64,000 nucleotides of DNA. Source: an uncultured bacterium. GTDB taxonomy: Bacteria > Acidobacteriota > Thermoanaerobaculia > Multivoradales > JAHZIX01. The notes below the pieces were generated by a model. The model ran no database searches. It was not told where the DNA came from and worked only from the letters and a program-made list of their open reading frames with translations. The stretch covers positions 32,001-96,000 of the forward strand of contig CBDUPA010000001.1 of assembly GCA_965368975.1 (NCBI GenBank). The letters run 5' to 3'. Position numbers and translations under genes: made by a program. This document shows positions 1 to 64,000 of the stretch, in pieces; positions within the stretch are counted from its first letter, which is position 1, and each line of letters starts with the position of its first letter.

Positions 1-173
1 ACGCGGTGGGGTTGCGTCCCGGGGGGGTGCTGATCGTGTCGATGTTCGAGACGCTCCGCTCGGTGGCGATTGGCCGGCAGTTGGCGCGCACCTACGCAGT
101 CGTCGATCAGTTCGACCTGGCCGGTGCCAAGGGGCGCTGGCGTATTCAAGTCTTGCAGCCGGTAACCCGCTAG
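1..173 (+). CDS. Partial (3' end) probable class I SAM-dependent methyltransferase
   Basis: Frame from nt 3 reads AVGLRPGGVLIVSMFE...QPVTR* (TAG 171-173); LRPGGxLIVS is the typical late motif of class I methyltransferases. The stop overlaps the stop of the convergent ABC gene. Confidence 0.5.
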   Translation, partial: AVGLRPGGVLIVSMFETLRSVAIGRQLARTYAVVDQFDLAGAKGRWRIQVLQPVTR

Positions 174-1726
174 CGTCTGCCGCGTCGTGGCGTTGCCCTG
201 GATCGTCCTGCTGACGTGTCCAGCGATCCGAGCGTCGACGGTGCAATGATGCCGTCGACCCGCGGTTGGAAGTCGAGCTCACGGCGGGTTCCGTAGAGGG
301 ACATGTGCCAGAACAAGGGCAGGATCAAGTGGTGCTCGCGGACGTAAAGCGAAAGGTCGCGAGCAGCGACCTGGCGCTTCTCGGCATCGAAGATCACCAT
401 GGCTTCGACGATTCGGCGATCGAGTTCGGGGTCGCTCGGGCCATGACGGTTGAAGGTACCCAGGTGCCGACGAGGATCGGGACTGTGCAGCAGCTGGCGA
501 TGGATGTCGATCAGGTCGCCGATGATATTTCCCCAGCCCATGATGTTGAGATCGTAGTCCCCGGCCGCGAGACGATCGGACATCTCGGCGAAGCTGACGG
601 CTTGCAGGTCGATCTCGAAGCCGGCCTCCTGCAACTGCGCGATCAGACGCTGGCATAGCGATCGCCGGCTTGCTGTGGTGAGCAAGACCAGCTTGGGCAC
701 TCCTGTAGCAGGAGTCGCTTGCGCCAGGAGCTGGCGAGCCTGCTGCAGATCGCGCTTCGTCGGCTCCAGGTCGCTCGCATAGCCATCACTAGGCGGACTG
801 GCCAACTGGCTGGCGGCGCGGGAGTAGTTCAAGAAATAGTCCGAAACGAGGTTCTGCCTGTCGAGGGCCAGATCGATCGCCTGGCGAACCTCGGGTCGCT
901 GCAGCCAGACTTTGTTGAGGTTGAATGCGAGGTAGGTGACGCTCAAACCGATGCGCGAGTCGACCCACAGATCGCGATCTGCTTCGACCACCTCGGCGTG
1001 TGCGGCCTCGAGCTGATCCACGATGTCGGCATCACCCGATAGCAGCAGCTCGAGTCGGTGCCGTGGGTCTCCTACGCCGTCGAGATGGAGGCGGCGATAG
1101 TGGGTTGGCGGACCCCAATAGTCCGGAAAGGCTTCCAGCAAGACCTCTGAGTCGTCGAGGTCGAGCCACCGGTACGGGCCGGTACCGATCGGCTGCGTGA
1201 TCGGCTCGGGGCTGTTGCTCGGCAGGATGGCGACGAAGGAGAGACGCTTGAGAAACAGTGGGTCGGACGCCTCGAGCTCGACCTCGACGGTTCGATCATC
1301 AAGGGCTCGTACAGTTCGGATGCCGCCGACATGGACCTGGATCTCGGTTTCGGCCAGCCTCAGTGGCCGGAGCAGACTGAAGACCACGTCGTGCGCGTCC
1401 AGACGGCTGCCGTCATGAAAGAGCACATCGGGCCGTAACTGGAAGCGATAGCGCTTGGGCGAAGCCTGGCTCCATGAAACGGCGAGGTCGGGACACACGT
1501 CGCCATCCTGATCGAGTCGCACCAGGCGATCGAAGACGTACGAGAAGACGGCTTCGGAATAGACGGTGAAGTAGTGGTGGGGATCCGGAGACCGAACGCT
1601 CGAGGCCAGGAGGATGCGTAGGGTTTCGCCGTCTCGGGACGGAGGTGGGGTAGCGGCACTGTACTTGCCGAAAGGCAGGTGTATGAGGACGAGGAGGACA
1701 ACGAGGTATCTGAGCTTCATGATCAC
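170..1726 (-). CDS. ABC transporter substrate-binding protein, family 5 (DppA/OppA/NikA-like)
   Basis: N-terminal signal peptide, VFDRLV, PDLAVSW, LRPDVLFHDG, PIGTGPY and VRQAIDLALDR motifs. No permease or ATPase genes adjacent. Confidence 0.9.
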   Translation of the reverse strand: MIMKLRYLVVLLVLIHLPFGKYSAATPPPSRDGETLRILLASSVRSPDPHHYFTVYSEAVFSYVFDRLVRLDQDGDVCPDLAVSWSQASPKRYRFQLRPDVLFHDGSRLDAHDVVFSLLRPLRLAETEIQVHVGGIRTVRALDDRTVEVELEASDPLFLKRLSFVAILPSNSPEPITQPIGTGPYRWLDLDDSEVLLEAFPDYWGPPTHYRRLHLDGVGDPRHRLELLLSGDADIVDQLEAAHAEVVEADRDLWVDSRIGLSVTYLAFNLNKVWLQRPEVRQAIDLALDRQNLVSDYFLNYSRAASQLASPPSDGYASDLEPTKRDLQQARQLLAQATPATGVPKLVLLTTASRRSLCQRLIAQLQEAGFEIDLQAVSFAEMSDRLAAGDYDLNIMGWGNIIGDLIDIHRQLLHSPDPRRHLGTFNRHGPSDPELDRRIVEAMVIFDAEKRQVAARDLSLYVREHHLILPLFWHMSLYGTRRELDFQPRVDGIIAPSTLGSLDTSAGRSRATPRRGRR

Positions 1727-1811
1727 ATCTCCAAGAAAAGGGATAGGAACAGTAGCTGGGCACGGGGGCCAACGGGTGTGTTGCCACCGCGGAATGCTGC
1801 TGAGCCCTTCA

Positions 1812-1853
1812 ATTATAGGAAGATGCGGTCAATTGTAAAGACATTGCTATAAT
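1812..1853. promoter_or_regulatory. Back-to-back sigma70-type promoters in an AT-rich intergenic patch
   Basis: + strand extended -10 TGcTATAAT at 1845-1853. - strand TTTACA (1839-1834), 16-nt spacer, TATAAT (1817-1812) facing the ABC gene. Confidence 0.55.
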
Positions 1854-2077
1854 ATCGTAGTATTAATATTTCTATCCAGGGGAGCTTGCTGCGATGTGGC
1901 GATCTTTAGTTGCGATAGTGATGACATGCGGTGTCGTGGACATGGACGAGCGCCTGGCGTGATTTTGCCGCAGAGAACGGGTACCGCGGGCGGCGGCACG
2001 TAGTAGAGTGACCGGGCTGTCCGCGCACGCCGCGCCCTGGACGGCAGTTCGAGCCAGTGACCACGAGGGAGAGATTG

Positions 2078-2479
2078 ATGTCAGAAGAACTCGAAGAAGG
2101 CGGTTGGATCGCCGAATCGCGCAACGTTTTGGGAGGTCGCCTCGATCTCTGCAGCCGGGAGCCGCTGACCGGCTTCTATCGGGATGGCTGCTGCAACACC
2201 GGTTCCGAGGACGACGGCGTGCACGTCGTGTGTGTCGAGATGACGGCCGAGTTTCTGGAATACAGCCGCCGTGAAGGCAACGATCTCAGTACACCGCAGC
2301 CGCTGCACGATTTCCCGGGGCTGCAGCCCGGCGATCGCTGGTGCTTGTGTGCGACGCGCTGGCGTGCCGCCTACGATGCTGGGCAGGCTCCCCGTGTCTA
2401 CCTGGGGGCTACGCACGAGCGAGCACTCGAGGTCGTATCGCTCGAAGCGCTGATGGAGTATGCGGCGGATCTGAGCTAG
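2078..2479 (+). CDS. DUF2237 family protein
   Basis: RNVLGGxLxxCSxxPLTGFYRDGCC...H.VC...GLQPGDRWCLCA.RW signature. ATG 2078 follows a purine-rich RBS. Confidence 0.9.
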   Translation: MSEELEEGGWIAESRNVLGGRLDLCSREPLTGFYRDGCCNTGSEDDGVHVVCVEMTAEFLEYSRREGNDLSTPQPLHDFPGLQPGDRWCLCATRWRAAYDAGQAPRVYLGATHERALEVVSLEALMEYAADLS

Positions 2480-2619
2480 CAGCGCTGGATTCCGAGACCT
2501 CGTCTTCTCGGCACTCCGACTCGGTAGAGTATGCTGTCGTGCGAGTCGCGAGCTCTGGTGTTCGTGACTGTGTTGGTAAGACACAGTAATTCTCATTGAT
2601 CGTGAGGAGGAGAAAATCC

Positions 2620-2805
2620 ATGAAGAAGAAAATCCAGCGCCGTCTCGCCTTGAACCGCGAAACGCTGTCCAATCTAGACCGCGTCTTCGGCGGTATTGCC
2701 GTGAACGGCGATGTGGTCCCGGTCCCCGACTCGAAGTACGTCAGCTGCACCTACGTCAATTGCCCGGACGATACGAAGTACGTCAGCTGCTCGCTGGTGT
2801 GCTGA
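2620..2805 (+). CDS. RiPP precursor, class I lanthipeptide-like (61 aa)
   Basis: Strong RBS GAGGAGG 2604-2610. Leader MKKKIQRRLALNRETLSNL (LxLxRx5L), GG motif, then a Ser/Thr/Cys-rich core ending in Cys. Confidence 0.75.
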   Translation: MKKKIQRRLALNRETLSNLDRVFGGIAVNGDVVPVPDSKYVSCTYVNCPDDTKYVSCSLVC

Positions 2806-2850
2806 TGGACCTAGGCGTGGCCCTCGGCCGCGCCAGATGAGCCTCTTGCT

Positions 2851-2876
2851 TCAGGGCCGGCAACTGCCGGCCCTGA
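2851..2876. terminator. GC-rich hairpin between convergent genes (precursor / ccmC)
   Basis: Perfect inverted repeat TCAGGGCCGGCA-AC-TGCCGGCCCTGA; no clear U-tract. Confidence 0.5.
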
Positions 2877-2917
2877 GCTGTGTAGCTCCTGGCTCGGGAC
2901 GCTACGAGGTGGGGCGG

Positions 2918-3580
2918 CTACAGGCGGGCGAGTTGCTCGTCGCGCAGACGTAGCACGCGGGTGCGCAAGTTGTGCAGCCAGAAGAAGAAGGCTGTGTAGC
3001 AGGCCGCGCCGAGGAGCAGCACCTGCAGCATGCGCGAGTTCATCTCGATCTTGCCACCCGGGTTGATCACCGGTTCCGGATGCAGGGTGAACGACGCCAT
3101 GCGCGGCAGCACGAAGAAGAGGAAAGGTGCCACGGCGATGCCGAGGGCGGCATAGGCGGCGGAGAGCCGGCGCCGACGTTCCTCGTCCGGAACGGCTGCG
3201 CGCAGGGACAGGTAGGCTCCGTAGAAGAGCAGCGCCATGGTGATCGAGGTCTGGCGGGGATCCCAGTTCCAGTAGCTGCCCCACATGATGCGCGCCCAGA
3301 TGGCGCCGCTGACCGTGGCCAGGATGCAGAAGACCATGCCGATCTCGATCGCGGCGTGGGAGGCGTAGTCGTGACGGATGTCGCGCTTCATGAGATAGCG
3401 CAGGCTCCAGGCACCGGCGGCGACGAAGGCGACGAACGAAGCCCAGGCCATCGGTACGTGGAAAAACAGGATACGGCTGGACTGGCCGATGAAATCTTGA
3501 GCCAGCGGTGCATAGGCAAAGGCGCCGACGATCACCAGGCAGCCAGCCAGCCAGAGGGTCCAGGCGAGAGCATTCTTCAT
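2918..3580 (-). CDS. ccmC: Cytochrome c biogenesis heme exporter/chaperone CcmC
   Basis: RILFFHVP, WWD-type motif GAIWARIMWGSYWNWDPRQT, TLHP; multiple TM helices. Confidence 0.93.
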   Translation of the reverse strand: MKNALAWTLWLAGCLVIVGAFAYAPLAQDFIGQSSRILFFHVPMAWASFVAFVAAGAWSLRYLMKRDIRHDYASHAAIEIGMVFCILATVSGAIWARIMWGSYWNWDPRQTSITMALLFYGAYLSLRAAVPDEERRRRLSAAYAALGIAVAPFLFFVLPRMASFTLHPEPVINPGGKIEMNSRMLQVLLLGAACYTAFFFWLHNLRTRVLRLRDEQLARL

Positions 3581-3637
3581 GGAGTCAGGTCTCCTCGCAG
3601 AGCAAGTTCCGGCTTGTTGGTCGAGAATTCCGACAGA

Positions 3638-4399
3638 TCAAGGATTCCAGATGGTAGGGAAGAGCATAGAACCCGCGACTGTGACGGTGGCATCATACAG
3701 CAGCAGCAGGCGGATTGCCGGGTCTCCCACGGTCGCCACCGCCGTCGCGGCTTCGTCGATCGTACCGGCTTCACCGGTGACTGCGGCACGGCTGATCTGG
3801 ATGACGATGACCAGCAGGGGCAGCAGGATCGGCAGGGCGAGCACGGCGAACAGCGTACCGCGGCCGCGCGCCTGAGCAATGATGGCGGCGATCAGGGTGC
3901 CGCCTGCCGCCAGCCCGAAGCCGCCGCCGAGGAGCGCGAGCACTAGCTTTTCCGGGCGTGCGACGCCGAGGTCCATCATGGCGAGGAACAGTGGCGTCAC
4001 CAGGATCTCGAGCACCAGCACCAGTGTCAGGCTGTAGAGCAACTTGCCCCAGAACAGCGCCGAAGGCGTTGCACTCATGCGCAGCGCGGTAGCAGTGTGG
4101 GTCTCTTCCTCCACGACAAAGGCTCGAGGCAGCCCTGCGGTGACCGCGAACAGCAAAATGATCCACAGCACGACGGGCAGCACGGCCCCCTTCTCGCTGC
4201 TGCTGGCGCCGATCGGTCCGAGGCCGACGCTGACCACGACCAGCGTGGTGACGGCGAACAGGCCCAGCGTGTTGAGGGCATAGCGCGTGCGCAGTTCGCA
4301 GCGCCATTCCTTGACGAAAACGGCGAGCGCTTCGGCCAGCCAGTCGGCGAGCGTTGCCGCGCTGGGGGTGTCAGCTGAGGTCGAGGTGTTGGTGGACAT
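3638..4399 (-). CDS. ccmB: Heme exporter permease CcmB
   Basis: KEWRCELRTR, FVVEEE, GKLL, LALPILLPLL; about 6 TM helices; lies between ccmA and ccmC. Start chosen at ATG 4399. Confidence 0.9.
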   Translation of the reverse strand: MSTNTSTSADTPSAATLADWLAEALAVFVKEWRCELRTRYALNTLGLFAVTTLVVVSVGLGPIGASSSEKGAVLPVVLWIILLFAVTAGLPRAFVVEEETHTATALRMSATPSALFWGKLLYSLTLVLVLEILVTPLFLAMMDLGVARPEKLVLALLGGGFGLAAGGTLIAAIIAQARGRGTLFAVLALPILLPLLVIVIQISRAAVTGEAGTIDEAATAVATVGDPAIRLLLLYDATVTVAGSMLFPTIWNP

Positions 4400-5087
4400 G
4401 GCTTTCCAGGGCGGTCGGCAGGCGCAGGTCTGTGGGACTGGCCAGCACCAGGCCGCCGCCGGCCGAGAGGTGATCCGCAAGGAGATCCCAGAAGGCTTGA
4501 CGGCCAGCGGCATCGAGGTTCTGAAACGGCTCGTCGAACAGCAAGATCGAGGGCTCGTGGAGTGTCGCCCAGCACAGTCGCAGACGCTGGCGCATGCCGG
4601 AGGAGAGGGCGCCGGCGGCGCGGTTCGGCGGCAGGCCGAGTGCGACCGCGCGGTCGATGGCCGTGGCGGCGCTGCGTCGACGCAGGCGGCCGAAGAAGTG
4701 GAGATTCTCGGCGACCGTGAGTTCGTCGTAGAGTGCCAGGTCCGGTGCCAGGTAGCCGAGGCGACGGCGGCGAGAGTCCATCTCGCTGGATGCAGGGGCG
4801 TTGTGTACTGTCGCGCGCGCAGGCTCTGTGACGGGACTCTGCTCGGGGTCCTGAGCTGGGCTGGTTGTACCTGCCGGCGCGTACACTCCTTCGGAGTAGG
4901 TGATCGTGCCGCGGTCGGGCGACAGCAGGCCCGCCAGGCACTTGAGCAGCGTGCTCTTGCCGCTGCCGTTGCTGCCCGTGATCAGGAGAATCTGGCCTTC
5001 CCGCACGTCGCCGGAGACGCCTCGGAGCACCGAGACGCGGCCGAAGCGGCGGAAGATGTCACGGAAGGAGAGAGTAGCGGGTTGCAT
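4371..5087 (-). CDS. ccmA: Heme exporter ATP-binding protein CcmA
   Basis: Walker A GSNGSGKST, signature LSSGMRQR, Walker B LLFDEP, LTVAENL. Contains a low-complexity insertion after Walker A. Confidence 0.88.
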   Translation of the reverse strand: MQPATLSFRDIFRRFGRVSVLRGVSGDVREGQILLITGSNGSGKSTLLKCLAGLLSPDRGTITYSEGVYAPAGTTSPAQDPEQSPVTEPARATVHNAPASSEMDSRRRRLGYLAPDLALYDELTVAENLHFFGRLRRRSAATAIDRAVALGLPPNRAAGALSSGMRQRLRLCWATLHEPSILLFDEPFQNLDAAGRQAFWDLLADHLSAGGGLVLASPTDLRLPTALESHVHQHLDLS

Positions 5088-5169
5088 GCGGCGCTGATTA
5101 TAGGCCCATTTTCGTGACACTTTCCCAGATCGGGTGGCAGCTTGCCCGATTCCCCGCGGAGCCTTTACC

Positions 5170-7449
5170 ATGCGATTTATGAATGCGAGTGAGATCGACT
5201 GTCGCGTCACCCAGGCTGCTGACGGTCTACATAGGCCTGCCAACCCGGTCCAGAGGAGCCGCCCTGCGGCCCTGCGCGTGGCTGCCTTGACTGTGGCGGT
5301 TGTCTCGATGTCACTGCTCGGCTGTGCGACGTCGGGCACGACCCCGGACTCCTCGAGGAGCACCGGTAGCGGTGCAGCCGACGATGCGACCCGAGGTGCC
5401 AGCGACGAACTGGTGGGCTCCTCGGGCGTGCGTCCCTATCGCCCGAGCCGAGAGCTGCCGACGGTAGACGTGCCCGACCTGGACATGCGGGCTTTGCTGC
5501 TGCTGCTGGCTGACCGCCGGATGTACGAGAGCTTCACAGTCGAGCGGGCGTTGGTGTCCGATGCCGAGGCGCCAGCGCAGCTGCGCCGGTTGCTGGCGTT
5601 GGCGCTGGGCCGGGCCGGTCGACCCGAGGGGGTCGAGGTGCTGCGCGGCCTGTTGCTCGACGACGACGTCGAGGTGCGACGCGAGGCGGTGTTCGCACTT
5701 GGACAGCTGGGAAACAGGGAGGCGGTCGACCTCCTGCTGCACCGGATGCTGGTCGACAACGACCGCGAGACCGGGATGCTGGCGGTCGAGGCGCTGGCCA
5801 AGCTCGCAGTGCCGGTGCTCGATGTCGGCGATGCGCTGGGTAGCCTGCCCGAGGTCGAGCTGTGGTCTCGTCTGCTGCCGCACTTGCATCGTTTTCGTGA
5901 TGAAGAGCGTCTGACGCTGGCCAGCTTGGCGCTCGAACGCGCCGAGCGCTCGTTGCGGCCGTGGGCGGTGTATACGCTCAGCCGCGCTCCCACCGCCGGG
6001 ACCTTGCCGCTGCTGCGGGCTCGCCTGGAGGATGGGGAGCCGCGCACCCGAGCGTGGATCGCCGAAGCCCTGGGAGGCGCTGGCGACGCCGCCGATCTCG
6101 ACCGCCTGGTACCACTCCTGCAGCCCGAGGTGCGCGCGCCGGGGCCCGTGATCCAGGCGCTGCGCGCCGGCCGTCGGTTGGTGGCCCGCGGCGTGGCGGC
6201 GCCGCCGGAATCGTGGGTGCCGTGGCTTCTGCACTGGTTGGTGGATGGTCGTCCGGCGGTGCGATTGGCGGCGATCGAAGCCTCGGCGGCCTGGCTGGGT
6301 GAGCCGCAGTTGGAACCGGTATTGCTGGCACTGGCTGAGGCCAATGCGCCCGTCTGGCAACGCGCCGCGGCCCTTCGAACCCTGGCTCGCTGGCGGCATC
6401 CGCGCGCCTCGGATCTAATCGTCGCCGCGGCGGCTTCACCCGAGTCGTCACTGCGGGCCGCCGTGACGGAGCCGGCGCGGCTCGTGGGTCTGGATGCCAT
6501 CCTCGAGCTGCTGGCCTCGGATGCCGTGGGCAGCGTCCGTGCCGCGGTGTTGGAAGCGAGGTTGAACGCTCTGCAGGTAGACCCGGAGGCGCCAGATCTC
6601 GACGAAGTTCTGCAATGGTCTGGCTTGTTGCTCGACGCGGCGCTGGAGGATGCAGATCCCGTGGTGCGGGCGACGGCGCTCGACGCTCTCTACCGCTGGC
6701 CGGTCCTGCGTGTTCAGCGGCTGGTCGAGGCCTACGACCGCGCCACCCGCGACCGTATCGTCGAAGCGCGGCTGAGCGCGGTGCGCGCCATCGGCGCCCG
6801 TGCACGCGCGCTGCCGACGGAACGAGGCCGCGCCATCGAGGCCCTCGAACGTCTGGCGGAGGGCGGAGAACGGCTGGTGCGGCGGCAGGCGGCGGTCGAG
6901 TTGCTGGCGATGGAGATCACCCCGCCCCTGCCTGGTCCGGCGACCGGCGGCCAGGCCAGCTTCTATGCACAGGTTGTACGCCGCACGGCGCAGCCCTGGC
7001 TGGCCCACCTGCGGACCGACCTGGGAACTCTGACTTTGGAGCTGGACTGCCCGTTGGTGCCCCTGACATGCTTGAATTTCCTGCAGCTGGCGGAGCAGGG
7101 CTTCTACGATGGTCTTGCTTTCCACCAGCTGACCCCGGACTTCATCGTCCAGGCCGGCGACCCGCGCGGGGATGGTTGGGGTGGTCCCGGTTACCGGATC
7201 CGCGACGAAGTCTCGCGTCTGCGCTTCGAGCGCGGCACCGTCGGTATGGCGCTGTCGACCGCGGACGCCGCGGGCAGTCAGTTCTTCCTCACGCTGTCGC
7301 CGCAGCCCCAGCTCGAAGGCGCCTACACGGCCTTCGGACGGTTGCGCGAGGGCGACGAAATCCTCGATCTACTGGCTCCGGGTAGCCGCATTCTGGGCAT
7401 CGACCTGGAGCCTGTGACCGTCACCCCAAGCTCGCGGCGACGGCGTTGA
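5170..7449 (+). CDS. Lipoprotein with HEAT/PBS-lyase repeats and C-terminal cyclophilin-type peptidyl-prolyl isomerase
   Basis: Lipobox LLGC; repeated VRxxAxxALG units; cyclophilin motifs GFYDGLAFH, FIVQAGDP, GTVGMA, GSQFF, YTAFG. Start uncertain. Confidence 0.85.
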   Translation: MRFMNASEIDCRVTQAADGLHRPANPVQRSRPAALRVAALTVAVVSMSLLGCATSGTTPDSSRSTGSGAADDATRGASDELVGSSGVRPYRPSRELPTVDVPDLDMRALLLLLADRRMYESFTVERALVSDAEAPAQLRRLLALALGRAGRPEGVEVLRGLLLDDDVEVRREAVFALGQLGNREAVDLLLHRMLVDNDRETGMLAVEALAKLAVPVLDVGDALGSLPEVELWSRLLPHLHRFRDEERLTLASLALERAERSLRPWAVYTLSRAPTAGTLPLLRARLEDGEPRTRAWIAEALGGAGDAADLDRLVPLLQPEVRAPGPVIQALRAGRRLVARGVAAPPESWVPWLLHWLVDGRPAVRLAAIEASAAWLGEPQLEPVLLALAEANAPVWQRAAALRTLARWRHPRASDLIVAAAASPESSLRAAVTEPARLVGLDAILELLASDAVGSVRAAVLEARLNALQVDPEAPDLDEVLQWSGLLLDAALEDADPVVRATALDALYRWPVLRVQRLVEAYDRATRDRIVEARLSAVRAIGARARALPTERGRAIEALERLAEGGERLVRRQAAVELLAMEITPPLPGPATGGQASFYAQVVRRTAQPWLAHLRTDLGTLTLELDCPLVPLTCLNFLQLAEQGFYDGLAFHQLTPDFIVQAGDPRGDGWGGPGYRIRDEVSRLRFERGTVGMALSTADAAGSQFFLTLSPQPQLEGAYTAFGRLREGDEILDLLAPGSRILGIDLEPVTVTPSSRRRR

Positions 7450-7479
7450 AACCTTGTCGGGAAGGAAGCGTATAAAGCG

Positions 7480-8079
7480 ATGACACGGGATGCGGAGCGA
7501 AAGGACGATCGGTTGAAGGACGAAGAGCTGGTCGCCGCGATCCTGAAGGGCCGAGAAGATCGCTTCGTTGAGCTTGTCGAGCGCTATCAAGGGCGTCTGG
7601 TGAACTACCTGTATCGCTTGCTGAGGAACCTGGACGAAGCGCACGACATGGCTCAAGAGGTGTTCATCAAAATCTATCAAGCACTGGAGGGCTTCGATCC
7701 TCGCTACCGGTTCTCGACCTGGTTGTTTCGCGTGGCACAGAACGCGGCCATCGATCACATTCGAAAGCGCCGCCTCAAGTTGGTCACCATTCACCGGCCG
7801 GATCCGGAAACGGGGGAACGTCAAGACTGGGAGTTTCCGAGTCCAGAGCGGGGGCCGTATGGCCACCTGCGCAATCGGGAACGCGGCGGTGCCATCCAGG
7901 AAGCTATCGATTCACTGCCTTGGGAATATAGGGAACTCATCCTGCTCCGTCACTTTGGCGAAATGTCCTACGACGAGATCGCCAAGCTCAAGGAGATGCC
8001 TCTCGGTACAGTGAAAAACAAGTTGTTCCGCGGCCGGCAGATGCTGAAGAAGCAGCTGGCTGACTTTCGAGTCGATTGA
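7480..8079 (+). CDS. ECF sigma-70 factor (RpoE/SigW-like)
   Basis: DMAQEVFIK, FSTWLFRVAQN, region 4 SYDEIA...GTVKNKLFRGR. Confidence 0.93.
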   Translation: MTRDAERKDDRLKDEELVAAILKGREDRFVELVERYQGRLVNYLYRLLRNLDEAHDMAQEVFIKIYQALEGFDPRYRFSTWLFRVAQNAAIDHIRKRRLKLVTIHRPDPETGERQDWEFPSPERGPYGHLRNRERGGAIQEAIDSLPWEYRELILLRHFGEMSYDEIAKLKEMPLGTVKNKLFRGRQMLKKQLADFRVD

Positions 8080-8113
8080 CCCCGATGGACGCCATCGAGC
8101 GGGGGGATTGCTC

Positions 8114-8722
8114 ATGAAGCGCGATGCCGATGACGCACACCGAGTGTGTGCACACCAAGATGAGATGAACGAACTGCTGCAGCAGCGGCTGGATGGGGAT
8201 CTAGCGGCGGCGCAAGCCGCGCGTCTGGACGCCCATCTCGGGCGTTGTGCGCTCTGCGCCCACGACGCCCAAGGCTACGACGCGCTGTTCGAGAAGCTGG
8301 CGATGCGGGTCGAGGTCCGTCCGGACTTCACCGCGTCGGTGATGGCGGCGCTGCCGCCGGCTGCGCACGAAGCCCGAGCCCGCGTTGCCTGGATGCTGCC
8401 GGTGGCAGTGTTCCTCCTGCTGGCGATCGGTACGGTGTTGATCGCCGGCGGTTCGCTGAGTACCGCCGTCGAAGGCACACCGTTCGGTCTGCTCGGTGCA
8501 GTCGCCGAGATGGTCACCGCCACCGCGCTCGCTGGCGCGGGCTTGCTCGGTGCCAGCTGGAAGGCCCTGCGCCTGGGCGTTGGGGAAATGATGGTGCAGT
8601 CCCCGATGATGCTGGTCCTACTCAGTTTTCTGATCGTTGGCTTGAACGGCCTGCTGTTCAGCTACCTGCGTCGCCGCCGAGGTGCGCGCCAGCCTCAGCA
8701 CCAGGCACAGAGGGGAGCCTGA
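8114..8722 (+). CDS. Zinc-binding (zf-HC2) transmembrane anti-sigma factor
   Basis: LDGDL...HLGRCALC (HxxxCxxC) followed by TM helices; directly downstream of the ECF sigma gene. Confidence 0.85.
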   Translation: MKRDADDAHRVCAHQDEMNELLQQRLDGDLAAAQAARLDAHLGRCALCAHDAQGYDALFEKLAMRVEVRPDFTASVMAALPPAAHEARARVAWMLPVAVFLLLAIGTVLIAGGSLSTAVEGTPFGLLGAVAEMVTATALAGAGLLGASWKALRLGVGEMMVQSPMMLVLLSFLIVGLNGLLFSYLRRRRGARQPQHQAQRGA

Positions 8723-8802
8723 AAGCCCCAGGGGCCTCGGATCGGCCGCCTGTATCTCAGCCTCACCCTCGGCCTCGGAGAGTTGCAGTAGACTCCGTCC
8801 CC

Positions 8803-9855
8803 ATGAGGACAAGCCCGCTGCAGTGTCGAGCGAACTGCCGGCCGTGCTCAGCACGCGCCGGTGTTTCCAATGTACTGGCCAGCTTTCTGGAGCTTCGAGT
8901 CTACGGGTTCACTGCTTGCCTGCTGGTCGCCAGCGCGCTCACGTGGCCCTTGGCGTCGTCGGCGCAGGAGGAATCTTCGTCGACGCAGCAGGCGGAGGGA
9001 CGGCCAGCTTTGGTCCTTGCGCCCGGTGCCGTGGCGCGCGAGCAGATGGTCGCCCTGGGCCGCGACCTCATCGTGCGTGGCGAGGCGCAGAGCGACATCG
9101 CCGCGCTCAACGGCGATATCGACGTTTCGGGCGTCGTGCGCGGTGATGTCGTCGTGCTCGGTGGCGACGTGCGCCTGGCACCCACCGCCCGTGTCGACGG
9201 GCAGGTGTTTGTGCTCGGCGGTGTCGTCGAGGCCGGCGCCGGGGCGCAGATCGGCGGCAAGTCGGTGGCCTATCCGAGCATTTCGCACGCCTGGGTGACG
9301 TTGCTGGAGGCACCTTCGCTGGGTCTGGAGCCGATGTCGCCGCTGGTGCTGGCGACCAAGCTCGCGTTGCTGACCGCCTGGGTGGCACTCATGCTGGGCT
9401 GCTTCGCGGCTGCCGGACGGCAAGTGCTGAGTACCTCGATCGGCGTCCAGCGCGAACCGTTCCGCAACTTCTACATCGGCCTGGTCGGCGTCTTGACCTT
9501 CGTGCTCACCGGCATCTTCCTGAGCAGCTTCGCTGGCGCCCTGGTGGCCCTGCCAATGTTGGTCCTGGTGGTGCTGTGGTTGCTGCTGCTCAAGCTGTGG
9601 GGCATGGTGGCGGTCTTCCACGCGCTCGGCGACTGGTGCGGCCACCACGTGCTGCGCCGCCGGCTGCGCCCGCTCGAGGCCTCGACGCTTGGCCTGCTGC
9701 TGCTCGGTGCGTGCAAGTTCATCCCGGAAGTCGGCACCTGGATCTGGACCGTCGCGGCGTTGATCGGCATCGGCGCGACCTTGAGCACCAAGTTCGGCCG
9801 CCGCGAACCCTGGTTCGACCTCGACGTGTTGGAACGGCCCGCTGTGGTAGGGTAA
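8803..9855 (+). CDS. Membrane protein with bactofilin/polymer-forming beta-helix domain
   Basis: Signal peptide, G-D-V/I repeats (NGDIDVSGVVRGDVVVLGGDV), then 4-5 TM helices; common third gene of such ECF operons. Start uncertain. Confidence 0.7.
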   Translation: MRTSPLQCRANCRPCSARAGVSNVLASFLELRVYGFTACLLVASALTWPLASSAQEESSSTQQAEGRPALVLAPGAVAREQMVALGRDLIVRGEAQSDIAALNGDIDVSGVVRGDVVVLGGDVRLAPTARVDGQVFVLGGVVEAGAGAQIGGKSVAYPSISHAWVTLLEAPSLGLEPMSPLVLATKLALLTAWVALMLGCFAAAGRQVLSTSIGVQREPFRNFYIGLVGVLTFVLTGIFLSSFAGALVALPMLVLVVLWLLLLKLWGMVAVFHALGDWCGHHVLRRRLRPLEASTLGLLLLGACKFIPEVGTWIWTVAALIGIGATLSTKFGRREPWFDLDVLERPAVVG

Positions 9856-9904
9856 CGAACCATCGCGTTGTGGAACGCGCCTCCCCACCGCAGAGATCGC
9901 ACCT

Positions 9905-11890
9905 ATGCTCGCCAACACACCGGGATCCATTTTCTGCCAGGTTTGCGGAGCAGCCAATCCGGACGACGCGGAGTACTGCCTGCAATGCCAGCATCGCTTG
10001 CTGGTGCTTTCCGGTGCCGAAGAAGTGGACTTCGAGCCGGATGTCGCGGCGAGTGAAGAGACCAGTTTCGAAGAGCACCTGCTGGAGCGCATCTCCGTGC
10101 TCGAAGAGGTTGTCCGGCGCTCTGGCGAGACTCTACGCCAGTTGCTCGGTGCGCTGCGCAAGCAGGAACAGAACACGCTGGTGACCCAGACCGGGCTCAG
10201 CAGCCTGCTCGAACTGCTCGACCAGAAGGGCTTGGTGGCGCAGGAGAGTTGGAGCGAGCTGTGGGAAGCGCGCATGGACCAGCAGCTGCTGGCGCTCGAG
10301 CGACGCGACCGTTTCCTGGCCATCCGCGAGCGGGCAGCTGCGCTCTACCACGGTGGCCGTCGGCGCGAGTTCCAGCAACTGCTGTCTGAAGCCGAGATGG
10401 CCTTCTTCGCTCTCGACACCGACGCCGGTGTGCGGGCCCTCGAAGCCGCCTTCGAACTCGATCGCAACAACGACCCGCTGGCCTACTTCCTGGGTGAGGC
10501 AGCGTTCAATGACGGCGATGCTGAGCGTGCCCTGGCCTTCTTCCATCAGCTGCTGCAGGTGCGGCCCGACCACTACGAGGGTCTGGTCTACTGCGGTGTC
10601 ATCGAGTACGAGCGCGGTGCCCTCGAAGTCGCTGAGCAGTTGTTGCAGCGTGCGGTCGAACTCTACCCGCATTCCTTCCTGCCGCACTTCAGTCTCGGTG
10701 CCGTCTACGCTGGCTGCGGCAGGCTCACCGAGGCGGTCGATTGCCTGGAGCGGGCCATCCAACTCGACGCGGTGCCGCAGGCCTTCTATCTGCTCGGCAA
10801 CTGCTGCTATGAACTGGGCCGTCTGGGTGCCGCGATCCGGCACTTGCAGAAAGCGGTGCAACTCGATCCCGCGTTCGCGCAGGCCTACTACCTGTTGACG
10901 CTGGCCTACCTCGACCGTCGCTGGCACCGCAAAGCCATGGACGCGCTGCGCCGAGCGCAGGAGCTGTCGCCGAAGACCATCGGCGTGCGCTACCTGGATG
11001 GTGCCGAGGGCGGGCCGCTGCCACCGGTCGAAGGTGCCGCCAGTGCCTGGTACGACCAGGCTGAGAAGCTGGTGCGCCACGACAACCCGCGCGCCGCTTT
11101 CCAGTGCTACCGGGAAGCCCTGCTCCTGGAGCCCGACAACGCCACGTTGCTGTTGTCGTACGCGCGCTTGTGTCTGCGCCTCAACCGCAGCCGCGAGATC
11201 GAAGCCGTGGCTCGCCGTGTGCTCGACCTCGATCCAGACGACACGCTGCGCGCCACCGCCTGCGCCACCTTGATCGAAGCCTTGCGCTCCCAGGGGCGCT
11301 ACCGCGAGGGAAACCGCATCGGCCTGCGCCTGCTGAGCGAGGACAAACGCGAAGCCACATCCGCGAGCGCGGGATCGCCCCAAGAGACGGCACCCCAAGA
11401 GACGCCACCCCAAGAGACGTCGACCCAGCAGGAGTCGCCCCAGGATAGGCCGCCGCGAGACGTGCCCGGCCCGGATGCCGCCGACCTCTCGAGCGAGTCC
11501 GAACTCACCCGCACGGTCGCCTATTCCGAAGTCGCCTACAACCTGGCTGAGATGGAAGAAGACTTGGATCAGGCTCTCGACTTTGCCCGCCGCTCGGTCG
11601 AGCTATCGCCCGAAGCGCTCAAGGGCTTCCCGCTGGCTGCGCTCGGCTGGGTGCACTACAAGCGCAAGGAGTTCGACCAAGCCATCGACTGCCTGGCGCA
11701 GTCGACCGAACTCTCTCCGTCGCCGGCTGCCCTGACACACCTGGGCATGGCGCTACTGGCATCCGGTCAGCGAGAGCAAGCGCGCTCCGTGCTGGCGCGC
11801 GCGCGTTCCCTCGAAGAGCCTGAGACCCTGGAAGCGAGCGGCACGGAATCCGGTGTCGCCAGCCGCGTTCAGGATCTGCTGTCGCGCTGA
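9905..11890 (+). CDS. Zinc-ribbon + tetratricopeptide repeat protein
   Basis: CQVCGAAN...YCLQC zinc ribbon, coiled coil and many TPR-like helices; PQET repeat insertion near the C-terminus. Confidence 0.85.
   Translation: MLANTPGSIFCQVCGAANPDDAEYCLQCQHRLLVLSGAEEVDFEPDVAASEETSFEEHLLERISVLEEVVRRSGETLRQLLGALRKQEQNTLVTQTGLSSLLELLDQKGLVAQESWSELWEARMDQQLLALERRDRFLAIRERAAALYHGGRRREFQQLLSEAEMAFFALDTDAGVRALEAAFELDRNNDPLAYFLGEAAFNDGDAERALAFFHQLLQVRPDHYEGLVYCGVIEYERGALEVAEQLLQRAVELYPHSFLPHFSLGAVYAGCGRLTEAVDCLERAIQLDAVPQAFYLLGNCCYELGRLGAAIRHLQKAVQLDPAFAQAYYLLTLAYLDRRWHRKAMDALRRAQELSPKTIGVRYLDGAEGGPLPPVEGAASAWYDQAEKLVRHDNPRAAFQCYREALLLEPDNATLLLSYARLCLRLNRSREIEAVARRVLDLDPDDTLRATACATLIEALRSQGRYREGNRIGLRLLSEDKREATSASAGSPQETAPQETPPQETSTQQESPQDRPPRDVPGPDAADLSSESELTRTVAYSEVAYNLAEMEEDLDQALDFARRSVELSPEALKGFPLAALGWVHYKRKEFDQAIDCLAQSTELSPSPAALTHLGMALLASGQREQARSVLARARSLEEPETLEASGTESGVASRVQDLLSR
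11378..11465 (+). repeat. 15-nt tandem repeat (about 6 degenerate units) inside the TPR gene
   Basis: CAAGAGACG at 11381, 11396, 11411, degenerate copies at 11426, 11441, 11456; encodes PQETA-PQETP-PQETS-TQQES-PQDRP. Confidence 0.85.
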
Positions 11891-11894
11891 CCAG

Positions 11895-11933
11895 CTCTTC
11901 ACTGCAATTCTTCACTGCAACTCTTCACTGCGA
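11895..11933. repeat. 13-nt tandem repeat x3 across the bioY stop codon
   Basis: CTCTTCACTGCAA / TTCTTCACTGCAA / CTCTTCACTGCGA. Confidence 0.85.
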
Positions 11934-12487
11934 CGGGCCGCCCACCAGAGCAGTGCCGCCACGGCCAGGCTCTTGAGCGCCGCTCCCGGCAGGAACGGCA
12001 GCAGGCCGCCGTCGATCGCCCGCTGCCAGCCGGCGCTCTGCGCCAGCCACGGCAAGCCGGCAAGGAAGATGAACGCGTGGCAGATCAGCATCGCCGCCAG
12101 TGACATCCCGAAGCGTCGATTCCAGCCACGCTCGACCATCCGTCCAGCCAGCCAGGCGGCACCCAGGAAGCCGAGCAGGAAGCCGCCGGTCGGTCCCAGC
12201 AGGTGCTGCATGCCGGCACTGCCGTTGGCGAACACCGGCATACCGAAGGCCCCGGCCAGTAGGTAGATCACCACGCCCAGCGTGCCCCACACGGGGCCGA
12301 GGATGGCGCCGAAGAGCAGGACGAAGAACGTCTGTAGCGTCAACGGTACCGTCGTTCCGGGCAGCGGTAGCGCGAGCTGGGCTCCGATGGCGATGAACAA
12401 GGCGGCGCCGATGCTGAGGGCCAGCTTGCGGATGGGGTCGGCGGGCTCGGGTTCTCGGTAGGTGCTGTCCGGGGCGAGGTCGTTCAT
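11912..12487 (-). CDS. bioY: Biotin transporter BioY (ECF S component)
   Basis: VPLTLQT, YLLAGAFGMPVFA, GPTGGFLLGF, PFLPG motifs. Start ATG 12487. Confidence 0.93.
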   Translation of the reverse strand: MNDLAPDSTYREPEPADPIRKLALSIGAALFIAIGAQLALPLPGTTVPLTLQTFFVLLFGAILGPVWGTLGVVIYLLAGAFGMPVFANGSAGMQHLLGPTGGFLLGFLGAAWLAGRMVERGWNRRFGMSLAAMLICHAFIFLAGLPWLAQSAGWQRAIDGGLLPFLPGAALKSLAVAALLWWAARRSEELQ

Positions 12488-12577
12488 GGGGCAGAGTCTA
12501 GCGCAGGTGGTCGAGGGCGGCTTTGCGCTACACTCAGGCTCCTCTCGAGGACTTCCGGATTGACCGCCGTCACACCC

Positions 12578-15500
12578 ATGAGCCGAAGCCAGAAACCCGC
12601 GTTTTATCCGCTGTCGCCGCTGCAGCAGGGCATGTTGTTCCATGCCCTGGAAGCACCGGCCAGCGACGCCTATTTCGAGCAGAGTCCACTGTGGCTGGAC
12701 GGTGAGCTGGATCTGCGCGCGCTGCACCGAGCGTGGCAGGTGGTGGTGGACCGGCACGAGGTGCTACGCACGTCGTTTGTCTGGGGCAAGGTGCGCGAGC
12801 CGGTGCAGGTGGTGCAGCCGCGGCTGCGCTTGCCGATGGCGGTGATGGATCTGAGCGGTGTCGCGAACGTGGAGCCGGAAGTGCGCGGCGACGGTCCGGT
12901 GGCGGAGTTGCTACGCCAGGATCGGCTGCATCCGTTCGACCTGGGGCGCGCGCCGCTCTTGCGCCTGACAGTGCTGCGTCTGCACGCGCACAGCTGGGTC
13001 ATGGTCTGGTCGTGTCACCACATCCTGCTCGACGGCTGGTCACAGGCTTTGATCACGGCGGATCTCTTCCGCGCCTACACGATTCTGCAAGGTGCGAGGG
13101 ATGCTTCCGCGGCGGCGGCAGGTCAGCAGGTGGAGTCGGTACTCGGTCCTGCACCGCCGCCGTTTCGCGGCTACATAGCCTGGCTGCGCAAGCGGCCCAG
13201 GGAAGAGACCGAGGCCTATTGGCGTCAGCGCCTGGCCGGCTATGACGAGTCGGTCGCCTTGGCCTCGCTACTGCCCAAGAGCCCTCTACCCAAGAGTCCA
13301 CAGCCCAAGATCCCACCGACGACCGACGAGGACGTGGTGGGTGGCACTACAGTGCGTTTGCAGACGGCGCTATCGGCAGAGCTGGTCGCACGCCTGCAAG
13401 GCTACGTGCGCAGCCATGGCCTGACGCTCAACACCTTGTTTCAGGGGGCGCTGGCGCTGCTGCTGGCTCGGTATTCGGCACGGTCGGACGTCGCCTTCGG
13501 CATCGTGGTTGCCGGTCGACCGCCGCAGTTGCCGGGAGCCGAGCGCATGGTCGGTTTGTTCATCAACACGGTACCGCTGCGGGTCAGCACTGCCGGGGTG
13601 GCGCCTGGAGACGGAGGGCAGCCCAGCACCGCGGCGCTCGACTGGCTGCGCGAGCTGCACACCGAGGCGGGACGCCAGCGCGCCTTCGAGCACGCACCTC
13701 TGCTCGACGTGCAGCGCTGGAGCGATGTCCCTCCCGGCGGTCAGCTCTTCGACACCTTGCTGGCGTTCGAGAATTATCCGGTCGAGCAGCCGACGGGCAG
13801 TGAGGCGCTGCGCTTGCGCTGGCTGCCGTCGCCGAGTGGCACCAACTTTCCGCTGTCGCTGGTGGTGGTGCCGGGGGAGCAGATGTGGCTCAACGCCCAC
13901 TACGCCGGCGCCAGCCTCGATGCCACCGCCGTGCACCGGCTGGTGCGCCACCTGCGGACGCTGGTCGACGGGCTCGGCCGGGACGGTGCGCGCCTCGAGG
14001 CTCTGCCTCTGCTGAGCACGGCCGAACGGCACCAGCTGTGCGTCGAATGGACCGATGCGGCCAGTCCCTTTGCCGCCGCCGCGTCGCTGGCCGAACTGGC
14101 TGCCTTGCGTGTGCGCGCGCGGCCGGAGTCGGTGGCGGTGGTCTATGGTCGCCGGCACCTGAGCTACCGCGAGCTGGCGCGCCGCTCCGGGACCGTGGCG
14201 GCGCAGCTACAGCTGCACGGGATCCGTCGCGGCGACATCGTTGGGCTCTACTTGGAGCGCTCGCCGGAGTTGATCGTCGCGCTGTTGGCGATCCTGCGTG
14301 CCGGTGGCGCCTACCTGCCGCTCGACCTGGCCTATCCGGACGAGCGCGTCGCCTTCCTGCTCGCCGACGCCGGGGCGACTTCGGTGGTGACCGACGGTGC
14401 CCACGCCGAGAAGCTGCCTGCGCCCTGGGGCGGGCAACGTCTGTGCCTCGAAAACCTGCTGGCACCGGTAGCCCTGCCGGCTGCCCAGCGAGTGACGGAA
14501 GACGAGTTGCACGGTGACGACCTGGCGTACGTCATCTACACCTCCGGTTCGAGCGGCCGGCCGAAGGGGACCGCGGTACCGCAGCGAGCGGTGGTGCGAC
14601 TGATCCTGGGGCAACACCGGCCGAGCCAGGCCTACGGTCAGCTCGGGCCAGAGACGCGTTTCGGGCAGGTTGCCAACACCTCTTTCGACGCTGCCACCTA
14701 CGAGATCTGGGGCGCTCTGCTCAGCGGCGGCTGTCTGGTCGGTGTACCGCGTCGGGTCAGCCTGCAGCCGCGGCACCTGGGCCGCTTCCTGCGCCGCCGG
14801 CGCATCGACACGACTTTCATTACTGCTGCGCTCTTCGCCCAGACGGTGCAGGTCGATCCCTACGCGTTCAGCGGCATGCGTGACTTGCTGGTTGGCGGTG
14901 AGGCGGTCGATCCGGACGCCGCTCGACGTCTGCTCACCGGACCCGCGCCACCGCGCCGCCTGCTCAATGGCTACGGCCCGACCGAATGCACCACCTTCGC
15001 CGTCGTAGGGCAGATCGAGCCGCCGCCGGTGGGGGCCAAGTCGGTACCGCTGGGGCGCCCGATCGGCAATACCGATGTGCGGGTGCTGGACCGCGCTGGC
15101 GAGCCGGTGCCGGTTGGCGTCGCGGGGGAGCTGCGCCTCGGGGGGGCCGGTCTGGCCTGGGGCTACCTGGGACGCGCGGCGCTGACGGCCGAACGCTTTG
15201 TGCCCGCTGGTGAATGGCTCGCCGGAGGGTTGGTGGGACGAGGCCGACGCCTCTATCGCACGGGCGACTTGGTGCGCTGGTTGGGCGATGGTCGCCTCGA
15301 CTTTCTCGGCCGGCTCGACGATCAGGTCAAGCTGCGTGGCTACCGTATCGAGCCGGGGGAGATCGCGGCGCGGCTGCGCGAGCACGAGTCGGTGCGCGAC
15401 GCCGTTGTACGCCTGCTCCCTTCGGGCGAGGGCGAACGGCGGCTCGTGGCGTGGGTGATCCCGGCTCCTGGCGCCCACGGCGGTGTGCCCCCCCATCCAG

Positions 15501-18500
15501 CTTGGCGTGCCTATCTGGCCCAGCGGTTGCCCGACTACATGGTGCCGTCACTCTTCGTGCCTGTCGAGGCGATTCCGCTGACCGCTCACGGCAAGGCGGA
15601 CCACCGGGCGCTGGCGACTCTGGCGGAAACGTCGGCGATCGGTCCGTTGGACGCCTACGTGCCGCCGCGCACGGCGACCGAAGAGCTGCTGGCGGGTCTC
15701 TACGCGCAGGTGCTGGAGGCACCCGAAGGGACGCGGGTCGGTGCCGAGGGCCATTTCTTCGACCTCGGCGGTCACTCGCTGCTGGCCATGCGCCTGGTGG
15801 CGCGCATCGCCGAGGTGCTGGAGGTCGAGCTGCCATTGGGCGAGCTGTTCGAGCATCCGCGCGTCTCCGAGCTGGCCGGGCGTCTCGACCAGCTGGCCTT
15901 TGGTGCCGCCGACTGGCGTTCGACGCCGATCGAACTGCTGGAACGTGCGGCCGGGGCGGAGATGTTGCTCGAGGCGCCCCTGTCTTTCGCCCAGCAACGC
16001 CTGTGGTTCCTCGACCGCCTGGAGCCGGGCAACGCCTTCTACAACATCGCCACCGCCCTGGAGTTGCGACCCACCGCGGAGACGGGGGGAACTCTCTCCC
16101 TGCGAGCCTTCGTTGCCGCCGTCGACGAGCTGGCGCACCGGCACGAGATCCTGCGTACCACCTACACAACCGTGAGCGGACAGCCGCGGCAGCGCGTGCA
16201 CGCCTGGGAGTCCCGTCCTCGCAGGTGCTCGAGCAGGTCTGTCGACCTGAGCAAGCTTATCGACTTGCGTGCACTGGATTGCGCGACGGCTGAAGAGCAG
16301 CAGCAGCGGCTGTTGCAGCGCGAGAGCCGGCGTCCGTTCGACCTCGCCCACGGTCCGGTGGTCCGCGCGCTCTTGCTGTGTCGAGACGACCGTCACACCT
16401 TGCTCTTGACGCTGCATCACATCGCCGGCGATGGCTGGTCGATGGGCGTCCTGGTGCGCGATTTCTCGGCTTGCTATCGGGCCCTCCTCGAACAGAATGG
16501 CACGCAAGATCGTGAGCAGGACTCCGAGTCCCTTGCCGGGCAGAAGGACGGTCCGCGGCCTCTGCCGTTGCAGCCTCTGCCATTGCAATATGCCGACTAC
16601 GCCCACTGGCAACGCCAGCGTCTCGACACCGAGCAGCTGACCGCCGGTGTCGACTGGTGGCGACAGCAGCTCGAGGGTCTGCCGTCGCATCTCGACCTGC
16701 CGACCGACCGTCCACGGCCGGCGGTGCAGAGCTACCGTGGCGCGGCGCTGCCGTTGCGCCTGGACGACCTGTCGGAGCCGCTCCACGAACTGGCCCGGCA
16801 GCAGGGTGTGACCCTCTTCATGGTCCTGCTCGCCGCCTACCAGCTGCTGCTCGGCAAACTGGCAGCGAGTCGGGATCTGGCTGTCGGTACGCCGGTGGCG
16901 GGTCGGGATCGGTCCGAGTTCGAGCGGCTGGTCGGCTGCTTCGTCAACACCGTCGTGCTGCGCGCACGCCTGGCCGGCGAGGGCGCCGCGCCGCCCGCGA
17001 ACGTCGCCCAGCTGTTACGGAATACGCGCCAGACGTGCTTGGACGCTTTCGCGCACCAGGAGGTGCCGTTCGAGAAACTGGTCGAGACCCTGGCTCCGGA
17101 GCGCGACCTGGCGCGGGCGGCCTTGTTTCAGGCCATGTTCGTGCTCAACAGCACACCCCGACCGCGGCTGCGGCTGCCGGGCCTCGAGGCTTCGGCCTTG
17201 TCTGTTGGCACGGATAGCTCGAAGTTCGACCTGACGCTCACCCTGGCCGCCGCGGAGACCAGCACGGACGCCGCGCCCGCCGAGAGTCCGCGTCGAGAGG
17301 GGCAGCTGGGGGGCCAGCTGGCCTACAGCCGCGACCTCTTCGACGCCACCACCATCGAGCACCTGGGCCGGCGTCTACGCGCACTGCTCGGCGCCTGGGT
17401 CGAAGATCCCGAGTGCGAGCTCGACGCCTTGCCCTGGATGGCCCCGGTCGAGATCCACCAGCTGCGCCACGAGTGGGGCGGTGCTGGCCTGCCGGCTCTA
17501 CGCGGTGCGGTGCCCTCCGTCGTCGAGCGCTTGCGCCAGCAGGCGCAGCGGGCTCCGCTGGCCGCGGCCTTGGAGCAGGACGGCGTGGTGCTGACCTACG
17601 GCGAGCTGCAGCAGCGCGCCGAGCGCCTGGCGGGTCATCTCGCGCACGCGCTGCGCACCACTGCCGTCGACGCGCGTTTCGATGCCACGGAATCGGTCGT
17701 GGCGCTGGCGCTGGAGCGCACGCCGGCCTACGTCGTGGCGGCCTACGCGGCCCTGCTCGCTGGCGCCGCCTACCTGCCGCTGGATACGGCTCAGCCTGCC
17801 GTCCGGCTGCGACGCTTGCTCGCCGACGTGGCGCGGTCGGCGCCCGGCGCGGAGCGTCCGCTGGTGCTGGTGACCTCGGCTGACGGCGAGCGCAACACGA
17901 GCGATCCCTTTACCGTCGTCGCCGTGGATGCTCAGGGCGAGCCGGTCGCGGCAGACGACGAGTCCGCGACGACCAGCCCGCCACCGGTCTGGGCCACGGA
18001 GCCGGACGCCCAGCGTCTGGCCTACCTGATCACGACCTCCGGCTCCACCGGAAAGCCGAAGCCGGTCGCCGTGCCACACGCGGCGCTGCGCAAGCTGCTG
18101 GTCTGGGCACCGGAGGCCTACGAGGTGCGAGCCGGTGATCGCTCGGCGCTGTTCGGAGGTCTCGGCTTTGACGCCACGGTGCTCGACCTCTGGTTGCCGC
18201 TGGTCAGCGGCGCCTGTCTGTGCCTGCCACCAGCGGGCGACCGAGGCCGTGAACTGTTCGCCGCTCCCACGGTGCTGCGCACCTGGATCGCCGAGGCACG
18301 GCTGACGCACGCCAAGCTGCCCACACCGCTGCTCGAGCGCCTGCTCGAACTACCGCCACCGGCTGCAGCGTCAGACACCGAGGGCTCGGCTCTGCGCGTC
18401 CTGATTACCGGTGGTGACCGGCTGCACGTTGGCCTACCGGTTGCTTGGGCCGACTTGGGGATTCGGCTCTACAACCAGTACGGGCCGAGCGAGACTACGG

Positions 18501-21500
18501 TGTTGGTCAGCCGGGCGCGGGTGCTCAGCGACGCTGGTCGCGGCTCGAGCGGCTTGCCCAGTCTGGGCCGTCCGGCCGCTGGGGCCTGCCTATCCGTAGT
18601 TGATGCGCAGTTCGACTTGGTGCCGAGCGGCTGTGCCGGGGAGCTGCTGATCTGCGGTCCCGGGCTAGCTCGCGGGTACCTTGATCGTCCCGCGCGGACG
18701 GCCGTCTCGTTCGTTCCCGACCTGTGGGGCCGCGGCGCGCGCGCTTACCGCTCCGGCGACCTGGTGCGCTGGCTGGCCGACGGGGAGCTGGAGTTCCTCG
18801 GCCGCCTGGACCGCCAAGTCAAGCTGCGCGGCTTCCGCATCGAACCGGGGGAGATCGAAGCCGCGCTGCTGGCGCGCGACGAGGTCGCGCACGTGGCGGT
18901 CGTGTTGCGCGGGGAGGGGAGGGAAGCGCGGTTGGTGGCGTTCGTGGTGGTGGGGGAGAAGATGTCTGGGCATCCGGATCCATCGCTGCCTACCGCGTTG
19001 CAGGCGTACCTCCGCCACGAGTTGCCGCCCTACATGGTCCCGGCCTCGATCGTCGTCCTCGATGTCCTGCCGACCACCGAGCGCGGCAAGCTCGACCGCA
19101 GAGCGCTGGCCACCTGGTCCTTGGACGTTCCGGCATCGCCACCGGAAGCTCCGAGCGATATCTCCGCGCCGGGAGACACCGCTGCCCCGCGAGAGGCTAC
19201 CGGCCTGCGCCGTACCATTGCCGACATCTGGCGGCGCGTGCTCGACGTCGAGCAGGTGGCGGCGGGCGACAACTTCTTCGATCTCGGTGGTCACTCGCTG
19301 CTGCTGGTCGAGGTGCAGGAAGCGCTGCAATTGGAACTCGACCGCGAGGTGCGGGTACTCGACCTCTTCCGCTACCCGACCGTCGAGGCCTTGGCCGGCT
19401 ACCTGGGCGAGGGGCAGCGCGAACAGCTGCTGCCGGCGGTGACGCCGCGTGCGCGGGACAGCCGGGCGCCGGACGTTCCCACGGGCGCGGTGGCGGTGAT
19501 CGGCATGGCCGGGCGTTTTCCGGGGGCGCCGGACCTCGATGCCTTCTGGCACAACTTGCAGGGCGGCGTCGAGGGCATCACCTTCTTCGACCGCGACGAG
19601 TTGCTGGCAGCCGGGGTGCCACCCGCTCAGGCCGACGATCCCAACTACGTGCCGGCCATGGGCGTGCTGGAGGATGCCGACCAGTTCGACGCCCGCTTCT
19701 TCGGCTATGCGCCGCGTGACGCGCAGCTGCTCGATCCGCAGATCCGTGTCTGCCTGGAGCTGGCCTGGCACGCCATGGAGGACGCCGGCTACGATCCACG
19801 CCGCTACCCGGGCCGCGTTGGTGTCTACGCTGGGGCCAGTCAGAGCGGCTACCAGCTGAATGTCTACTCGCAGCCCGAGCTGCTGGCGCGTCTGGGTGGC
19901 TTGCAGGTCGAGCCGACCAACGTCCAGCGCCTGCCGCTGGTGGTGTCGTACCAGCTGGACCTCAAGGGACCGAGTTTCTATCTCTATACCGCCTGTTCGA
20001 CCTCGCTGCTCGCCGTCCACCTGGCCCGCCAGGCCTTGCTCGACGGCGACTGCGACATGGCGCTGGCCGGTGGCGTGGCGATCGACGCGGTGCCGCGTGG
20101 CTATCGCTTCGAGCCGGGTGGCATCCTGTCGTCCGACGGGCATACACGCTCGTTCAGCGACCAGGCGAGCGGTGCCGTCAAGGGCAATGGTGCCGGCCTG
20201 GTGGTGCTCAAGCGGCTGGACCGCGCCCTCGCTGACGGTGATCGCATCCAGGCAGTGATCCGCGGCACCGCGGTCAACAACGACGGTGCCTCCAAGGTCG
20301 GCTTCACTGCTCCGAGCGTTGCCGGGGAAGCGTCGGCGGTGCGGGACGCCTTGGCCGCCGCGGGCGTGCCGGCGTCGTCCGTGCAACTGATCGAGGCGCA
20401 CGGCAGCGCCACGCCGCTGGGGGATCCGATCGAGGTCGAGGCGCTGCAGCTGGCTTTCCAGGCGGACGGGGCTGAGGCTGAGACGCCCGTCGCGATCGGT
20501 TCAGTGAAGAGCAACATCGGCCACCTCGACACCGCCGCCGGCGTCGCTGGTCTGCTCAAGGCGATCCTGGCCCTGCGCCACCAGCAGCAGCCGCCGTCGA
20601 TCGGCTGCCAGCGGCCCAATCCGGCCATCGACTTCGGCGCTGGTCCCTTCTTCGTCAATACCGAGCTGCGTCCCTGGCCCGTACCCGAGACAGCTGCCGG
20701 CCCCGCGCCGCGCCGTGCTGGCGTCAGTTCCTTTGGCATCGGTGGCACCAACGTGCACGTGGTGGTGGAGGAAGCCCCGCCACTGGCCGCGCGCGACGCC
20801 AGTCCGCCTTGGCACCTGTGGCTGCTGTCCGCCAAGACGGAAGCGGCCGTGGCCGCGCGCTGCCAGGATCTCGCCAATTTCTTGCCGCACTGCCAGCCGG
20901 CACCCGATCCCGCCGATGTCGCCTTCACCCTACACGCCGGTCGCGGCGTCTTTGCCCATCGTCGAGCCCTGGTCGTCCGCGACCTGGCCGATGCTGTCGA
21001 AGTCTTGCAGGGCGCCACCGAGGGGAGCCCTCAGGCCGCCCGCCTGCTGCTGGGCCAGGTCGACGAGCGGGCCGAAGCCGCCGCCCGCGAGCCGGTTTTC
21101 CTGCTCGGCGGCCTCGGTGACCAGTACCCGGGCATGGCGCGCGGTCTCTACCAGCACGAGCCAGTGTTCCGGCGCGAACTGGAGCGCTGTGCCGCCGTGC
21201 TCGACCGCGTGCTCGACGTGCCCTTGACCGAGCTGCTATTCCCGGAGGCCTTCGGAGGAGTCGAGGCTGGAGAGGGCGAGGCGGCCAGCGCCGGACCCGA
21301 TCTGCGCGCACTCCTCGGTCGTGGCAAGGATCGTGGACACGACGGCGAGAGCGAGGCCCAGCGGGCGGCTCGACGGGTAGCTCGACTGCGCCTGGACCGC
21401 ACACGGTACCTGCAGCCGGCGCTTTTTGCCGTCGACTACGCGCTGGCCCGACTGCTCGAAGCGCGCGGTGTGCAGCCGGCGGCGTTGCTCGGGTACAGCT

Positions 21501-24500
21501 TGGGCGAGTACGTCGCCGCGTGCCTGGCCGGCGTCTTCGATCTCGACGAGGCGCTGGTCCTGGTGGCCGAGCGGGCGCGATGGATCGACGACCTGCCACC
21601 GGGCGCCATGCTGGCCGTGTCGCTACCCGAGACGGCCGTCGAGACGCGCCTGGCGGCCGGCGACGGTGTCTACCTGGCCGCCGTCAACGCGCCTGAAGTG
21701 TGCGTGGTGGCGGGCGACGTCGAAGCCGTCGAGGCCTTCCAAGCAGCCCTCGACGCCGACGGCATCGCCGCCCGTCGCCTGGCGACGACGCACGCGTTCC
21801 ACACGCCGCACATGGCCGGAGCCGCCGAGGGTCTGCGCGCGGCCCTGGCGCGGGTCGAGCTGCGGCCACCGTGCCGACCCGTGCTGTCGAACGTCACGGG
21901 GACGTGGCTGCGCGCCGAGGAGGCCACCGACCCCGAATACTGGCTGCGCCACCTGCGGAGCCCGGTGCGCTTCGCCCCGGCGGTTGGCGAGCTGGCGACG
22001 CCGGGCCGCGTCCTGGTGGAAGTCGGACCCGGGCAGGGGTTGAGCACGCTGGCGATGCAGCATCCGGGCACCTCGGCAAGTGGATCTGATAGCGGCGAAT
22101 CCCGGAGCGCCGTGCGGGCCCTGGCGACCCTGCGCGCCGAGGCCGACCCACGCCCGGACCGCGCGGTGTTGCTGGACGCGTTCGCTCGCCTGTGGCTGGC
22201 CGGTGTCGACCTCGATCCTGGAGCCCTGCATGCTGGCCCGGACGATCCTCCGCGCCGCCGCGTCGGTCTGCCGCTCTATCCCTTCGAGCGCCAGCGCTAC
22301 TGGGTTGAGCGCGATCCCGCCTTCTTCGCTCGCCTCGCCGGCACCGAGACGGCGGCGACGTCTGTACCCTCGGCCGCATCGCCGGCAGCTTCGTCGGTCG
22401 GGAAGGGAGCGGGCAGGATCGAGGACGAGGTAGGGGAGCAGCCCGTGCCAGCCGCCAGCGGCGATTTTGCCCGCCCGGCTTTGGCCACCGCCTACGTCGA
22501 GCCGGCGCCGGGCGCACAGCAGACGCTGGCCGGTCTGTGGCGAGATCTGCTCGGCGTCGACCCGGTCGGTGCGCACGACAACTTCTTCGAACTGGGCGGC
22601 CACTCGTTGCTCGGTACCCAGCTGCTCAGCCGTCTGCGCGCCGAACACGGCGTCGAGCTCGAGCTGCGCCATCTCTTCGCAACGCCAACCGTGGCCGGCC
22701 TGGCCGAGCACCTGCCCGAGAACCTGCTTCAGGAAGGAGCGCGGGTCGACGGGATGTCGAGCCGCGCCAGCCGTGCGGCGGCGCCGATCGAGCGCCAGCC
22801 CGAGAGCCCATCGCGGCAGGAGCGCCGCGAGTACCCGCTCTCCTTCGCGCAGCAGCGCCTGTGGTTCTTCGACCAGCTGGTGCCCGGCAACCCGTTCTAC
22901 AACATCGGACAGGCGCACCTGGCCGAGGGCGCCCTCGACCTGGCCCGTTTGCACGCGGTGATGCGGCGCATCGTGGCGCGTCACGCCAGTCTACGCACGA
23001 CCTTCGCTGCCGCGGGGTCTGCCACCGAGTCTGGCAGCCGCGACCCGGTGCAGATTGTCGCTCCTCCAGGGGCCGTCGACATCGAGCTACCGCTGGTCGA
23101 CTGGAGTGCCCTGCCGTCCGAGGTCGCCGACGCGCGGCTCGAAGGCTTGCTGACGCAGGCCCTGTCGCTCGGCTTCGACCTGGTGCGGGGACCGCTACTG
23201 CGCCTGCTGGTGGTGCGCCTGCCGACCGATCCGGAAACCCGCCAGCCGCGCCACGCCATCTTCGCTTCGATGCACCACATCATCTCGGACGGCTGGTCGG
23301 TGAGTGTCTTCCTGCGCGAGTTCACCGCGCTCTACACCTCCGCAGCGCCTGTAGGCCCTCGAGGTACGCCGCTGCCGCCGCTGCCGATCCAGTATGCCGA
23401 CTTCGCGACCTGGCAACGGGAGTGGTTGAGCGGGGAACGACTGGATGCCGAGCTCGAACACTGGCGCGCCGCTCTCGATGGGGCCCCACGCATTCTCGAG
23501 CTGCCCATCGATCGGCCACGCCCCAGTCTGCAGAGCTTCCGCGGCGCTCGCCACCGCTTCCAGATGCCGCTCGAGCTGCGCCGTCGGCTGGAGACCCTGG
23601 CCCGCGAGCGGAGCGCGTCGCTGTTCATGCTGCTGCTGAGCGTCTTCTACCTGCTGCTGCAGCGACTCAGCGGTGCCGACGATCTGCTGGTCGGCTCACC
23701 GGTGGCGAATCGCAACCGCGCCGAGATCGAGCCGCTGATCGGCTTCTTCGTCAACACGCTGGTATTGCGCGGCGATCTGCGCACCCGCGGCAACCGTGAA
23801 GCGACGTTCGAGGATGTCGTGGCCCGGGTGCGCGACGCGACGCTCGATGCCTATGCCCACCAAGACCTGCCCTTCGAACGGCTGGTCGAGGAGCTGGCGC
23901 CGCAGCGCCACCTGAGCCACGAGCCCATCTACCAAGTGCTCTTCGTGCTGCAGAACGTGCCGGTGCGCGTGCAGCAGCTGCCCGGCCTCACCCTGCGCGC
24001 GCTGCGCGCCGATCCAGACAGTGCGCGCCACGATCTCGCGCTGGCGGTGTATGAGACCTCAACCGGGCTGCTCGGCGACGTCGAGTACAGCACCGACCTG
24101 TTCGACTCCACCACCATCGCCCGCATCGGTGACGCCTACCACCAGCTGCTCACCGCCGCTGTCGAGCAGCCGTCGGCACCCCTGTCGAGCCTGTCGATGC
24201 TCGGCCCGGCGGCGCGGCACCAGCTGCTGCGTGAGTGGAACCGTCCCTGGACCCCGGCGACCGAACCCTTTGTCACCGGCACGCGTACCGGTGGAGGAGT
24301 CCTGAGCGACGATCCGCTGGCCAACTTCCGCTACTGGGTCGCGGCGACGCCTGACCGCATCGCGGTCGCGTATCCGGAAGAAGCCGAACCAGGCCAGCCG
24401 TGGCGCCCGATCCGCCTGCTCAGCTACGCCGAACTCGATCGCCGGGCACGACGACTGGCGACCGAGTTGCAAGCGCTGGGCGTCGGTCCAGAAGTGCCGG

Positions 24501-27500
24501 TAGGCCTCTTTCTGCAACGCTCGCCGGAGATGATTCTGGCGATCGTCGGCACGCTGGCGGCCGGCGGTGCCTACCTGCCCATCGACCTGGCCCATCCCGC
24601 CGAGCGCATCGCCGCCATGCTGCAGGATGCGGCGGTCCGCGTGGTGCTCACCGACGAGACCTCGGCGCCCAGCCTGCCGGAGGTGCCACACGTCGCGCTG
24701 GTGACGCTGCGGCGGGGGCAGGTGAAGGTGCCAGTCACCGCGTCCCGCGCGGAAGGACCCACGTGGGATCGTGCCGCGGAACTTCCCGGCGACCAGCTCG
24801 CTGCTGTCATCTATACCTCCGGTTCCACCGGCACCCCCAAGGGGGTCGCCATCTCGCACCGGATCCTCAGCAACATGATCCAGCGTTACGCGTGTCTGCA
24901 GGTACGTCCCGGCGACCGCTTGTCGCAGATGAACAACATCGCCTTCGACGCTGCCGGCATGGAGGTCTGGGGCGCCCTGATGGTCGGAGCTACGCTGGTG
25001 GGTGTGTCGCGAGACGTGCTGCTGGTACCGGCGCGGCTGGCGGAGTTGACGCGGCGCGAGACCCTGAACCTGCTCGTTCTCACCACGGCCGTCTTCAACC
25101 TGCTGGTCGACGAGGAACCGCGCAGATTCCAGAGCTGCGACCGTCTGAGTTTTGGTGGCGAAGCGGCGGATCCGTCCAGCCTTCGCCGCATGGCTGCGCG
25201 CCTGCGCCGGATCGGGCGGCCCATGCCTCTGGTCAACGGCTACGGTCCGGCCGAGACCGGCAGTGTCACTACCGCCTTCGACGCTCAGCACTTGCCCGCC
25301 GAGGCGCTCAGTGTCCCGATTGGCAGGTCGCTTCCCGGTGCCGCCGCCTACGTCGTCGGGCGCCGTGGCGCGCTGCTCGGTGCTGGCATCCCTGGTGAGC
25401 TCTGGATCGGTGGGCAAGGCGTCACGCGCGGCTACCTACGACGTCCCGCCCTGACTGCCGACCGCTTCCGCCCGGACCCGTTCTGTTCGGACTTCCGTTC
25501 TGAGCCGCTCCGAAGCTCGCTCCAGCCGCCGCCCGGTCACCGCCTTTATCGGACTGGCGACCTGGTGCGCTGGCTGCCGGGCGGCCTTCTCGACTTCCTG
25601 GGGCGGCTCGACGACCAGATCAAGGTGCGCGGTTTGCGCATCGAGCTGGGCGAGATCACCGCCCACCTGCAGCAGCATGCGCAACTGCGCGAGGCCATCG
25701 TCTTGGCCCCCGAGCTGAGCGTGGGGTCGAGCGCCGAGAGCGAGCATCGACTGGTCGCCTGGGTGGTGCCCAAGGCCGACGATCCACCCGAAGATCTACC
25801 GGAGAGGCTGCGCGACTGGCTGGCCGAACGTCTGCCGCCCTACATGGTGCCGTCGGTCTTCGTGCCCCTGCTCGACTTGCCCCTGACCCCCAACGGCAAG
25901 GTCGATCGCCAGTCGCTGGTCGAACACTACCTGACACCCGACGACCTGGCGCACCTACGCCGGCATCGTTTCGAGCCGCCGGCGGACGACCTCGAAGAAC
26001 AGCTGGCGGCGATCTGGCGCGCGGTCCTGGGGCGGGCGGACGAACTCGAGAGCGTTGGCCGTAACGACGACTTCTTCCAACTCGGTGGCCACTCACTGCT
26101 CGCCACCCGGGTGGTGACGCGTGTGCAGGATGAGCTGGGCGTCGAGTTGGGCGTCGCCGAGGTGTTCGAGGCGCCGGTGCTGTCGGCACTGGCAGATCGC
26201 CTGCGACCACGGTTGGCGCAGCGGGGCGAGGGGGCAGCAAGCCGCGTCGAGATGCCGCCGATCGAGCGGCGTGACGACCCCGCCGCGCCGCTGCCGCTGT
26301 CCTACGCCCAGCAGCGCCTGTGGTTCCTGCAGCAGCTGGAGCCCGACCTCGTCGCCTACAACGTCCAGGTCGATCTGCTGCTCGAGGGCCGTCTCGACGC
26401 CGGGGCGCTGCGCGACACCTTCGGCGAGATTCTGCGCCGGCACGAAGTCCTCCGCACCGTCTTCCGCCAGCAGTTCGTCGACGATGGTGGCGCCGAAGCC
26501 GTGCGTGCGGTGCAGCTGGTGCAAGGCTGGACGCCGTTCACTTTGCCGGTGGTCGACCTCGCGGCTCTCACTCCGGCGGAGTCGTCCCGTCAATCGGATG
26601 CTCTGAGCCGCCGCGAAGCCGGTCGACCCTTCGATCTGGCGCACGATCGCATGCTGCGTGCCGTGCTGGTGCGCCACCAGCGCCACAGCCATCGTCTGCT
26701 GTGCACCGTGCATCACATCGCCAGCGACGGCTGGTCGTCCGACATCCTGGTGCGCGAAGTCAGCCAGCTCTACAGCGCCCGCGTCGAGGGTCGCTGGCGT
26801 CCGTCGGCCGATGCGCCGCCGCTACCGCTACTGCCGGTGCAGTACGGTGACTTCACGCTCTGGCAGCGACGCTGGATCGAAGGGGCGGCCGCCACCGGTG
26901 CTGCGTCTACCGAGGATGAGGGAAGCGTGCTGGATCGGCAACTCGCCGCCTGGCGGCAACGGCTGCACGGCGCCGCCACCCTCGAACTCCCCACCGATCA
27001 CCCACGCCCGGCCGTCTTCGAATCCCTGGGCGGCGTCGTCGAACAGGTCTGGCCGAGCGAGCTCAGCGCCGCCATCGAGGCACACGCTCAACGAGCCGGT
27101 GCCACTCTCTTCCAGGTTCTCACCGCTGCCTTCCAGGCGCTGCTCGGGCGCACCACGCAGCAGCGCGACGTCAGCGTCGGCACCCCGATCGCGGGCCGGC
27201 GCCGCCACGAGCTGGAGTCGTTGATCGGCTTCTTCGTCAATACCCTTGTCCTGCGAGCCGACCTCGCCGCCGCCCCGACCTTCGACCGTCTGCTGCGCCA
27301 GTGCCGGCGCCGCGTGCTCGAAGCCTTCGACCACCAGGATGTGCCCTTCGAGCGCCTGGTCGAGGAGTTGGCACCCGAGCGCGACCGCAGCCGCACGCCG
27401 CTGTTCCAGGTGATGTTCGGCGTACACCGCGCCGGTACCGGCAGCCTCAGCCTGCCTGGCCTGCGCCTGCGCCTGGCACCGCTCGCCGTGGGTCGCGCGC

Positions 27501-29587
27501 GCTTCGATCTCGAATGCTTCCTGTTCGAAGGACGCGACGCGGACGATCGCCTGCGCCTGTCTGTCAGCTGCAACTACCGGCGCGAGCTGTTCGACGCCAC
27601 CACCATCCGCCGCTTGCTGTGTCACTTCCAAGCCCTCACCCGTGCCGCTCTGGAGACGCCCAACGTACCGCTCGACCACTTGCCGTTGCTCGCTGCCGCC
27701 GAGTACTGGCAGCTGGTGGGGGAGTGGCAAGACATCGTGGCTCCGAGCGCCGCTGCCACGGTACCGTCTGGCAGCGTCCTCGATCTCGTCGCGCGGCAAG
27801 TCGAGCAGCGTCCGGCCGCCGCTGCCCTGGTTTTCGGCCGGCAAGTCGTCAGCTACCGGCAGCTATGGCAGCGTGCCGGTGATCTCGCGGCCAACCTGCA
27901 CAGGCGTGGCGTGCGCCGTGGTGACGTCGTCGCCCTGCACCTGCGTCGCTCGGCGGAGTACTTCGTCACGCTGCTGGGCGTCTTGCGCGCCAGCGCCGCC
28001 TACCTGCCCCTCGATCCGTCGCACCCCGACGAGCGACTCTCCTTCCTGCTCGCCGACGCCGGTGCCGTCGCCATGGTCAGCCACGACGGTACCTCGGCCG
28101 CGGCCCGCCTGCGCTTCGACGGAACCGTCCTCTCCGCCACCTCGCTCTCCGCGCTGCCGTCTGAGATCGACGGACCGCGGCACGATCTGACTGCCGACGA
28201 CCTCGTCTTCGTCCTCTACACCTCCGGCTCGACCGGCCGCCCCAAGGGGGTCGCCATGGGGCACGGCGCGATACACAACCTCGTGACCTGGCAGGCGGCT
28301 CGTGTCGGTGCCGGCCGGGCGTTGCAGTTCGCCGCGACCAGCTTCGATCTCAGCTTCCTGGATACGTTCAGCACCTGGTCGGCGGGCGGTACCCTGGTGG
28401 TCGCGTCCGAGAACCTGCGCGCCGATCCCCGGCGCCTGCTGCGCCACAGCGTCGAACAGAGCGTCGATCGTCTCTTCCTACCCTACGCGGCCTTGCAGCA
28501 ACTCGCCGAGAGCGCCGAGCGGATGGACGTCTTGCCCCCCGTGCGTCACATCGTCTCGACCGCCGAAGCCTTGCGCATCACCCCCGCCGTGCGCGACTTC
28601 TGCCACCGCTTGCAGGCGGCAGGCGAGTTGCGCTTGGGAGATTCGTTGTACCTCGACAATGACTATGGCCCCACCGAAACCCACGTTGCCAGTGTCGAGG
28701 CTTTGGGCCCGGACGTTGATGCCTGGCCCGTCCTGCCCGCCATCGGCCGCCCCTTGCCCGGCGTTCAGACCTACGTGCTCGGCCGCGCCCAGGACGGCCT
28801 GGGGGAGCCCGTGCCGATCGGCGTCGCCGGGGAACTCCTGGTCGGCGGTGCGGCCCTGGCCCGCGGCTACCTACGCCGTCCCGCGCTGACCGCCGAGCGC
28901 TTCCTGCCTGATCCGTTCGCTCGAGCCGGTGGAAGTCGCCTCTACCGTACCGGCGACCTCGTCCGCCACCTCGCGGACGGGCGCTTGCAGTATCTGCAGC
29001 GGGTCGATCACCAGCTCAAGGTGCGTGGTTTCCGCATCGAACCGGGCGAGATCGAAGCCCGCCTGAGCGCCCTGCCGGGCGTGCGCGATGCCGTCGTGGT
29101 GCTGCGAGAGGTCGAGGGCGACCCGCGACTGGTTGCCTACACCCTCGACGACCCCGCCGTCGAAGCCAAACCCGAACCGTCCGCCCTGCGCGCCGGGCTG
29201 GAGGCTCAACTGCCCTCGTACATGGTGCCCCAGCACTTCGTCCACCTCGAAGCCTGGCCACAGACCGCCACCGGCAAGATCGACCGCAACGCCCTACCCG
29301 CTCCCGACGCCTCGACCGCCCAAGCTGCGTATGTTGCTCCACGCACGGACACCGAAGACGCCATCGCCGAGCTGTGGAGCGGCTACCTGCACGTCGAGAA
29401 GGTCGGCATTCACGACGACTTCTTCGAACTCGGCGGTCACTCTATGATGGCGACGCAGATGATGGCCGAGCTGCAAGACATGGCCGGCGTCGAGATCCCG
29501 CTCAACCGCCTGTTTGAAGCGCGCACCGTCGAGACACTGGCGGCGGTCGTCGAGGTGTTGATGGCGGCGGACGAGAGGTCAGACTGA
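12578..29587 (+). CDS. Hybrid NRPS/PKS: C-A-T-C-A-T-KS-AT-ACP-C-A-T-C-A-T (no KR, no TE)
   Basis: Four HHxxxDGWS C domains; four A domains (TSGS/TxxPK, YGPxE, YRT/SGD); five GGHS carrier sites; KS TACS/HGS/NIGH; AT GYSLG and HAFH (malonyl-type). Confidence 0.95.
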   Translation: MSRSQKPAFYPLSPLQQGMLFHALEAPASDAYFEQSPLWLDGELDLRALHRAWQVVVDRHEVLRTSFVWGKVREPVQVVQPRLRLPMAVMDLSGVANVEPEVRGDGPVAELLRQDRLHPFDLGRAPLLRLTVLRLHAHSWVMVWSCHHILLDGWSQALITADLFRAYTILQGARDASAAAAGQQVESVLGPAPPPFRGYIAWLRKRPREETEAYWRQRLAGYDESVALASLLPKSPLPKSPQPKIPPTTDEDVVGGTTVRLQTALSAELVARLQGYVRSHGLTLNTLFQGALALLLARYSARSDVAFGIVVAGRPPQLPGAERMVGLFINTVPLRVSTAGVAPGDGGQPSTAALDWLRELHTEAGRQRAFEHAPLLDVQRWSDVPPGGQLFDTLLAFENYPVEQPTGSEALRLRWLPSPSGTNFPLSLVVVPGEQMWLNAHYAGASLDATAVHRLVRHLRTLVDGLGRDGARLEALPLLSTAERHQLCVEWTDAASPFAAAASLAELAALRVRARPESVAVVYGRRHLSYRELARRSGTVAAQLQLHGIRRGDIVGLYLERSPELIVALLAILRAGGAYLPLDLAYPDERVAFLLADAGATSVVTDGAHAEKLPAPWGGQRLCLENLLAPVALPAAQRVTEDELHGDDLAYVIYTSGSSGRPKGTAVPQRAVVRLILGQHRPSQAYGQLGPETRFGQVANTSFDAATYEIWGALLSGGCLVGVPRRVSLQPRHLGRFLRRRRIDTTFITAALFAQTVQVDPYAFSGMRDLLVGGEAVDPDAARRLLTGPAPPRRLLNGYGPTECTTFAVVGQIEPPPVGAKSVPLGRPIGNTDVRVLDRAGEPVPVGVAGELRLGGAGLAWGYLGRAALTAERFVPAGEWLAGGLVGRGRRLYRTGDLVRWLGDGRLDFLGRLDDQVKLRGYRIEPGEIAARLREHESVRDAVVRLLPSGEGERRLVAWVIPAPGAHGGVPPHPAWRAYLAQRLPDYMVPSLFVPVEAIPLTAHGKADHRALATLAETSAIGPLDAYVPPRTATEELLAGLYAQVLEAPEGTRVGAEGHFFDLGGHSLLAMRLVARIAEVLEVELPLGELFEHPRVSELAGRLDQLAFGAADWRSTPIELLERAAGAEMLLEAPLSFAQQRLWFLDRLEPGNAFYNIATALELRPTAETGGTLSLRAFVAAVDELAHRHEILRTTYTTVSGQPRQRVHAWESRPRRCSSRSVDLSKLIDLRALDCATAEEQQQRLLQRESRRPFDLAHGPVVRALLLCRDDRHTLLLTLHHIAGDGWSMGVLVRDFSACYRALLEQNGTQDREQDSESLAGQKDGPRPLPLQPLPLQYADYAHWQRQRLDTEQLTAGVDWWRQQLEGLPSHLDLPTDRPRPAVQSYRGAALPLRLDDLSEPLHELARQQGVTLFMVLLAAYQLLLGKLAASRDLAVGTPVAGRDRSEFERLVGCFVNTVVLRARLAGEGAAPPANVAQLLRNTRQTCLDAFAHQEVPFEKLVETLAPERDLARAALFQAMFVLNSTPRPRLRLPGLEASALSVGTDSSKFDLTLTLAAAETSTDAAPAESPRREGQLGGQLAYSRDLFDATTIEHLGRRLRALLGAWVEDPECELDALPWMAPVEIHQLRHEWGGAGLPALRGAVPSVVERLRQQAQRAPLAAALEQDGVVLTYGELQQRAERLAGHLAHALRTTAVDARFDATESVVALALERTPAYVVAAYAALLAGAAYLPLDTAQPAVRLRRLLADVARSAPGAERPLVLVTSADGERNTSDPFTVVAVDAQGEPVAADDESATTSPPPVWATEPDAQRLAYLITTSGSTGKPKPVAVPHAALRKLLVWAPEAYEVRAGDRSALFGGLGFDATVLDLWLPLVSGACLCLPPAGDRGRELFAAPTVLRTWIAEARLTHAKLPTPLLERLLELPPPAAASDTEGSALRVLITGGDRLHVGLPVAWADLGIRLYNQYGPSETTVLVSRARVLSDAGRGSSGLPSLGRPAAGACLSVVDAQFDLVPSGCAGELLICGPGLARGYLDRPARTAVSFVPDLWGRGARAYRSGDLVRWLADGELEFLGRLDRQVKLRGFRIEPGEIEAALLARDEVAHVAVVLRGEGREARLVAFVVVGEKMSGHPDPSLPTALQAYLRHELPPYMVPASIVVLDVLPTTERGKLDRRALATWSLDVPASPPEAPSDISAPGDTAAPREATGLRRTIADIWRRVLDVEQVAAGDNFFDLGGHSLLLVEVQEALQLELDREVRVLDLFRYPTVEALAGYLGEGQREQLLPAVTPRARDSRAPDVPTGAVAVIGMAGRFPGAPDLDAFWHNLQGGVEGITFFDRDELLAAGVPPAQADDPNYVPAMGVLEDADQFDARFFGYAPRDAQLLDPQIRVCLELAWHAMEDAGYDPRRYPGRVGVYAGASQSGYQLNVYSQPELLARLGGLQVEPTNVQRLPLVVSYQLDLKGPSFYLYTACSTSLLAVHLARQALLDGDCDMALAGGVAIDAVPRGYRFEPGGILSSDGHTRSFSDQASGAVKGNGAGLVVLKRLDRALADGDRIQAVIRGTAVNNDGASKVGFTAPSVAGEASAVRDALAAAGVPASSVQLIEAHGSATPLGDPIEVEALQLAFQADGAEAETPVAIGSVKSNIGHLDTAAGVAGLLKAILALRHQQQPPSIGCQRPNPAIDFGAGPFFVNTELRPWPVPETAAGPAPRRAGVSSFGIGGTNVHVVVEEAPPLAARDASPPWHLWLLSAKTEAAVAARCQDLANFLPHCQPAPDPADVAFTLHAGRGVFAHRRALVVRDLADAVEVLQGATEGSPQAARLLLGQVDERAEAAAREPVFLLGGLGDQYPGMARGLYQHEPVFRRELERCAAVLDRVLDVPLTELLFPEAFGGVEAGEGEAASAGPDLRALLGRGKDRGHDGESEAQRAARRVARLRLDRTRYLQPALFAVDYALARLLEARGVQPAALLGYSLGEYVAACLAGVFDLDEALVLVAERARWIDDLPPGAMLAVSLPETAVETRLAAGDGVYLAAVNAPEVCVVAGDVEAVEAFQAALDADGIAARRLATTHAFHTPHMAGAAEGLRAALARVELRPPCRPVLSNVTGTWLRAEEATDPEYWLRHLRSPVRFAPAVGELATPGRVLVEVGPGQGLSTLAMQHPGTSASGSDSGESRSAVRALATLRAEADPRPDRAVLLDAFARLWLAGVDLDPGALHAGPDDPPRRRVGLPLYPFERQRYWVERDPAFFARLAGTETAATSVPSAASPAASSVGKGAGRIEDEVGEQPVPAASGDFARPALATAYVEPAPGAQQTLAGLWRDLLGVDPVGAHDNFFELGGHSLLGTQLLSRLRAEHGVELELRHLFATPTVAGLAEHLPENLLQEGARVDGMSSRASRAAAPIERQPESPSRQERREYPLSFAQQRLWFFDQLVPGNPFYNIGQAHLAEGALDLARLHAVMRRIVARHASLRTTFAAAGSATESGSRDPVQIVAPPGAVDIELPLVDWSALPSEVADARLEGLLTQALSLGFDLVRGPLLRLLVVRLPTDPETRQPRHAIFASMHHIISDGWSVSVFLREFTALYTSAAPVGPRGTPLPPLPIQYADFATWQREWLSGERLDAELEHWRAALDGAPRILELPIDRPRPSLQSFRGARHRFQMPLELRRRLETLARERSASLFMLLLSVFYLLLQRLSGADDLLVGSPVANRNRAEIEPLIGFFVNTLVLRGDLRTRGNREATFEDVVARVRDATLDAYAHQDLPFERLVEELAPQRHLSHEPIYQVLFVLQNVPVRVQQLPGLTLRALRADPDSARHDLALAVYETSTGLLGDVEYSTDLFDSTTIARIGDAYHQLLTAAVEQPSAPLSSLSMLGPAARHQLLREWNRPWTPATEPFVTGTRTGGGVLSDDPLANFRYWVAATPDRIAVAYPEEAEPGQPWRPIRLLSYAELDRRARRLATELQALGVGPEVPVGLFLQRSPEMILAIVGTLAAGGAYLPIDLAHPAERIAAMLQDAAVRVVLTDETSAPSLPEVPHVALVTLRRGQVKVPVTASRAEGPTWDRAAELPGDQLAAVIYTSGSTGTPKGVAISHRILSNMIQRYACLQVRPGDRLSQMNNIAFDAAGMEVWGALMVGATLVGVSRDVLLVPARLAELTRRETLNLLVLTTAVFNLLVDEEPRRFQSCDRLSFGGEAADPSSLRRMAARLRRIGRPMPLVNGYGPAETGSVTTAFDAQHLPAEALSVPIGRSLPGAAAYVVGRRGALLGAGIPGELWIGGQGVTRGYLRRPALTADRFRPDPFCSDFRSEPLRSSLQPPPGHRLYRTGDLVRWLPGGLLDFLGRLDDQIKVRGLRIELGEITAHLQQHAQLREAIVLAPELSVGSSAESEHRLVAWVVPKADDPPEDLPERLRDWLAERLPPYMVPSVFVPLLDLPLTPNGKVDRQSLVEHYLTPDDLAHLRRHRFEPPADDLEEQLAAIWRAVLGRADELESVGRNDDFFQLGGHSLLATRVVTRVQDELGVELGVAEVFEAPVLSALADRLRPRLAQRGEGAASRVEMPPIERRDDPAAPLPLSYAQQRLWFLQQLEPDLVAYNVQVDLLLEGRLDAGALRDTFGEILRRHEVLRTVFRQQFVDDGGAEAVRAVQLVQGWTPFTLPVVDLAALTPAESSRQSDALSRREAGRPFDLAHDRMLRAVLVRHQRHSHRLLCTVHHIASDGWSSDILVREVSQLYSARVEGRWRPSADAPPLPLLPVQYGDFTLWQRRWIEGAAATGAASTEDEGSVLDRQLAAWRQRLHGAATLELPTDHPRPAVFESLGGVVEQVWPSELSAAIEAHAQRAGATLFQVLTAAFQALLGRTTQQRDVSVGTPIAGRRRHELESLIGFFVNTLVLRADLAAAPTFDRLLRQCRRRVLEAFDHQDVPFERLVEELAPERDRSRTPLFQVMFGVHRAGTGSLSLPGLRLRLAPLAVGRARFDLECFLFEGRDADDRLRLSVSCNYRRELFDATTIRRLLCHFQALTRAALETPNVPLDHLPLLAAAEYWQLVGEWQDIVAPSAAATVPSGSVLDLVARQVEQRPAAAALVFGRQVVSYRQLWQRAGDLAANLHRRGVRRGDVVALHLRRSAEYFVTLLGVLRASAAYLPLDPSHPDERLSFLLADAGAVAMVSHDGTSAAARLRFDGTVLSATSLSALPSEIDGPRHDLTADDLVFVLYTSGSTGRPKGVAMGHGAIHNLVTWQAARVGAGRALQFAATSFDLSFLDTFSTWSAGGTLVVASENLRADPRRLLRHSVEQSVDRLFLPYAALQQLAESAERMDVLPPVRHIVSTAEALRITPAVRDFCHRLQAAGELRLGDSLYLDNDYGPTETHVASVEALGPDVDAWPVLPAIGRPLPGVQTYVLGRAQDGLGEPVPIGVAGELLVGGAALARGYLRRPALTAERFLPDPFARAGGSRLYRTGDLVRHLADGRLQYLQRVDHQLKVRGFRIEPGEIEARLSALPGVRDAVVVLREVEGDPRLVAYTLDDPAVEAKPEPSALRAGLEAQLPSYMVPQHFVHLEAWPQTATGKIDRNALPAPDASTAQAAYVAPRTDTEDAIAELWSGYLHVEKVGIHDDFFELGGHSMMATQMMAELQDMAGVEIPLNRLFEARTVETLAAVVEVLMAADERSD

Positions 29588-29607
29588 GGGCACCTGCGGG
29601 TGCCCTC
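29586..29607. terminator. Hairpin between the convergent NRPS/PKS and small peptide genes
   Basis: GAGGGCACC-TGCG-GGTGCCCTC. Confidence 0.5.
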
Positions 29608-29617
29608 CTGCAGAAGC

Positions 29618-29914
29618 TCAGGCGTAGTACTTACACACGCAGGTTTCCTCGCCCTCGTCCCCCTCGCACACGCCGGTCGACCAGCCTTCGGCCTCGCAGC
29701 TCTCGATACACGTGGCCTCGACGCAGCCTTCTCCGGTCGCGGCCCAGAAGAGTTGAGCCTCTCCTTGCTGCGGGCAGATCAAGGTTTCCGAGGGTGTCAC
29801 GTCGTCGAGTGTGACGTCTGGTGCCTCGGTGGTAGGAACAGTGCCCATCGGTGCCGCGGCCAGGACGACCAGGGACAGCGCGGTCAAGCTCAAGATCGAT
29901 ACAAGTTTCTTCAT
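29618..29914 (-). CDS. Secreted Cys-rich defensin-like (CS-alpha-beta) prepropeptide, about 98 aa
   Basis: RBS GAGGAGG; signal peptide MKKLVSILSLTALSLVVLAAA; acidic pro-region; C-x4-C-x3-C-x9(GxC)-x8-C-x-C. Confidence 0.7.
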   Translation of the reverse strand: MKKLVSILSLTALSLVVLAAAPMGTVPTTEAPDVTLDDVTPSETLICPQQGEAQLFWAATGEGCVEATCIESCEAEGWSTGVCEGDEGEETCVCKYYA

Positions 29915-29924
29915 CATCTCCTCC

Positions 29925-30824
29925 TCACAGCAGAATGGTTGGATGTAGCGAATTGCTAGGCGTAGTGTACCGTCCCCCAAAACCCGCCGCTCCCACCCCG
30001 ACCCGCCCCGGCAACCACTTCGACGCCACTTCGACCATCGCGTCGCGATAGGCCAGTGATGTCGATCCCGGCTGGACGGCTTCCATCACCACGGGCAGCC
30101 GCGTGCGTCGTGTCCGTCCGCCGTCTGGGCTGCCGTCGCCGCCGATGAAGTGATCCAGCACCACGGCGTTGGCACACTCGGCAATGCGGCCGAAGAAGGC
30201 ATCCGGATCGTCGATCGGCAAGAGTGGTGAGACGGTCACGACGGTGCGAATGCCTTCGTCCTTCAGTTGTCGCGCCGCCTCGAAGCGCATCTCGACCGGG
30301 CATCCAGGCTTGGGCAGGCCGGGCAGGGTATCGCGGTCGCTCTCGATCGACAGGTGGACGCGAAGCCGGCAGCGCTCCCGTAGCCGGGGTAGCAGATCCA
30401 GCACGTCGAGCACGCGGTGGCTGTGCGTTTGCAGCACCAACTCGTCCGGCGGTTCTTCGAGCATCGCCTCGAGCACGCGCCGTGTCACCCGGAACTTGCG
30501 TTCCTGCGGCAGGAACGGCTCGGTGGAGCTCGACAGAAAGATGCTGAAGGCGCCTCGGTGCTTGCGTGCCCAGCGGCGTTCCCTTTCGACATTCGCCAGG
30601 TAGGAGGCGTCCACGTTGGTGCGCACTTCCAAGAACGAGCCCCAGGCTCGGCCGCGCGTCACGTGGCCGTTGTGGCGCACATAGCAAGCGACGCCGCACA
30701 AGGAGTTACCCAGCGTGCAACCGCGGTACGGCTGCAGGGAATGCGAAGTGACGCCGCTCAGATAGCCACTGGTGCGGGTAAGGACGTTCTTGACCGTCGT
30801 GTGCGAGATCTGGACGGATGCCAT
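29925..30824 (-). CDS. Radical SAM protein, spore photoproduct lyase (SplB/Rv2578c)-like family
   Basis: LQPYRGC...CY, LSSSTEPFLPQERKFRVTRRVLE, QTHS, VSPLLP; the Cys motif is Cx6Cx3C. Confidence 0.8.
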   Translation of the reverse strand: MASVQISHTTVKNVLTRTSGYLSGVTSHSLQPYRGCTLGNSLCGVACYVRHNGHVTRGRAWGSFLEVRTNVDASYLANVERERRWARKHRGAFSIFLSSSTEPFLPQERKFRVTRRVLEAMLEEPPDELVLQTHSHRVLDVLDLLPRLRERCRLRVHLSIESDRDTLPGLPKPGCPVEMRFEAARQLKDEGIRTVVTVSPLLPIDDPDAFFGRIAECANAVVLDHFIGGDGSPDGGRTRRTRLPVVMEAVQPGSTSLAYRDAMVEVASKWLPGRVGVGAAGFGGRYTTPSNSLHPTILL

Positions 30825-30866
30825 GGGTGTATCCTAATGGCCCTCGAAACACTCTAGGAGATCTCG

Positions 30867-32825
30867 ATGTCGCTACGCTCCTTCCGTTCCATCATCGTCT
30901 CGCTTCTCATCCTCGGACTCTGGCTCCCAGGTGCACCGGGTCTGGCCGAAGCACCTGCAGACGCCGACGACGAGCTGACCGCCGCGCTTGGGCGCATGGC
31001 GCGCATCCGTGCCTGCACTTCGCCGTCCTTCTCGTCGGACGGCAAGCGTCTCGCCTTCGTTTCTGACATGACCGGGGTACCGCAGGTGTGGGTGATGGAC
31101 GCGGAGGGTGGCTGGCCTCGGTTGGTCACGGATCTGGACGACCAGGTCGGTGGGGTGTCGTGGTCGCCGGGAGCGGACGTCCTGACCTTTTCGATGGCGC
31201 CCGGTGGGGGCTTGAACTCGCAGGTCTACCTGGTGCACCCGGACGGTAGTGGCCTGCGGCGTATCACCGACGGCGGTAATACCAGCAACTCGGTCGGTGG
31301 TTGGAGCCATGACGGCAAGAAGCTCACGCTCTCCTCCAATCGCGAGAATCCGCAGGCGTTCCGCGCTTACGTCTACGATCTGGAGACGGGGACGACCTCG
31401 CCGATGGCCCAGGATGTTGGTGCCTTCTACGAGTTTGCGTCCGACCTCAGCCGTGATGGGCAGCGGGCGATCCTCTGGCGCACGGCCAAGCGGGGCGACA
31501 ACGACCTGGTGCTGGTCGAAGGGGAGCAAGAACTCGTTCTGACGCCGCACGAACCACCCGGGGACTTCAGCGGCGGCCGCTTCTCGCCGGACGGTGACAG
31601 CGTCTATATGAGTTCCAACAAGGACCGCGACCGCACCGCCTTCGCCCGCGTTCGCTTGCGGCGTGACGAGGACGGGACGACAGCCGCCGGGCCGATCGAG
31701 GTGCTGGCGGCACGCGACGATGCCGAGTTGCAGGGCTTCGAGCTCGATGATGCCGGTACCGTCGCGGTGCTGCATTGGAACGTTGCTGGCCGCTCAGAGT
31801 TGGAACTCTACGATCTGGTCCACGATATGCGCAGGCCGGGACCGCAGCTGGAGCCGGACACGGTGAGCAGCCTGACCTTTTCGCCTGATGGCCGGCGACT
31901 GGCCTTCGTCGGTTCCGGTTCGGTACACCCGCGCAACCTATGGACGTGGTCGCTGGCGAGGTCGTCTGGCCAGGCGGACGGCCGGCAGTTCAGCCGAGCC
32001 CTGCAGCCACCGCGGCAGGTCACCTACGCCCCCCACCCGGGCGTTGATCTGGCGGCCTTCGTTCAGCCCGAGCTGGTGCGTTTCCCCGCCCACGATGGCC
32101 TGGAGTTGACCGGCTGGCTGTACCGGCCGCCGGGGGTCGAGGAACCGGCGCCCTACGTGCTCAGTTTTCACGGCGGACCGGAAGGCCAGGAGCGCCCGTG
32201 GTTCCGTGCCGACTACCAAGCCTTGTTGAGCCGCGGCATCGGCGTGCTAGCACCCAATGTGCGCGGCTCGTCCGGCTTCGGAAAGCGCTTCGAGCACCTG
32301 GACGATGGTGCCTTGCGCATGGAAAGCCTGAACGACATCGAGTCGACGGTGCGCTTTCTGGTCGACGCCGGTATCGGCGATCCCGCGCGCCTGGGCATCA
32401 TGGGCGGCTCCTACGGCGGCTACATGACGATGGTCGGCCTCACCTGGTACCCACACCTCTTCGCAGCCGGCGTCAACCAGTACGGTATCTTCAACTTCCT
32501 CACCTTCTTCGAGCACACGGAGCCCTACATCGCGGCGGTCTCGGTGACCGAGTATGGCGATCCGGCCACCGAGGAGCAGATGCTGCGGGACCTGTCACCG
32601 ATCTTCAAGCTCGATCGTCTCGAGGATCCGACCCTGGTGCTGCACGGCGCCAACGACACCAACGTGCCGGTGGTCGAGGCCGAGCAGGTCGTCGAGCTGC
32701 TGGCCGAGCGTGGTGTTCCCGTCGAGCTGGTGCTGTTTCCCGACGAGGGGCACGGCTTCCGCAAGACGGCGAACCGGATTCGCGCGACCGTCGAGATGGT
32801 GCGCTGGTTCGAACGGTATCTATGA
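30867..32825 (+). CDS. Secreted S9 (prolyl oligopeptidase/acylaminoacyl peptidase) family serine peptidase
   Basis: Signal peptide, PD40/beta-propeller repeats, HGGP, NVRGSSGFG, GGSYGG, LHGANDTNV, DEGHG. Confidence 0.93.
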   Translation: MSLRSFRSIIVSLLILGLWLPGAPGLAEAPADADDELTAALGRMARIRACTSPSFSSDGKRLAFVSDMTGVPQVWVMDAEGGWPRLVTDLDDQVGGVSWSPGADVLTFSMAPGGGLNSQVYLVHPDGSGLRRITDGGNTSNSVGGWSHDGKKLTLSSNRENPQAFRAYVYDLETGTTSPMAQDVGAFYEFASDLSRDGQRAILWRTAKRGDNDLVLVEGEQELVLTPHEPPGDFSGGRFSPDGDSVYMSSNKDRDRTAFARVRLRRDEDGTTAAGPIEVLAARDDAELQGFELDDAGTVAVLHWNVAGRSELELYDLVHDMRRPGPQLEPDTVSSLTFSPDGRRLAFVGSGSVHPRNLWTWSLARSSGQADGRQFSRALQPPRQVTYAPHPGVDLAAFVQPELVRFPAHDGLELTGWLYRPPGVEEPAPYVLSFHGGPEGQERPWFRADYQALLSRGIGVLAPNVRGSSGFGKRFEHLDDGALRMESLNDIESTVRFLVDAGIGDPARLGIMGGSYGGYMTMVGLTWYPHLFAAGVNQYGIFNFLTFFEHTEPYIAAVSVTEYGDPATEEQMLRDLSPIFKLDRLEDPTLVLHGANDTNVPVVEAEQVVELLAERGVPVELVLFPDEGHGFRKTANRIRATVEMVRWFERYL

Positions 32826-32860
32826 GTGCTCCGCCCCAGAATTTGGGTGCCCTGATCTGT

Positions 32861-32960
32861 GTAGGGGCGGCCCCATGTGGCCGCCCTGGGCGGGGTGTGG
32901 GTGGTTTGGATTCCGGATGCGGCGTTCCGCCGCAGGGCACCCACACGGGGGTGCCCCTAC
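32861..32960. repeat. GTAG-type REP doublet (REPIN-like) between convergent genes
   Basis: GTAGGGGCGGCCCCATGTGGCCGCCC (32861-32886) and inverted partner GGGCACCCACACGGGGGTGCCCCTAC (32935-32960), each with an internal hairpin. Confidence 0.75.
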
Positions 32961-32998
32961 CCAGAGTACAGATCTGAAGTCCGGTGCCAGTGAGGGGT

Positions 32999-34282
32999 TC
33001 AGAGCGAATCCCGCTCGACCGGCATGGTCATGCAGTGCGGGCCGCCGCGGGCGCGCGAGAGTTCGTTGTCCCGCAGTGAGACGACCGTCTTCTCACCATT
33101 CAGCAGGTCGACGCCGCCCGCCAGGATCTCTTCGTCCGTCACCACGCGCCAGCCGCGACGCTGCAACTCGGTGACGGTGCGCCGGTTGCGACGGTAGAGC
33201 AGGATGACGCCGGGGGCGATGGCGAAGGAGTTGGCGCCATCGGTCCACTGCTCGCGCTGCTGGAAGATCAGATCGTCGGCACCGCCGCAGGGCACGATGT
33301 CGATGTCGACGCCGACCTCGGCCAGCGCCTGCACCATCGAGCTTCGCGGCGCCATGGCGAGCTCGTCGGCTTGCAGGTCCGTGTAGTAGACCCGCGCCGA
33401 CTGCGTGTGCCCGGCTTCGACCACCGGCGGGTAGCCCAGGCAGGTGTTGTGGTCGATGAAGGTGAAGACCGTGTCCAGGTGCATGAACGACCGCTGGGCT
33501 GGCAACTGCACGACCAGCAGGTGCTTCCAGGTCGTCTCGTGGCTGCGCAGGTACTCGGCGAACAGCTCGACGCCCTGCAGGTTGGTGCGAGCGCTGACGC
33601 CGACCATCACCAGCTCGGGACTCACCACCAGCACGTCGCCGCCTTCCAGCTCCGGATAGGGGAATTCGAGTTCACGTTCCGCCTCCCACGAGGTCGGCCA
33701 GTCGGCGTCGAGTTGGAAGCGGTCGCTGTGGTCCCTCAGGGCTGGGTGGTGCTCGAAGATCAGGCGTGCGATGAACGGCTCACGCTCGCGCGCTTCCGTG
33801 GCCATGGCGGACAGGATCACTCGATCACCGATCACCACCTGCGGGTCGCGCTGGAAGAAGTAGTTGGGCAGTGGCTCGAGCTCGAAGAAGCGCCGCCGGC
33901 GTCCGATCAGCGGATAGCCGTCGTAGCGAATGCCGCAAATCAGCGTCGCCGCCAGCTGCGGCGAGGGCAGGTCGCCCAGAGGCTTGCAGTCCTCGGCGTC
34001 GAGGCCATAGTCGTGCTCGAGCGCTTCCAGCACCTCGTTGCGCGCTGCCGGCTGCTCCAGGATGTCGGCCATCAGTTCCTGGGGGTCGAGAGTTTCGACC
34101 CCAGCAGAGTGCAGTACCCTACGAAACGTGTCGTGCTCCCGCTGTGCCTGCTTGAGGTCGAGGATGTCGTCGAACAGCAGTCGCTCCATCATCGCCGGCA
34201 CCATCCACTCGATTTCCAGCCCGGGGCGGTGCACCAGCACCCGGCGGAGCCTGCCGATTTCAGAGTCCACTCGCAGAGTCAT
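32999..34282 (-). CDS. arcA: Arginine deiminase
   Basis: VDSEIGRLRRVLVHRPG, LLFDD, PNYFFQRD, LEGGD, MHLDT, EQWTDGAN, ELSRARGGPHCMTMP. Confidence 0.92.
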   Translation of the reverse strand: MTLRVDSEIGRLRRVLVHRPGLEIEWMVPAMMERLLFDDILDLKQAQREHDTFRRVLHSAGVETLDPQELMADILEQPAARNEVLEALEHDYGLDAEDCKPLGDLPSPQLAATLICGIRYDGYPLIGRRRRFFELEPLPNYFFQRDPQVVIGDRVILSAMATEAREREPFIARLIFEHHPALRDHSDRFQLDADWPTSWEAERELEFPYPELEGGDVLVVSPELVMVGVSARTNLQGVELFAEYLRSHETTWKHLLVVQLPAQRSFMHLDTVFTFIDHNTCLGYPPVVEAGHTQSARVYYTDLQADELAMAPRSSMVQALAEVGVDIDIVPCGGADDLIFQQREQWTDGANSFAIAPGVILLYRRNRRTVTELQRRGWRVVTDEEILAGGVDLLNGEKTVVSLRDNELSRARGGPHCMTMPVERDSL

Positions 34283-34368
34283 AAAAGCTTTCCTATGTGT
34301 CACTTGCGGCCCAGGGAGATCCGGGCGGTAGGTCGAGGCAGGTGGGGATTGTAGCAGAGGACGGCGAC

Positions 34369-34779
34369 TCAGCTGAGTCGCCCGCGGACGACCTGGACGA
34401 ATTGCAGAAGGTCGTCTAGTCGATGCTCCGCGATCGAACGCACGACATCGAGATTGACGTCGTCATAGCCGTGTACCAGGATGTTGCGAAAGCTGATCAT
34501 CTTGGCTAGGTCCTCGGCTTGCGAGGCGTCGAACCATCCTTCCTGCGCCAGCAGGCGGAACAGGTCGCGATTGCTTTCTGGCTGCCCGAGGTTGTCGTCA
34601 GACACGATGTGGGAAGCGATGTCCTGAACCGCCTGGATCGCCTTCTGCAGCATCCGTTCGACGAAACTGCGGTGTTCCAGGTCGTTCTCGATCGCCTCCG
34701 GGCGCAGACGCTGCCGCAGTTGCTCGACGTACGTCTCGATGCTGGCGAGTTTCTTGAGGACGAGTGAACGATCCGTCAT
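34369..34779 (-). CDS. hepT: HepT-like HEPN ribonuclease toxin (DUF86)
   Basis: RNILVHGY = RX4HXY motif; ATGA overlap with the upstream nucleotidyltransferase gene. Confidence 0.88.
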   Translation of the reverse strand: MTDRSLVLKKLASIETYVEQLRQRLRPEAIENDLEHRSFVERMLQKAIQAVQDIASHIVSDDNLGQPESNRDLFRLLAQEGWFDASQAEDLAKMISFRNILVHGYDDVNLDVVRSIAEHRLDDLLQFVQVVRGRLS

Positions 34780-35225
34780 CGCTCCGCCTCCGGCATCTTC
34801 CAACTGCGTCTGAGGATTGGTAGTGCATCCCAGTATTCGTTGCGCGCTCGGACTTCGAAGGCAATGCGGTGGCTGGGATTGGCTTCGACCAGCAAGATGC
34901 CATCGCGCAGAACACGAAACGCCAGGTCGGGCGAGGCAGTATTCAGTGTCACGATCTGGACTTCACGGTGGAGCAGTTCCTGCAGGTCGCTATCGAGGAG
35001 GAACGCCGGGTGATCGAGCGTCGAGGGCGGTGTCTCGGTGAACAAGACCGCCACGTCGACGTCACTGTGTGGCCGAGCGGTACCGCGGGCGAAGCTACCG
35101 AACAAGTAGACGGCATCGATACCGTCGTGGTGCTCTGTGAAGAAGGAACGCAGCGCATCGCGGACTTCAGCGGTCGTTGGGACCGGGGCAACTGTGGGAC
35201 GGGGTAGCGGAGCGACGCTGGCCAT
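34776..35225 (-). CDS. mntA: MntA-like minimal nucleotidyltransferase antitoxin
   Basis: YLFGSFARG...SDVDVAV (GSx10DxD); paired with the HEPN gene. Confidence 0.88.
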   Translation of the reverse strand: MASVAPLPRPTVAPVPTTAEVRDALRSFFTEHHDGIDAVYLFGSFARGTARPHSDVDVAVLFTETPPSTLDHPAFLLDSDLQELLHREVQIVTLNTASPDLAFRVLRDGILLVEANPSHRIAFEVRARNEYWDALPILRRSWKMPEAER

Positions 35226-35418
35226 GATGACTCATTTTCACACAACGAAGGTGCGGAACGCGAAACGGCGGCCTCCGTCGAAGTCTCTTGGCTGCGTGCC
35301 GAGTCGTTCCTGTACACTCCGTCCAGGAGATCGACGTGGCAGCGAGATCGACAGGATGTCGCGACAGCAAGCGCAACTTGGGTTCTCGAGAATTGGGAAC
35401 GGATAGGGTTTTCTTGAC

Positions 35419-37767
35419 TTGACGGTTCTAGCCTCTGAACACACCGAAAGGCAAGGTATCGCTCTCGCGATGTCGATCTTCGAGAAGGTCGGCTTTCTGT
35501 TCCGAGAGCTGAGGGACCACGACCACGGCATCGACGCGGAAGCCGAGCCGGTCGAAGGCGGCCAGGCGACCAGTCAGTTGATTCGACTGCAGGTCAAGGC
35601 GGGGCCGAGCTTTTTCCGGGAGCGAGCCGAGACCGGCTTTGTTTTCCGCTTCGACGACAAGCACCATCGGTACTGGATGAACCACGCCCTGCCGGTAGTT
35701 TTGTTGCTGTGTGACCTCGACCACGGCAAGGTGTACTGGCAGGAGGTTTCAGAGCAGACGGTCGTTTCTACCGGTAAGGGGTGGAAGGTCGTCGTCCCGA
35801 GAAGGCAGATCGTGGATGCTTCCTCCAGGGCGGCTCTGGTGAGGCTGGCGGCCAGGAAGTCGACGGAGAGTGAGTTGGAAGAGACGCCGACCGAGCTGGA
35901 GGAGCTGTACGAGAAGCGTGCCGAGGCTCTTGCCTGCGGCGATGACACCAGCCACCTCGACGCCGAGATCCTGGCGATCAAGCGCAGGAACCGCGCTGGT
36001 GGCAATCTGCACACCGGGGACCTGCTGGCAGGACGCTACAAGCTGCGTGGGGTCCTCGGCGCCGGTGGCTTCGCGACGGTGTGGCAGGCCTACGACAAGA
36101 AGGCGCGGTGTGTTGTCGCGGTCAAGGCGCTGCATGCGCAGTACGCCAAGGACAAGACGCGCCGTGATCGGTTTTTCCGTGGTGCGCGGCTGATGGCCGA
36201 GCTGGAGCATCCGGGCATCGTGCGTGTGCTGGAGCAGCAGCTCGACGACGACGGGCACCACTTCTTCGTCATGGAACACCTTTCCGGTGGGGACTTGCAC
36301 AAGGCGGTGCTGGCGAAGAAGGTGGCGCGCGAGCAGGCGATCGAGCTGGTAAGGAAAGCCGGAGAAGCTCTGGCCTACGCCCACAGCAAGGGCGTGATCC
36401 ATCGGGACGTCAAGCCGGCGAATATCCTGCTGGCTGGCGACGGCCAGCCGAAGCTGACGGACTTCGATCTCGTCCGGGCCCAGGACACCACGGGCGGTAC
36501 GCGCACGGGAGCGATGGGGACCTTCGTGTATGCGGCGCCGGAGCAGCTGGAAGACGCCAAGGCAGCGGACGAGCGCGCGGACGTGTTCGGCTTGGGGATG
36601 ACGCTGGTCTTCGCTCTGTACCGGAAGAAGCTTCCGCCGAAGGTGCTGCGTGATCCGGATTCCGTGGTCGATGATTTGCGCTGTTCGATGGCGATCAAAG
36701 GGGCCCTGAAGAAGGCCGTCGACTGGGAGCTGGAGCAGCGATGGGGGAGCGTGGACGCGTTCTTGGCGGCGCTTCCATGGCCTCCTGCTGTGCAGCAGCC
36801 AGAGCCGAGGAGCCGAGTGCGAGTTGCTGCGGCGGGGGAGCCGGCGGTGATCGCGACGGCAGGGGTGGCACCGGAGGCCGGTGCCGTCAAGGAAGGGCCG
36901 TTCGGGATGCGCTTCCGGTTCATCCCGGCCGGGACCTACACCGCTGGCAGTCCTCAAGACGAGCCCGGAAGGCGCAGCCAGGAGTGGCCGCAGCACCCCG
37001 TCCAGCTGACGCGCGGCTTCTGGCTCGCCGAGACGCCGGTGACGCAGGCGCAGTGGTGCCGGCTGGTGTCGCGGAATCCGTCAGAGTTCCAGAAAGACGC
37101 CGAGAACCGGCCGGTCGAGCAGGTCAGCTGGTTGGACGCAGTCGCCTTCGCCAACCTCCTGTCGCAGCAGGCAGGGTTCCGGCCGTGCTACAAGCTGACC
37201 GAAAGGCATGGCGAGATCGGCAAGGATCTTGAGTGCGATAGCGTCGAGATCCTCGACTCTTGGGTGGGTGGCTTCCGCCTCCCCACGGAAGCGGAATGGG
37301 AGATTGCGGCCAGGGCTGGCACGAAGACGGCTGTCTATACCGGAGGTCTGACGCTGGAAGGCGAGAAGGGAGAGCGAGCCGAGGAGCTGGACGCCATCGC
37401 CTGGTATTCCGGGAACACTGGCTATGGAACGGAGCCCGTGAAGCAGAAGCTGGCGAACGCGTGGGGTCTCCATGACATGCTGGGCAACGTCTGGGAGTGG
37501 TGCTGGGATCTGCCGGGGCACGCCGAGACGGAGCAGCTGCGCGTCGATCCACGCGGAGGTAGCCAGGGCTCGGACCGGGTCGTCCGTGGCGGTTCCTGGT
37601 TCGGCCGCGCGCGCGACGTGCGCGCCGCGTACCGCGACTGGCACCACCCGGGCAGTCGCAGCCTCAACCTGGGCGTCCGCCTGGCCCAAGATCAGGAACA
37701 GCCAGCTGGGCCGGAGGCTCAGCCGGCTCCAGGACAAGACGGGGAGGCCGTGGCAAGGGCCCGATAG
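35419..37767 (+). CDS. Multidomain protein: DUF4365 (restriction-endonuclease-like) + Ser/Thr kinase + FGE-sulfatase (C-type lectin fold)
   Basis: N-term FRE..DHGIDAEAE..LQVKA; kinase GAGGFATV, VAVK, HRDVKPAN, DFD, YAAPE; C-term ETPVTQ, RPVEQVSW, RLPTEAEWE, NAWGLHDMLGNVWEW, RVVRGGSW. TTG start. Confidence 0.85.
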   Translation: MTVLASEHTERQGIALAMSIFEKVGFLFRELRDHDHGIDAEAEPVEGGQATSQLIRLQVKAGPSFFRERAETGFVFRFDDKHHRYWMNHALPVVLLLCDLDHGKVYWQEVSEQTVVSTGKGWKVVVPRRQIVDASSRAALVRLAARKSTESELEETPTELEELYEKRAEALACGDDTSHLDAEILAIKRRNRAGGNLHTGDLLAGRYKLRGVLGAGGFATVWQAYDKKARCVVAVKALHAQYAKDKTRRDRFFRGARLMAELEHPGIVRVLEQQLDDDGHHFFVMEHLSGGDLHKAVLAKKVAREQAIELVRKAGEALAYAHSKGVIHRDVKPANILLAGDGQPKLTDFDLVRAQDTTGGTRTGAMGTFVYAAPEQLEDAKAADERADVFGLGMTLVFALYRKKLPPKVLRDPDSVVDDLRCSMAIKGALKKAVDWELEQRWGSVDAFLAALPWPPAVQQPEPRSRVRVAAAGEPAVIATAGVAPEAGAVKEGPFGMRFRFIPAGTYTAGSPQDEPGRRSQEWPQHPVQLTRGFWLAETPVTQAQWCRLVSRNPSEFQKDAENRPVEQVSWLDAVAFANLLSQQAGFRPCYKLTERHGEIGKDLECDSVEILDSWVGGFRLPTEAEWEIAARAGTKTAVYTGGLTLEGEKGERAEELDAIAWYSGNTGYGTEPVKQKLANAWGLHDMLGNVWEWCWDLPGHAETEQLRVDPRGGSQGSDRVVRGGSWFGRARDVRAAYRDWHHPGSRSLNLGVRLAQDQEQPAGPEAQPAPGQDGEAVARAR

Positions 37768-37835
37768 GAGCAGCGGCCGGAGGCCGCAGCGAATCGGGAC
37801 CCGGCCTAGGCCGGGGTTGGGGGGGCGTCTCCCCC
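37705..37835 (+). other. Cluster of GC hairpins at and after the 3' end of the FGE-domain gene (candidate DGR cis elements/terminator)
   Basis: GCTGGGCC-GGA-GGCTCAGC (37705-37723), GCGGCC-GGA-GGCCGC (37773-37787), palindrome CCCGGCCTAGGCCGGG (37800-37815), G-run/C-run hairpin 37819-37835. Confidence 0.6.
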
Positions 37836-37856
37836 GCTGCGGATCTGGGCGCGCGC

Positions 37857-39125
37857 TCAGGTGTGGTGGAAGTCGAACTTGCGGCGCGTGACGACCAGCT
37901 GGTCCTTGGCCACCTCGTGGCGTACGTAGCCGAGCAAGTGGAAGAGTTCGACGGCGAACCAGCGGGCGACCTTGAGGTCGACCAGCAGGCTGCCTTCGAG
38001 TTCGGGGTGCTTGCGCACGCCAGGCAGCCAGTGAGCGATGCGGCCGACGCGGAGCCGGCGCATGACCTCGGAGAGCCGGAGCCAGGCAGGGCTGAACGGG
38101 CGCACGAGGAAGAAGCCGTCGGAACCCTGCTTCTGGTAGAGCGGCATCAGGATGCGGCCGCTCTCCGGACTGAGCACGTCACCGTGCTTGTCGACGGCCA
38201 GCGTTTCGCCCTCGGTGACGTAGTCGAAGCTCTTGTAGCCGAGGTTCATCACGAAGCCGTCACCCGGGCGCACGACGTGACGGTAGCGGGTCTCGCAGAT
38301 GCGTGGCAGGCCGCTGGAGACCTGGTTGAGCAGGGTGCGGCCGGTGGCGGCTTGACGGATCGGCTTGGGTAGCACGCCGGAGGCTTCGAGCGCGATCCAG
38401 ATCGCGGCTTCGATGCGGTCGACGGCTTCGGTGGCCTGGTGCTGGCCGCCTTCGAAGCCGATCGCGACGTGACCGAGTGTACACACGTAGTCGGTGAGCG
38501 TGCCTTTGAGTTCCTCTTCCAGGCCGACGATGATCGGCGCTGGGAAGTGCAGTGCGAAGGCGCGGTTGGGCAGAGTGTCGGCCATGGTGCCGAAGGCGAC
38601 GCTCTTGGCCGAGGTGGTGTGGAAGTCGATCAGGAAGACGGGGCCACGGGCGCGTTCGAAGATGGATTCGAGTTCACGTCGGAGCTCGTCGAGCTGACGA
38701 TCTTCGGGCACCAGACTGTCGGCCAGGGCGCCGGCGCGGCTGGCGACCACGCGGTCGCCGTGCCAGTGGCGGTTGAGGTCGGCTTCCAGATAGCGGTGAC
38801 CAGCCGCCAGTGCTTCCAGGTTGCCGCGCAGACCGACGAACTCGCCGTGCAGGTTCTGAGTCAGCTCGTCGGAGTTCTCGTCGAGCGTCTCGAAAACCCG
38901 CTCGAGTGCTGCGACGCCAGCATTCTCGTTGCCATGCAGGCCCCCGACGCATACCAGGGTGGCGCCGGCTTCATCGCCGACGAGATGTCCGATGAGGCGT
39001 TGCAAGGGGTGATGGGTTTCTTGTCGTGGGGTCGTGGGAGTCGCCGCGCGGGAGAACTCGGGGAGCTCGGGGTCGGCGACTTCGAGGTTGTGGCCAGGGG
39101 CCGGTCCTACATCGGATAAGTCCAT
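37857..39125 (-). CDS. Succinylglutamate desuccinylase/aspartoacylase family (M14) hydrolase
   Basis: GGLHGNE, DLNR, IDFHTTS, FEGGQH motifs. Confidence 0.85.
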   Translation of the reverse strand: MDLSDVGPAPGHNLEVADPELPEFSRAATPTTPRQETHHPLQRLIGHLVGDEAGATLVCVGGLHGNENAGVAALERVFETLDENSDELTQNLHGEFVGLRGNLEALAAGHRYLEADLNRHWHGDRVVASRAGALADSLVPEDRQLDELRRELESIFERARGPVFLIDFHTTSAKSVAFGTMADTLPNRAFALHFPAPIIVGLEEELKGTLTDYVCTLGHVAIGFEGGQHQATEAVDRIEAAIWIALEASGVLPKPIRQAATGRTLLNQVSSGLPRICETRYRHVVRPGDGFVMNLGYKSFDYVTEGETLAVDKHGDVLSPESGRILMPLYQKQGSDGFFLVRPFSPAWLRLSEVMRRLRVGRIAHWLPGVRKHPELEGSLLVDLKVARWFAVELFHLLGYVRHEVAKDQLVVTRRKFDFHHT

Positions 39126-39142
39126 CGAATCAGCTGTCCTCC

Positions 39143-41458
<2,316 letters not shown>

Positions 41459-41493
41459 GGTGATTCTCGCTCTGGAGTTTCTCCCGGGGCGCC

Positions 41494-41832
41494 TTACTCG
41501 CGTTCCAAGGTCAGCTGCAACGGCATACCGGCCTCGCGTGCCTCGCTGGTGACCTGATGGACCTTGGTCTCGGCCTCGTCGTAGGTGTAGACACCGGCGA
41601 CGCCTCGCCCTTTGTGGTGGACTTCGAGCATGATGTGGTTGGCCTCGGTCTCAGTCTTGTGGAAGTACTTCACCAGGACGTGGATGACGAACTCCATGCT
41701 GGTGTAGTCGTCATTGTGCAGGATCACGCGGTAACGCTTCGGGCGTCGGGTGCGCTTGCGTTCCTGGACGACCAGATGTTCTTCGAGGTCGGGCCGGGTG
41801 CGGTCGGGTATCTCGGGTGGCTTGTCGCTCAT
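41494..41832 (-). CDS. clpS: N-degron adaptor ClpS
   Basis: YRVILHNDDYTSMEFV...MLEVHHKG...AETKV. Confidence 0.96.
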   Translation of the reverse strand: MSDKPPEIPDRTRPDLEEHLVVQERKRTRRPKRYRVILHNDDYTSMEFVIHVLVKYFHKTETEANHIMLEVHHKGRGVAGVYTYDEAETKVHQVTSEAREAGMPLQLTLERE

Positions 41833-42301
41833 AGTTCAGCGGGCAGCAGGCGGGCAGCGCATCAACCCTCGTCACCACTCTACGCAAGCTGAGCGAACGG
41901 GGCAAGCCCTGGAGGTCGCCTCTTACTGCGGTGGCTACGTGGGGGGTGATGCTTTCTGTATGTTCAAGTTTCAATAAGGGAGTTGTTGTTTCCTCCGGGT
42001 CTGCTATAGTTCATGGTAGACCAAAGCTTGAGGAATCCCCCCCTTCCATGCACGCACTGGTCATTCTTTGTATTTGACGATCGCTGAGAAAAACCAACGG
42101 AGATGGCGGTCCGCGGCCTCTTCCGGTATCGCTGGACTACTTTGTCCGAGAAGCGAGAAGCGCCCGTGTCCGGCAAGCACCTACACGGTCGACGGTGATC
42201 GATCATGTGCATCTTTCTATGTCGTCTGCTGTTACTCAGAAGTTCGCGAGGACTCGTGGCCGGTTGGGCCAGGGCTCGCGGTCGAAAGAAAGGGGTCCGA
42301 T

Positions 42302-43129
42302 GTGAGTGGTGGAAACACAACAGAGGTTCGAGCTCAGAAGGGGCGGCTGGGCTGCCCACCGGCGACTCCGCCCAAGGCCTACGAGCCGCCGCGGCAGTCC
42401 GAGATCTTCTTCGACGCCAAGGCGCCGTCGCACATGCATGAGCCGACGGGGATCGAGATGGTCTACATCCCCGGCGGTGTCTACACGATTGGTACCAACG
42501 ATCTCTCGGAGTGGGAGCGCCCGGCGCACCAAGAGACACTCGAATCGTTGTGGCTCGCCAAGTATCCGGTGACGCGCGAGCAGTATGCTCGCTTCCTGGC
42601 TGCCAATCCACGGCAGGCGCGGCCGTCAGGCTGGAACGCCACCAAGGACCCGCACCAGGCCGTGGTGGGCGTCAGTTGGGAGGATGCGCGCGACTTCTGT
42701 GATTGGGCGGGCCTGCGCTTGCCCCGGGAAAGTGAGTGGGAAGCCGCGGCGCGCGGACCCGAAGGTCGCGATTATCCGTGGGGCAACGCGGCGCCGGCTG
42801 CCTGGTTGGCCTGTTTCGCCGAGAACTGGCGCACCGGCATCGCCCCGAACGTCGATGCTCTGCCGACCGGCGAAGGTCCCTTCGGCACCATGGCACAGGC
42901 CGGACACGTCTGGGAATGGTGCGCGGACGTCTGGGACGCGAAGGCCTATCAGCACCGTGACATTTCCCTGGACCGCGATCCCCACGTCACCGACATCGAC
43001 CTGCGGCGCTTCGTGCTGCGCGGCGGTGCTTGGCTGAGTCCGGCGCGCCACTTGCGCTCAGCGTACCGCAGCTGCGGTGGCGCCAAGCTGCGCGAGGACA
43101 GCATCGGGTTCCGGGTGGCCTGCAGCTGA
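42302..43129 (+). CDS. FGE-sulfatase (SUMF1/EgtB/PvdO-family) domain protein
   Basis: MVYIPGG, KYPVT, VSWEDA, RLPRESEWE, GHVWEWC, LRGGAW, IGFRV. Start uncertain (GTG 42302 after a purine-rich RBS; the ORF extends to 42068). Confidence 0.8.
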   Translation: MSGGNTTEVRAQKGRLGCPPATPPKAYEPPRQSEIFFDAKAPSHMHEPTGIEMVYIPGGVYTIGTNDLSEWERPAHQETLESLWLAKYPVTREQYARFLAANPRQARPSGWNATKDPHQAVVGVSWEDARDFCDWAGLRLPRESEWEAAARGPEGRDYPWGNAAPAAWLACFAENWRTGIAPNVDALPTGEGPFGTMAQAGHVWEWCADVWDAKAYQHRDISLDRDPHVTDIDLRRFVLRGGAWLSPARHLRSAYRSCGGAKLREDSIGFRVACS

Positions 43130-44829
43130 TGGGACAAGTACCAGGTCGCGTGATGGTGGTGTCCCTGATGGCGGTGTCCCTGACCCTGGCCCTGGCCCCC
43201 GCCGAGGCGAGCACGCCCGGCCCGCCGCCCGCGAGTGCGGTGCACGGTCACTACGTCGTGCTGGGCCAGAGTGCCGGAGCGACCGTCGCCTATGCGCGTG
43301 CGGTGATCGAGCCAGGCTACGCTTGTCCGGCGCTGCAAGCCGCCTCGGGTGCGACCTCGGCTGGCGATTCATCAGTGGATCCGTCTACGGCCATGGTGAC
43401 GCGCGGCAACCCGCACGCCTTTCCGGTGATCGTCTGCGAAGCGCGCGTCGAGTTCGACACCACCTACACCCTGCAGCTCGATGGGGCGACGCTCGAGCTG
43501 CCACGAGTCCGGCGCAACCCGGCACGCTTGCTGGGCTTCGGTGACACCGGCTGCAAGGCGGGAGCGGCGTCGGAGGGCAAGTGCCCGTGGGGTACGCCCG
43601 CCGAGCCGCTCAAGACGCTGGCCGACGCGGCTGCCGCGGGGCCGGCGCCGGACCTGATCGTGCATGTTGGTGACTACAACTACCGCGGCACGCCGGGGCC
43701 GATTCTGTTCAGCCAGATCCACGACGGTGCCGGCAAGCAGGTTGCGCAGTGGCCCTACGACGCGGGTGATGACAGCACCGCCGAGCAGCACTGCGAGCAG
43801 GATCCCAACGACGCCTACTGGGACATGAATGCGTCCAACGCCAACTACCCGGATCATTGGGCGGCCTGGCGCGATGACTTCTTCACGCCCCTGGCCGCGT
43901 TGCTGCCAAAGGCGCCGTGGATCTTCGCGCGCGGCAACCACGAGCTGTGCAGCCGTGCCGGTCCTGGCTACTTTTACTTCCTGGACCCGGCGTCCAACCT
44001 GGCACCGGAAGGCCAGCGCTCGTGTCCGACACCGGACCCGCGGCGGCCGATCTTGGACAAGGTGGTGCTGGCCGATCCGTATGTAGTCGATCTCGGCACC
44101 TTCGCCCTGCTGGTGGTCGACTCGGCCAATGCCTGCGACTACTTCTCGAACGATGCGTTCACCGCGCAGTATCGGCGGCAACTCGGCCAGGCGACCGCCC
44201 TGCTGCCGCCCGAGCGGCCGACCTGGCTGGTCAGTCATCGGCCGATGTGGGGGCTCACCCAGTTCGACAGCGACGGCGGTACGACGACCGGATGCAGGGC
44301 CGGGGACGACACGTGGGGCTGCGTCAACAAGACGCTGCAGGCGGCGTCGAGCGACGGTGCCACGCTGCCGGCGCAGATCACCTTGCTGCTGGCTGGTCAC
44401 ATGCATCGCTTCCAGAGCACCACGTTCGCTGCTGACGACACGGCCGTTGCTGACGACACGGCCGGCCGTGCTGCCACCCTTGCCGCCGCGACGCACCGGG
44501 CTCCGACGCTGGTGATCGGCAACGGCGGTGTGGCGCTCGACGACCGGCCCCCGGCGGGCACGATCCAGGTCACCATCGCAGGGCAGGCGGCGCAGGTCCT
44601 GTCGCTGGCCAACCAAGTGCAGACGCCCAGTGGCATGCAAGACGCGTTCGGCTACCTGGACGCGACCCTGGCCTCGGACGGCGGCTGGAGCGGCACGATC
44701 GTCAATCCGGCGCGTGGCCTGACGCTGGCCGAATGCGGCAGCGCACGCGCGGCGCAGGGCTCGGTGTGTGAGCTGGCGTCAGGTGTGCAAGCGGCCCAGT
44801 TCGGAGCTTCTAACGTGACCGTTCCCTGA
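43129..44829 (+). CDS. Secreted calcineurin-like metallophosphoesterase
   Basis: Signal peptide; GDTG, HVGDY, RGNHE, SHRP, AGHMH motifs; TGATG overlap with the upstream gene. Confidence 0.85.
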   Translation: MGQVPGRVMVVSLMAVSLTLALAPAEASTPGPPPASAVHGHYVVLGQSAGATVAYARAVIEPGYACPALQAASGATSAGDSSVDPSTAMVTRGNPHAFPVIVCEARVEFDTTYTLQLDGATLELPRVRRNPARLLGFGDTGCKAGAASEGKCPWGTPAEPLKTLADAAAAGPAPDLIVHVGDYNYRGTPGPILFSQIHDGAGKQVAQWPYDAGDDSTAEQHCEQDPNDAYWDMNASNANYPDHWAAWRDDFFTPLAALLPKAPWIFARGNHELCSRAGPGYFYFLDPASNLAPEGQRSCPTPDPRRPILDKVVLADPYVVDLGTFALLVVDSANACDYFSNDAFTAQYRRQLGQATALLPPERPTWLVSHRPMWGLTQFDSDGGTTTGCRAGDDTWGCVNKTLQAASSDGATLPAQITLLLAGHMHRFQSTTFAADDTAVADDTAGRAATLAAATHRAPTLVIGNGGVALDDRPPAGTIQVTIAGQAAQVLSLANQVQTPSGMQDAFGYLDATLASDGGWSGTIVNPARGLTLAECGSARAAQGSVCELASGVQAAQFGASNVTVP

Positions 44830-44905
44830 AAAGCAGGTACAATGCCTCGGAGTCTGGCGGCCTGCGATCGGGCGGCCCTTTGGTACCAGTCCAGACCTCG
44901 TAACT

Positions 44906-45946
44906 ATGGCGACCAACTACCTGCAAGCTTACGGCGACCTGCTGCGTCGCATCGACGAGGCCGACTTCCACGTTTCGGAAGAAACGGAGAGGATCTCGCT
45001 GGTCGAAGACTTCGTGCCCAAGGTGTCGGAACTGCTGCAAGCCGGGGTCGATATGCTGCGCGAGACGCAGGCTTGGTACGAGTCTGACGACGCGCTGGAA
45101 GGCGCGGCCGACCGCGACGACGGGGATTCGCTGTCCGAAATCGGTGCGCTGATCTCCACCGAGCTGGCGGCCAGCAACATCGCCGACCTCGCTTTTGTCG
45201 CCCGCGGCGGTCTGCGGATCTGTCTCGATGAGCTGAAGTCTGCCGCCGCCAAGCGGCACATCTTCATGATCGCGTCCGGCTGCGACACCGGAATGCGCCG
45301 GCTGCGCAAAGCGCTGATGTCCGTCGAGTCGGCGATCGCCGAGTTCGAGGGCGCGCCGCAGCCGATGCACCGGCAAGAAGATCTCGAGACTTCGATCGAG
45401 ACGCGCCGCGCCTACGGTCGCCTGCGCCAATGCATCTTGGGGACGGGGCAGCCGGATGACCGTCAGCTCGGCCGGCGCCTGCAGGAGATCGCCGAGCATT
45501 TCGTCAAGCTGCGAACCCTGGCCATCTATCCGCTCATCCGTATCGGGGACCGTCTCGAGATGCGCGGCTTGTACAAGCGCATCCAGCTGTGGCGCCAGCA
45601 GCCAGATCGCGATCTGGTCGAAGGCCACCGCCTGTGGGTCGACCTCAGTGGCTTCGCGCGACTGATCCAGGAGATCAACAACCGCGAAGAACTCGGCGAG
45701 CACGACCGCCTGCTGCTCACCAAGGTCTGGCATCAACTGTTCGGCAAGCGTGATGTCAGCGAGGTCACCGCCGACCTGCTTGAAGAGCTGCGCCGCCTAG
45801 AAGGACGCGACGAGGACCTCGACCAGCTGCTCTCCGATCCCGGGGCGTATCCTGCCGAGGCCTGGCGCGAGACCCTGGAGCGCTTGCGTCGCACGCTGGA
45901 AGCCCAGCCACAGCAGCAACCCGTGCCAGTCGGAGCGCTCGGGTAA
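44906..45946 (+). CDS. Hypothetical all-alpha-helical protein
   Basis: 346-aa ORF with host-like codon usage and charged helical composition; no motif recognised. Confidence 0.75.
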   Translation: MATNYLQAYGDLLRRIDEADFHVSEETERISLVEDFVPKVSELLQAGVDMLRETQAWYESDDALEGAADRDDGDSLSEIGALISTELAASNIADLAFVARGGLRICLDELKSAAAKRHIFMIASGCDTGMRRLRKALMSVESAIAEFEGAPQPMHRQEDLETSIETRRAYGRLRQCILGTGQPDDRQLGRRLQEIAEHFVKLRTLAIYPLIRIGDRLEMRGLYKRIQLWRQQPDRDLVEGHRLWVDLSGFARLIQEINNREELGEHDRLLLTKVWHQLFGKRDVSEVTADLLEELRRLEGRDEDLDQLLSDPGAYPAEAWRETLERLRRTLEAQPQQQPVPVGALG

Positions 45947-46028
45947 GAGACCCGGTTCCCTGGTTCAGTTTCCTTGGCCTAGTTCCTCTGGCCCGGGGCC
46001 CCTGGCTGCGGGGCGTGTGCGGTCGAGA

Positions 46029-49000
46029 TCAGTCCTGCAACAACATCTCCAACCCGTCTCCCCCCGACAGCAGCGCTTCGGCTTCCTCGTCACTCATCGA
46101 TTCGAGACGCGCCAGTAGGGCTTGCAGCCGCCCCGGATCGGGAGCACCCGGCTTCGGGGGCGTGCGCCCTTGCAGCTGCCGGCGGTTGACCTTGCCGGTG
46201 CTGGTGAGGGGGAACTCGTCGAGCCACACCAGCTGGCTGGGGACCATGTAGCGCGGCAGGCGCTTGCTGAGGAACTGGCGTAGTTCGGACGTCTCGAGCG
46301 AGCGGTCGGGGTCGGTCAGCAGGTAGGCGACGAGGCGGCGGTGAGCACCGCCTTCGGGCACGATGACGACGGCCTGGCGGACTGCGGCGTGGGCTTCCAA
46401 GGCGTTCTCGATTTCGCCCGGTTCGACGCGATGGCCGTGCAGTTTGAGCTGGTAGTCGATCCGACCGAGGAACTCGAGGCTGGAGTCAGGGCGGCGGCGA
46501 ACCCGGTCGCCCGTGCGGTAGAGCCGGCCACCGGGGTGGTCGCTGAAGGGGTCGGGCACGAAGCTGCCGGCAGTGCGTGCCGGGCGCCCCAGGTAACCGC
46601 GCGCCAGGCCCTCGCCACCGATATAGAGCTCGCCTTCGGCAGCCAGCGGCAGCAGCGGGGCGGCTGGACCTCGCTGGGTGTCCAGGACATACAGGCGTGT
46701 GCCGCGGAGCGGCTGGCCGAGCGGCACTGGCAGTTGCCCTCCGCGCACTCGTTGCAGGCTCGACCAGACGGTGGTCTCGGTGGGGCCGTAGAGGTTCCAC
46801 AGTCGGGGTGCCGAGGTCGAAGCGCTGTTGCTTCTCTGCTTGGCGGCCGCGTGGCTGGTGGTCGAGGTGGTTGTCCTGGTGAGCCGTTCCGCCAGGTCGT
46901 CGGTCAGCGCTTCGCCGCCACACAGCAGCTTGAGGCCGGGTCGTTCGAGGCGTGACGGTGGCGTCCAGCCTGCGTCGAGCAGCAACCGCCAGGTGACCGG
47001 CGTTGCCTGCAGGACGGTGGCGCTGATGGCGCGTAAGCGCTGGCTCAGCAAGCGGCCGTCGCCGGCGGTCTCGTGGTCGACGACGTGGACGCGGGCGCCA
47101 GCGGCCAGTGGCAGCAGCAATTCGACGACCGAGATGTCGAAGGTCAGCGGGGTCACCGCGGCCACCGAGTCGGCGGGGTCGAAGCCGGGTTGGTGCAGCA
47201 GCGACGCTGCCAGGTTGGCGACGGACGCGTGGCACACCATGACGCCCTTGGGGCGGCCGGTGGAGCCGGAGGTATAGAGCACATAGGCCAGGTGGTCGCC
47301 GCTCGGAGGACCGAGCAGTGGCTCCCGTGGCTGTGCCGAACTCAGCGGTGCGTCGACGTCGAGCAGGGTGGGTACTGCATCGCCGCCGGCTGGCAGCTCG
47401 GGGCGCAGGCGTCGCAGTTGAGGGCCTTCGCCCAGCACGAGTGAGGGGCGTGCGTCGGCTACCAGGGCCCCCAGGCGGCGCGGCGGTAGCTGCGGATCGA
47501 GGGGCAGGTAGGCGGCACCGGCGCGCAGCACGGCCAGGGTTGCGACGACCAGCCGGGCCGAGCGCTCGAGGCACAGGCCGACCAGCGTCTCGGGACGCGC
47601 GCCGGCCGTGCGCAAGCGCGCCGCCAGGCGGCCACTCTCGTCCCATAGACGGCTGTAGTCGAAGTGCTCGACACCATCGTCGAGGGCGGGTTTTTCAGGG
47701 TGTGCTGTCGCCTGCGCGGCGATCAACTGCAGTAGCAGCGGGGCACTGCTGTCCGGGGGCCCATGCTTGGCGGTCTCGGTTCCCTGCACCTCGTGCAGTA
47801 GGAGCTGGGACTGCGCGGGGCTGAGCAAAACGCTGTGGGTGCAGTCGGCGTCCGGGTTCGCCAGCAGGCTCTGGACGGCCAGGGTGTACACCTCGCCGAT
47901 GGCGCGCAGCTGGGCGCCGGAGATGCGCGCCTCGTCGGCGACCAGGTCGAGGACCAGCGTGTCGGCCAGCGGGTTGCGCCGGAAATCGGCACGTAGAGCG
48001 AAGCTGGTGTGATCGAAGCCTTCGGCTTCGAGCGGTCGCAGGAAGTGCAGGTCGCTGAGTTCGTCGAGGGCGTGGAAGTGAGTGAAGTTGAACACCGTCT
48101 CGACCAGCCCGGTCTCGCCCAGCAGGCGCTGGATCTCGACCAGCGGCATGTGGCGGCTGGGGAGTAGTTCGCGCTCGGCCTCGAAGGCGGTGCGCACCAG
48201 GCCGAGCCAGCTACCGCTGGGCGTCAGCGCCAGCGGCAAGATGTTCATGTGCATGCCGAGCGTCTCTTCACTCCGCGGTAGGGCCGGCCGGCCGTTGGCT
48301 TCCAGGCCGGTCAGCACACTGCGCTGCCCGGTCAGGCGCTGCAGGGCTGCCAGGTGGGCGGCCAGCAGGGCGTGCTTGAGACTCACCTGAGCGCGACGTA
48401 CCAAGGCGCCAAAGTGCACGGGTGGTGGCAGCGGTAGGCTGAGGACGCGCACGCGCGGGGGGCCGGCTTGGGGTCGCCAGCGCGGCAATGGGGTCGCCTG
48501 GACGCCGGTCAGCTGCTGCTTCCACCAACGCCGCAGATGTGGGTTGCGCACGGCTTCCACCTCGCGTGCCACGAACTCGCGGAACACGACAGGCGGTGGC
48601 CCCAGCTGCAAGGGATTTCCGGCCAGCAGGCGATCGTAGCGGCGGAGCCACTCGGTACACAGGCGCGCCGTGCTCCAGCCGTCGAGCACGGCGTCGAAGA
48701 AGCTGAGGCCGACGGCGAATCCTTGTGCCAGGCGCAGCAGGTAGAAACCGACCAGCCCCGGCTCGCGCCAGGTGAGGGGCTGCGCCTTCTGCTCTTCCAG
48801 CCAGGTGGTGATCTCGGCTGCGGTCAAGTCCTCTACGCTGCTGAAGTCGACTTCGTGGAAGCGCACGGTGGTGCGGGCGTGTACCAGCTGCAGCGGTCGG
48901 CTGTACTCTGAAAGGTCGAAGGATGTGCGCAGCATCGGATGGCGGTCGACCAAGTCTTGCGCCGACTGGCACAACTGCGACGGGTGGAGCGGTCCTTGCA

Positions 49001-52000
49001 GGCGGCACAGGAAGATGTCGCGGTAGAGCGGGGCCCCCGGATCGTGCTGGATGTGGAAGACGATGCCGGTCTGTGTGGCGGTCAGCGGATAGGCGTCGAC
49101 ACACCCGGCCGGCAGGCGTTGCCGATCGTCGTCGCTGATCAGGCAGAACGGGTCGGGCGCCAGCACACGCGGTGCGCCGTGGCCCTCGTTCTGGCTGGCA
49201 TCTCCACGGCGCAGCCGCGGTGCCAGGGCGCGGATGGTCTGGTGACGGTAGAGGTCTTCCAGGGCCACGGTCCAGCCGCGTTCGGTCAGGCTGCCGCGCA
49301 CCTGCAGCGTGCGGATCGAGTCGCCGCCGAGTTCGAAGAAGTTGTCTTCGACGCCGATGTCGGGCAGGCCGAGAACGCGGCTCCACACGGCGGCAAGAGC
49401 ACGCTCGCGTTCGTCCTCGAGGACGTAGGTGTCGCCTGGCGGACGAGCTGGCGAGACGCCATCGCCAGCGTCCAGCGGCTGCCCCGTCAGCTGCCCGGCG
49501 GACTGCCTGCCGGCCGCCGGGCCGAGTTGCTGCAGCTGGCCACGGTCGACCTTGCCGCTCTGCGTGCGGGGCAAAGTGGTGAGTGGCACGAAGAGGCTGG
49601 GCAACAGCATTGCCGGTAGACGCTCGCCCAGGAAGGCGCGCAGTTCGGCGGCATCGGGAGCCTCCCCCTGGTAGGTGAACCACGCCACCAGCTGCGCCGG
49701 GGCGCGGTCGTGGCTGGCGAATGCCGGCAGGGCTTCGCCGCGAGGGGCTGCGCCAGCCTTGAAATGGCGCAGCTGGTTGGGCTCGGCAGTCGCTGCCGGA
49801 CTCCTACGGCCTTCGGCGCCGGACGGAGCTTGTGCCCTATCGGTAGGCCTGTGCGCGGGTTCGCTGGGATAGTGAAGGCCGACGATCGCGTCGGTGATCC
49901 GTGGATGCTCGCTCAGGGCGGCCTCCAACTCGCCGGCCTCGACGCGCAAACCCCGGATCTTGAGTTGGTGGTCGAGGCGCCCCAGGAAGAGCAGGGCGCC
50001 GTCCGGACGGTAGCGGACCAGATCACCCGTCCGGTACAGGCGTTCGCCCTGCTTGCCGGTGGGGTCGAGGATCAAGGAGGGGTCGGGTACGAAGGTGGCG
50101 GCGGTGCGTGCTGGAGCGCCCAGGTAGCCGCGCCCGAGACCGGCGCCTGCCAGTGCCAGCTCTCCAGGGATGCCCAGTGGCTGCAGGCGCAGCACGCGAT
50201 CGACAACGTGGCAACGTAGGTTGGCGATCGGCCGGCCAATCGGTACTTCGCGCAGCAGGTTCTGGCTCGGCCCGCCTCGTTGCTGCCGGTCGCCGCTGCA
50301 GTTCCAGGCGGTGACGTCGATGGCGGTCTCGGTGGGACCGTAGAGGTTTTCCAGCTGCACGCTGGGCAAGCGTTCCAGGCAAGCACGTGCCAGCGACGGA
50401 CTCAGCGCTTCGCCGCTGGCCACGATCCGGCGCAAGCTGCGGGCTTCACCTACCCCCGGCTCGTCAACGAAGGCGCGCAGCATGGACGGCACGAAGTGCA
50501 CCACGGTGACGCGCTCGCGGGCCGCCAGCCGGGCAAGTTGGCGGGGGTCGCGATGCACCCCGGGCGGGGCCACGATCAGTTGCGCCCCGGTCATCAGCGG
50601 CCAGAAGAACTCCCACACTGAGACGTCGAAGGTGAAGGGGGTTTTCTGCAGCACGCGGTCGTCGGCGCCGATCGGGTAGGCGAGTTGCATCCAGCGCAGG
50701 CGGTTGGCGAGGGCGAGGTGGCTGTTCATCGCCCCCTTGGGGCGGCCGGTGGAGCCGGAGGTGAACAAGACGTAGGCCAGCTGCCGTCCGTCCACGGGCC
50801 CTGGAGGCGCGTCGGCCTCCGAGGCTTCCCCCGGTCCCGGCAGCGTCTGGGGTTCGAGTTGGGCTCGGCCTTCTGGGTCCAGGCGCAGCAGCGGCGGCGT
50901 GGAGCGGGCAAGTGCCGGAGTCTCGGCGTCACCTAGCAGACACACGGGGGCGGCGTCGTCCAGCAGGGCTTCGAAGCGTCGCGCCGGCTGGTCCGGGTCG
51001 AGCGGCAAGAAAGCGGCACCGGCCTCGAGGACCGCGACCAGCGCCACCACGCGCGCTGCACTGCGCGGCAAGCACACGCCGACCAGGCGTTCAGGACCGG
51101 CTCCGAGAGCCCGCAGCTGCTGGGCCAGGGTCCGGCTGTGTGCGGCAAGCTGGGCGTAGGTCAATTCGACCGTCGGCACGTTGTGCTCTCCCGGGGCGCG
51201 CACGGCCAGCGCACCAGGGCTACGTTGCGCCTGAGCGCGGATGGCTTCGTGCACGAGTCCACCGAGTTGCCGGCGTGCCGCCCACGCGGCGCCAGCCCAC
51301 GCCGTGTCGTTGAACTCGTGGAGCAGCGCCTGGCGCTCTGCTGGCAGCAGGATCTTCAACTGGAGGCAGTCGATGGGGGCCTCGTGCGTCGGCAGGTCTC
51401 GGGCGAGCGCGACGAGCTGTCCAAGCCAGCTCTCGAATTGTCCTGCCCACCGCAGCACGGTGGTGGTGTCGAAGAGGTCCGTGCAGCCCTGCCAGTCGAG
51501 GAGTAGGCTGCCGCCAGGACCGTCAGCCAGGAACAGGGCCAGATCGAATTGCGCGGTCTGCGTGCGCAGGCGGAGCGGGCGCGCTGTCCAGGCAGCCAGC
51601 GGCAACTCGACGCGCTCGTCGGCGAGGGCGAATGCGGAGGTGCCCGCGGGCGAACCTGCCGGTGCGTGTTGCCAGCTGACCAGGATCTGGAACAGGGGCG
51701 AGCGGCTCGGGTCGCGGCGCGGCTGCAGCTGTTCGACCAGCTGGTGGAACGGGTAGCGGCGGTGGCGCAGGGTGGCCGCCAACTCGCCGCGCAGGCGGGC
51801 CAGACGCAGGGCGAAGGGATCGGAGCCGGAGATGCCGTGCAGCGCGGCGCGCAGGACCAGCGGGTTGACCAAGTAGCCGACGCGCTGGGCGTCCTCGACG
51901 CTGTCTCGGCCGTGGTACAGCGTCCCGAGTAGGGCTTGCTCGCTGTTGCTGACAGTGTTGCTGGCGACAGTACTGCTGGAGCTGAGGCCAACGGTGCGGC

Positions 52001-55000
52001 GGAGCCAGGCTTCGAAGGCCGTGAGCACCACCAGGAAGGGGGTCGCGCTGTGCCGGCGAGCCAAGTCGCGCAGGCCGCTGGCGGTGTCAGGCGGTACTTG
52101 CCGCAGCCAGCGCTCGCCGCGGTCGCTCTGCAGCGCGGGCCGTGGTCGATCGGAGGGGAGTTCGAGGGGAGGTGGCAGCTCCTGCTGCCTCGCTGTCTCT
52201 CTCTCGCCGTGACCGGGTAGCAGCGGTCGTAGATGCTGGACGGCAGCGGCTGCCATGTTGCGCGCGTCGGCGCTGCTCAGCCAGGCGCGCTGGCGCAGTA
52301 CCCAGGCAGCGTGGTCGCCGGGCACTGGTGGCAAGCGGCGGTCGGCGTAGAGGGCAGCCAGCTCCTGCAACAGCAGGGCGACCGAGCCGAAGTCGGCGAC
52401 CAGATGGTGGACGGTGAGGAGCAGGACGTCGCCGATCTGGGCTTCGTGGTCCTCCACTTTGGCCGGCATGGCAACGCCGCTCCACAGGTGTAGGCGGATC
52501 AGGGGGCCGCGTTCGAGGTCGAAAGGTCGGTGTGCCTGGTCGGTCATCTCTGCGCGCAGGGCTGGCAGCGAGCGGCCGGCGGCTTCTTGCACATCGACGG
52601 CTGGCGGTCGCGAGTCGCTGGCGGCGCGCCGCTGGCGCGGTGGACCGCCACCTGCGCGGAAGGTCATGCTCAGGCCGGAATGGCGCTGCAACAGCTGCTG
52701 GAAGGCTTGCCGCAGTGCGCCATGTTCGATCTGGCCAGGGATATGGACCGCCACCCATACGTTGTAGGCGGCGCTGCGCGGGTGCAGTTGCTGCAGGAAG
52801 AAGAGTGCTTCCTGGCCGGGGGTCAAGGGCAGGTCGATGGTGCTATCGACAGGGCTCTCGACGGTGCCGACGTCGGGTGCCGCGGTAGGCTCCTCGACAC
52901 GGGAAGCCGCGTCGAAACTCTCGTGCTGCATCGCGTCTTGCTGAGAAGTCTCCTGCTGAGAAGTCTCCTGCCGGTGGGGGGGCTCTTGCAGTTCAGCGCC
53001 CTGTGTCGCTGGCTGCGCCAGGTCGCGCAGACTGGCACCGCTGAGCAGGTCCGAGAGGTCGACGTCGAGGCCGTAGGTCGCCAGGCTCTGTTGGAGTTCG
53101 GCGGCGGCCAGCGAATCCAGCCCGTAGTGCAGCAGAGGGCGGTCAGGCTCGGGTGGTTGCGCCAGGCCCAAGCAGCGGGCCACCTCTTCGCCCAGCCGGT
53201 GCAGGCCGGGTGTGCCGAGTCTGGTGGCGGGCTTGCCGTTCTCGTCGATCCGTGTCTGATCGGCCGTTTCCTGGGGGGACGTTTCGCCGCCCGTTGGCAG
53301 GGCTGTCGCTTCGATCCGTGACGGGCCGTACCAGGCCGCGACGACTGGCAACTGGCCGTCGAGCCAGCCGAGCCGGCAGGCTCGACGCTGAACCTTGCCG
53401 CTGGAAGTGCGGGGCACGCCGCCGTGGCGCACCAGGAGGATGGCCCAGGCGGTCACCTGGTGTTCGGCTGCCAGCGCCTGGCTGATCGCCGCCCGGATCG
53501 GTGCCAGTCGTCGCTCGGGCGGCTCGCCGCTACTGGAGCCGGACCTGGCCTCGCCGCTGACGGCACCGATCTCGCGCAGGGCAGCCGCTTCGAGTTCCAG
53601 CACCAAGACCAGGCGTTCGCCGTCGCCATCGTCGAAACCGAAGGCCGCTGCGGCGCTGGGTCGTAGGGCGAAGTGACTCTCTTCAGCACTGCGCTCGAGA
53701 TCTTGCGGATGGTGGTTGCGGCCGCGCAGGATGATCAGATCCTTGAGACGGCTGGTGAGGAAGAGTTCGCCGCCGTGCAGGAAACCGAGGTCACCGGTGC
53801 GCAGGAAGCCCTGTGCTTCCTGAGCCGAGGATACGTCCGTAGTGCCCTTGCTCGTAGCGTCCTTGCTCGTAGTGCCCTTGCCCGAGGAGTTGTCTACCAA
53901 GCGGGCTTCGAAGATGCGCTGCGTCGCCTCGGGCTGGCCATGGTAGCCGGCGGTCACCGACGGACCGGCGAGCCAAACCTCGCCGACCTGACCTGGCGGG
54001 CATGCCTCCTTGGTTTGCGGATCGACAATTCGCACGCTGACGCCGGGGGCTGGTGTACCGCAGCTGACGAGGGTCTTGGTGAGTGCTGGTGGCGTGTGCG
54101 CGACAGTCGTCTCGACGGCCTGGTGATGTTCCAGAGCAGCTCGCTGGAACTGACGTACGACGGGGGGTTGGTCGGCCGGGCTACTACTGACGAGGAGCGT
54201 GGCTTCGGCCAGGCCGTAGCAGGGCAAGAAGGCGCTCTGGGCAAAACCACAGCGGCCAAAGCGGCGACCGAAGGCGGTGAGGCTGCCGGCCCGGACGGGC
54301 TCGGCGCCGTTGAAGGCGACGCGCCAGCTGCTGAGGTCGAGGCCTTCGAGGTCGGCGTCGGGGATGCGCCTCCGGCACAGGTCGTAGGCGAAGTCGGGGC
54401 CACCACTGGTGGTGCCGCCGAAGTGATGGATGGCACGCAGCCAACGCACCGGCCGGCGCAGGAAGGCCACCGGTGCCATCAGCACGCAGCGACCGCCGGC
54501 GTACAGGGGTTGCAACATGCCGCCAATCAAGCCCATGTCGTGGTAGAGCGGCAGCCAGCTGACGACCACGGTGTCAGCGTCGTGGCCGAAGGCTCGGTAG
54601 ATCATGGCCTGGTTGGCCAGCACGTGGCGGTGCGCGACCCGCACGCCGCGCGGCTGGGCAGTCGAGCCGGACGTGTACTGGAGGAAAGCGAGGTCGTCGG
54701 CGTCCGGGGTGTGGGGATGCCAGGATTCGGCAGCGGCGTCGTCGATCTGGTCGGTGGCCAGCCACTGCACGTCGGCCGGGGCTTCGATCGCCTTCTGTAG
54801 GCGCCGGGCGAGGCCCTCGGTGGTCAGTATGCAACGGGCGCCGGAGTCGCGCAGCAGGGTCTCGGTCCGTCCGGCTTCGCGCCGCTGGGGCGGGTAGGCG
54901 GGAACCGCGACGACACCGGCGTACAGGCAGCCGAAGAACGCGTTGACGAAGTCGGGGCCGGCGGGATAGAGGAGCAGGGCCCGCTGACCGCTCAGGCCGC

Positions 55001-55232
55001 GCGCCTGCAACTCGGCGGCGATGGCGCGCGCCGTGCCATCGAGGTCGCCGTAGCTGGAGCTCTCCGGCAGCTCGCTGTCGGCGGCCGCCTTGTCAGGGAT
55101 CTCACCATCGGCGAGAAAGGCATACAGAGGCCGCTCCGGGTGGCGCTGAGCCCGTTCACGGGTCAGAGTCACCAGGTCTCTGGCATCCGGCGGGAGCGCC
55201 GGGAAGTCTCTGGCGCCGTCGCGGGTGGTCAT
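46029..55232 (-). CDS. Lipopeptide-initiating NRPS: FAAL-ACP-C-A(Ser)-T-C*(His-less)-A(Gly-like), ending in a docking-like helix without a T domain
   Basis: FAAL motifs FLQYTSGST, WLPLYHDMGLIG, CYGLAEATL, GRNHHPQDLE; ACP GLDSL; C HHLVADFGS; A code DVWHVSLIDK; T GGDSI; second C SFFDAVLDGWS; A code DIVQLGLVWK. Codes were read by eye. Confidence 0.92.
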   Translation of the reverse strand: MTTRDGARDFPALPPDARDLVTLTRERAQRHPERPLYAFLADGEIPDKAAADSELPESSSYGDLDGTARAIAAELQARGLSGQRALLLYPAGPDFVNAFFGCLYAGVVAVPAYPPQRREAGRTETLLRDSGARCILTTEGLARRLQKAIEAPADVQWLATDQIDDAAAESWHPHTPDADDLAFLQYTSGSTAQPRGVRVAHRHVLANQAMIYRAFGHDADTVVVSWLPLYHDMGLIGGMLQPLYAGGRCVLMAPVAFLRRPVRWLRAIHHFGGTTSGGPDFAYDLCRRRIPDADLEGLDLSSWRVAFNGAEPVRAGSLTAFGRRFGRCGFAQSAFLPCYGLAEATLLVSSSPADQPPVVRQFQRAALEHHQAVETTVAHTPPALTKTLVSCGTPAPGVSVRIVDPQTKEACPPGQVGEVWLAGPSVTAGYHGQPEATQRIFEARLVDNSSGKGTTSKDATSKGTTDVSSAQEAQGFLRTGDLGFLHGGELFLTSRLKDLIILRGRNHHPQDLERSAEESHFALRPSAAAAFGFDDGDGERLVLVLELEAAALREIGAVSGEARSGSSSGEPPERRLAPIRAAISQALAAEHQVTAWAILLVRHGGVPRTSSGKVQRRACRLGWLDGQLPVVAAWYGPSRIEATALPTGGETSPQETADQTRIDENGKPATRLGTPGLHRLGEEVARCLGLAQPPEPDRPLLHYGLDSLAAAELQQSLATYGLDVDLSDLLSGASLRDLAQPATQGAELQEPPHRQETSQQETSQQDAMQHESFDAASRVEEPTAAPDVGTVESPVDSTIDLPLTPGQEALFFLQQLHPRSAAYNVWVAVHIPGQIEHGALRQAFQQLLQRHSGLSMTFRAGGGPPRQRRAASDSRPPAVDVQEAAGRSLPALRAEMTDQAHRPFDLERGPLIRLHLWSGVAMPAKVEDHEAQIGDVLLLTVHHLVADFGSVALLLQELAALYADRRLPPVPGDHAAWVLRQRAWLSSADARNMAAAAVQHLRPLLPGHGERETARQQELPPPLELPSDRPRPALQSDRGERWLRQVPPDTASGLRDLARRHSATPFLVVLTAFEAWLRRTVGLSSSSTVASNTVSNSEQALLGTLYHGRDSVEDAQRVGYLVNPLVLRAALHGISGSDPFALRLARLRGELAATLRHRRYPFHQLVEQLQPRRDPSRSPLFQILVSWQHAPAGSPAGTSAFALADERVELPLAAWTARPLRLRTQTAQFDLALFLADGPGGSLLLDWQGCTDLFDTTTVLRWAGQFESWLGQLVALARDLPTHEAPIDCLQLKILLPAERQALLHEFNDTAWAGAAWAARRQLGGLVHEAIRAQAQRSPGALAVRAPGEHNVPTVELTYAQLAAHSRTLAQQLRALGAGPERLVGVCLPRSAARVVALVAVLEAGAAFLPLDPDQPARRFEALLDDAAPVCLLGDAETPALARSTPPLLRLDPEGRAQLEPQTLPGPGEASEADAPPGPVDGRQLAYVLFTSGSTGRPKGAMNSHLALANRLRWMQLAYPIGADDRVLQKTPFTFDVSVWEFFWPLMTGAQLIVAPPGVHRDPRQLARLAARERVTVVHFVPSMLRAFVDEPGVGEARSLRRIVASGEALSPSLARACLERLPSVQLENLYGPTETAIDVTAWNCSGDRQQRGGPSQNLLREVPIGRPIANLRCHVVDRVLRLQPLGIPGELALAGAGLGRGYLGAPARTAATFVPDPSLILDPTGKQGERLYRTGDLVRYRPDGALLFLGRLDHQLKIRGLRVEAGELEAALSEHPRITDAIVGLHYPSEPAHRPTDRAQAPSGAEGRRSPAATAEPNQLRHFKAGAAPRGEALPAFASHDRAPAQLVAWFTYQGEAPDAAELRAFLGERLPAMLLPSLFVPLTTLPRTQSGKVDRGQLQQLGPAAGRQSAGQLTGQPLDAGDGVSPARPPGDTYVLEDERERALAAVWSRVLGLPDIGVEDNFFELGGDSIRTLQVRGSLTERGWTVALEDLYRHQTIRALAPRLRRGDASQNEGHGAPRVLAPDPFCLISDDDRQRLPAGCVDAYPLTATQTGIVFHIQHDPGAPLYRDIFLCRLQGPLHPSQLCQSAQDLVDRHPMLRTSFDLSEYSRPLQLVHARTTVRFHEVDFSSVEDLTAAEITTWLEEQKAQPLTWREPGLVGFYLLRLAQGFAVGLSFFDAVLDGWSTARLCTEWLRRYDRLLAGNPLQLGPPPVVFREFVAREVEAVRNPHLRRWWKQQLTGVQATPLPRWRPQAGPPRVRVLSLPLPPPVHFGALVRRAQVSLKHALLAAHLAALQRLTGQRSVLTGLEANGRPALPRSEETLGMHMNILPLALTPSGSWLGLVRTAFEAERELLPSRHMPLVEIQRLLGETGLVETVFNFTHFHALDELSDLHFLRPLEAEGFDHTSFALRADFRRNPLADTLVLDLVADEARISGAQLRAIGEVYTLAVQSLLANPDADCTHSVLLSPAQSQLLLHEVQGTETAKHGPPDSSAPLLLQLIAAQATAHPEKPALDDGVEHFDYSRLWDESGRLAARLRTAGARPETLVGLCLERSARLVVATLAVLRAGAAYLPLDPQLPPRRLGALVADARPSLVLGEGPQLRRLRPELPAGGDAVPTLLDVDAPLSSAQPREPLLGPPSGDHLAYVLYTSGSTGRPKGVMVCHASVANLAASLLHQPGFDPADSVAAVTPLTFDISVVELLLPLAAGARVHVVDHETAGDGRLLSQRLRAISATVLQATPVTWRLLLDAGWTPPSRLERPGLKLLCGGEALTDDLAERLTRTTTSTTSHAAAKQRSNSASTSAPRLWNLYGPTETTVWSSLQRVRGGQLPVPLGQPLRGTRLYVLDTQRGPAAPLLPLAAEGELYIGGEGLARGYLGRPARTAGSFVPDPFSDHPGGRLYRTGDRVRRRPDSSLEFLGRIDYQLKLHGHRVEPGEIENALEAHAAVRQAVVIVPEGGAHRRLVAYLLTDPDRSLETSELRQFLSKRLPRYMVPSQLVWLDEFPLTSTGKVNRRQLQGRTPPKPGAPDPGRLQALLARLESMSDEEAEALLSGGDGLEMLLQD

Positions 55233-55756
55233 GCTTTCTCTCGGGCTCTCCTGCTCTGTTGCTCTCCTCGGGATCTCGGCTGGCAACGAAAGGACGCTGG
55301 CGGGACCGGATGGAAAGTCAGCGTAGGCTGCACGCCTGACCTTGTCAACCTCAGATCAATCTTCAGTCGCACAAGAAAGGACGGGCAGAGATGAATTGCT
55401 ATCTTGTAACATTCAAATTTGGAAATGTGTCTAACATTGGCGATTGTGCATGGTTTGGCCAAGTTTTTTGTCCCGCTTCGAGAACACATCCACACCTTCA
55501 TAAACAAAGGGCTAGTCATAGAATGCCGCTGGTTGCGGTGGGACGCCGAGGTGTCGAGCTAGCCCGGAGTTCGCGAGAACTCTTCCCTTTCATTCGCCGG
55601 CGAGATCGGGCGCGATCCGCTGAAGCCGGAGACTCAACTGATTCCGAGGGATGGGCAGGAAGGTGGGCCCCCTTGTGGTGGACACTGATCAAATTCGTGC
55701 GTCAAAACAACTGGATCGCCAAAGTCGCCGCAGCTCGCACTCAGCCCGGAGTGTGG

Positions 55757-55831
55757 CGTACTGGAATGCCCCGCACTGGAATGCCCCGTACTGGAATACA
55801 CTGTCTCGGGATACTCCGTATAGGAACGCTT
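55757..55831 (+). repeat. 15-nt tandem repeat (5 units, progressively degenerate) upstream of the stand-alone C gene
   Basis: CGTACTGGAATGCCC / CGCACTGGAATGCCC / CGTACTGGAATACAC / TGTCTCGGGATACTC / CGTATAGGAACGCTT. Confidence 0.8.
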
Positions 55832-55881
55832 CGTCGAGGTCTGCCCCAGGTGGGGCGGACTCTGGTCGTGGGAGGTGGGTC

Positions 55882-57372
55882 ATGGCTGCATTGAGTACAG
55901 GTCAGGGTGTCGCCGGGCAAGCCGGTGCCGACCGCATCGAGGACATTTACGGTCTTTCGCCGTTGCAGCAGGGGATGCTCTTCCATATCCTGTCGGCTCC
56001 GGGGTCGCGGCTGTACCTGGACCAGACCCTGTGCACCCTCGACGGCGCGCTCGATGTCGACGCCTTCCAGCGCGCCTGGCAGACGGTGATCGACCGCCAC
56101 CCCGGCTTGCGGACCGCCTTCATGTGGGAAGGTCTGAGCAAGCCCGTGCAGGTGGTGTACCGTGAAGTGCCACTGCCTATCGAGCAGGCTGATTGGCGGC
56201 ACCTGAGCCCGAAGGCACAGGCGTCGCAGCTGCAGTCGTTCCTGGCCGAGGATCGCCGCCAGGCCTACGACCTGACCCGGCCGCCGCTGACCCGCCTGTA
56301 CCTGATCCGCATGAGCGACGACAGCTACCAGCTGGTCTGGTCGGTGTCGCACCTGGTGGTCGATGCGTGGTGCTCGTCGATCGTGCTGGACGAGGTGGTG
56401 CGTTTGTACGAAGCCTACCGCCAGGGCAGCCTGCCGGTGTTGCCGGCGGTGCACCCGTACCGGGATTACATTGCCTGGCTGCGGCGGCAGGAGCTGGCGC
56501 GCGCCGAGAGTTTCTGGAGCGACTACCTGCACGGCTTCAACGTGCCGACCGGGCTCAGTCTCGAAGATCCCAGTGGCACCTGGCCGGGGACCGCATCGGG
56601 CTTCCGCCAGGAGGATGCCACGTTGCCGGAACTCGATGTCGTGGCTCTGCGTAGCCGTGCCCGCGACCTGCAGGTGACGCTCAACACGCTGGTGCAGGCT
56701 GCCTGGTCGCTGGTGCTGGCGCACCGCACCGACCAGGCGGACGTCGTGTTCGGTACCGCGGTCAGCGGCCGGCCGCCGAGCTTGCCGGGGGTCGAGTCGA
56801 TCGTCGGCTTGTTCATCAACACCTTGCCGCACCGGGTCGGACTGCAGCAGGACGCGACGCTCGGTCCCTGGCTGCAGCAGGTGCAAGCGCGGCAAGTCGA
56901 GATTCGCCAGTACGAGCACACGCCGTTGGCCAAGATCCAGGGTTGGAGCGAGATTCCCGCCGGCTTGCCGCTGTTCGAGAGCTTGGTCGTGTTCCTCAAT
57001 ATCGTCGATCTCGAGCGCCAGGACACAGGCAGTCTCGACCTGCGCAATCTGCGCTACGTCGGCCGCCCACACTATCCGCTGACCCTGCAGGTGACACCGG
57101 GACGGCGCGAGTTGCGGTTGGAGGCGGTCTATGATGTGGCGCGCTTCCGGCAGATGACGGTGCTCGAAGTGCTGGGCCAGCTCAAAGCGGTGCTCGGCGT
57201 GCTCGCGATGCGACCGCATGCGACGACGACGATCAGCGATGTGCTCTCGCTCCTGGCGCGGTCGGATCGGGACCGTCAACTGCAGGAGACGCGGCGGCGG
57301 CGTGATTCCAATACCGGCAAGTTGCGTTTGACCAAGGCCATCAAGGTCAAGCTGCCTCCTTCCCGTTCCTGA
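55882..57372 (+). CDS. Stand-alone condensation domain protein (DCL-like)
   Basis: RBS GGAGGT; IEDIYGLSPLQQGMLFH, RHPGLRTAF, active-site variant WSVSHLVVDAW, VSGRP, VGLFINTLP; basic C-terminal tail. Confidence 0.88.
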   Translation: MAALSTGQGVAGQAGADRIEDIYGLSPLQQGMLFHILSAPGSRLYLDQTLCTLDGALDVDAFQRAWQTVIDRHPGLRTAFMWEGLSKPVQVVYREVPLPIEQADWRHLSPKAQASQLQSFLAEDRRQAYDLTRPPLTRLYLIRMSDDSYQLVWSVSHLVVDAWCSSIVLDEVVRLYEAYRQGSLPVLPAVHPYRDYIAWLRRQELARAESFWSDYLHGFNVPTGLSLEDPSGTWPGTASGFRQEDATLPELDVVALRSRARDLQVTLNTLVQAAWSLVLAHRTDQADVVFGTAVSGRPPSLPGVESIVGLFINTLPHRVGLQQDATLGPWLQQVQARQVEIRQYEHTPLAKIQGWSEIPAGLPLFESLVVFLNIVDLERQDTGSLDLRNLRYVGRPHYPLTLQVTPGRRELRLEAVYDVARFRQMTVLEVLGQLKAVLGVLAMRPHATTTISDVLSLLARSDRDRQLQETRRRRDSNTGKLRLTKAIKVKLPPSRS

Positions 57373-57595
57373 TTGATTCGAAAATGCAGGCCCGTGCTAC
57401 GTGCTTCTGCCGGCGTCCCGCGCCGCGACGGGGGACGTGTGCTGAAGTTGCGGCCGTACCTGGAGAAACGAGGCGAGAGAGGTGATCTGGAGCGATCCAT
57501 CCAACCAAGATCTGAGACGGGAATCGTCGGCCCAGGCTGGCGATCGATCGCTAGAGCAGGGTTGGGATCACCTGGGTGAGGTGGAACGAGAGATA

Positions 57596-60500
57596 ATGGA
57601 CGTCATGGGGCAGGGGAACGAGGTCGAGATCGAAGGCTTCCGGCTGTCCCCGCAGCAGGAGCAGGTCTGGCGACTACAGCGCGGAGGAAGCCTGGCACAC
57701 CAGGCTTGGCTCGGAGTGCGTCTTCTCGGCGACCTTGATCTCGACGTGCTCGAAGCCGCCCTGGTCGAAGTGACCCAGCGGCACGAGAGCTTGCGCTCGA
57801 GCTTCCTCGAGATACCGCACCTGCCGTTTCCGCTGCAAGTGGTGCACGAAGAGGCGCCGCAACGCTGGCGTCTGCTCGACCTGTCGCTGGTCGATCGCTA
57901 CCAGCAGGATCTGGAGGTCGAGGCCCTGCTGGAGCAGGAGACCACCCGTTCCTGGCGACTTGTCTCCCGCCAGCTGATGCGGATCACCCTGGTGCGTCTG
58001 GGTATTGCCGAGCACCTGCTGCTGCTGCACCTGCCGGCCCTGTGTGCGGACTATCACACGCTGGAGACCCTGATGGCCGAGCTGGCGACCTGCTACCAGC
58101 CGCACGAAGAAGTCGCCGCCTACGCACGCCCAATGCCCTACACGCAGTTCGCCGAGTGGCAGAAGCAGCTACTGGAACTCGACGAGGCGTCCGAAGAGCG
58201 TCAGTTCTGGGCGCAGAAGGACCTGGAGGGCTTCGGTTCGCTGCGCCTGCCGTTCGAGCACCGGCGACCGCTCGAGGCTCCCTTCTTGCCGCGCCACCTG
58301 CGCTGGGCGCTGTCGCCCACCACGCTCTACGAGATCGGTGCGTTCCTGGGGGCCGACAGTCACGCAACCGGGGCCTTTGCCTTCAGCACCTGGTTGATCC
58401 TGCTCGGCCGGCTGTGTGACCAGTCACGCGTCGGCGTCGCCTACCGCTCGAACGGACGTGCCTACGAGGATCTCGAGCAGACGCTCGGCTTGTTCGAGAA
58501 GTATCTGCCGGTGCAGGAGCAACTGCACGATGAACGCTCCTTCCTCGACCTGCTGCACCAGGTGCAGGCCACGTTGCAGGAGGTCGAAGACTGGCAGGAG
58601 TACTTCGAGTGGTCGCAGGTGTTCGACCAGGATCTGGCGCCCTTCTGCTTCGAGCTGCGGCATTGGCCGCGCAAGCTGGAGAGTGCCGACATCGAGTTCG
58701 AGGCCGCACGGCTGTATGCCTGCAGCCACCGCTTCAAGCTCAAGCTGAGTTGTGTCGTCAGCCACGATGGGCTCAGCTTCGAGCTGCACTACGACCCGGA
58801 AGTCTACCGTCGGCGCGACATCCAGCGACTGGCTGACGAGTACGAGACCCTGCTGCGCAGCGCCGGCTCCGATCCTGGGCGGCCGCTGCGCCAGCTCGAA
58901 CTGCTCAGTCAGGGGGAGCGCCAGGCACTGCTACGCGAGTTCACCGGCAAGGACGCCGCCGGCTATGCCCGCCGGCCGCTGCACGAGTGGATCCAGGAGA
59001 CCGTGCACCAATACCCCGAGCGCACGGCCGTGGTGTGCGGACACTATGCTGTCAGCTTCCGCGAGCTGGAGCAGCGCGCCAACCGCCTGGCGCACCTGTT
59101 GCAACACCTGGGGGCTGGTCCGGAGGTGCTGGTTGGCATCTCGATGGAGCGCTCGGCCGAGCTTGTGGTCGGTCTACTGGCGATCCTCAAGGCGGGGGCC
59201 GTGTACGTGCCGCTGGACCCGGAGTATCCGCGCCAGCGCCTCGAGTTCATGCTGCAGGACAGTCGAGTGCCGATCCTGCTGACGCAGGAACGGCTCGCCG
59301 TCAGTCTGCCGAGCCGCCGCACGACGCTGGTCCTGGTCGGCACCGATGGCACGGCCCAGGCGCTCGACCGTCGCAGCGAGGATGGCCTGGTGCCAGTGCC
59401 GCCGCCCGACCCGGGTGACGAGCAGGCGCCCGACGTCGATCTACGGGGCGATGCTGGAGCCTACGCGATCTACACCTCGGGCTCGACCGGCCAGCCGAAA
59501 GCAGCGCTGATCAGCCATGGCGCCATCGTCAATCGTCTGCAGTGGATGCAGGAGGCCTTCCACCTGGACGTTGACGACACGGTGATTCAGAAGACACCGT
59601 TCAGCTTCGACGTCTCCGTATGGGAGTTCTTCTGGCCGCTGATGACCGGCGCGCGCTTGGTGCTGGCCCGGCCCGGCGGCCACCGGGATGCTGCCTACCT
59701 GGTGCGGCTGGTACGTCGGCAGGCGGTGTCCGTCGTCCACTTCGTGCCGTCGATGCTGCAGTTCTTCGTCGGTGAAGCGGGCGTCGCCCACTGCGACACG
59801 CTACGGCTGGTCGTGTGCAGTGGTGAGCCCTTGCCGCCGGACCTGGAACAGCGCACCCTGCAGAGCCTGCAGGCCGACCTGTACAACCTCTACGGCCCCA
59901 CCGAGGCGGCGGTCGACGTCACCTCCTGGCGTTGTGTCGGCGAAGACGGCGAGGGCGACTCGGTGCCCATCGGCCGTCCGATCACCAATATCCGTATTCT
60001 GCTGCTGGACGAGGAATTGCAGCCGGTACCGGTGGGCGTGCCGGGCGAGCTGTACATCGCCGGCGCCGGCCTCGGTCGTGGCTATCTGGGCCGGCCGGCC
60101 CTGACCGCCCAGGCTTTCGTGCCCGACCCTTTCAGCACCAGCCTGGGGGACCGCATGTACCGCACGGGCGACCTGGCCCGTGGTCGCTCGGACGGCGCCA
60201 TCGACTTTCTCGGCCGCACCGACGCGCAGGTCAAGATCCGTGGCTTCCGGGTCGAGCCGGGCGAGATCGAGGCCGTGCTGTCGTTGCACGAGGGGCTGCG
60301 CCAGTGCGCCGTGGTGCCGCGCGAAGACCTGCCCGGGGATCTGCGGCTGGTGGCCTACTATGTGCCCTCGGACTCACCCTCCGCCGCGTCGATGCCCGGC
60401 GAAGCAGGCTCGGAGCCGGTGACGCCGCAGAGTCTGCGTGCCTGGCTCAGCCGTCAGGTGCCCGAGTACCTGGTTCCGGCCGCCTTTGTGCCGTTGCCGC

Positions 60501-63500
60501 AGTTGCCGCTCACACCCAGCGGCAAGCTCGACCGCAAGAGCCTGCCGGCGCCGGAGCGTGCCTTGGGACGCAGCGCCGCACCACCGCGCGACGCCACCGA
60601 AGAGCTGATGGTGGAAGTGTGGTGCAAGGTCTTGGGCCTGGACACGGTCGGCATCCACGACGATTTCCTGGAACTGGGCGGCGACTCCATCCTGTCGCTG
60701 CAAATCGTTGCCGCGGCCAATCAGGCCGGTCTGTCGCTGGTTCCCGCCCATCTCTTTCAGCATCGCACCATCGCCACCTTGGCCGAAGTTGCCGGTAGCG
60801 CGGCCATCGTCCAGGCCGAGCAGGAGCCGGTGGCAGGGCCGGTGCCGCTGACGCCGATCCAGCGCTGGTTCTTCGAGCGCCATACGCGGCGGCCCGAACA
60901 CTGGAACCAGAGCCTGCAACTGGTGCCCCGACATCGTCTCGAGAGCGTCCTGCTGTCCGCCGCGGTCAGTCGCCTGGAAGTACTCCATGATGCCCTGCGC
61001 CTGCGCTTCGAGCACGACAGCCACGGCTGGCACCAGCGCTGCCTGACGCTCGATGAAGCGGCGGCCGAAGGGGATCGCGTGCTGGCTGTTGACCTGAGCA
61101 CCCTGCCCCCCGCCGATCGTCCGGCTGCTCTTGCCGCCACCGCCGCACGGCTACAGGCGTCGCTGGCCCTGGGCGGTGGTCCGCTGCTGCGCTTGGCGCT
61201 GATCGAACTGGGCCAGCCAGACGGTGTCGATGCAGAGGCCGTTCATCCAGAGGGTGCCCATCCAGAGGGTGCCGACCCAGAGGGCCTGTACGGGCAGCGT
61301 CTGCTGATCATCCTGCACCACCTGGTGGTCGACGGCTTGTCCTGGCGCGTGCTGCTGTCGGACCTGGAGCAGCTCTACGCCGCACTCGAAGCTGGTGAGA
61401 CACCGCAGATGCCGGCCAAGACAGCCTCCTACCGGCAGTGGTCCGAGGCGCTGGCGCTACGCGCCCAAGAGCCGTCCGTGGCTGGCGAGCTGGAGTACTG
61501 GCTGGCCCTGCCCTGGGACGATATCGTGCCCCTGCCGCTGGACGCGTTTGTCGACGGTGAGTTGCTGGCCACCGGGCCCGCCGACGTCGAGGAGCTGGCG
61601 CAGTGCAACACGGTGGAGTCCGCCGAGACGCTGATTCTCGAGTTCTCGGCCGAGGACACGCACTCCCTGCTCACCGCCGTGCCGCGCGCCTACCGTACCG
61701 AGATCGACGATGTGCTGATCACCGCGCTGGCGAGGACGCTGTCGCGCTGGACCGGCTCGACCTCGCTGCTCTTCGACCACGAGGGGCACGGCCGCGGCGC
61801 CCTCGGCGACGCGCTCGACGTGTCGCGCACTGTTGGCTGGTTCACCTCGCTCTTCCCGGTGGTGCTCGACTTTGCGCAGGGGAGTGATCCAGGCGCTGCG
61901 CTGGTGTCGGTCAAGGAACAGCTACGGCGGCTGCCGGAAGGCGGCAGCGGCTACGGCATGCTGCGCTACCTGGACAGTCAGGGCGATGCGGCGCTACGAC
62001 TGCGTCAGCTGCCGGCGGCGCAGGTCCTGTTCAACTATCTCGGCCAGGTCGACCGCGGGCGCGACGAGGACAGCCAGTGGCAGCCCCTGCTCGCCGATAC
62101 CCTGACTCTCGGCGAGCGCGCCCCGGAAGGTCGTCGCAGCCATCCGCTGGAGGTCGATGCCTTGGTCCGAGAGGGCCGCCTGCGTGTGCGCTGGACCTAC
62201 AGCAAGAACTTGCACCGGCCCGAGACCATCGCCCGAGTGGCCGAGTTCTTCGACACCGCCCTGACGTCGCTGATCCGCCACTGCCTGGAGCCCGAGCGCG
62301 GCGGCTACACGGCTTCCGACTTCGCTGCCGCCGACCTGCCGGCGCCGCAGCTGGATGCGCTGCTGGCCGAGCTCGGCGGTGGTGCGGTGGTCGAGGACAT
62401 CTACCCACTGGCGACCTCGCAGGAGGGCATGCTGGTCTACTTGCTGCTGCAGGGTGAGCACACCGAGGTGTTCACCAACCAGCTGCACTGCCGGCTCTCC
62501 GGCCCACTCGACCTGGCGGCCTTCCAGCGCGCCTGGCAGCAGACCGTCGACCGGCACGCGGCGCTCCGCACGTTGTTCCGTTGGGAAGGACTCGAGCATC
62601 CGATCCAGGTAGTGCGCGACCGCGCCGAGCCGGAGTGGCAAATCGAGGACTGGCGGCAGGTACCGCCGGCTGAGCAGCGATACCGGCTGGACCGTTTCCT
62701 GGAGGACGACCGCGCGCGCTCCTTCGACCTGCGGCGGGCACCGCTGCTGCGTCTGACCCTGTTGCACACCGGTGAGCAGGTGTACCATTTCGTCTGGACC
62801 TACCACCATCTGGTGCTCGATGGCTGGTCGCTGTCGATGCTGCTCAAGGAGGTCTTCGAGCTCTACCGGGCGGCGTCGATCGGTCGCCAGGCACAGTTGC
62901 TGGCGGCGCAGCCCTACGGTGACTATGTGCGCCATGTGCGTGGCCAAGATCCGGCCGCGGAGGAGGCCTTTTGGCGCCAGGCGCTGGCTGGCTTGCAGGC
63001 ACCGCCGCCGCTGCGCATCGAGCGCCACGGGAGCGCTCTGCCGGAGGGCGAGCGCGAGCACGGTAGTGCCGATGTGCAGCTGTCCGAGGAAGCTACCAGC
63101 GCACTGCAGGCGGCGGCACGGCGCCAGCGCCTGACGCTCAACACTTTGTTCCAGGGTGCCTGGGCCCTGCTACTGCATCGCTACAGCGGCAGTCGCGACG
63201 TGGTTTTCGGTGCCGTCGTTTCGGGGCGCCAGATCGGCTTCCAGTCGGTGGTCGGTCTGTTCATCAATGCGCTGCCGGTGCGCCTGCATGTCGACCCCGA
63301 GATGCAACTCGCACCGTGGCTCGAAGAACTGCAGTCGCAGCAAGTGGAGCAGCGCGACTTCGAGCATGTGCCGCTAGAGCAGATCCAACGCTGGAGCGGG
63401 CTGCCGCGCGACACCGCACTGTTCGACAGCCTGGTGGTGTTCGAGAACTATCCCGTCGACGATTCGTTGCAGGAGGGGGCCGGCGACCCAGGGGCTGGCC

Positions 63501-64000
63501 GTCTGGAGGTCAGCGCCGTTGAAGTCGAGGAGAGCACCAACTATCCGCTGGCCCTGTTCGTTTTCCCCGGCTCGCGCCTGAGCGTGCGCCTGGTCTACGA
63601 GCGCGCCACCTACGACGCTGGAAGCATGCAGTTGCTGGCTGAACAGTTGGTGCGACAACTCGAACGCTGTGCTCTGTCGCCACGGGCCAGCCTGGCCGAG
63701 TTGCTGGCACCGCTGTCCGACGAGCGGCGGCGCGTGGTGCGGGACTGGAACCGCACCGAGACCCCATTCGACTATCACGGGGACCTGGTCGACCTGATCG
63801 ACCAGCAGGCGCAGACGCGGCCGGATGCGCTGGCTGTGCTCAGCGCCGAAGCCTCGGTGGCCGGTCCTGCCACCGGTGATCCGAGTCAGGCTCTCAGCTA
63901 CGCGCGCCTGGTGCGCTGGAGCCGCCAGCTGGCAGCCGGTTTGCACCACGAGTTGCAAGACCGTGGCGAGGGCGAGCGGGAGCCGGTGGTCGGCATCTGG
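57596..64000 (+). CDS. Partial NRPS: interface-like C-A(Ser)-T-E-C(DCL)-A..., truncated by the window end
   Basis: Absent from the ORF track because there is no stop in the window. Frame from ATG 57596 checked at several points: EGFRLSPQQ, LHLPALCAD, YAIYTSGSTG, A code DVWHVSLVDK, LGGDSI, E motifs PLTPIQRWF/HHLVVDGLSW/EGHGR/RTVGWFT, then WTYHHLVLDGWS. Confidence 0.92.
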   Translation, partial: MDVMGQGNEVEIEGFRLSPQQEQVWRLQRGGSLAHQAWLGVRLLGDLDLDVLEAALVEVTQRHESLRSSFLEIPHLPFPLQVVHEEAPQRWRLLDLSLVDRYQQDLEVEALLEQETTRSWRLVSRQLMRITLVRLGIAEHLLLLHLPALCADYHTLETLMAELATCYQPHEEVAAYARPMPYTQFAEWQKQLLELDEASEERQFWAQKDLEGFGSLRLPFEHRRPLEAPFLPRHLRWALSPTTLYEIGAFLGADSHATGAFAFSTWLILLGRLCDQSRVGVAYRSNGRAYEDLEQTLGLFEKYLPVQEQLHDERSFLDLLHQVQATLQEVEDWQEYFEWSQVFDQDLAPFCFELRHWPRKLESADIEFEAARLYACSHRFKLKLSCVVSHDGLSFELHYDPEVYRRRDIQRLADEYETLLRSAGSDPGRPLRQLELLSQGERQALLREFTGKDAAGYARRPLHEWIQETVHQYPERTAVVCGHYAVSFRELEQRANRLAHLLQHLGAGPEVLVGISMERSAELVVGLLAILKAGAVYVPLDPEYPRQRLEFMLQDSRVPILLTQERLAVSLPSRRTTLVLVGTDGTAQALDRRSEDGLVPVPPPDPGDEQAPDVDLRGDAGAYAIYTSGSTGQPKAALISHGAIVNRLQWMQEAFHLDVDDTVIQKTPFSFDVSVWEFFWPLMTGARLVLARPGGHRDAAYLVRLVRRQAVSVVHFVPSMLQFFVGEAGVAHCDTLRLVVCSGEPLPPDLEQRTLQSLQADLYNLYGPTEAAVDVTSWRCVGEDGEGDSVPIGRPITNIRILLLDEELQPVPVGVPGELYIAGAGLGRGYLGRPALTAQAFVPDPFSTSLGDRMYRTGDLARGRSDGAIDFLGRTDAQVKIRGFRVEPGEIEAVLSLHEGLRQCAVVPREDLPGDLRLVAYYVPSDSPSAASMPGEAGSEPVTPQSLRAWLSRQVPEYLVPAAFVPLPQLPLTPSGKLDRKSLPAPERALGRSAAPPRDATEELMVEVWCKVLGLDTVGIHDDFLELGGDSILSLQIVAAANQAGLSLVPAHLFQHRTIATLAEVAGSAAIVQAEQEPVAGPVPLTPIQRWFFERHTRRPEHWNQSLQLVPRHRLESVLLSAAVSRLEVLHDALRLRFEHDSHGWHQRCLTLDEAAAEGDRVLAVDLSTLPPADRPAALAATAARLQASLALGGGPLLRLALIELGQPDGVDAEAVHPEGAHPEGADPEGLYGQRLLIILHHLVVDGLSWRVLLSDLEQLYAALEAGETPQMPAKTASYRQWSEALALRAQEPSVAGELEYWLALPWDDIVPLPLDAFVDGELLATGPADVEELAQCNTVESAETLILEFSAEDTHSLLTAVPRAYRTEIDDVLITALARTLSRWTGSTSLLFDHEGHGRGALGDALDVSRTVGWFTSLFPVVLDFAQGSDPGAALVSVKEQLRRLPEGGSGYGMLRYLDSQGDAALRLRQLPAAQVLFNYLGQVDRGRDEDSQWQPLLADTLTLGERAPEGRRSHPLEVDALVREGRLRVRWTYSKNLHRPETIARVAEFFDTALTSLIRHCLEPERGGYTASDFAAADLPAPQLDALLAELGGGAVVEDIYPLATSQEGMLVYLLLQGEHTEVFTNQLHCRLSGPLDLAAFQRAWQQTVDRHAALRTLFRWEGLEHPIQVVRDRAEPEWQIEDWRQVPPAEQRYRLDRFLEDDRARSFDLRRAPLLRLTLLHTGEQVYHFVWTYHHLVLDGWSLSMLLKEVFELYRAASIGRQAQLLAAQPYGDYVRHVRGQDPAAEEAFWRQALAGLQAPPPLRIERHGSALPEGEREHGSADVQLSEEATSALQAAARRQRLTLNTLFQGAWALLLHRYSGSRDVVFGAVVSGRQIGFQSVVGLFINALPVRLHVDPEMQLAPWLEELQSQQVEQRDFEHVPLEQIQRWSGLPRDTALFDSLVVFENYPVDDSLQEGAGDPGAGRLEVSAVEVEESTNYPLALFVFPGSRLSVRLVYERATYDAGSMQLLAEQLVRQLERCALSPRASLAELLAPLSDERRRVVRDWNRTETPFDYHGDLVDLIDQQAQTRPDALAVLSAEASVAGPATGDPSQALSYARLVRWSRQLAAGLHHELQDRGEGEREPVVGIW

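Follow-up and report, generated by a model that had tools for sequence, protein, structure and literature searches.

The eukaryotic proteins IRE1 and RNase L combine in one chain a sensor, a kinase or pseudokinase that serves as the dimerizer, and a nuclease requiring assembly for its activity. In SPARDA, according to the accessible part of its description (PMC12205087), the DREN domain on its own is an inactive monomer that becomes an indiscriminate DNA/RNA nuclease on tetramerization; in NbaSPARDA, the substitutions D41A and Q60A abolish nuclease activity, while K62A impairs it. FGS/CLec domains have been put forward in computational studies as intracellular sensors of invaders, and in the available portions of these papers (Kaur 2021 eLife; PMC13581612) kinases occur in STAND-FGS proteins as N-terminal 'effector' domains only. 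The gene described here, located in a 64,000-nucleotide stretch of DNA from an uncultured acidobacterium (the window, to which all coordinates refer), encodes a DUF4365/DREN-type domain, a Hanks-type kinase, and an FGE-sulfatase domain in a single protein (Table 1).

The gene and its N-terminal domain

The gene is a single open frame of 782 amino acids in which a profile scan finds three Pfam domains: DUF4365 at residues 10-143 (E 2.1e-32; 112.5 bits, the cut-off being 24.3; positions 1-138 of the 139-position profile), Pkinase at residues 207-428 (E 3.6e-41), and FGE-sulfatase (PF03781) at residues 501-756 (E 6.1e-49). All three scores are far above chance and bear out the fusion of a nuclease-like domain, a kinase, and an FGE domain that an earlier sequence-only reading of this DNA had proposed. 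The motifs quoted in that reading are present in the translation: DHGIDAEAE (residues 35-43), LQVK (57-60), and VAVK (233-236), together with HRD, DFD, and APE. The TTG start is favored over the ATG at 35470 (M18), where the publicly annotated protein (P0002, 765 aa) begins, because homologs found in the protein search align to the 782-aa protein from query residues 2-10; the shorter model would lose most of helix α1 of the nuclease fold, formed by residues 5-23 in the AF2 model. The N-terminal domain and residues 151-782 were modeled in AF2 as two separate parts (pLDDT 94.3 and 88, respectively), since a combined full-length alignment had placed sequences with DUF4365 alone against the kinase region.

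Table 1. Features of the gene and their coordinates in the window
Feature	Residues	Coordinates	Strand	Basis or remark
Whole gene		35419..37767	+	782 codons + stop, TTG start (ORF listing)
DUF4365/DREN-type PD-(D/E)xK nuclease domain (predicted)	1-150	35419..35868	+	Pfam, PADLOC, PDB match, AF2, Foldseek, VIA
D39	39	35533-35535	+	Predicted catalytic residue, nuclease domain
E43	43	35545-35547	+	Predicted catalytic residue, nuclease domain
Q58	58	35590-35592	+	Predicted catalytic residue, nuclease domain
K60	60	35596-35598	+	Predicted catalytic residue, nuclease domain
Pre-kinase helical hairpin	151-200	35869..36018	+	AF2; family conservation
Hanks-type Ser/Thr kinase domain	201-457	36019..36789	+	Pfam, alignments, model
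K236	236	36124-36126	+	VAVK Lys of kinase
G255	255	36181-36183	+	Replaces αC Glu; alignment to PknA
HRD	328-330	36400-36408	+	Kinase motif
DFD	348-350	36460-36468	+	Kinase motif, replaces DFG
Thr-rich activation loop; APE	356-364; 373-375	within kinase domain	+	Kinase motifs
Pro/Ala-rich interdomain linker	458-495	36790..36903	+	Predicted disordered; no membrane helix
FGE-sulfatase/C-type-lectin-fold domain	496-760	36904..37698	+	Pfam, PDB match; non-catalytic putative sensor
Low-complexity C-terminal tail and stop	761-782	37699..37767	+	pLDDT 35-50; family occupancy 0.12-0.31

The N-terminal domain is matched by the PADLOC Aga_REase profile (E 6.3e-26) and, at the sequence level, by the DREN-APAZ protein of NbaSPARDA (PDB ID: 9jsb; E 4.7e-6), with D39, E43, Q58, and K60 aligned to D41, E45, Q60, and K62. 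Gly37, Asp39, and Gln58 are invariant in an alignment of 59 sequences, and Glu43 and Lys60 are conserved in at least 90% of them. The structural comparisons agree: Foldseek superimposes the model on SPARDA with TMq 0.66-0.79, and VIA aligns 148 residues of it to the SPARDA DREN domain at an rmsd of 2.5 (Z 19.0). SPARDA entries occupy the top six places of the VIA list (Z 14.0-19.0), ahead of the Hjc family at Z about 11. Profiles and structure prediction were the check suggested for the N-terminal nuclease fold, and Pfam, AF2, Foldseek, and VIA all speak for it; the domain is best regarded as a DREN-type PD-(D/E)xK fold with an intact catalytic set, i.e., a predicted nuclease. Of four alignable residues in the NbaSPARDA tetramer interface, one is kept (Glu45, here Glu43), and Gln29, Asp31, and Arg33 correspond to Leu27, Arg29, and Leu31. 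By analogy with SPARDA, the predicted nuclease most likely needs oligomerization, beyond phosphorylation alone.

Kinase module and C-terminal domain

The segment preceding the kinase, described earlier as a helical linker, is indeed modeled as two helices (residues 159-172 and 178-192; block pLDDT 82-95 in the AF2 model of residues 151-782), but it is not a loose linker. The hairpin is kept across the family regardless of the N-terminal effector, with Arg189, Arg192, Leu197, Gly200, Leu203, and Arg206 nearly invariant, and is 53% identical to that of the paralog L013; conservation and model together mark it as part of the kinase module.

The kinase contains the Gly-rich loop GAGGFATV, Lys236, HRD, Asn335, Asp348, and APE, and was correctly described as a Hanks-type kinase with VAVK, HRD, and APE and with DFD in place of DFG. 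In addition to the DFD recognized earlier, the αC glutamate is absent: its position in PknA aligns to Gly255. The Lys, HRD, Asn, and the metal-binding Asp of DFD are present in all 115 aligned relatives, among which the activation-loop motif DTTGGTRTG is also conserved. DFD is accompanied by the αC glycine (G/F/D) in 112 of these relatives, and the other three show E/Y/G, so that the two positions covary perfectly. Because DFD covaries with the αC glycine while the other catalytic residues are invariant, the combination is a signature of the whole clade rather than a lesion or the decay of a single gene. The protein is a predicted kinase retaining all phosphotransfer residues save the αC glutamate; its catalytic competence is uncertain, as the loss of this residue removes the canonical Lys-Glu bridge. 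DFD replaces DFG also in MNK1 and MNK2, which, in the accessible parts of the literature on them, are kinases capable of activity whose DFD aspartate favors an autoinhibited 'out' state of the motif. Their lineage is unrelated to this clade, in which the αC glutamate is replaced by a glycine covarying with DFD. The covariation offers a concrete structural hypothesis on kinase regulation, of which no description was found in the literature searched.

The PADLOC models PD-T4-6, mad6, and Stk2 match the kinase with E values down to 1.3e-55 (in one case over positions 4-208 of a 292-position profile); the NCBIfam MAD6 score, 123 bits, is below its cut-off of 460. Such strong matches, and the invariance of the phosphotransfer residues in the clade, could indicate that the kinase itself is the effector, acting on host or phage proteins as reported for Stk2 and PD-T4-6, with DUF4365 as a DNA-binding or sensing module. 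This is improbable: the matches cover only the generic kinase fold, on which any Hanks kinase would score, the catalytic residues of the nuclease are intact and conserved, and the N-terminal slot is interchangeable among effectors in the family.

The linker between the kinase and the FGE domain, in which pLDDT drops below 50 (residues 308-331 of the model), is sparsely occupied in the family alignment, has a hydropathy of 1.12, and contains both Glu and Pro. The highest Kyte-Doolittle 19-residue mean in the whole protein is 1.13, the usual cut-off for a transmembrane segment being 1.6, in line with the earlier statement that there is no such segment; by hydropathy, the protein is predicted to be cytoplasmic. 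A receptor kinase with an extracellular FGE domain, as encoded by kinase-(PASTA)-FGE genes in other phyla, is thus extremely unlikely on account of the hydropathy maximum and of the Glu and Pro in the linker. Distant FGE genes with an N-terminal kinase do exist, one of them (L034) with PASTA repeats before the FGE domain; however, of their 14 kinase ORFs, 12 show the canonical DFG (the other two are truncated) and 13, by visual inspection of the sequences, the αC glutamate, whereas this gene and its six in-genome relatives have DFD and the αC glycine.

The best PDB match of the FGE domain is TvpA from Treponema denticola (PDB ID: 2y3c; E 2.3e-33, 33% identity over 287 columns; Foldseek TMt 0.76), while structures of FGE enzymes match at E 6e-20 to 4e-17 in the PDB sequence search. 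The cysteine pair of PDB ID: 5nxl and 6s07 that follows the GGS motif, which we take to be the catalytic pair of FGE, aligns here to a Gly and an Ala separated by a gap of three residues. An enzymatic role as FGE, EgtB, or PvdO was rejected, the pair being missing. The domain is predicted to be non-enzymatic and of the ligand-binding type, as is TvpA, a DGR-diversified FGE-fold ligand binder and the closest solved relative. TvpA is a surface lipoprotein, whereas the domain considered here is cytoplasmic by hydropathy, and no DGR targets its gene.

The most variable block of the FGE domain (residues 741-750) lies near its C-terminal end between the conserved RxAxR and LGFR motifs, presumably the usual place of DGR variable regions. 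The genome's five RVT_1 matches lie either on other contigs or at a great distance from the gene, and a blastn search of the genome (word 11, E 1e-3) returned no template-like copy of its 3' end, only paralogous coding matches; with neither a nearby reverse transcriptase nor a template repeat, a DGR target was ruled out. Among the in-genome paralogs, the FGE domains are 28-56% identical against 53-64% for the kinases, which suggests that the sensor domains are the fastest-diverging part. The C-terminal FGE-sulfatase/CLec-fold domain of the sequence-only reading is supported by both Pfam and the TvpA match, and its suggestion that such domains are proposed intracellular sensors agrees with the published computational proposals, as far as their available portions go (Kaur 2021 eLife; PMC13581612).

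Family, origin, and locus

The kinase-FGE core places the gene in a family that joins a variable effector or EAD adaptor to a kinase and an FGE domain. The protein search found at least 3,042 members, mostly with TIR. In a hand count of the best 120 of these relatives, TIR_2 occurs in 65, CHAT in six, PNP_UDP in three, and caspase, Mrr_cat, and EAL in two each; EAD1, 2, 5, 8, and 9, SIR2, and DUF4062 are also seen in relatives, all N-terminal to the core. The gene shares the hairpin, the DFD/αC-Gly kinase, the C-terminal FGE domain, and a variable N-terminal domain with this family. As TIR, SIR2, caspase, CHAT, PNP, and EAD adaptors interchange at the N-terminal position, comparison of the family's sequences marks it as the effector slot. 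The proposed layout of effector, switch, and C-terminal sensor thus has its counterpart in family architectures, which follow the known conflict-system syntax (Kaur 2021, accessible portions).

The TIR/SEFIR-kinase-FGE proteins, which appear in databases as 'SUMF1/EgtB/PvdO family nonheme iron enzyme' or 'bifunctional serine/threonine-protein kinase/formylglycine-generating enzyme', have a homologous hairpin-kinase-FGE core (42-60% identity) with the same DFD/Gly signature and differ in the effector, which is a DREN nuclease here. In the Mrr_cat-kinase-FGE proteins (P0043, 763 aa; P0053, 811 aa), another nuclease of the PD-(D/E)xK superfamily occupies the equivalent slot on the equivalent core; they carry PF04471 rather than PF14280, are independent fusions, and are not the closest core relatives in the tree. 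An exhaustive search with the N-terminal domain found 2,758 DUF4365 proteins, against two by a word-index search with residues 1-160, a count which says little on rarity. Among the DUF4365 relatives listed, the domain is N-terminal to NACHT, NB-ARC, nSTAND5, WD40, and TPR modules. No second DUF4365-kinase-FGE protein is present among the best 120-150 matches of the kinase-FGE and DUF4365 searches, the ESM Atlas returned generic kinase-FGE clusters and none with DUF4365, and no ortholog was found in 40 related genomes. In the literature searched, neither a characterized system with this three-domain combination, which the earlier reading had likewise failed to recognize, nor an experimentally tested member of this large family was found. 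The gene is best described, from these comparisons, as a one-off effector swap within a large, computationally known family and not as a separate system.

The genome holds six effector-kinase-FGE genes and eight NACHT-FGE genes, the latter adjoining DGR-like reverse transcriptases and encoding proteins in which SIR2 and Metallophos effectors precede NACHT-FGE. In the tree of cores, the sister of this gene is P0004 (L013; support 0.95), followed by P0037 (L012; support 0.91), both from the same genome. A TIR ORF precedes L013, which is split or frameshifted between TIR and kinase. Since the core is sister to in-genome TIR/SEFIR paralogs, a TIR/SEFIR-kinase-FGE gene was probably duplicated in this lineage, after which DUF4365 replaced TIR.

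The DUF4365 part has a GC content of 0.607, compared with 0.653 to 0.674 over the remainder of the gene. As a singleton, the gene could be a chimera too young for selection to have tested it. That it is a decaying or functionally idle product of recent recombination among paralogs, as the lack of a second example in the databases searched and the broken state of L013, its closest paralog, might suggest, is quite improbable. The 782-codon frame is open, the hallmarks of all three domains are intact, the models reach pLDDT 94 and 88, GC3 (0.79-0.83) is near that of the neighboring genes, and the fusion junction falls exactly at the module boundary seen throughout the family.

A HepT/MNT toxin-antitoxin pair is encoded divergently, 193 bp upstream of the gene, which is flanked by housekeeping genes (arginine deiminase, AstE-like, ClpA/ClpS). 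Orthologs of the arginine deiminase and AstE-like genes are on different contigs in five of five same-family genomes; an inserted island is not delimitable, because synteny with relatives is not conserved and an empty-site comparison is precluded. Around the gene, no flanking repeats of note and no promoter-like site were found, and the terminator-like sites (5 against 2.0 expected) are uninformative. Among the sequencing runs listed as containing this DNA, two DNA runs from a single study cover small shares of it (0.15 and 0.05), and no RNA run appears. Beside 11 distant kinase-FGE loci, which are of the DFG/αC-Glu type and therefore poor proxies for the DFD clade, no consistent known defense partner was found. 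Among these loci, an RT ORF occurs at L034 and L057, and several contain tandem kinase-FGE arrays.

The housekeeping flanks and the lack of adjacent phage or mobile element genes would suit a regulated nuclease that serves the cell's own biology (developmental or kin-directed death, DNA turnover, or stress), with the lectin-like domain sensing an endogenous metabolite or glycan; such families are enriched in social and multicellular bacteria (Kaur 2020, 2021, available parts). Nevertheless, this role is unlikely: the TIR, SIR2, caspase, nuclease, and EAD domains of the family form a typical immune repertoire, the sensor domains diverge fastest among paralogs, and the position of sister NACHT-FGE genes beside DGR-like reverse transcriptases fits variable-target recognition.

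Proposed mechanism and comparison with known systems

The explanation that best accommodates the domain identities and folds, the catalytic residues, the loss of the FGE cysteines, the syntax and repertoire of the family, and the paralogy is that the product of the gene is a sensor-switch-effector in one cytoplasmic chain, belonging to the effector-kinase-FGE/CLec family, with a probability of roughly 60%. The non-enzymatic FGE/CLec-fold domain would bind a ligand, most likely an invader molecule. The kinase module (hairpin and DFD/αC-Gly kinase) would then self-associate and trans-phosphorylate the Thr-rich activation loop, and the resulting dimer or higher oligomer would unite the N-terminal DREN-type domains and activate the nuclease as in SPARDA. 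Degradation of nucleic acids would cause the infected cell to stop or die (abortive infection). In this scheme the ligand, oligomerization, phosphorylation, nuclease action, and immunity are inferred, as are any defense phenotype and the order of events in the earlier reading (ligand, autophosphorylation, cleavage), which is supported in part.

Counterpoints to this immune reading are the housekeeping flanks, the missing αC glutamate, the single SPARDA interface residue kept of four, and the lack of a link to a DGR.

A further, tentative proposal is that DFD/αC-Gly kinases are immune 'switch kinases', in which the acidic partner of the lysine has moved from αC to DFG+2 and the active site forms when ligand-bound sensors pair the kinase modules. 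This would be an independent IRE1/RNase L-like design with a SPARDA-type nuclease, and its family (3,042 members or more) would be the kinase-based counterpart of NLR/STAND immunity; we regard it as possible rather than probable. If the sensor-switch-effector reading is true, the gene constitutes a one-gene test case of a protein kinase standing in for the NTPase switch of NLR-like receptors. Its nuclease read-out would be easily assayed, the activation rules of DREN being well defined by the 2025-2026 SPARDA structures, and the DREN collateral nuclease would emerge as a portable effector, used with Argonautes, STAND NTPases, and now a kinase.

SPARDA (PDB ID: 9jsb, 9jt2, 9qcc, and 9vx6) has the DUF4365/DREN effector in common with this gene (Z 14-19, with D/E/Q/K kept). 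Its nuclease stays inactive as a monomer until the sensor drives its assembly, and the same logic is proposed here. In contrast to SPARDA, which has APAZ, an Argonaute partner, and a nucleic-acid guide, the present protein would couple a lectin-fold sensor to the nuclease through a kinase, and the residues of the SPARDA tetramer interface are mostly not conserved in it. A SPARDA system proper was ruled out, as a kinase and an FGE domain follow residue 150, APAZ is missing, and the neighbors are HepT, MNT, and AstE-like genes with no pAgo.

The STAND/NLR-like FGE-sensor proteins, as described in the accessible parts of Kaur 2021 eLife and PMC13581612, have an N-terminal effector, a central switch, and a C-terminal FGE-CLec domain in the same order as here. 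Their effector repertoire overlaps that of the effector-kinase-FGE family, and they include the eight NACHT-FGE genes of this genome. The difference is in the switch, which is a P-loop STAND NTPase there and a Hanks-type kinase here. Pfam and NCBIfam scans of the protein returned no NTPase family, the one exception being a helicase-like PLuB match (E 3.1e-6) over the kinase region; a STAND NTPase receptor of the NACHT/Avs type was rejected, as the kinase fills the slot of the central P-loop NTPase. IRE1 and RNase L, although their domain order is reversed, their nuclease is KEN instead of PD-(D/E)xK, and homology extends no further than the kinase fold, follow a like design.

Domain layout and the N-terminal nuclease fold

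The kinase gene is real and intact. The sequence-only reading had divided its product into a nuclease-like domain, a kinase and an FGE domain, which is right, and all the motifs it quoted occur in the translation (DHGIDAEAE at residues 35-43, LQVK at 57-60, VAVK at 233-236, HRD at 328-330, DFD at 348-350, and APE at 373-375). No membrane helix is expected, as it had proposed (highest 19-residue hydropathy mean 1.13), and its helical linker appears in the model as helices 159-172 and 178-192 (block pLDDT 82-95).

Coordinates of the studied gene, its domains, its neighbours and related loci
Feature	Location	Strand	Details
Studied ORF	window 35419-37767	+	single long frame, 782 codons, TTG start
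DUF4365	residues 10-143		Pfam, E 2.1e-32
Pkinase	residues 207-428		Pfam, E 3.6e-41
FGE-sulfatase	residues 501-756		Pfam, E 6.1e-49
HepT-like RNase (144 aa) and MNT-type nucleotidyltransferase (149 aa)	window 34369-35225	-	overlapping, toxin-antitoxin-like
AstE_AspA-like gene	window 37857-39125		conserved in 5/5 same-family genomes
353-aa ORF	window 42068-43129	+	FGE-sulfatase at residues 130-351, E 1.3e-43; no other Pfam family
TIR ORF, 175 aa	L107:10181-10708 (contig 12)	+	separate, upstream of the P0004 ORF
P0004 kinase-FGE ORF	L107:10894-12591 (contig 12)	+	
Second DUF4365 gene, 440 aa	L106:727-2049 (contig 6)	-	
SEFIR/TIR-kinase-FGE (L009) and calcineurin-like-phosphoesterase-NACHT-FGE (L003)	contig 2, 343.7-350.3 kb		tail to tail, 664 bp apart
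P0272, 901 aa	contig 1, about 360 kb		SEFIR/TIR, DFD/Gly kinase, AstE_AspA-type domain
Short RVT_1 between two long NACHT-FGE genes	contig 16, 88.9-97.2 kb		
Short RVT_1 between two long NACHT-FGE genes	contig 9, 135.4-144.6 kb		
Short RVT_1 between two long NACHT-FGE genes	contig 15, 2.0-11.5 kb		
FGE match in a 127-aa frame	contig 16, 92580-92702		last 44 FGE-profile positions only
Ignavibacteriaceae locus	L059:183-8386		four tandem kinase genes, three with FGE, then an FGE-only gene
Gemmatimonadota MAG locus	L034:125-6877		kinase-PASTA-FGE gene adjoining HRDC protein, reverse transcriptase, PASTA-FGE gene

The public model of the protein (P0002, 765 aa) begins at an internal ATG (window 35470, M18) instead of the TTG at 35419. 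Alignments of N-domain relatives begin at query residues 2-10, and the AF2 model places helix α1 of the nuclease domain at residues 5-23, so the TTG is the likelier start; M18 would drop most of the helix, which in SPARDA contributes one of the tetramer interfaces (PMC12205087).

Sequence and model comparisons identify the N-terminal domain as a DREN-type nuclease fold, with predicted activity. With residues 1-155 as query, a PDB sequence search matched NbaSPARDA through its DREN-APAZ chain (9jsb, E 4.7e-6), along with two further SPARDA proteins. With the AF2 model (mean pLDDT 94.3, alignment of 59 sequences), the top 12 Foldseek matches were all SPARDA chains (TMq 0.66-0.79), and VIA-align against SPARDA gave Z 19.0 and an rmsd of 2.5 Å over 148 residues, the next-ranked family being Hjc resolvases at about Z 11. 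The nuclease fold on which the earlier proposal depended is therefore recovered by all three comparisons. Residues D39, E43, Q58, and K60 correspond to D41, E45, Q60, and K62 of NbaSPARDA in the PDB sequence alignment; the 59-sequence alignment shows no variation at G37, D39, or Q58 and at least 90% conservation at E43 and K60. In the NbaSPARDA study, collateral nuclease activity was lost in the D41A and Q60A mutants and impaired in K62A; the DREN domain on its own was an inactive monomer, and filament-induced tetramerisation switched it on (Cell Research 2025, PMC12205087).

DUF4365 often serves as an N-terminal module: in 35 relatives scanned from the best 150 exhaustive-search matches (31 of at least 498 aa and four shorter), it precedes NACHT, NB-ARC, nSTAND5, WD40, TPR, PIN-TPR-GreABC, and Schlafen-helicase modules, and none of the 35 contains a kinase or an FGE domain.

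Family context and origin of the fusion

The studied gene is a new, nuclease-armed variant of a large, computationally recognised family. The whole-protein search yielded at least 3,042 relatives among 8,000 scored candidates, and the best 120 of these share a constant kinase-FGE core behind differing N-termini (by hand count TIR_2 in 65, CHAT in six, PNP_UDP_1 in three, and Caspase, Mrr_cat, and EAL in two each, with PF199xx families in several). In ten examples scanned, EAD1, EAD2, EAD5, EAD8, EAD9, Mrr_cat, PNP_UDP_1, SIR2_2, and DUF4062 all lie before the kinase and FGE comes last. A pre-kinase hairpin is conserved whichever effector precedes it, and three listed relatives join the same kinase to other C-termini (e.g., TPR in P0045). 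Named relatives among the matches listed include Acidobacteriota MAGs and Sorangium.

Among the matches listed, DUF4365-kinase-FGE was not found outside the window's own protein, the only one of the 120 best relatives with the three-domain combination and, in the search over residues 30-300, the only one of 115 matches with PF14280 and PF00069. None of the 80 best loci from 185,579 species genomes matches the query before residue 172, and none of 11 confirmed metagenome loci before residue 153. Forty genomes of the same family or order (5 and 35, respectively) contain no orthologue, the best other match having 35% identity. In the phylum sample, DUF4365 occurs in 15 of 400 other genomes (a count that includes the unpublished genome G189, used for no other claim); four of the occurrences are in frames of 600 aa or more, and these frames encode neither a kinase nor an FGE domain.

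The 7.1-Mb genome itself has 28 FGE-sulfatase matches. A repertoire scan of 21 ORFs from 20 loci, with five short frames left out, gave five kinase-FGE genes besides the studied one (L005 with TIR; L006, L009, and L012 with SEFIR/TIR; and L013) and eight NACHT- or AAA_16-FGE genes (L003, L008, L011, L016, L017, L018, L019, and L020), two with SIR2 and one with a calcineurin-like phosphoesterase. The remainder are Caspase-FGE (L010), CHAT-FGE (L021), EgtB-like DinB-FGE (L015), Peptidase S9-FGE (L022), and four FGE ORFs whose N-terminus has no assigned family (L004, L007, and two in L014). In the paralogue P0272, the AstE_AspA-type domain replaces FGE.

The simplest history suggested by these sequences is that a TIR/SEFIR-kinase-FGE gene duplicated and DUF4365 then displaced the effector. 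Over residues 151-782, identity is 60% to P0004, the top of 116 relatives, and at most 53% to the rest. By matching lengths, P0004 is the 565-aa product of L013 and P0037 the 839-aa product of L012, both on contig 12 of the same genome. In a midpoint-rooted FastTree phylogeny (LG+gamma, 567 columns, 117 sequences) the query pairs with P0004 (support 0.95), P0037 joins the pair next (0.91), and deeper nodes lack support. Since these tree neighbours carry TIR-type domains, the swap would have run from a TIR-type domain to DUF4365. By blastn, the studied gene resembles L013 at the DNA level from its nucleotide 467 (residue 156) onward, and the genome gave only paralogous coding matches. The TIR ORF on contig 12 ends within the upstream extension of the L013 kinase frame, and because of this overlap L013 would be either a TIR-kinase-FGE gene with a frameshift or a form split into two genes. 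This region contains three kinase-FGE genes within 14 kb.

The GC content is 0.60-0.62 in the DUF4365 part and in the HepT/MNT pair, versus 0.653 in the kinase, 0.674 in FGE, and 0.654 in the genome. Contig 6 carries the second DUF4365 gene, which shares 47% identity with the studied N-domain; its C-terminal 260 aa have no Pfam match, and the genes beside it encode an MFS transporter and a DUF5615 protein rather than an Argonaute. Its GC content of 0.50, against 0.65 genome-wide, makes horizontal acquisition probable.

The flanks of the studied gene are housekeeping except for the HepT/MNT pair, which is divergent from it across 193 bp. The AstE_AspA-like gene lies just downstream, and the 353-aa FGE ORF follows at 4.3 kb, past the AstE-like gene, ClpA, and ClpS.

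Kinase signature and C-terminal domain

In sequence (E about 1e-35) and in fold (TMt about 0.8), the kinase resembles PknA, PknB, and StkP, with two canonical positions changed: DFG to DFD, and the αC Glu to Gly (G255 aligns to the PknA Glu). Neither is private to the studied gene. A pattern search over P0001 and 119 other listed relatives returned DFD in 109, DYG in three, mis-hits in three, and no HRD match in five. In a MAFFT alignment of the 115 listed relatives with an HRD match, the combination at the three αC/DFG positions is G/F/D in 112 and E/Y/G in the other three, never mixed; the VAIK Lys, HRD, the catalytic-loop Asn, and the metal-binding Asp of DFD are present in all 115, and the activation loop DTTGGTRTG is strongly conserved. 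DFD and Gly recur in all five other in-genome kinase-FGE paralogues and in P0272. At distant, effector-less kinase-FGE loci of other phyla, judged by eye on printed strings without formal alignment, 12 of 14 kinase ORFs have DFG (the other two are truncated) and 13 of 14 the αC-motif Glu. The kinases of the Ignavibacteriaceae and Gemmatimonadota loci are of the canonical DFG/αC-Glu type.

DFD need not mean a dead enzyme: it is present in the active kinases MNK1/2, where the Asp shifts the balance towards an autoinhibited conformation (PMC1821047, PMC3326643). From the alignments we read the kinase as subject to purifying selection and as having a reorganised regulatory core, in which, hypothetically, D350 could partner K236 in place of the lost αC Glu. 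Among the side results, the clade-wide DFD/αC-Gly covariation stands out as the most interesting.

Among solved structures, TvpA of Treponema denticola, a variable protein diversified by a DGR, is the best relative of the C-terminal domain (E 2.3e-33; Foldseek TMt 0.76). In the true formylglycine-generating enzymes 5nxl and 6s07, two cysteines follow GGS, which we take to be catalytic; in the alignment, which has a three-residue gap, they correspond to Gly and Ala here. Because both are replaced, the domain is not an FGE enzyme. The most variable ten-residue block among 117 family members (741-750, entropy 2.94) lies near the domain's C-terminal end, between conserved RxAxR and LGFR, presumably where DGR variable regions sit. 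Identity to in-genome paralogues is 28-56% in the FGE domain versus 53-64% in the kinase.

Three of the genome's five reverse-transcriptase matches sit between NACHT-FGE gene pairs (contigs 9, 15, and 16), and these loci look like DGRs diversifying NLR-like sensors; the 127-aa frame just before the contig 16 reverse transcriptase may be a template repeat. None of the five lies near the studied gene.

Proposed mechanism and comparison with known systems

The main reading, to which we assign a probability of roughly 0.6, is that ligand sensing leads through kinase-mediated self-association to nuclease activation and abortive infection; the mechanism suggested by the sequence-only reading is reasonable but unproven. 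The protein has its parts arranged as in NLR-like receptors (effector, switch, sensor), a kinase taking the place of the switch. TIR effectors need oligomerisation to act, and since the effector slot accepts both TIR and DREN, two types with this need, ligand-induced self-association would be the most economical mechanism. A ligand would cause the kinase modules to self-associate, the modules might trans-phosphorylate the conserved Thr-rich loop, and the association would draw the nuclease domains together. The weak points of this model are that only one of four alignable SPARDA interface residues is kept, that the studied gene is a singleton, and that its flanks, apart from HepT/MNT, are housekeeping.

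The consulted parts of the literature describe related components. FGS domains occur in ternary and STAND systems as proposed invader sensors, and the kinases there are effectors, not the central module (Kaur et al. 2020, 2021). DGR targets with CLec domains include TIR and Pkinase among their domains (Doré et al.), and STANDs with FGE-sulfatase-like sensors appear in a 2026 Nature paper (PMC13581612). A bacterial STK atlas preprint describes a Proteo1 family that has FGE-sulfatase, as well as a family of DYD pseudokinases, with no mention of the DFD/Gly clade found in the part consulted. In the literature searched, nothing was found on DUF4365 with a kinase or FGE, nor any tested kinase-FGE defence gene; supplements may list such architectures.

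In IRE1 and RNase L, the nuclease domains meet when the kinase modules self-associate, and the likeness of the studied protein to them is a functional analogy only.
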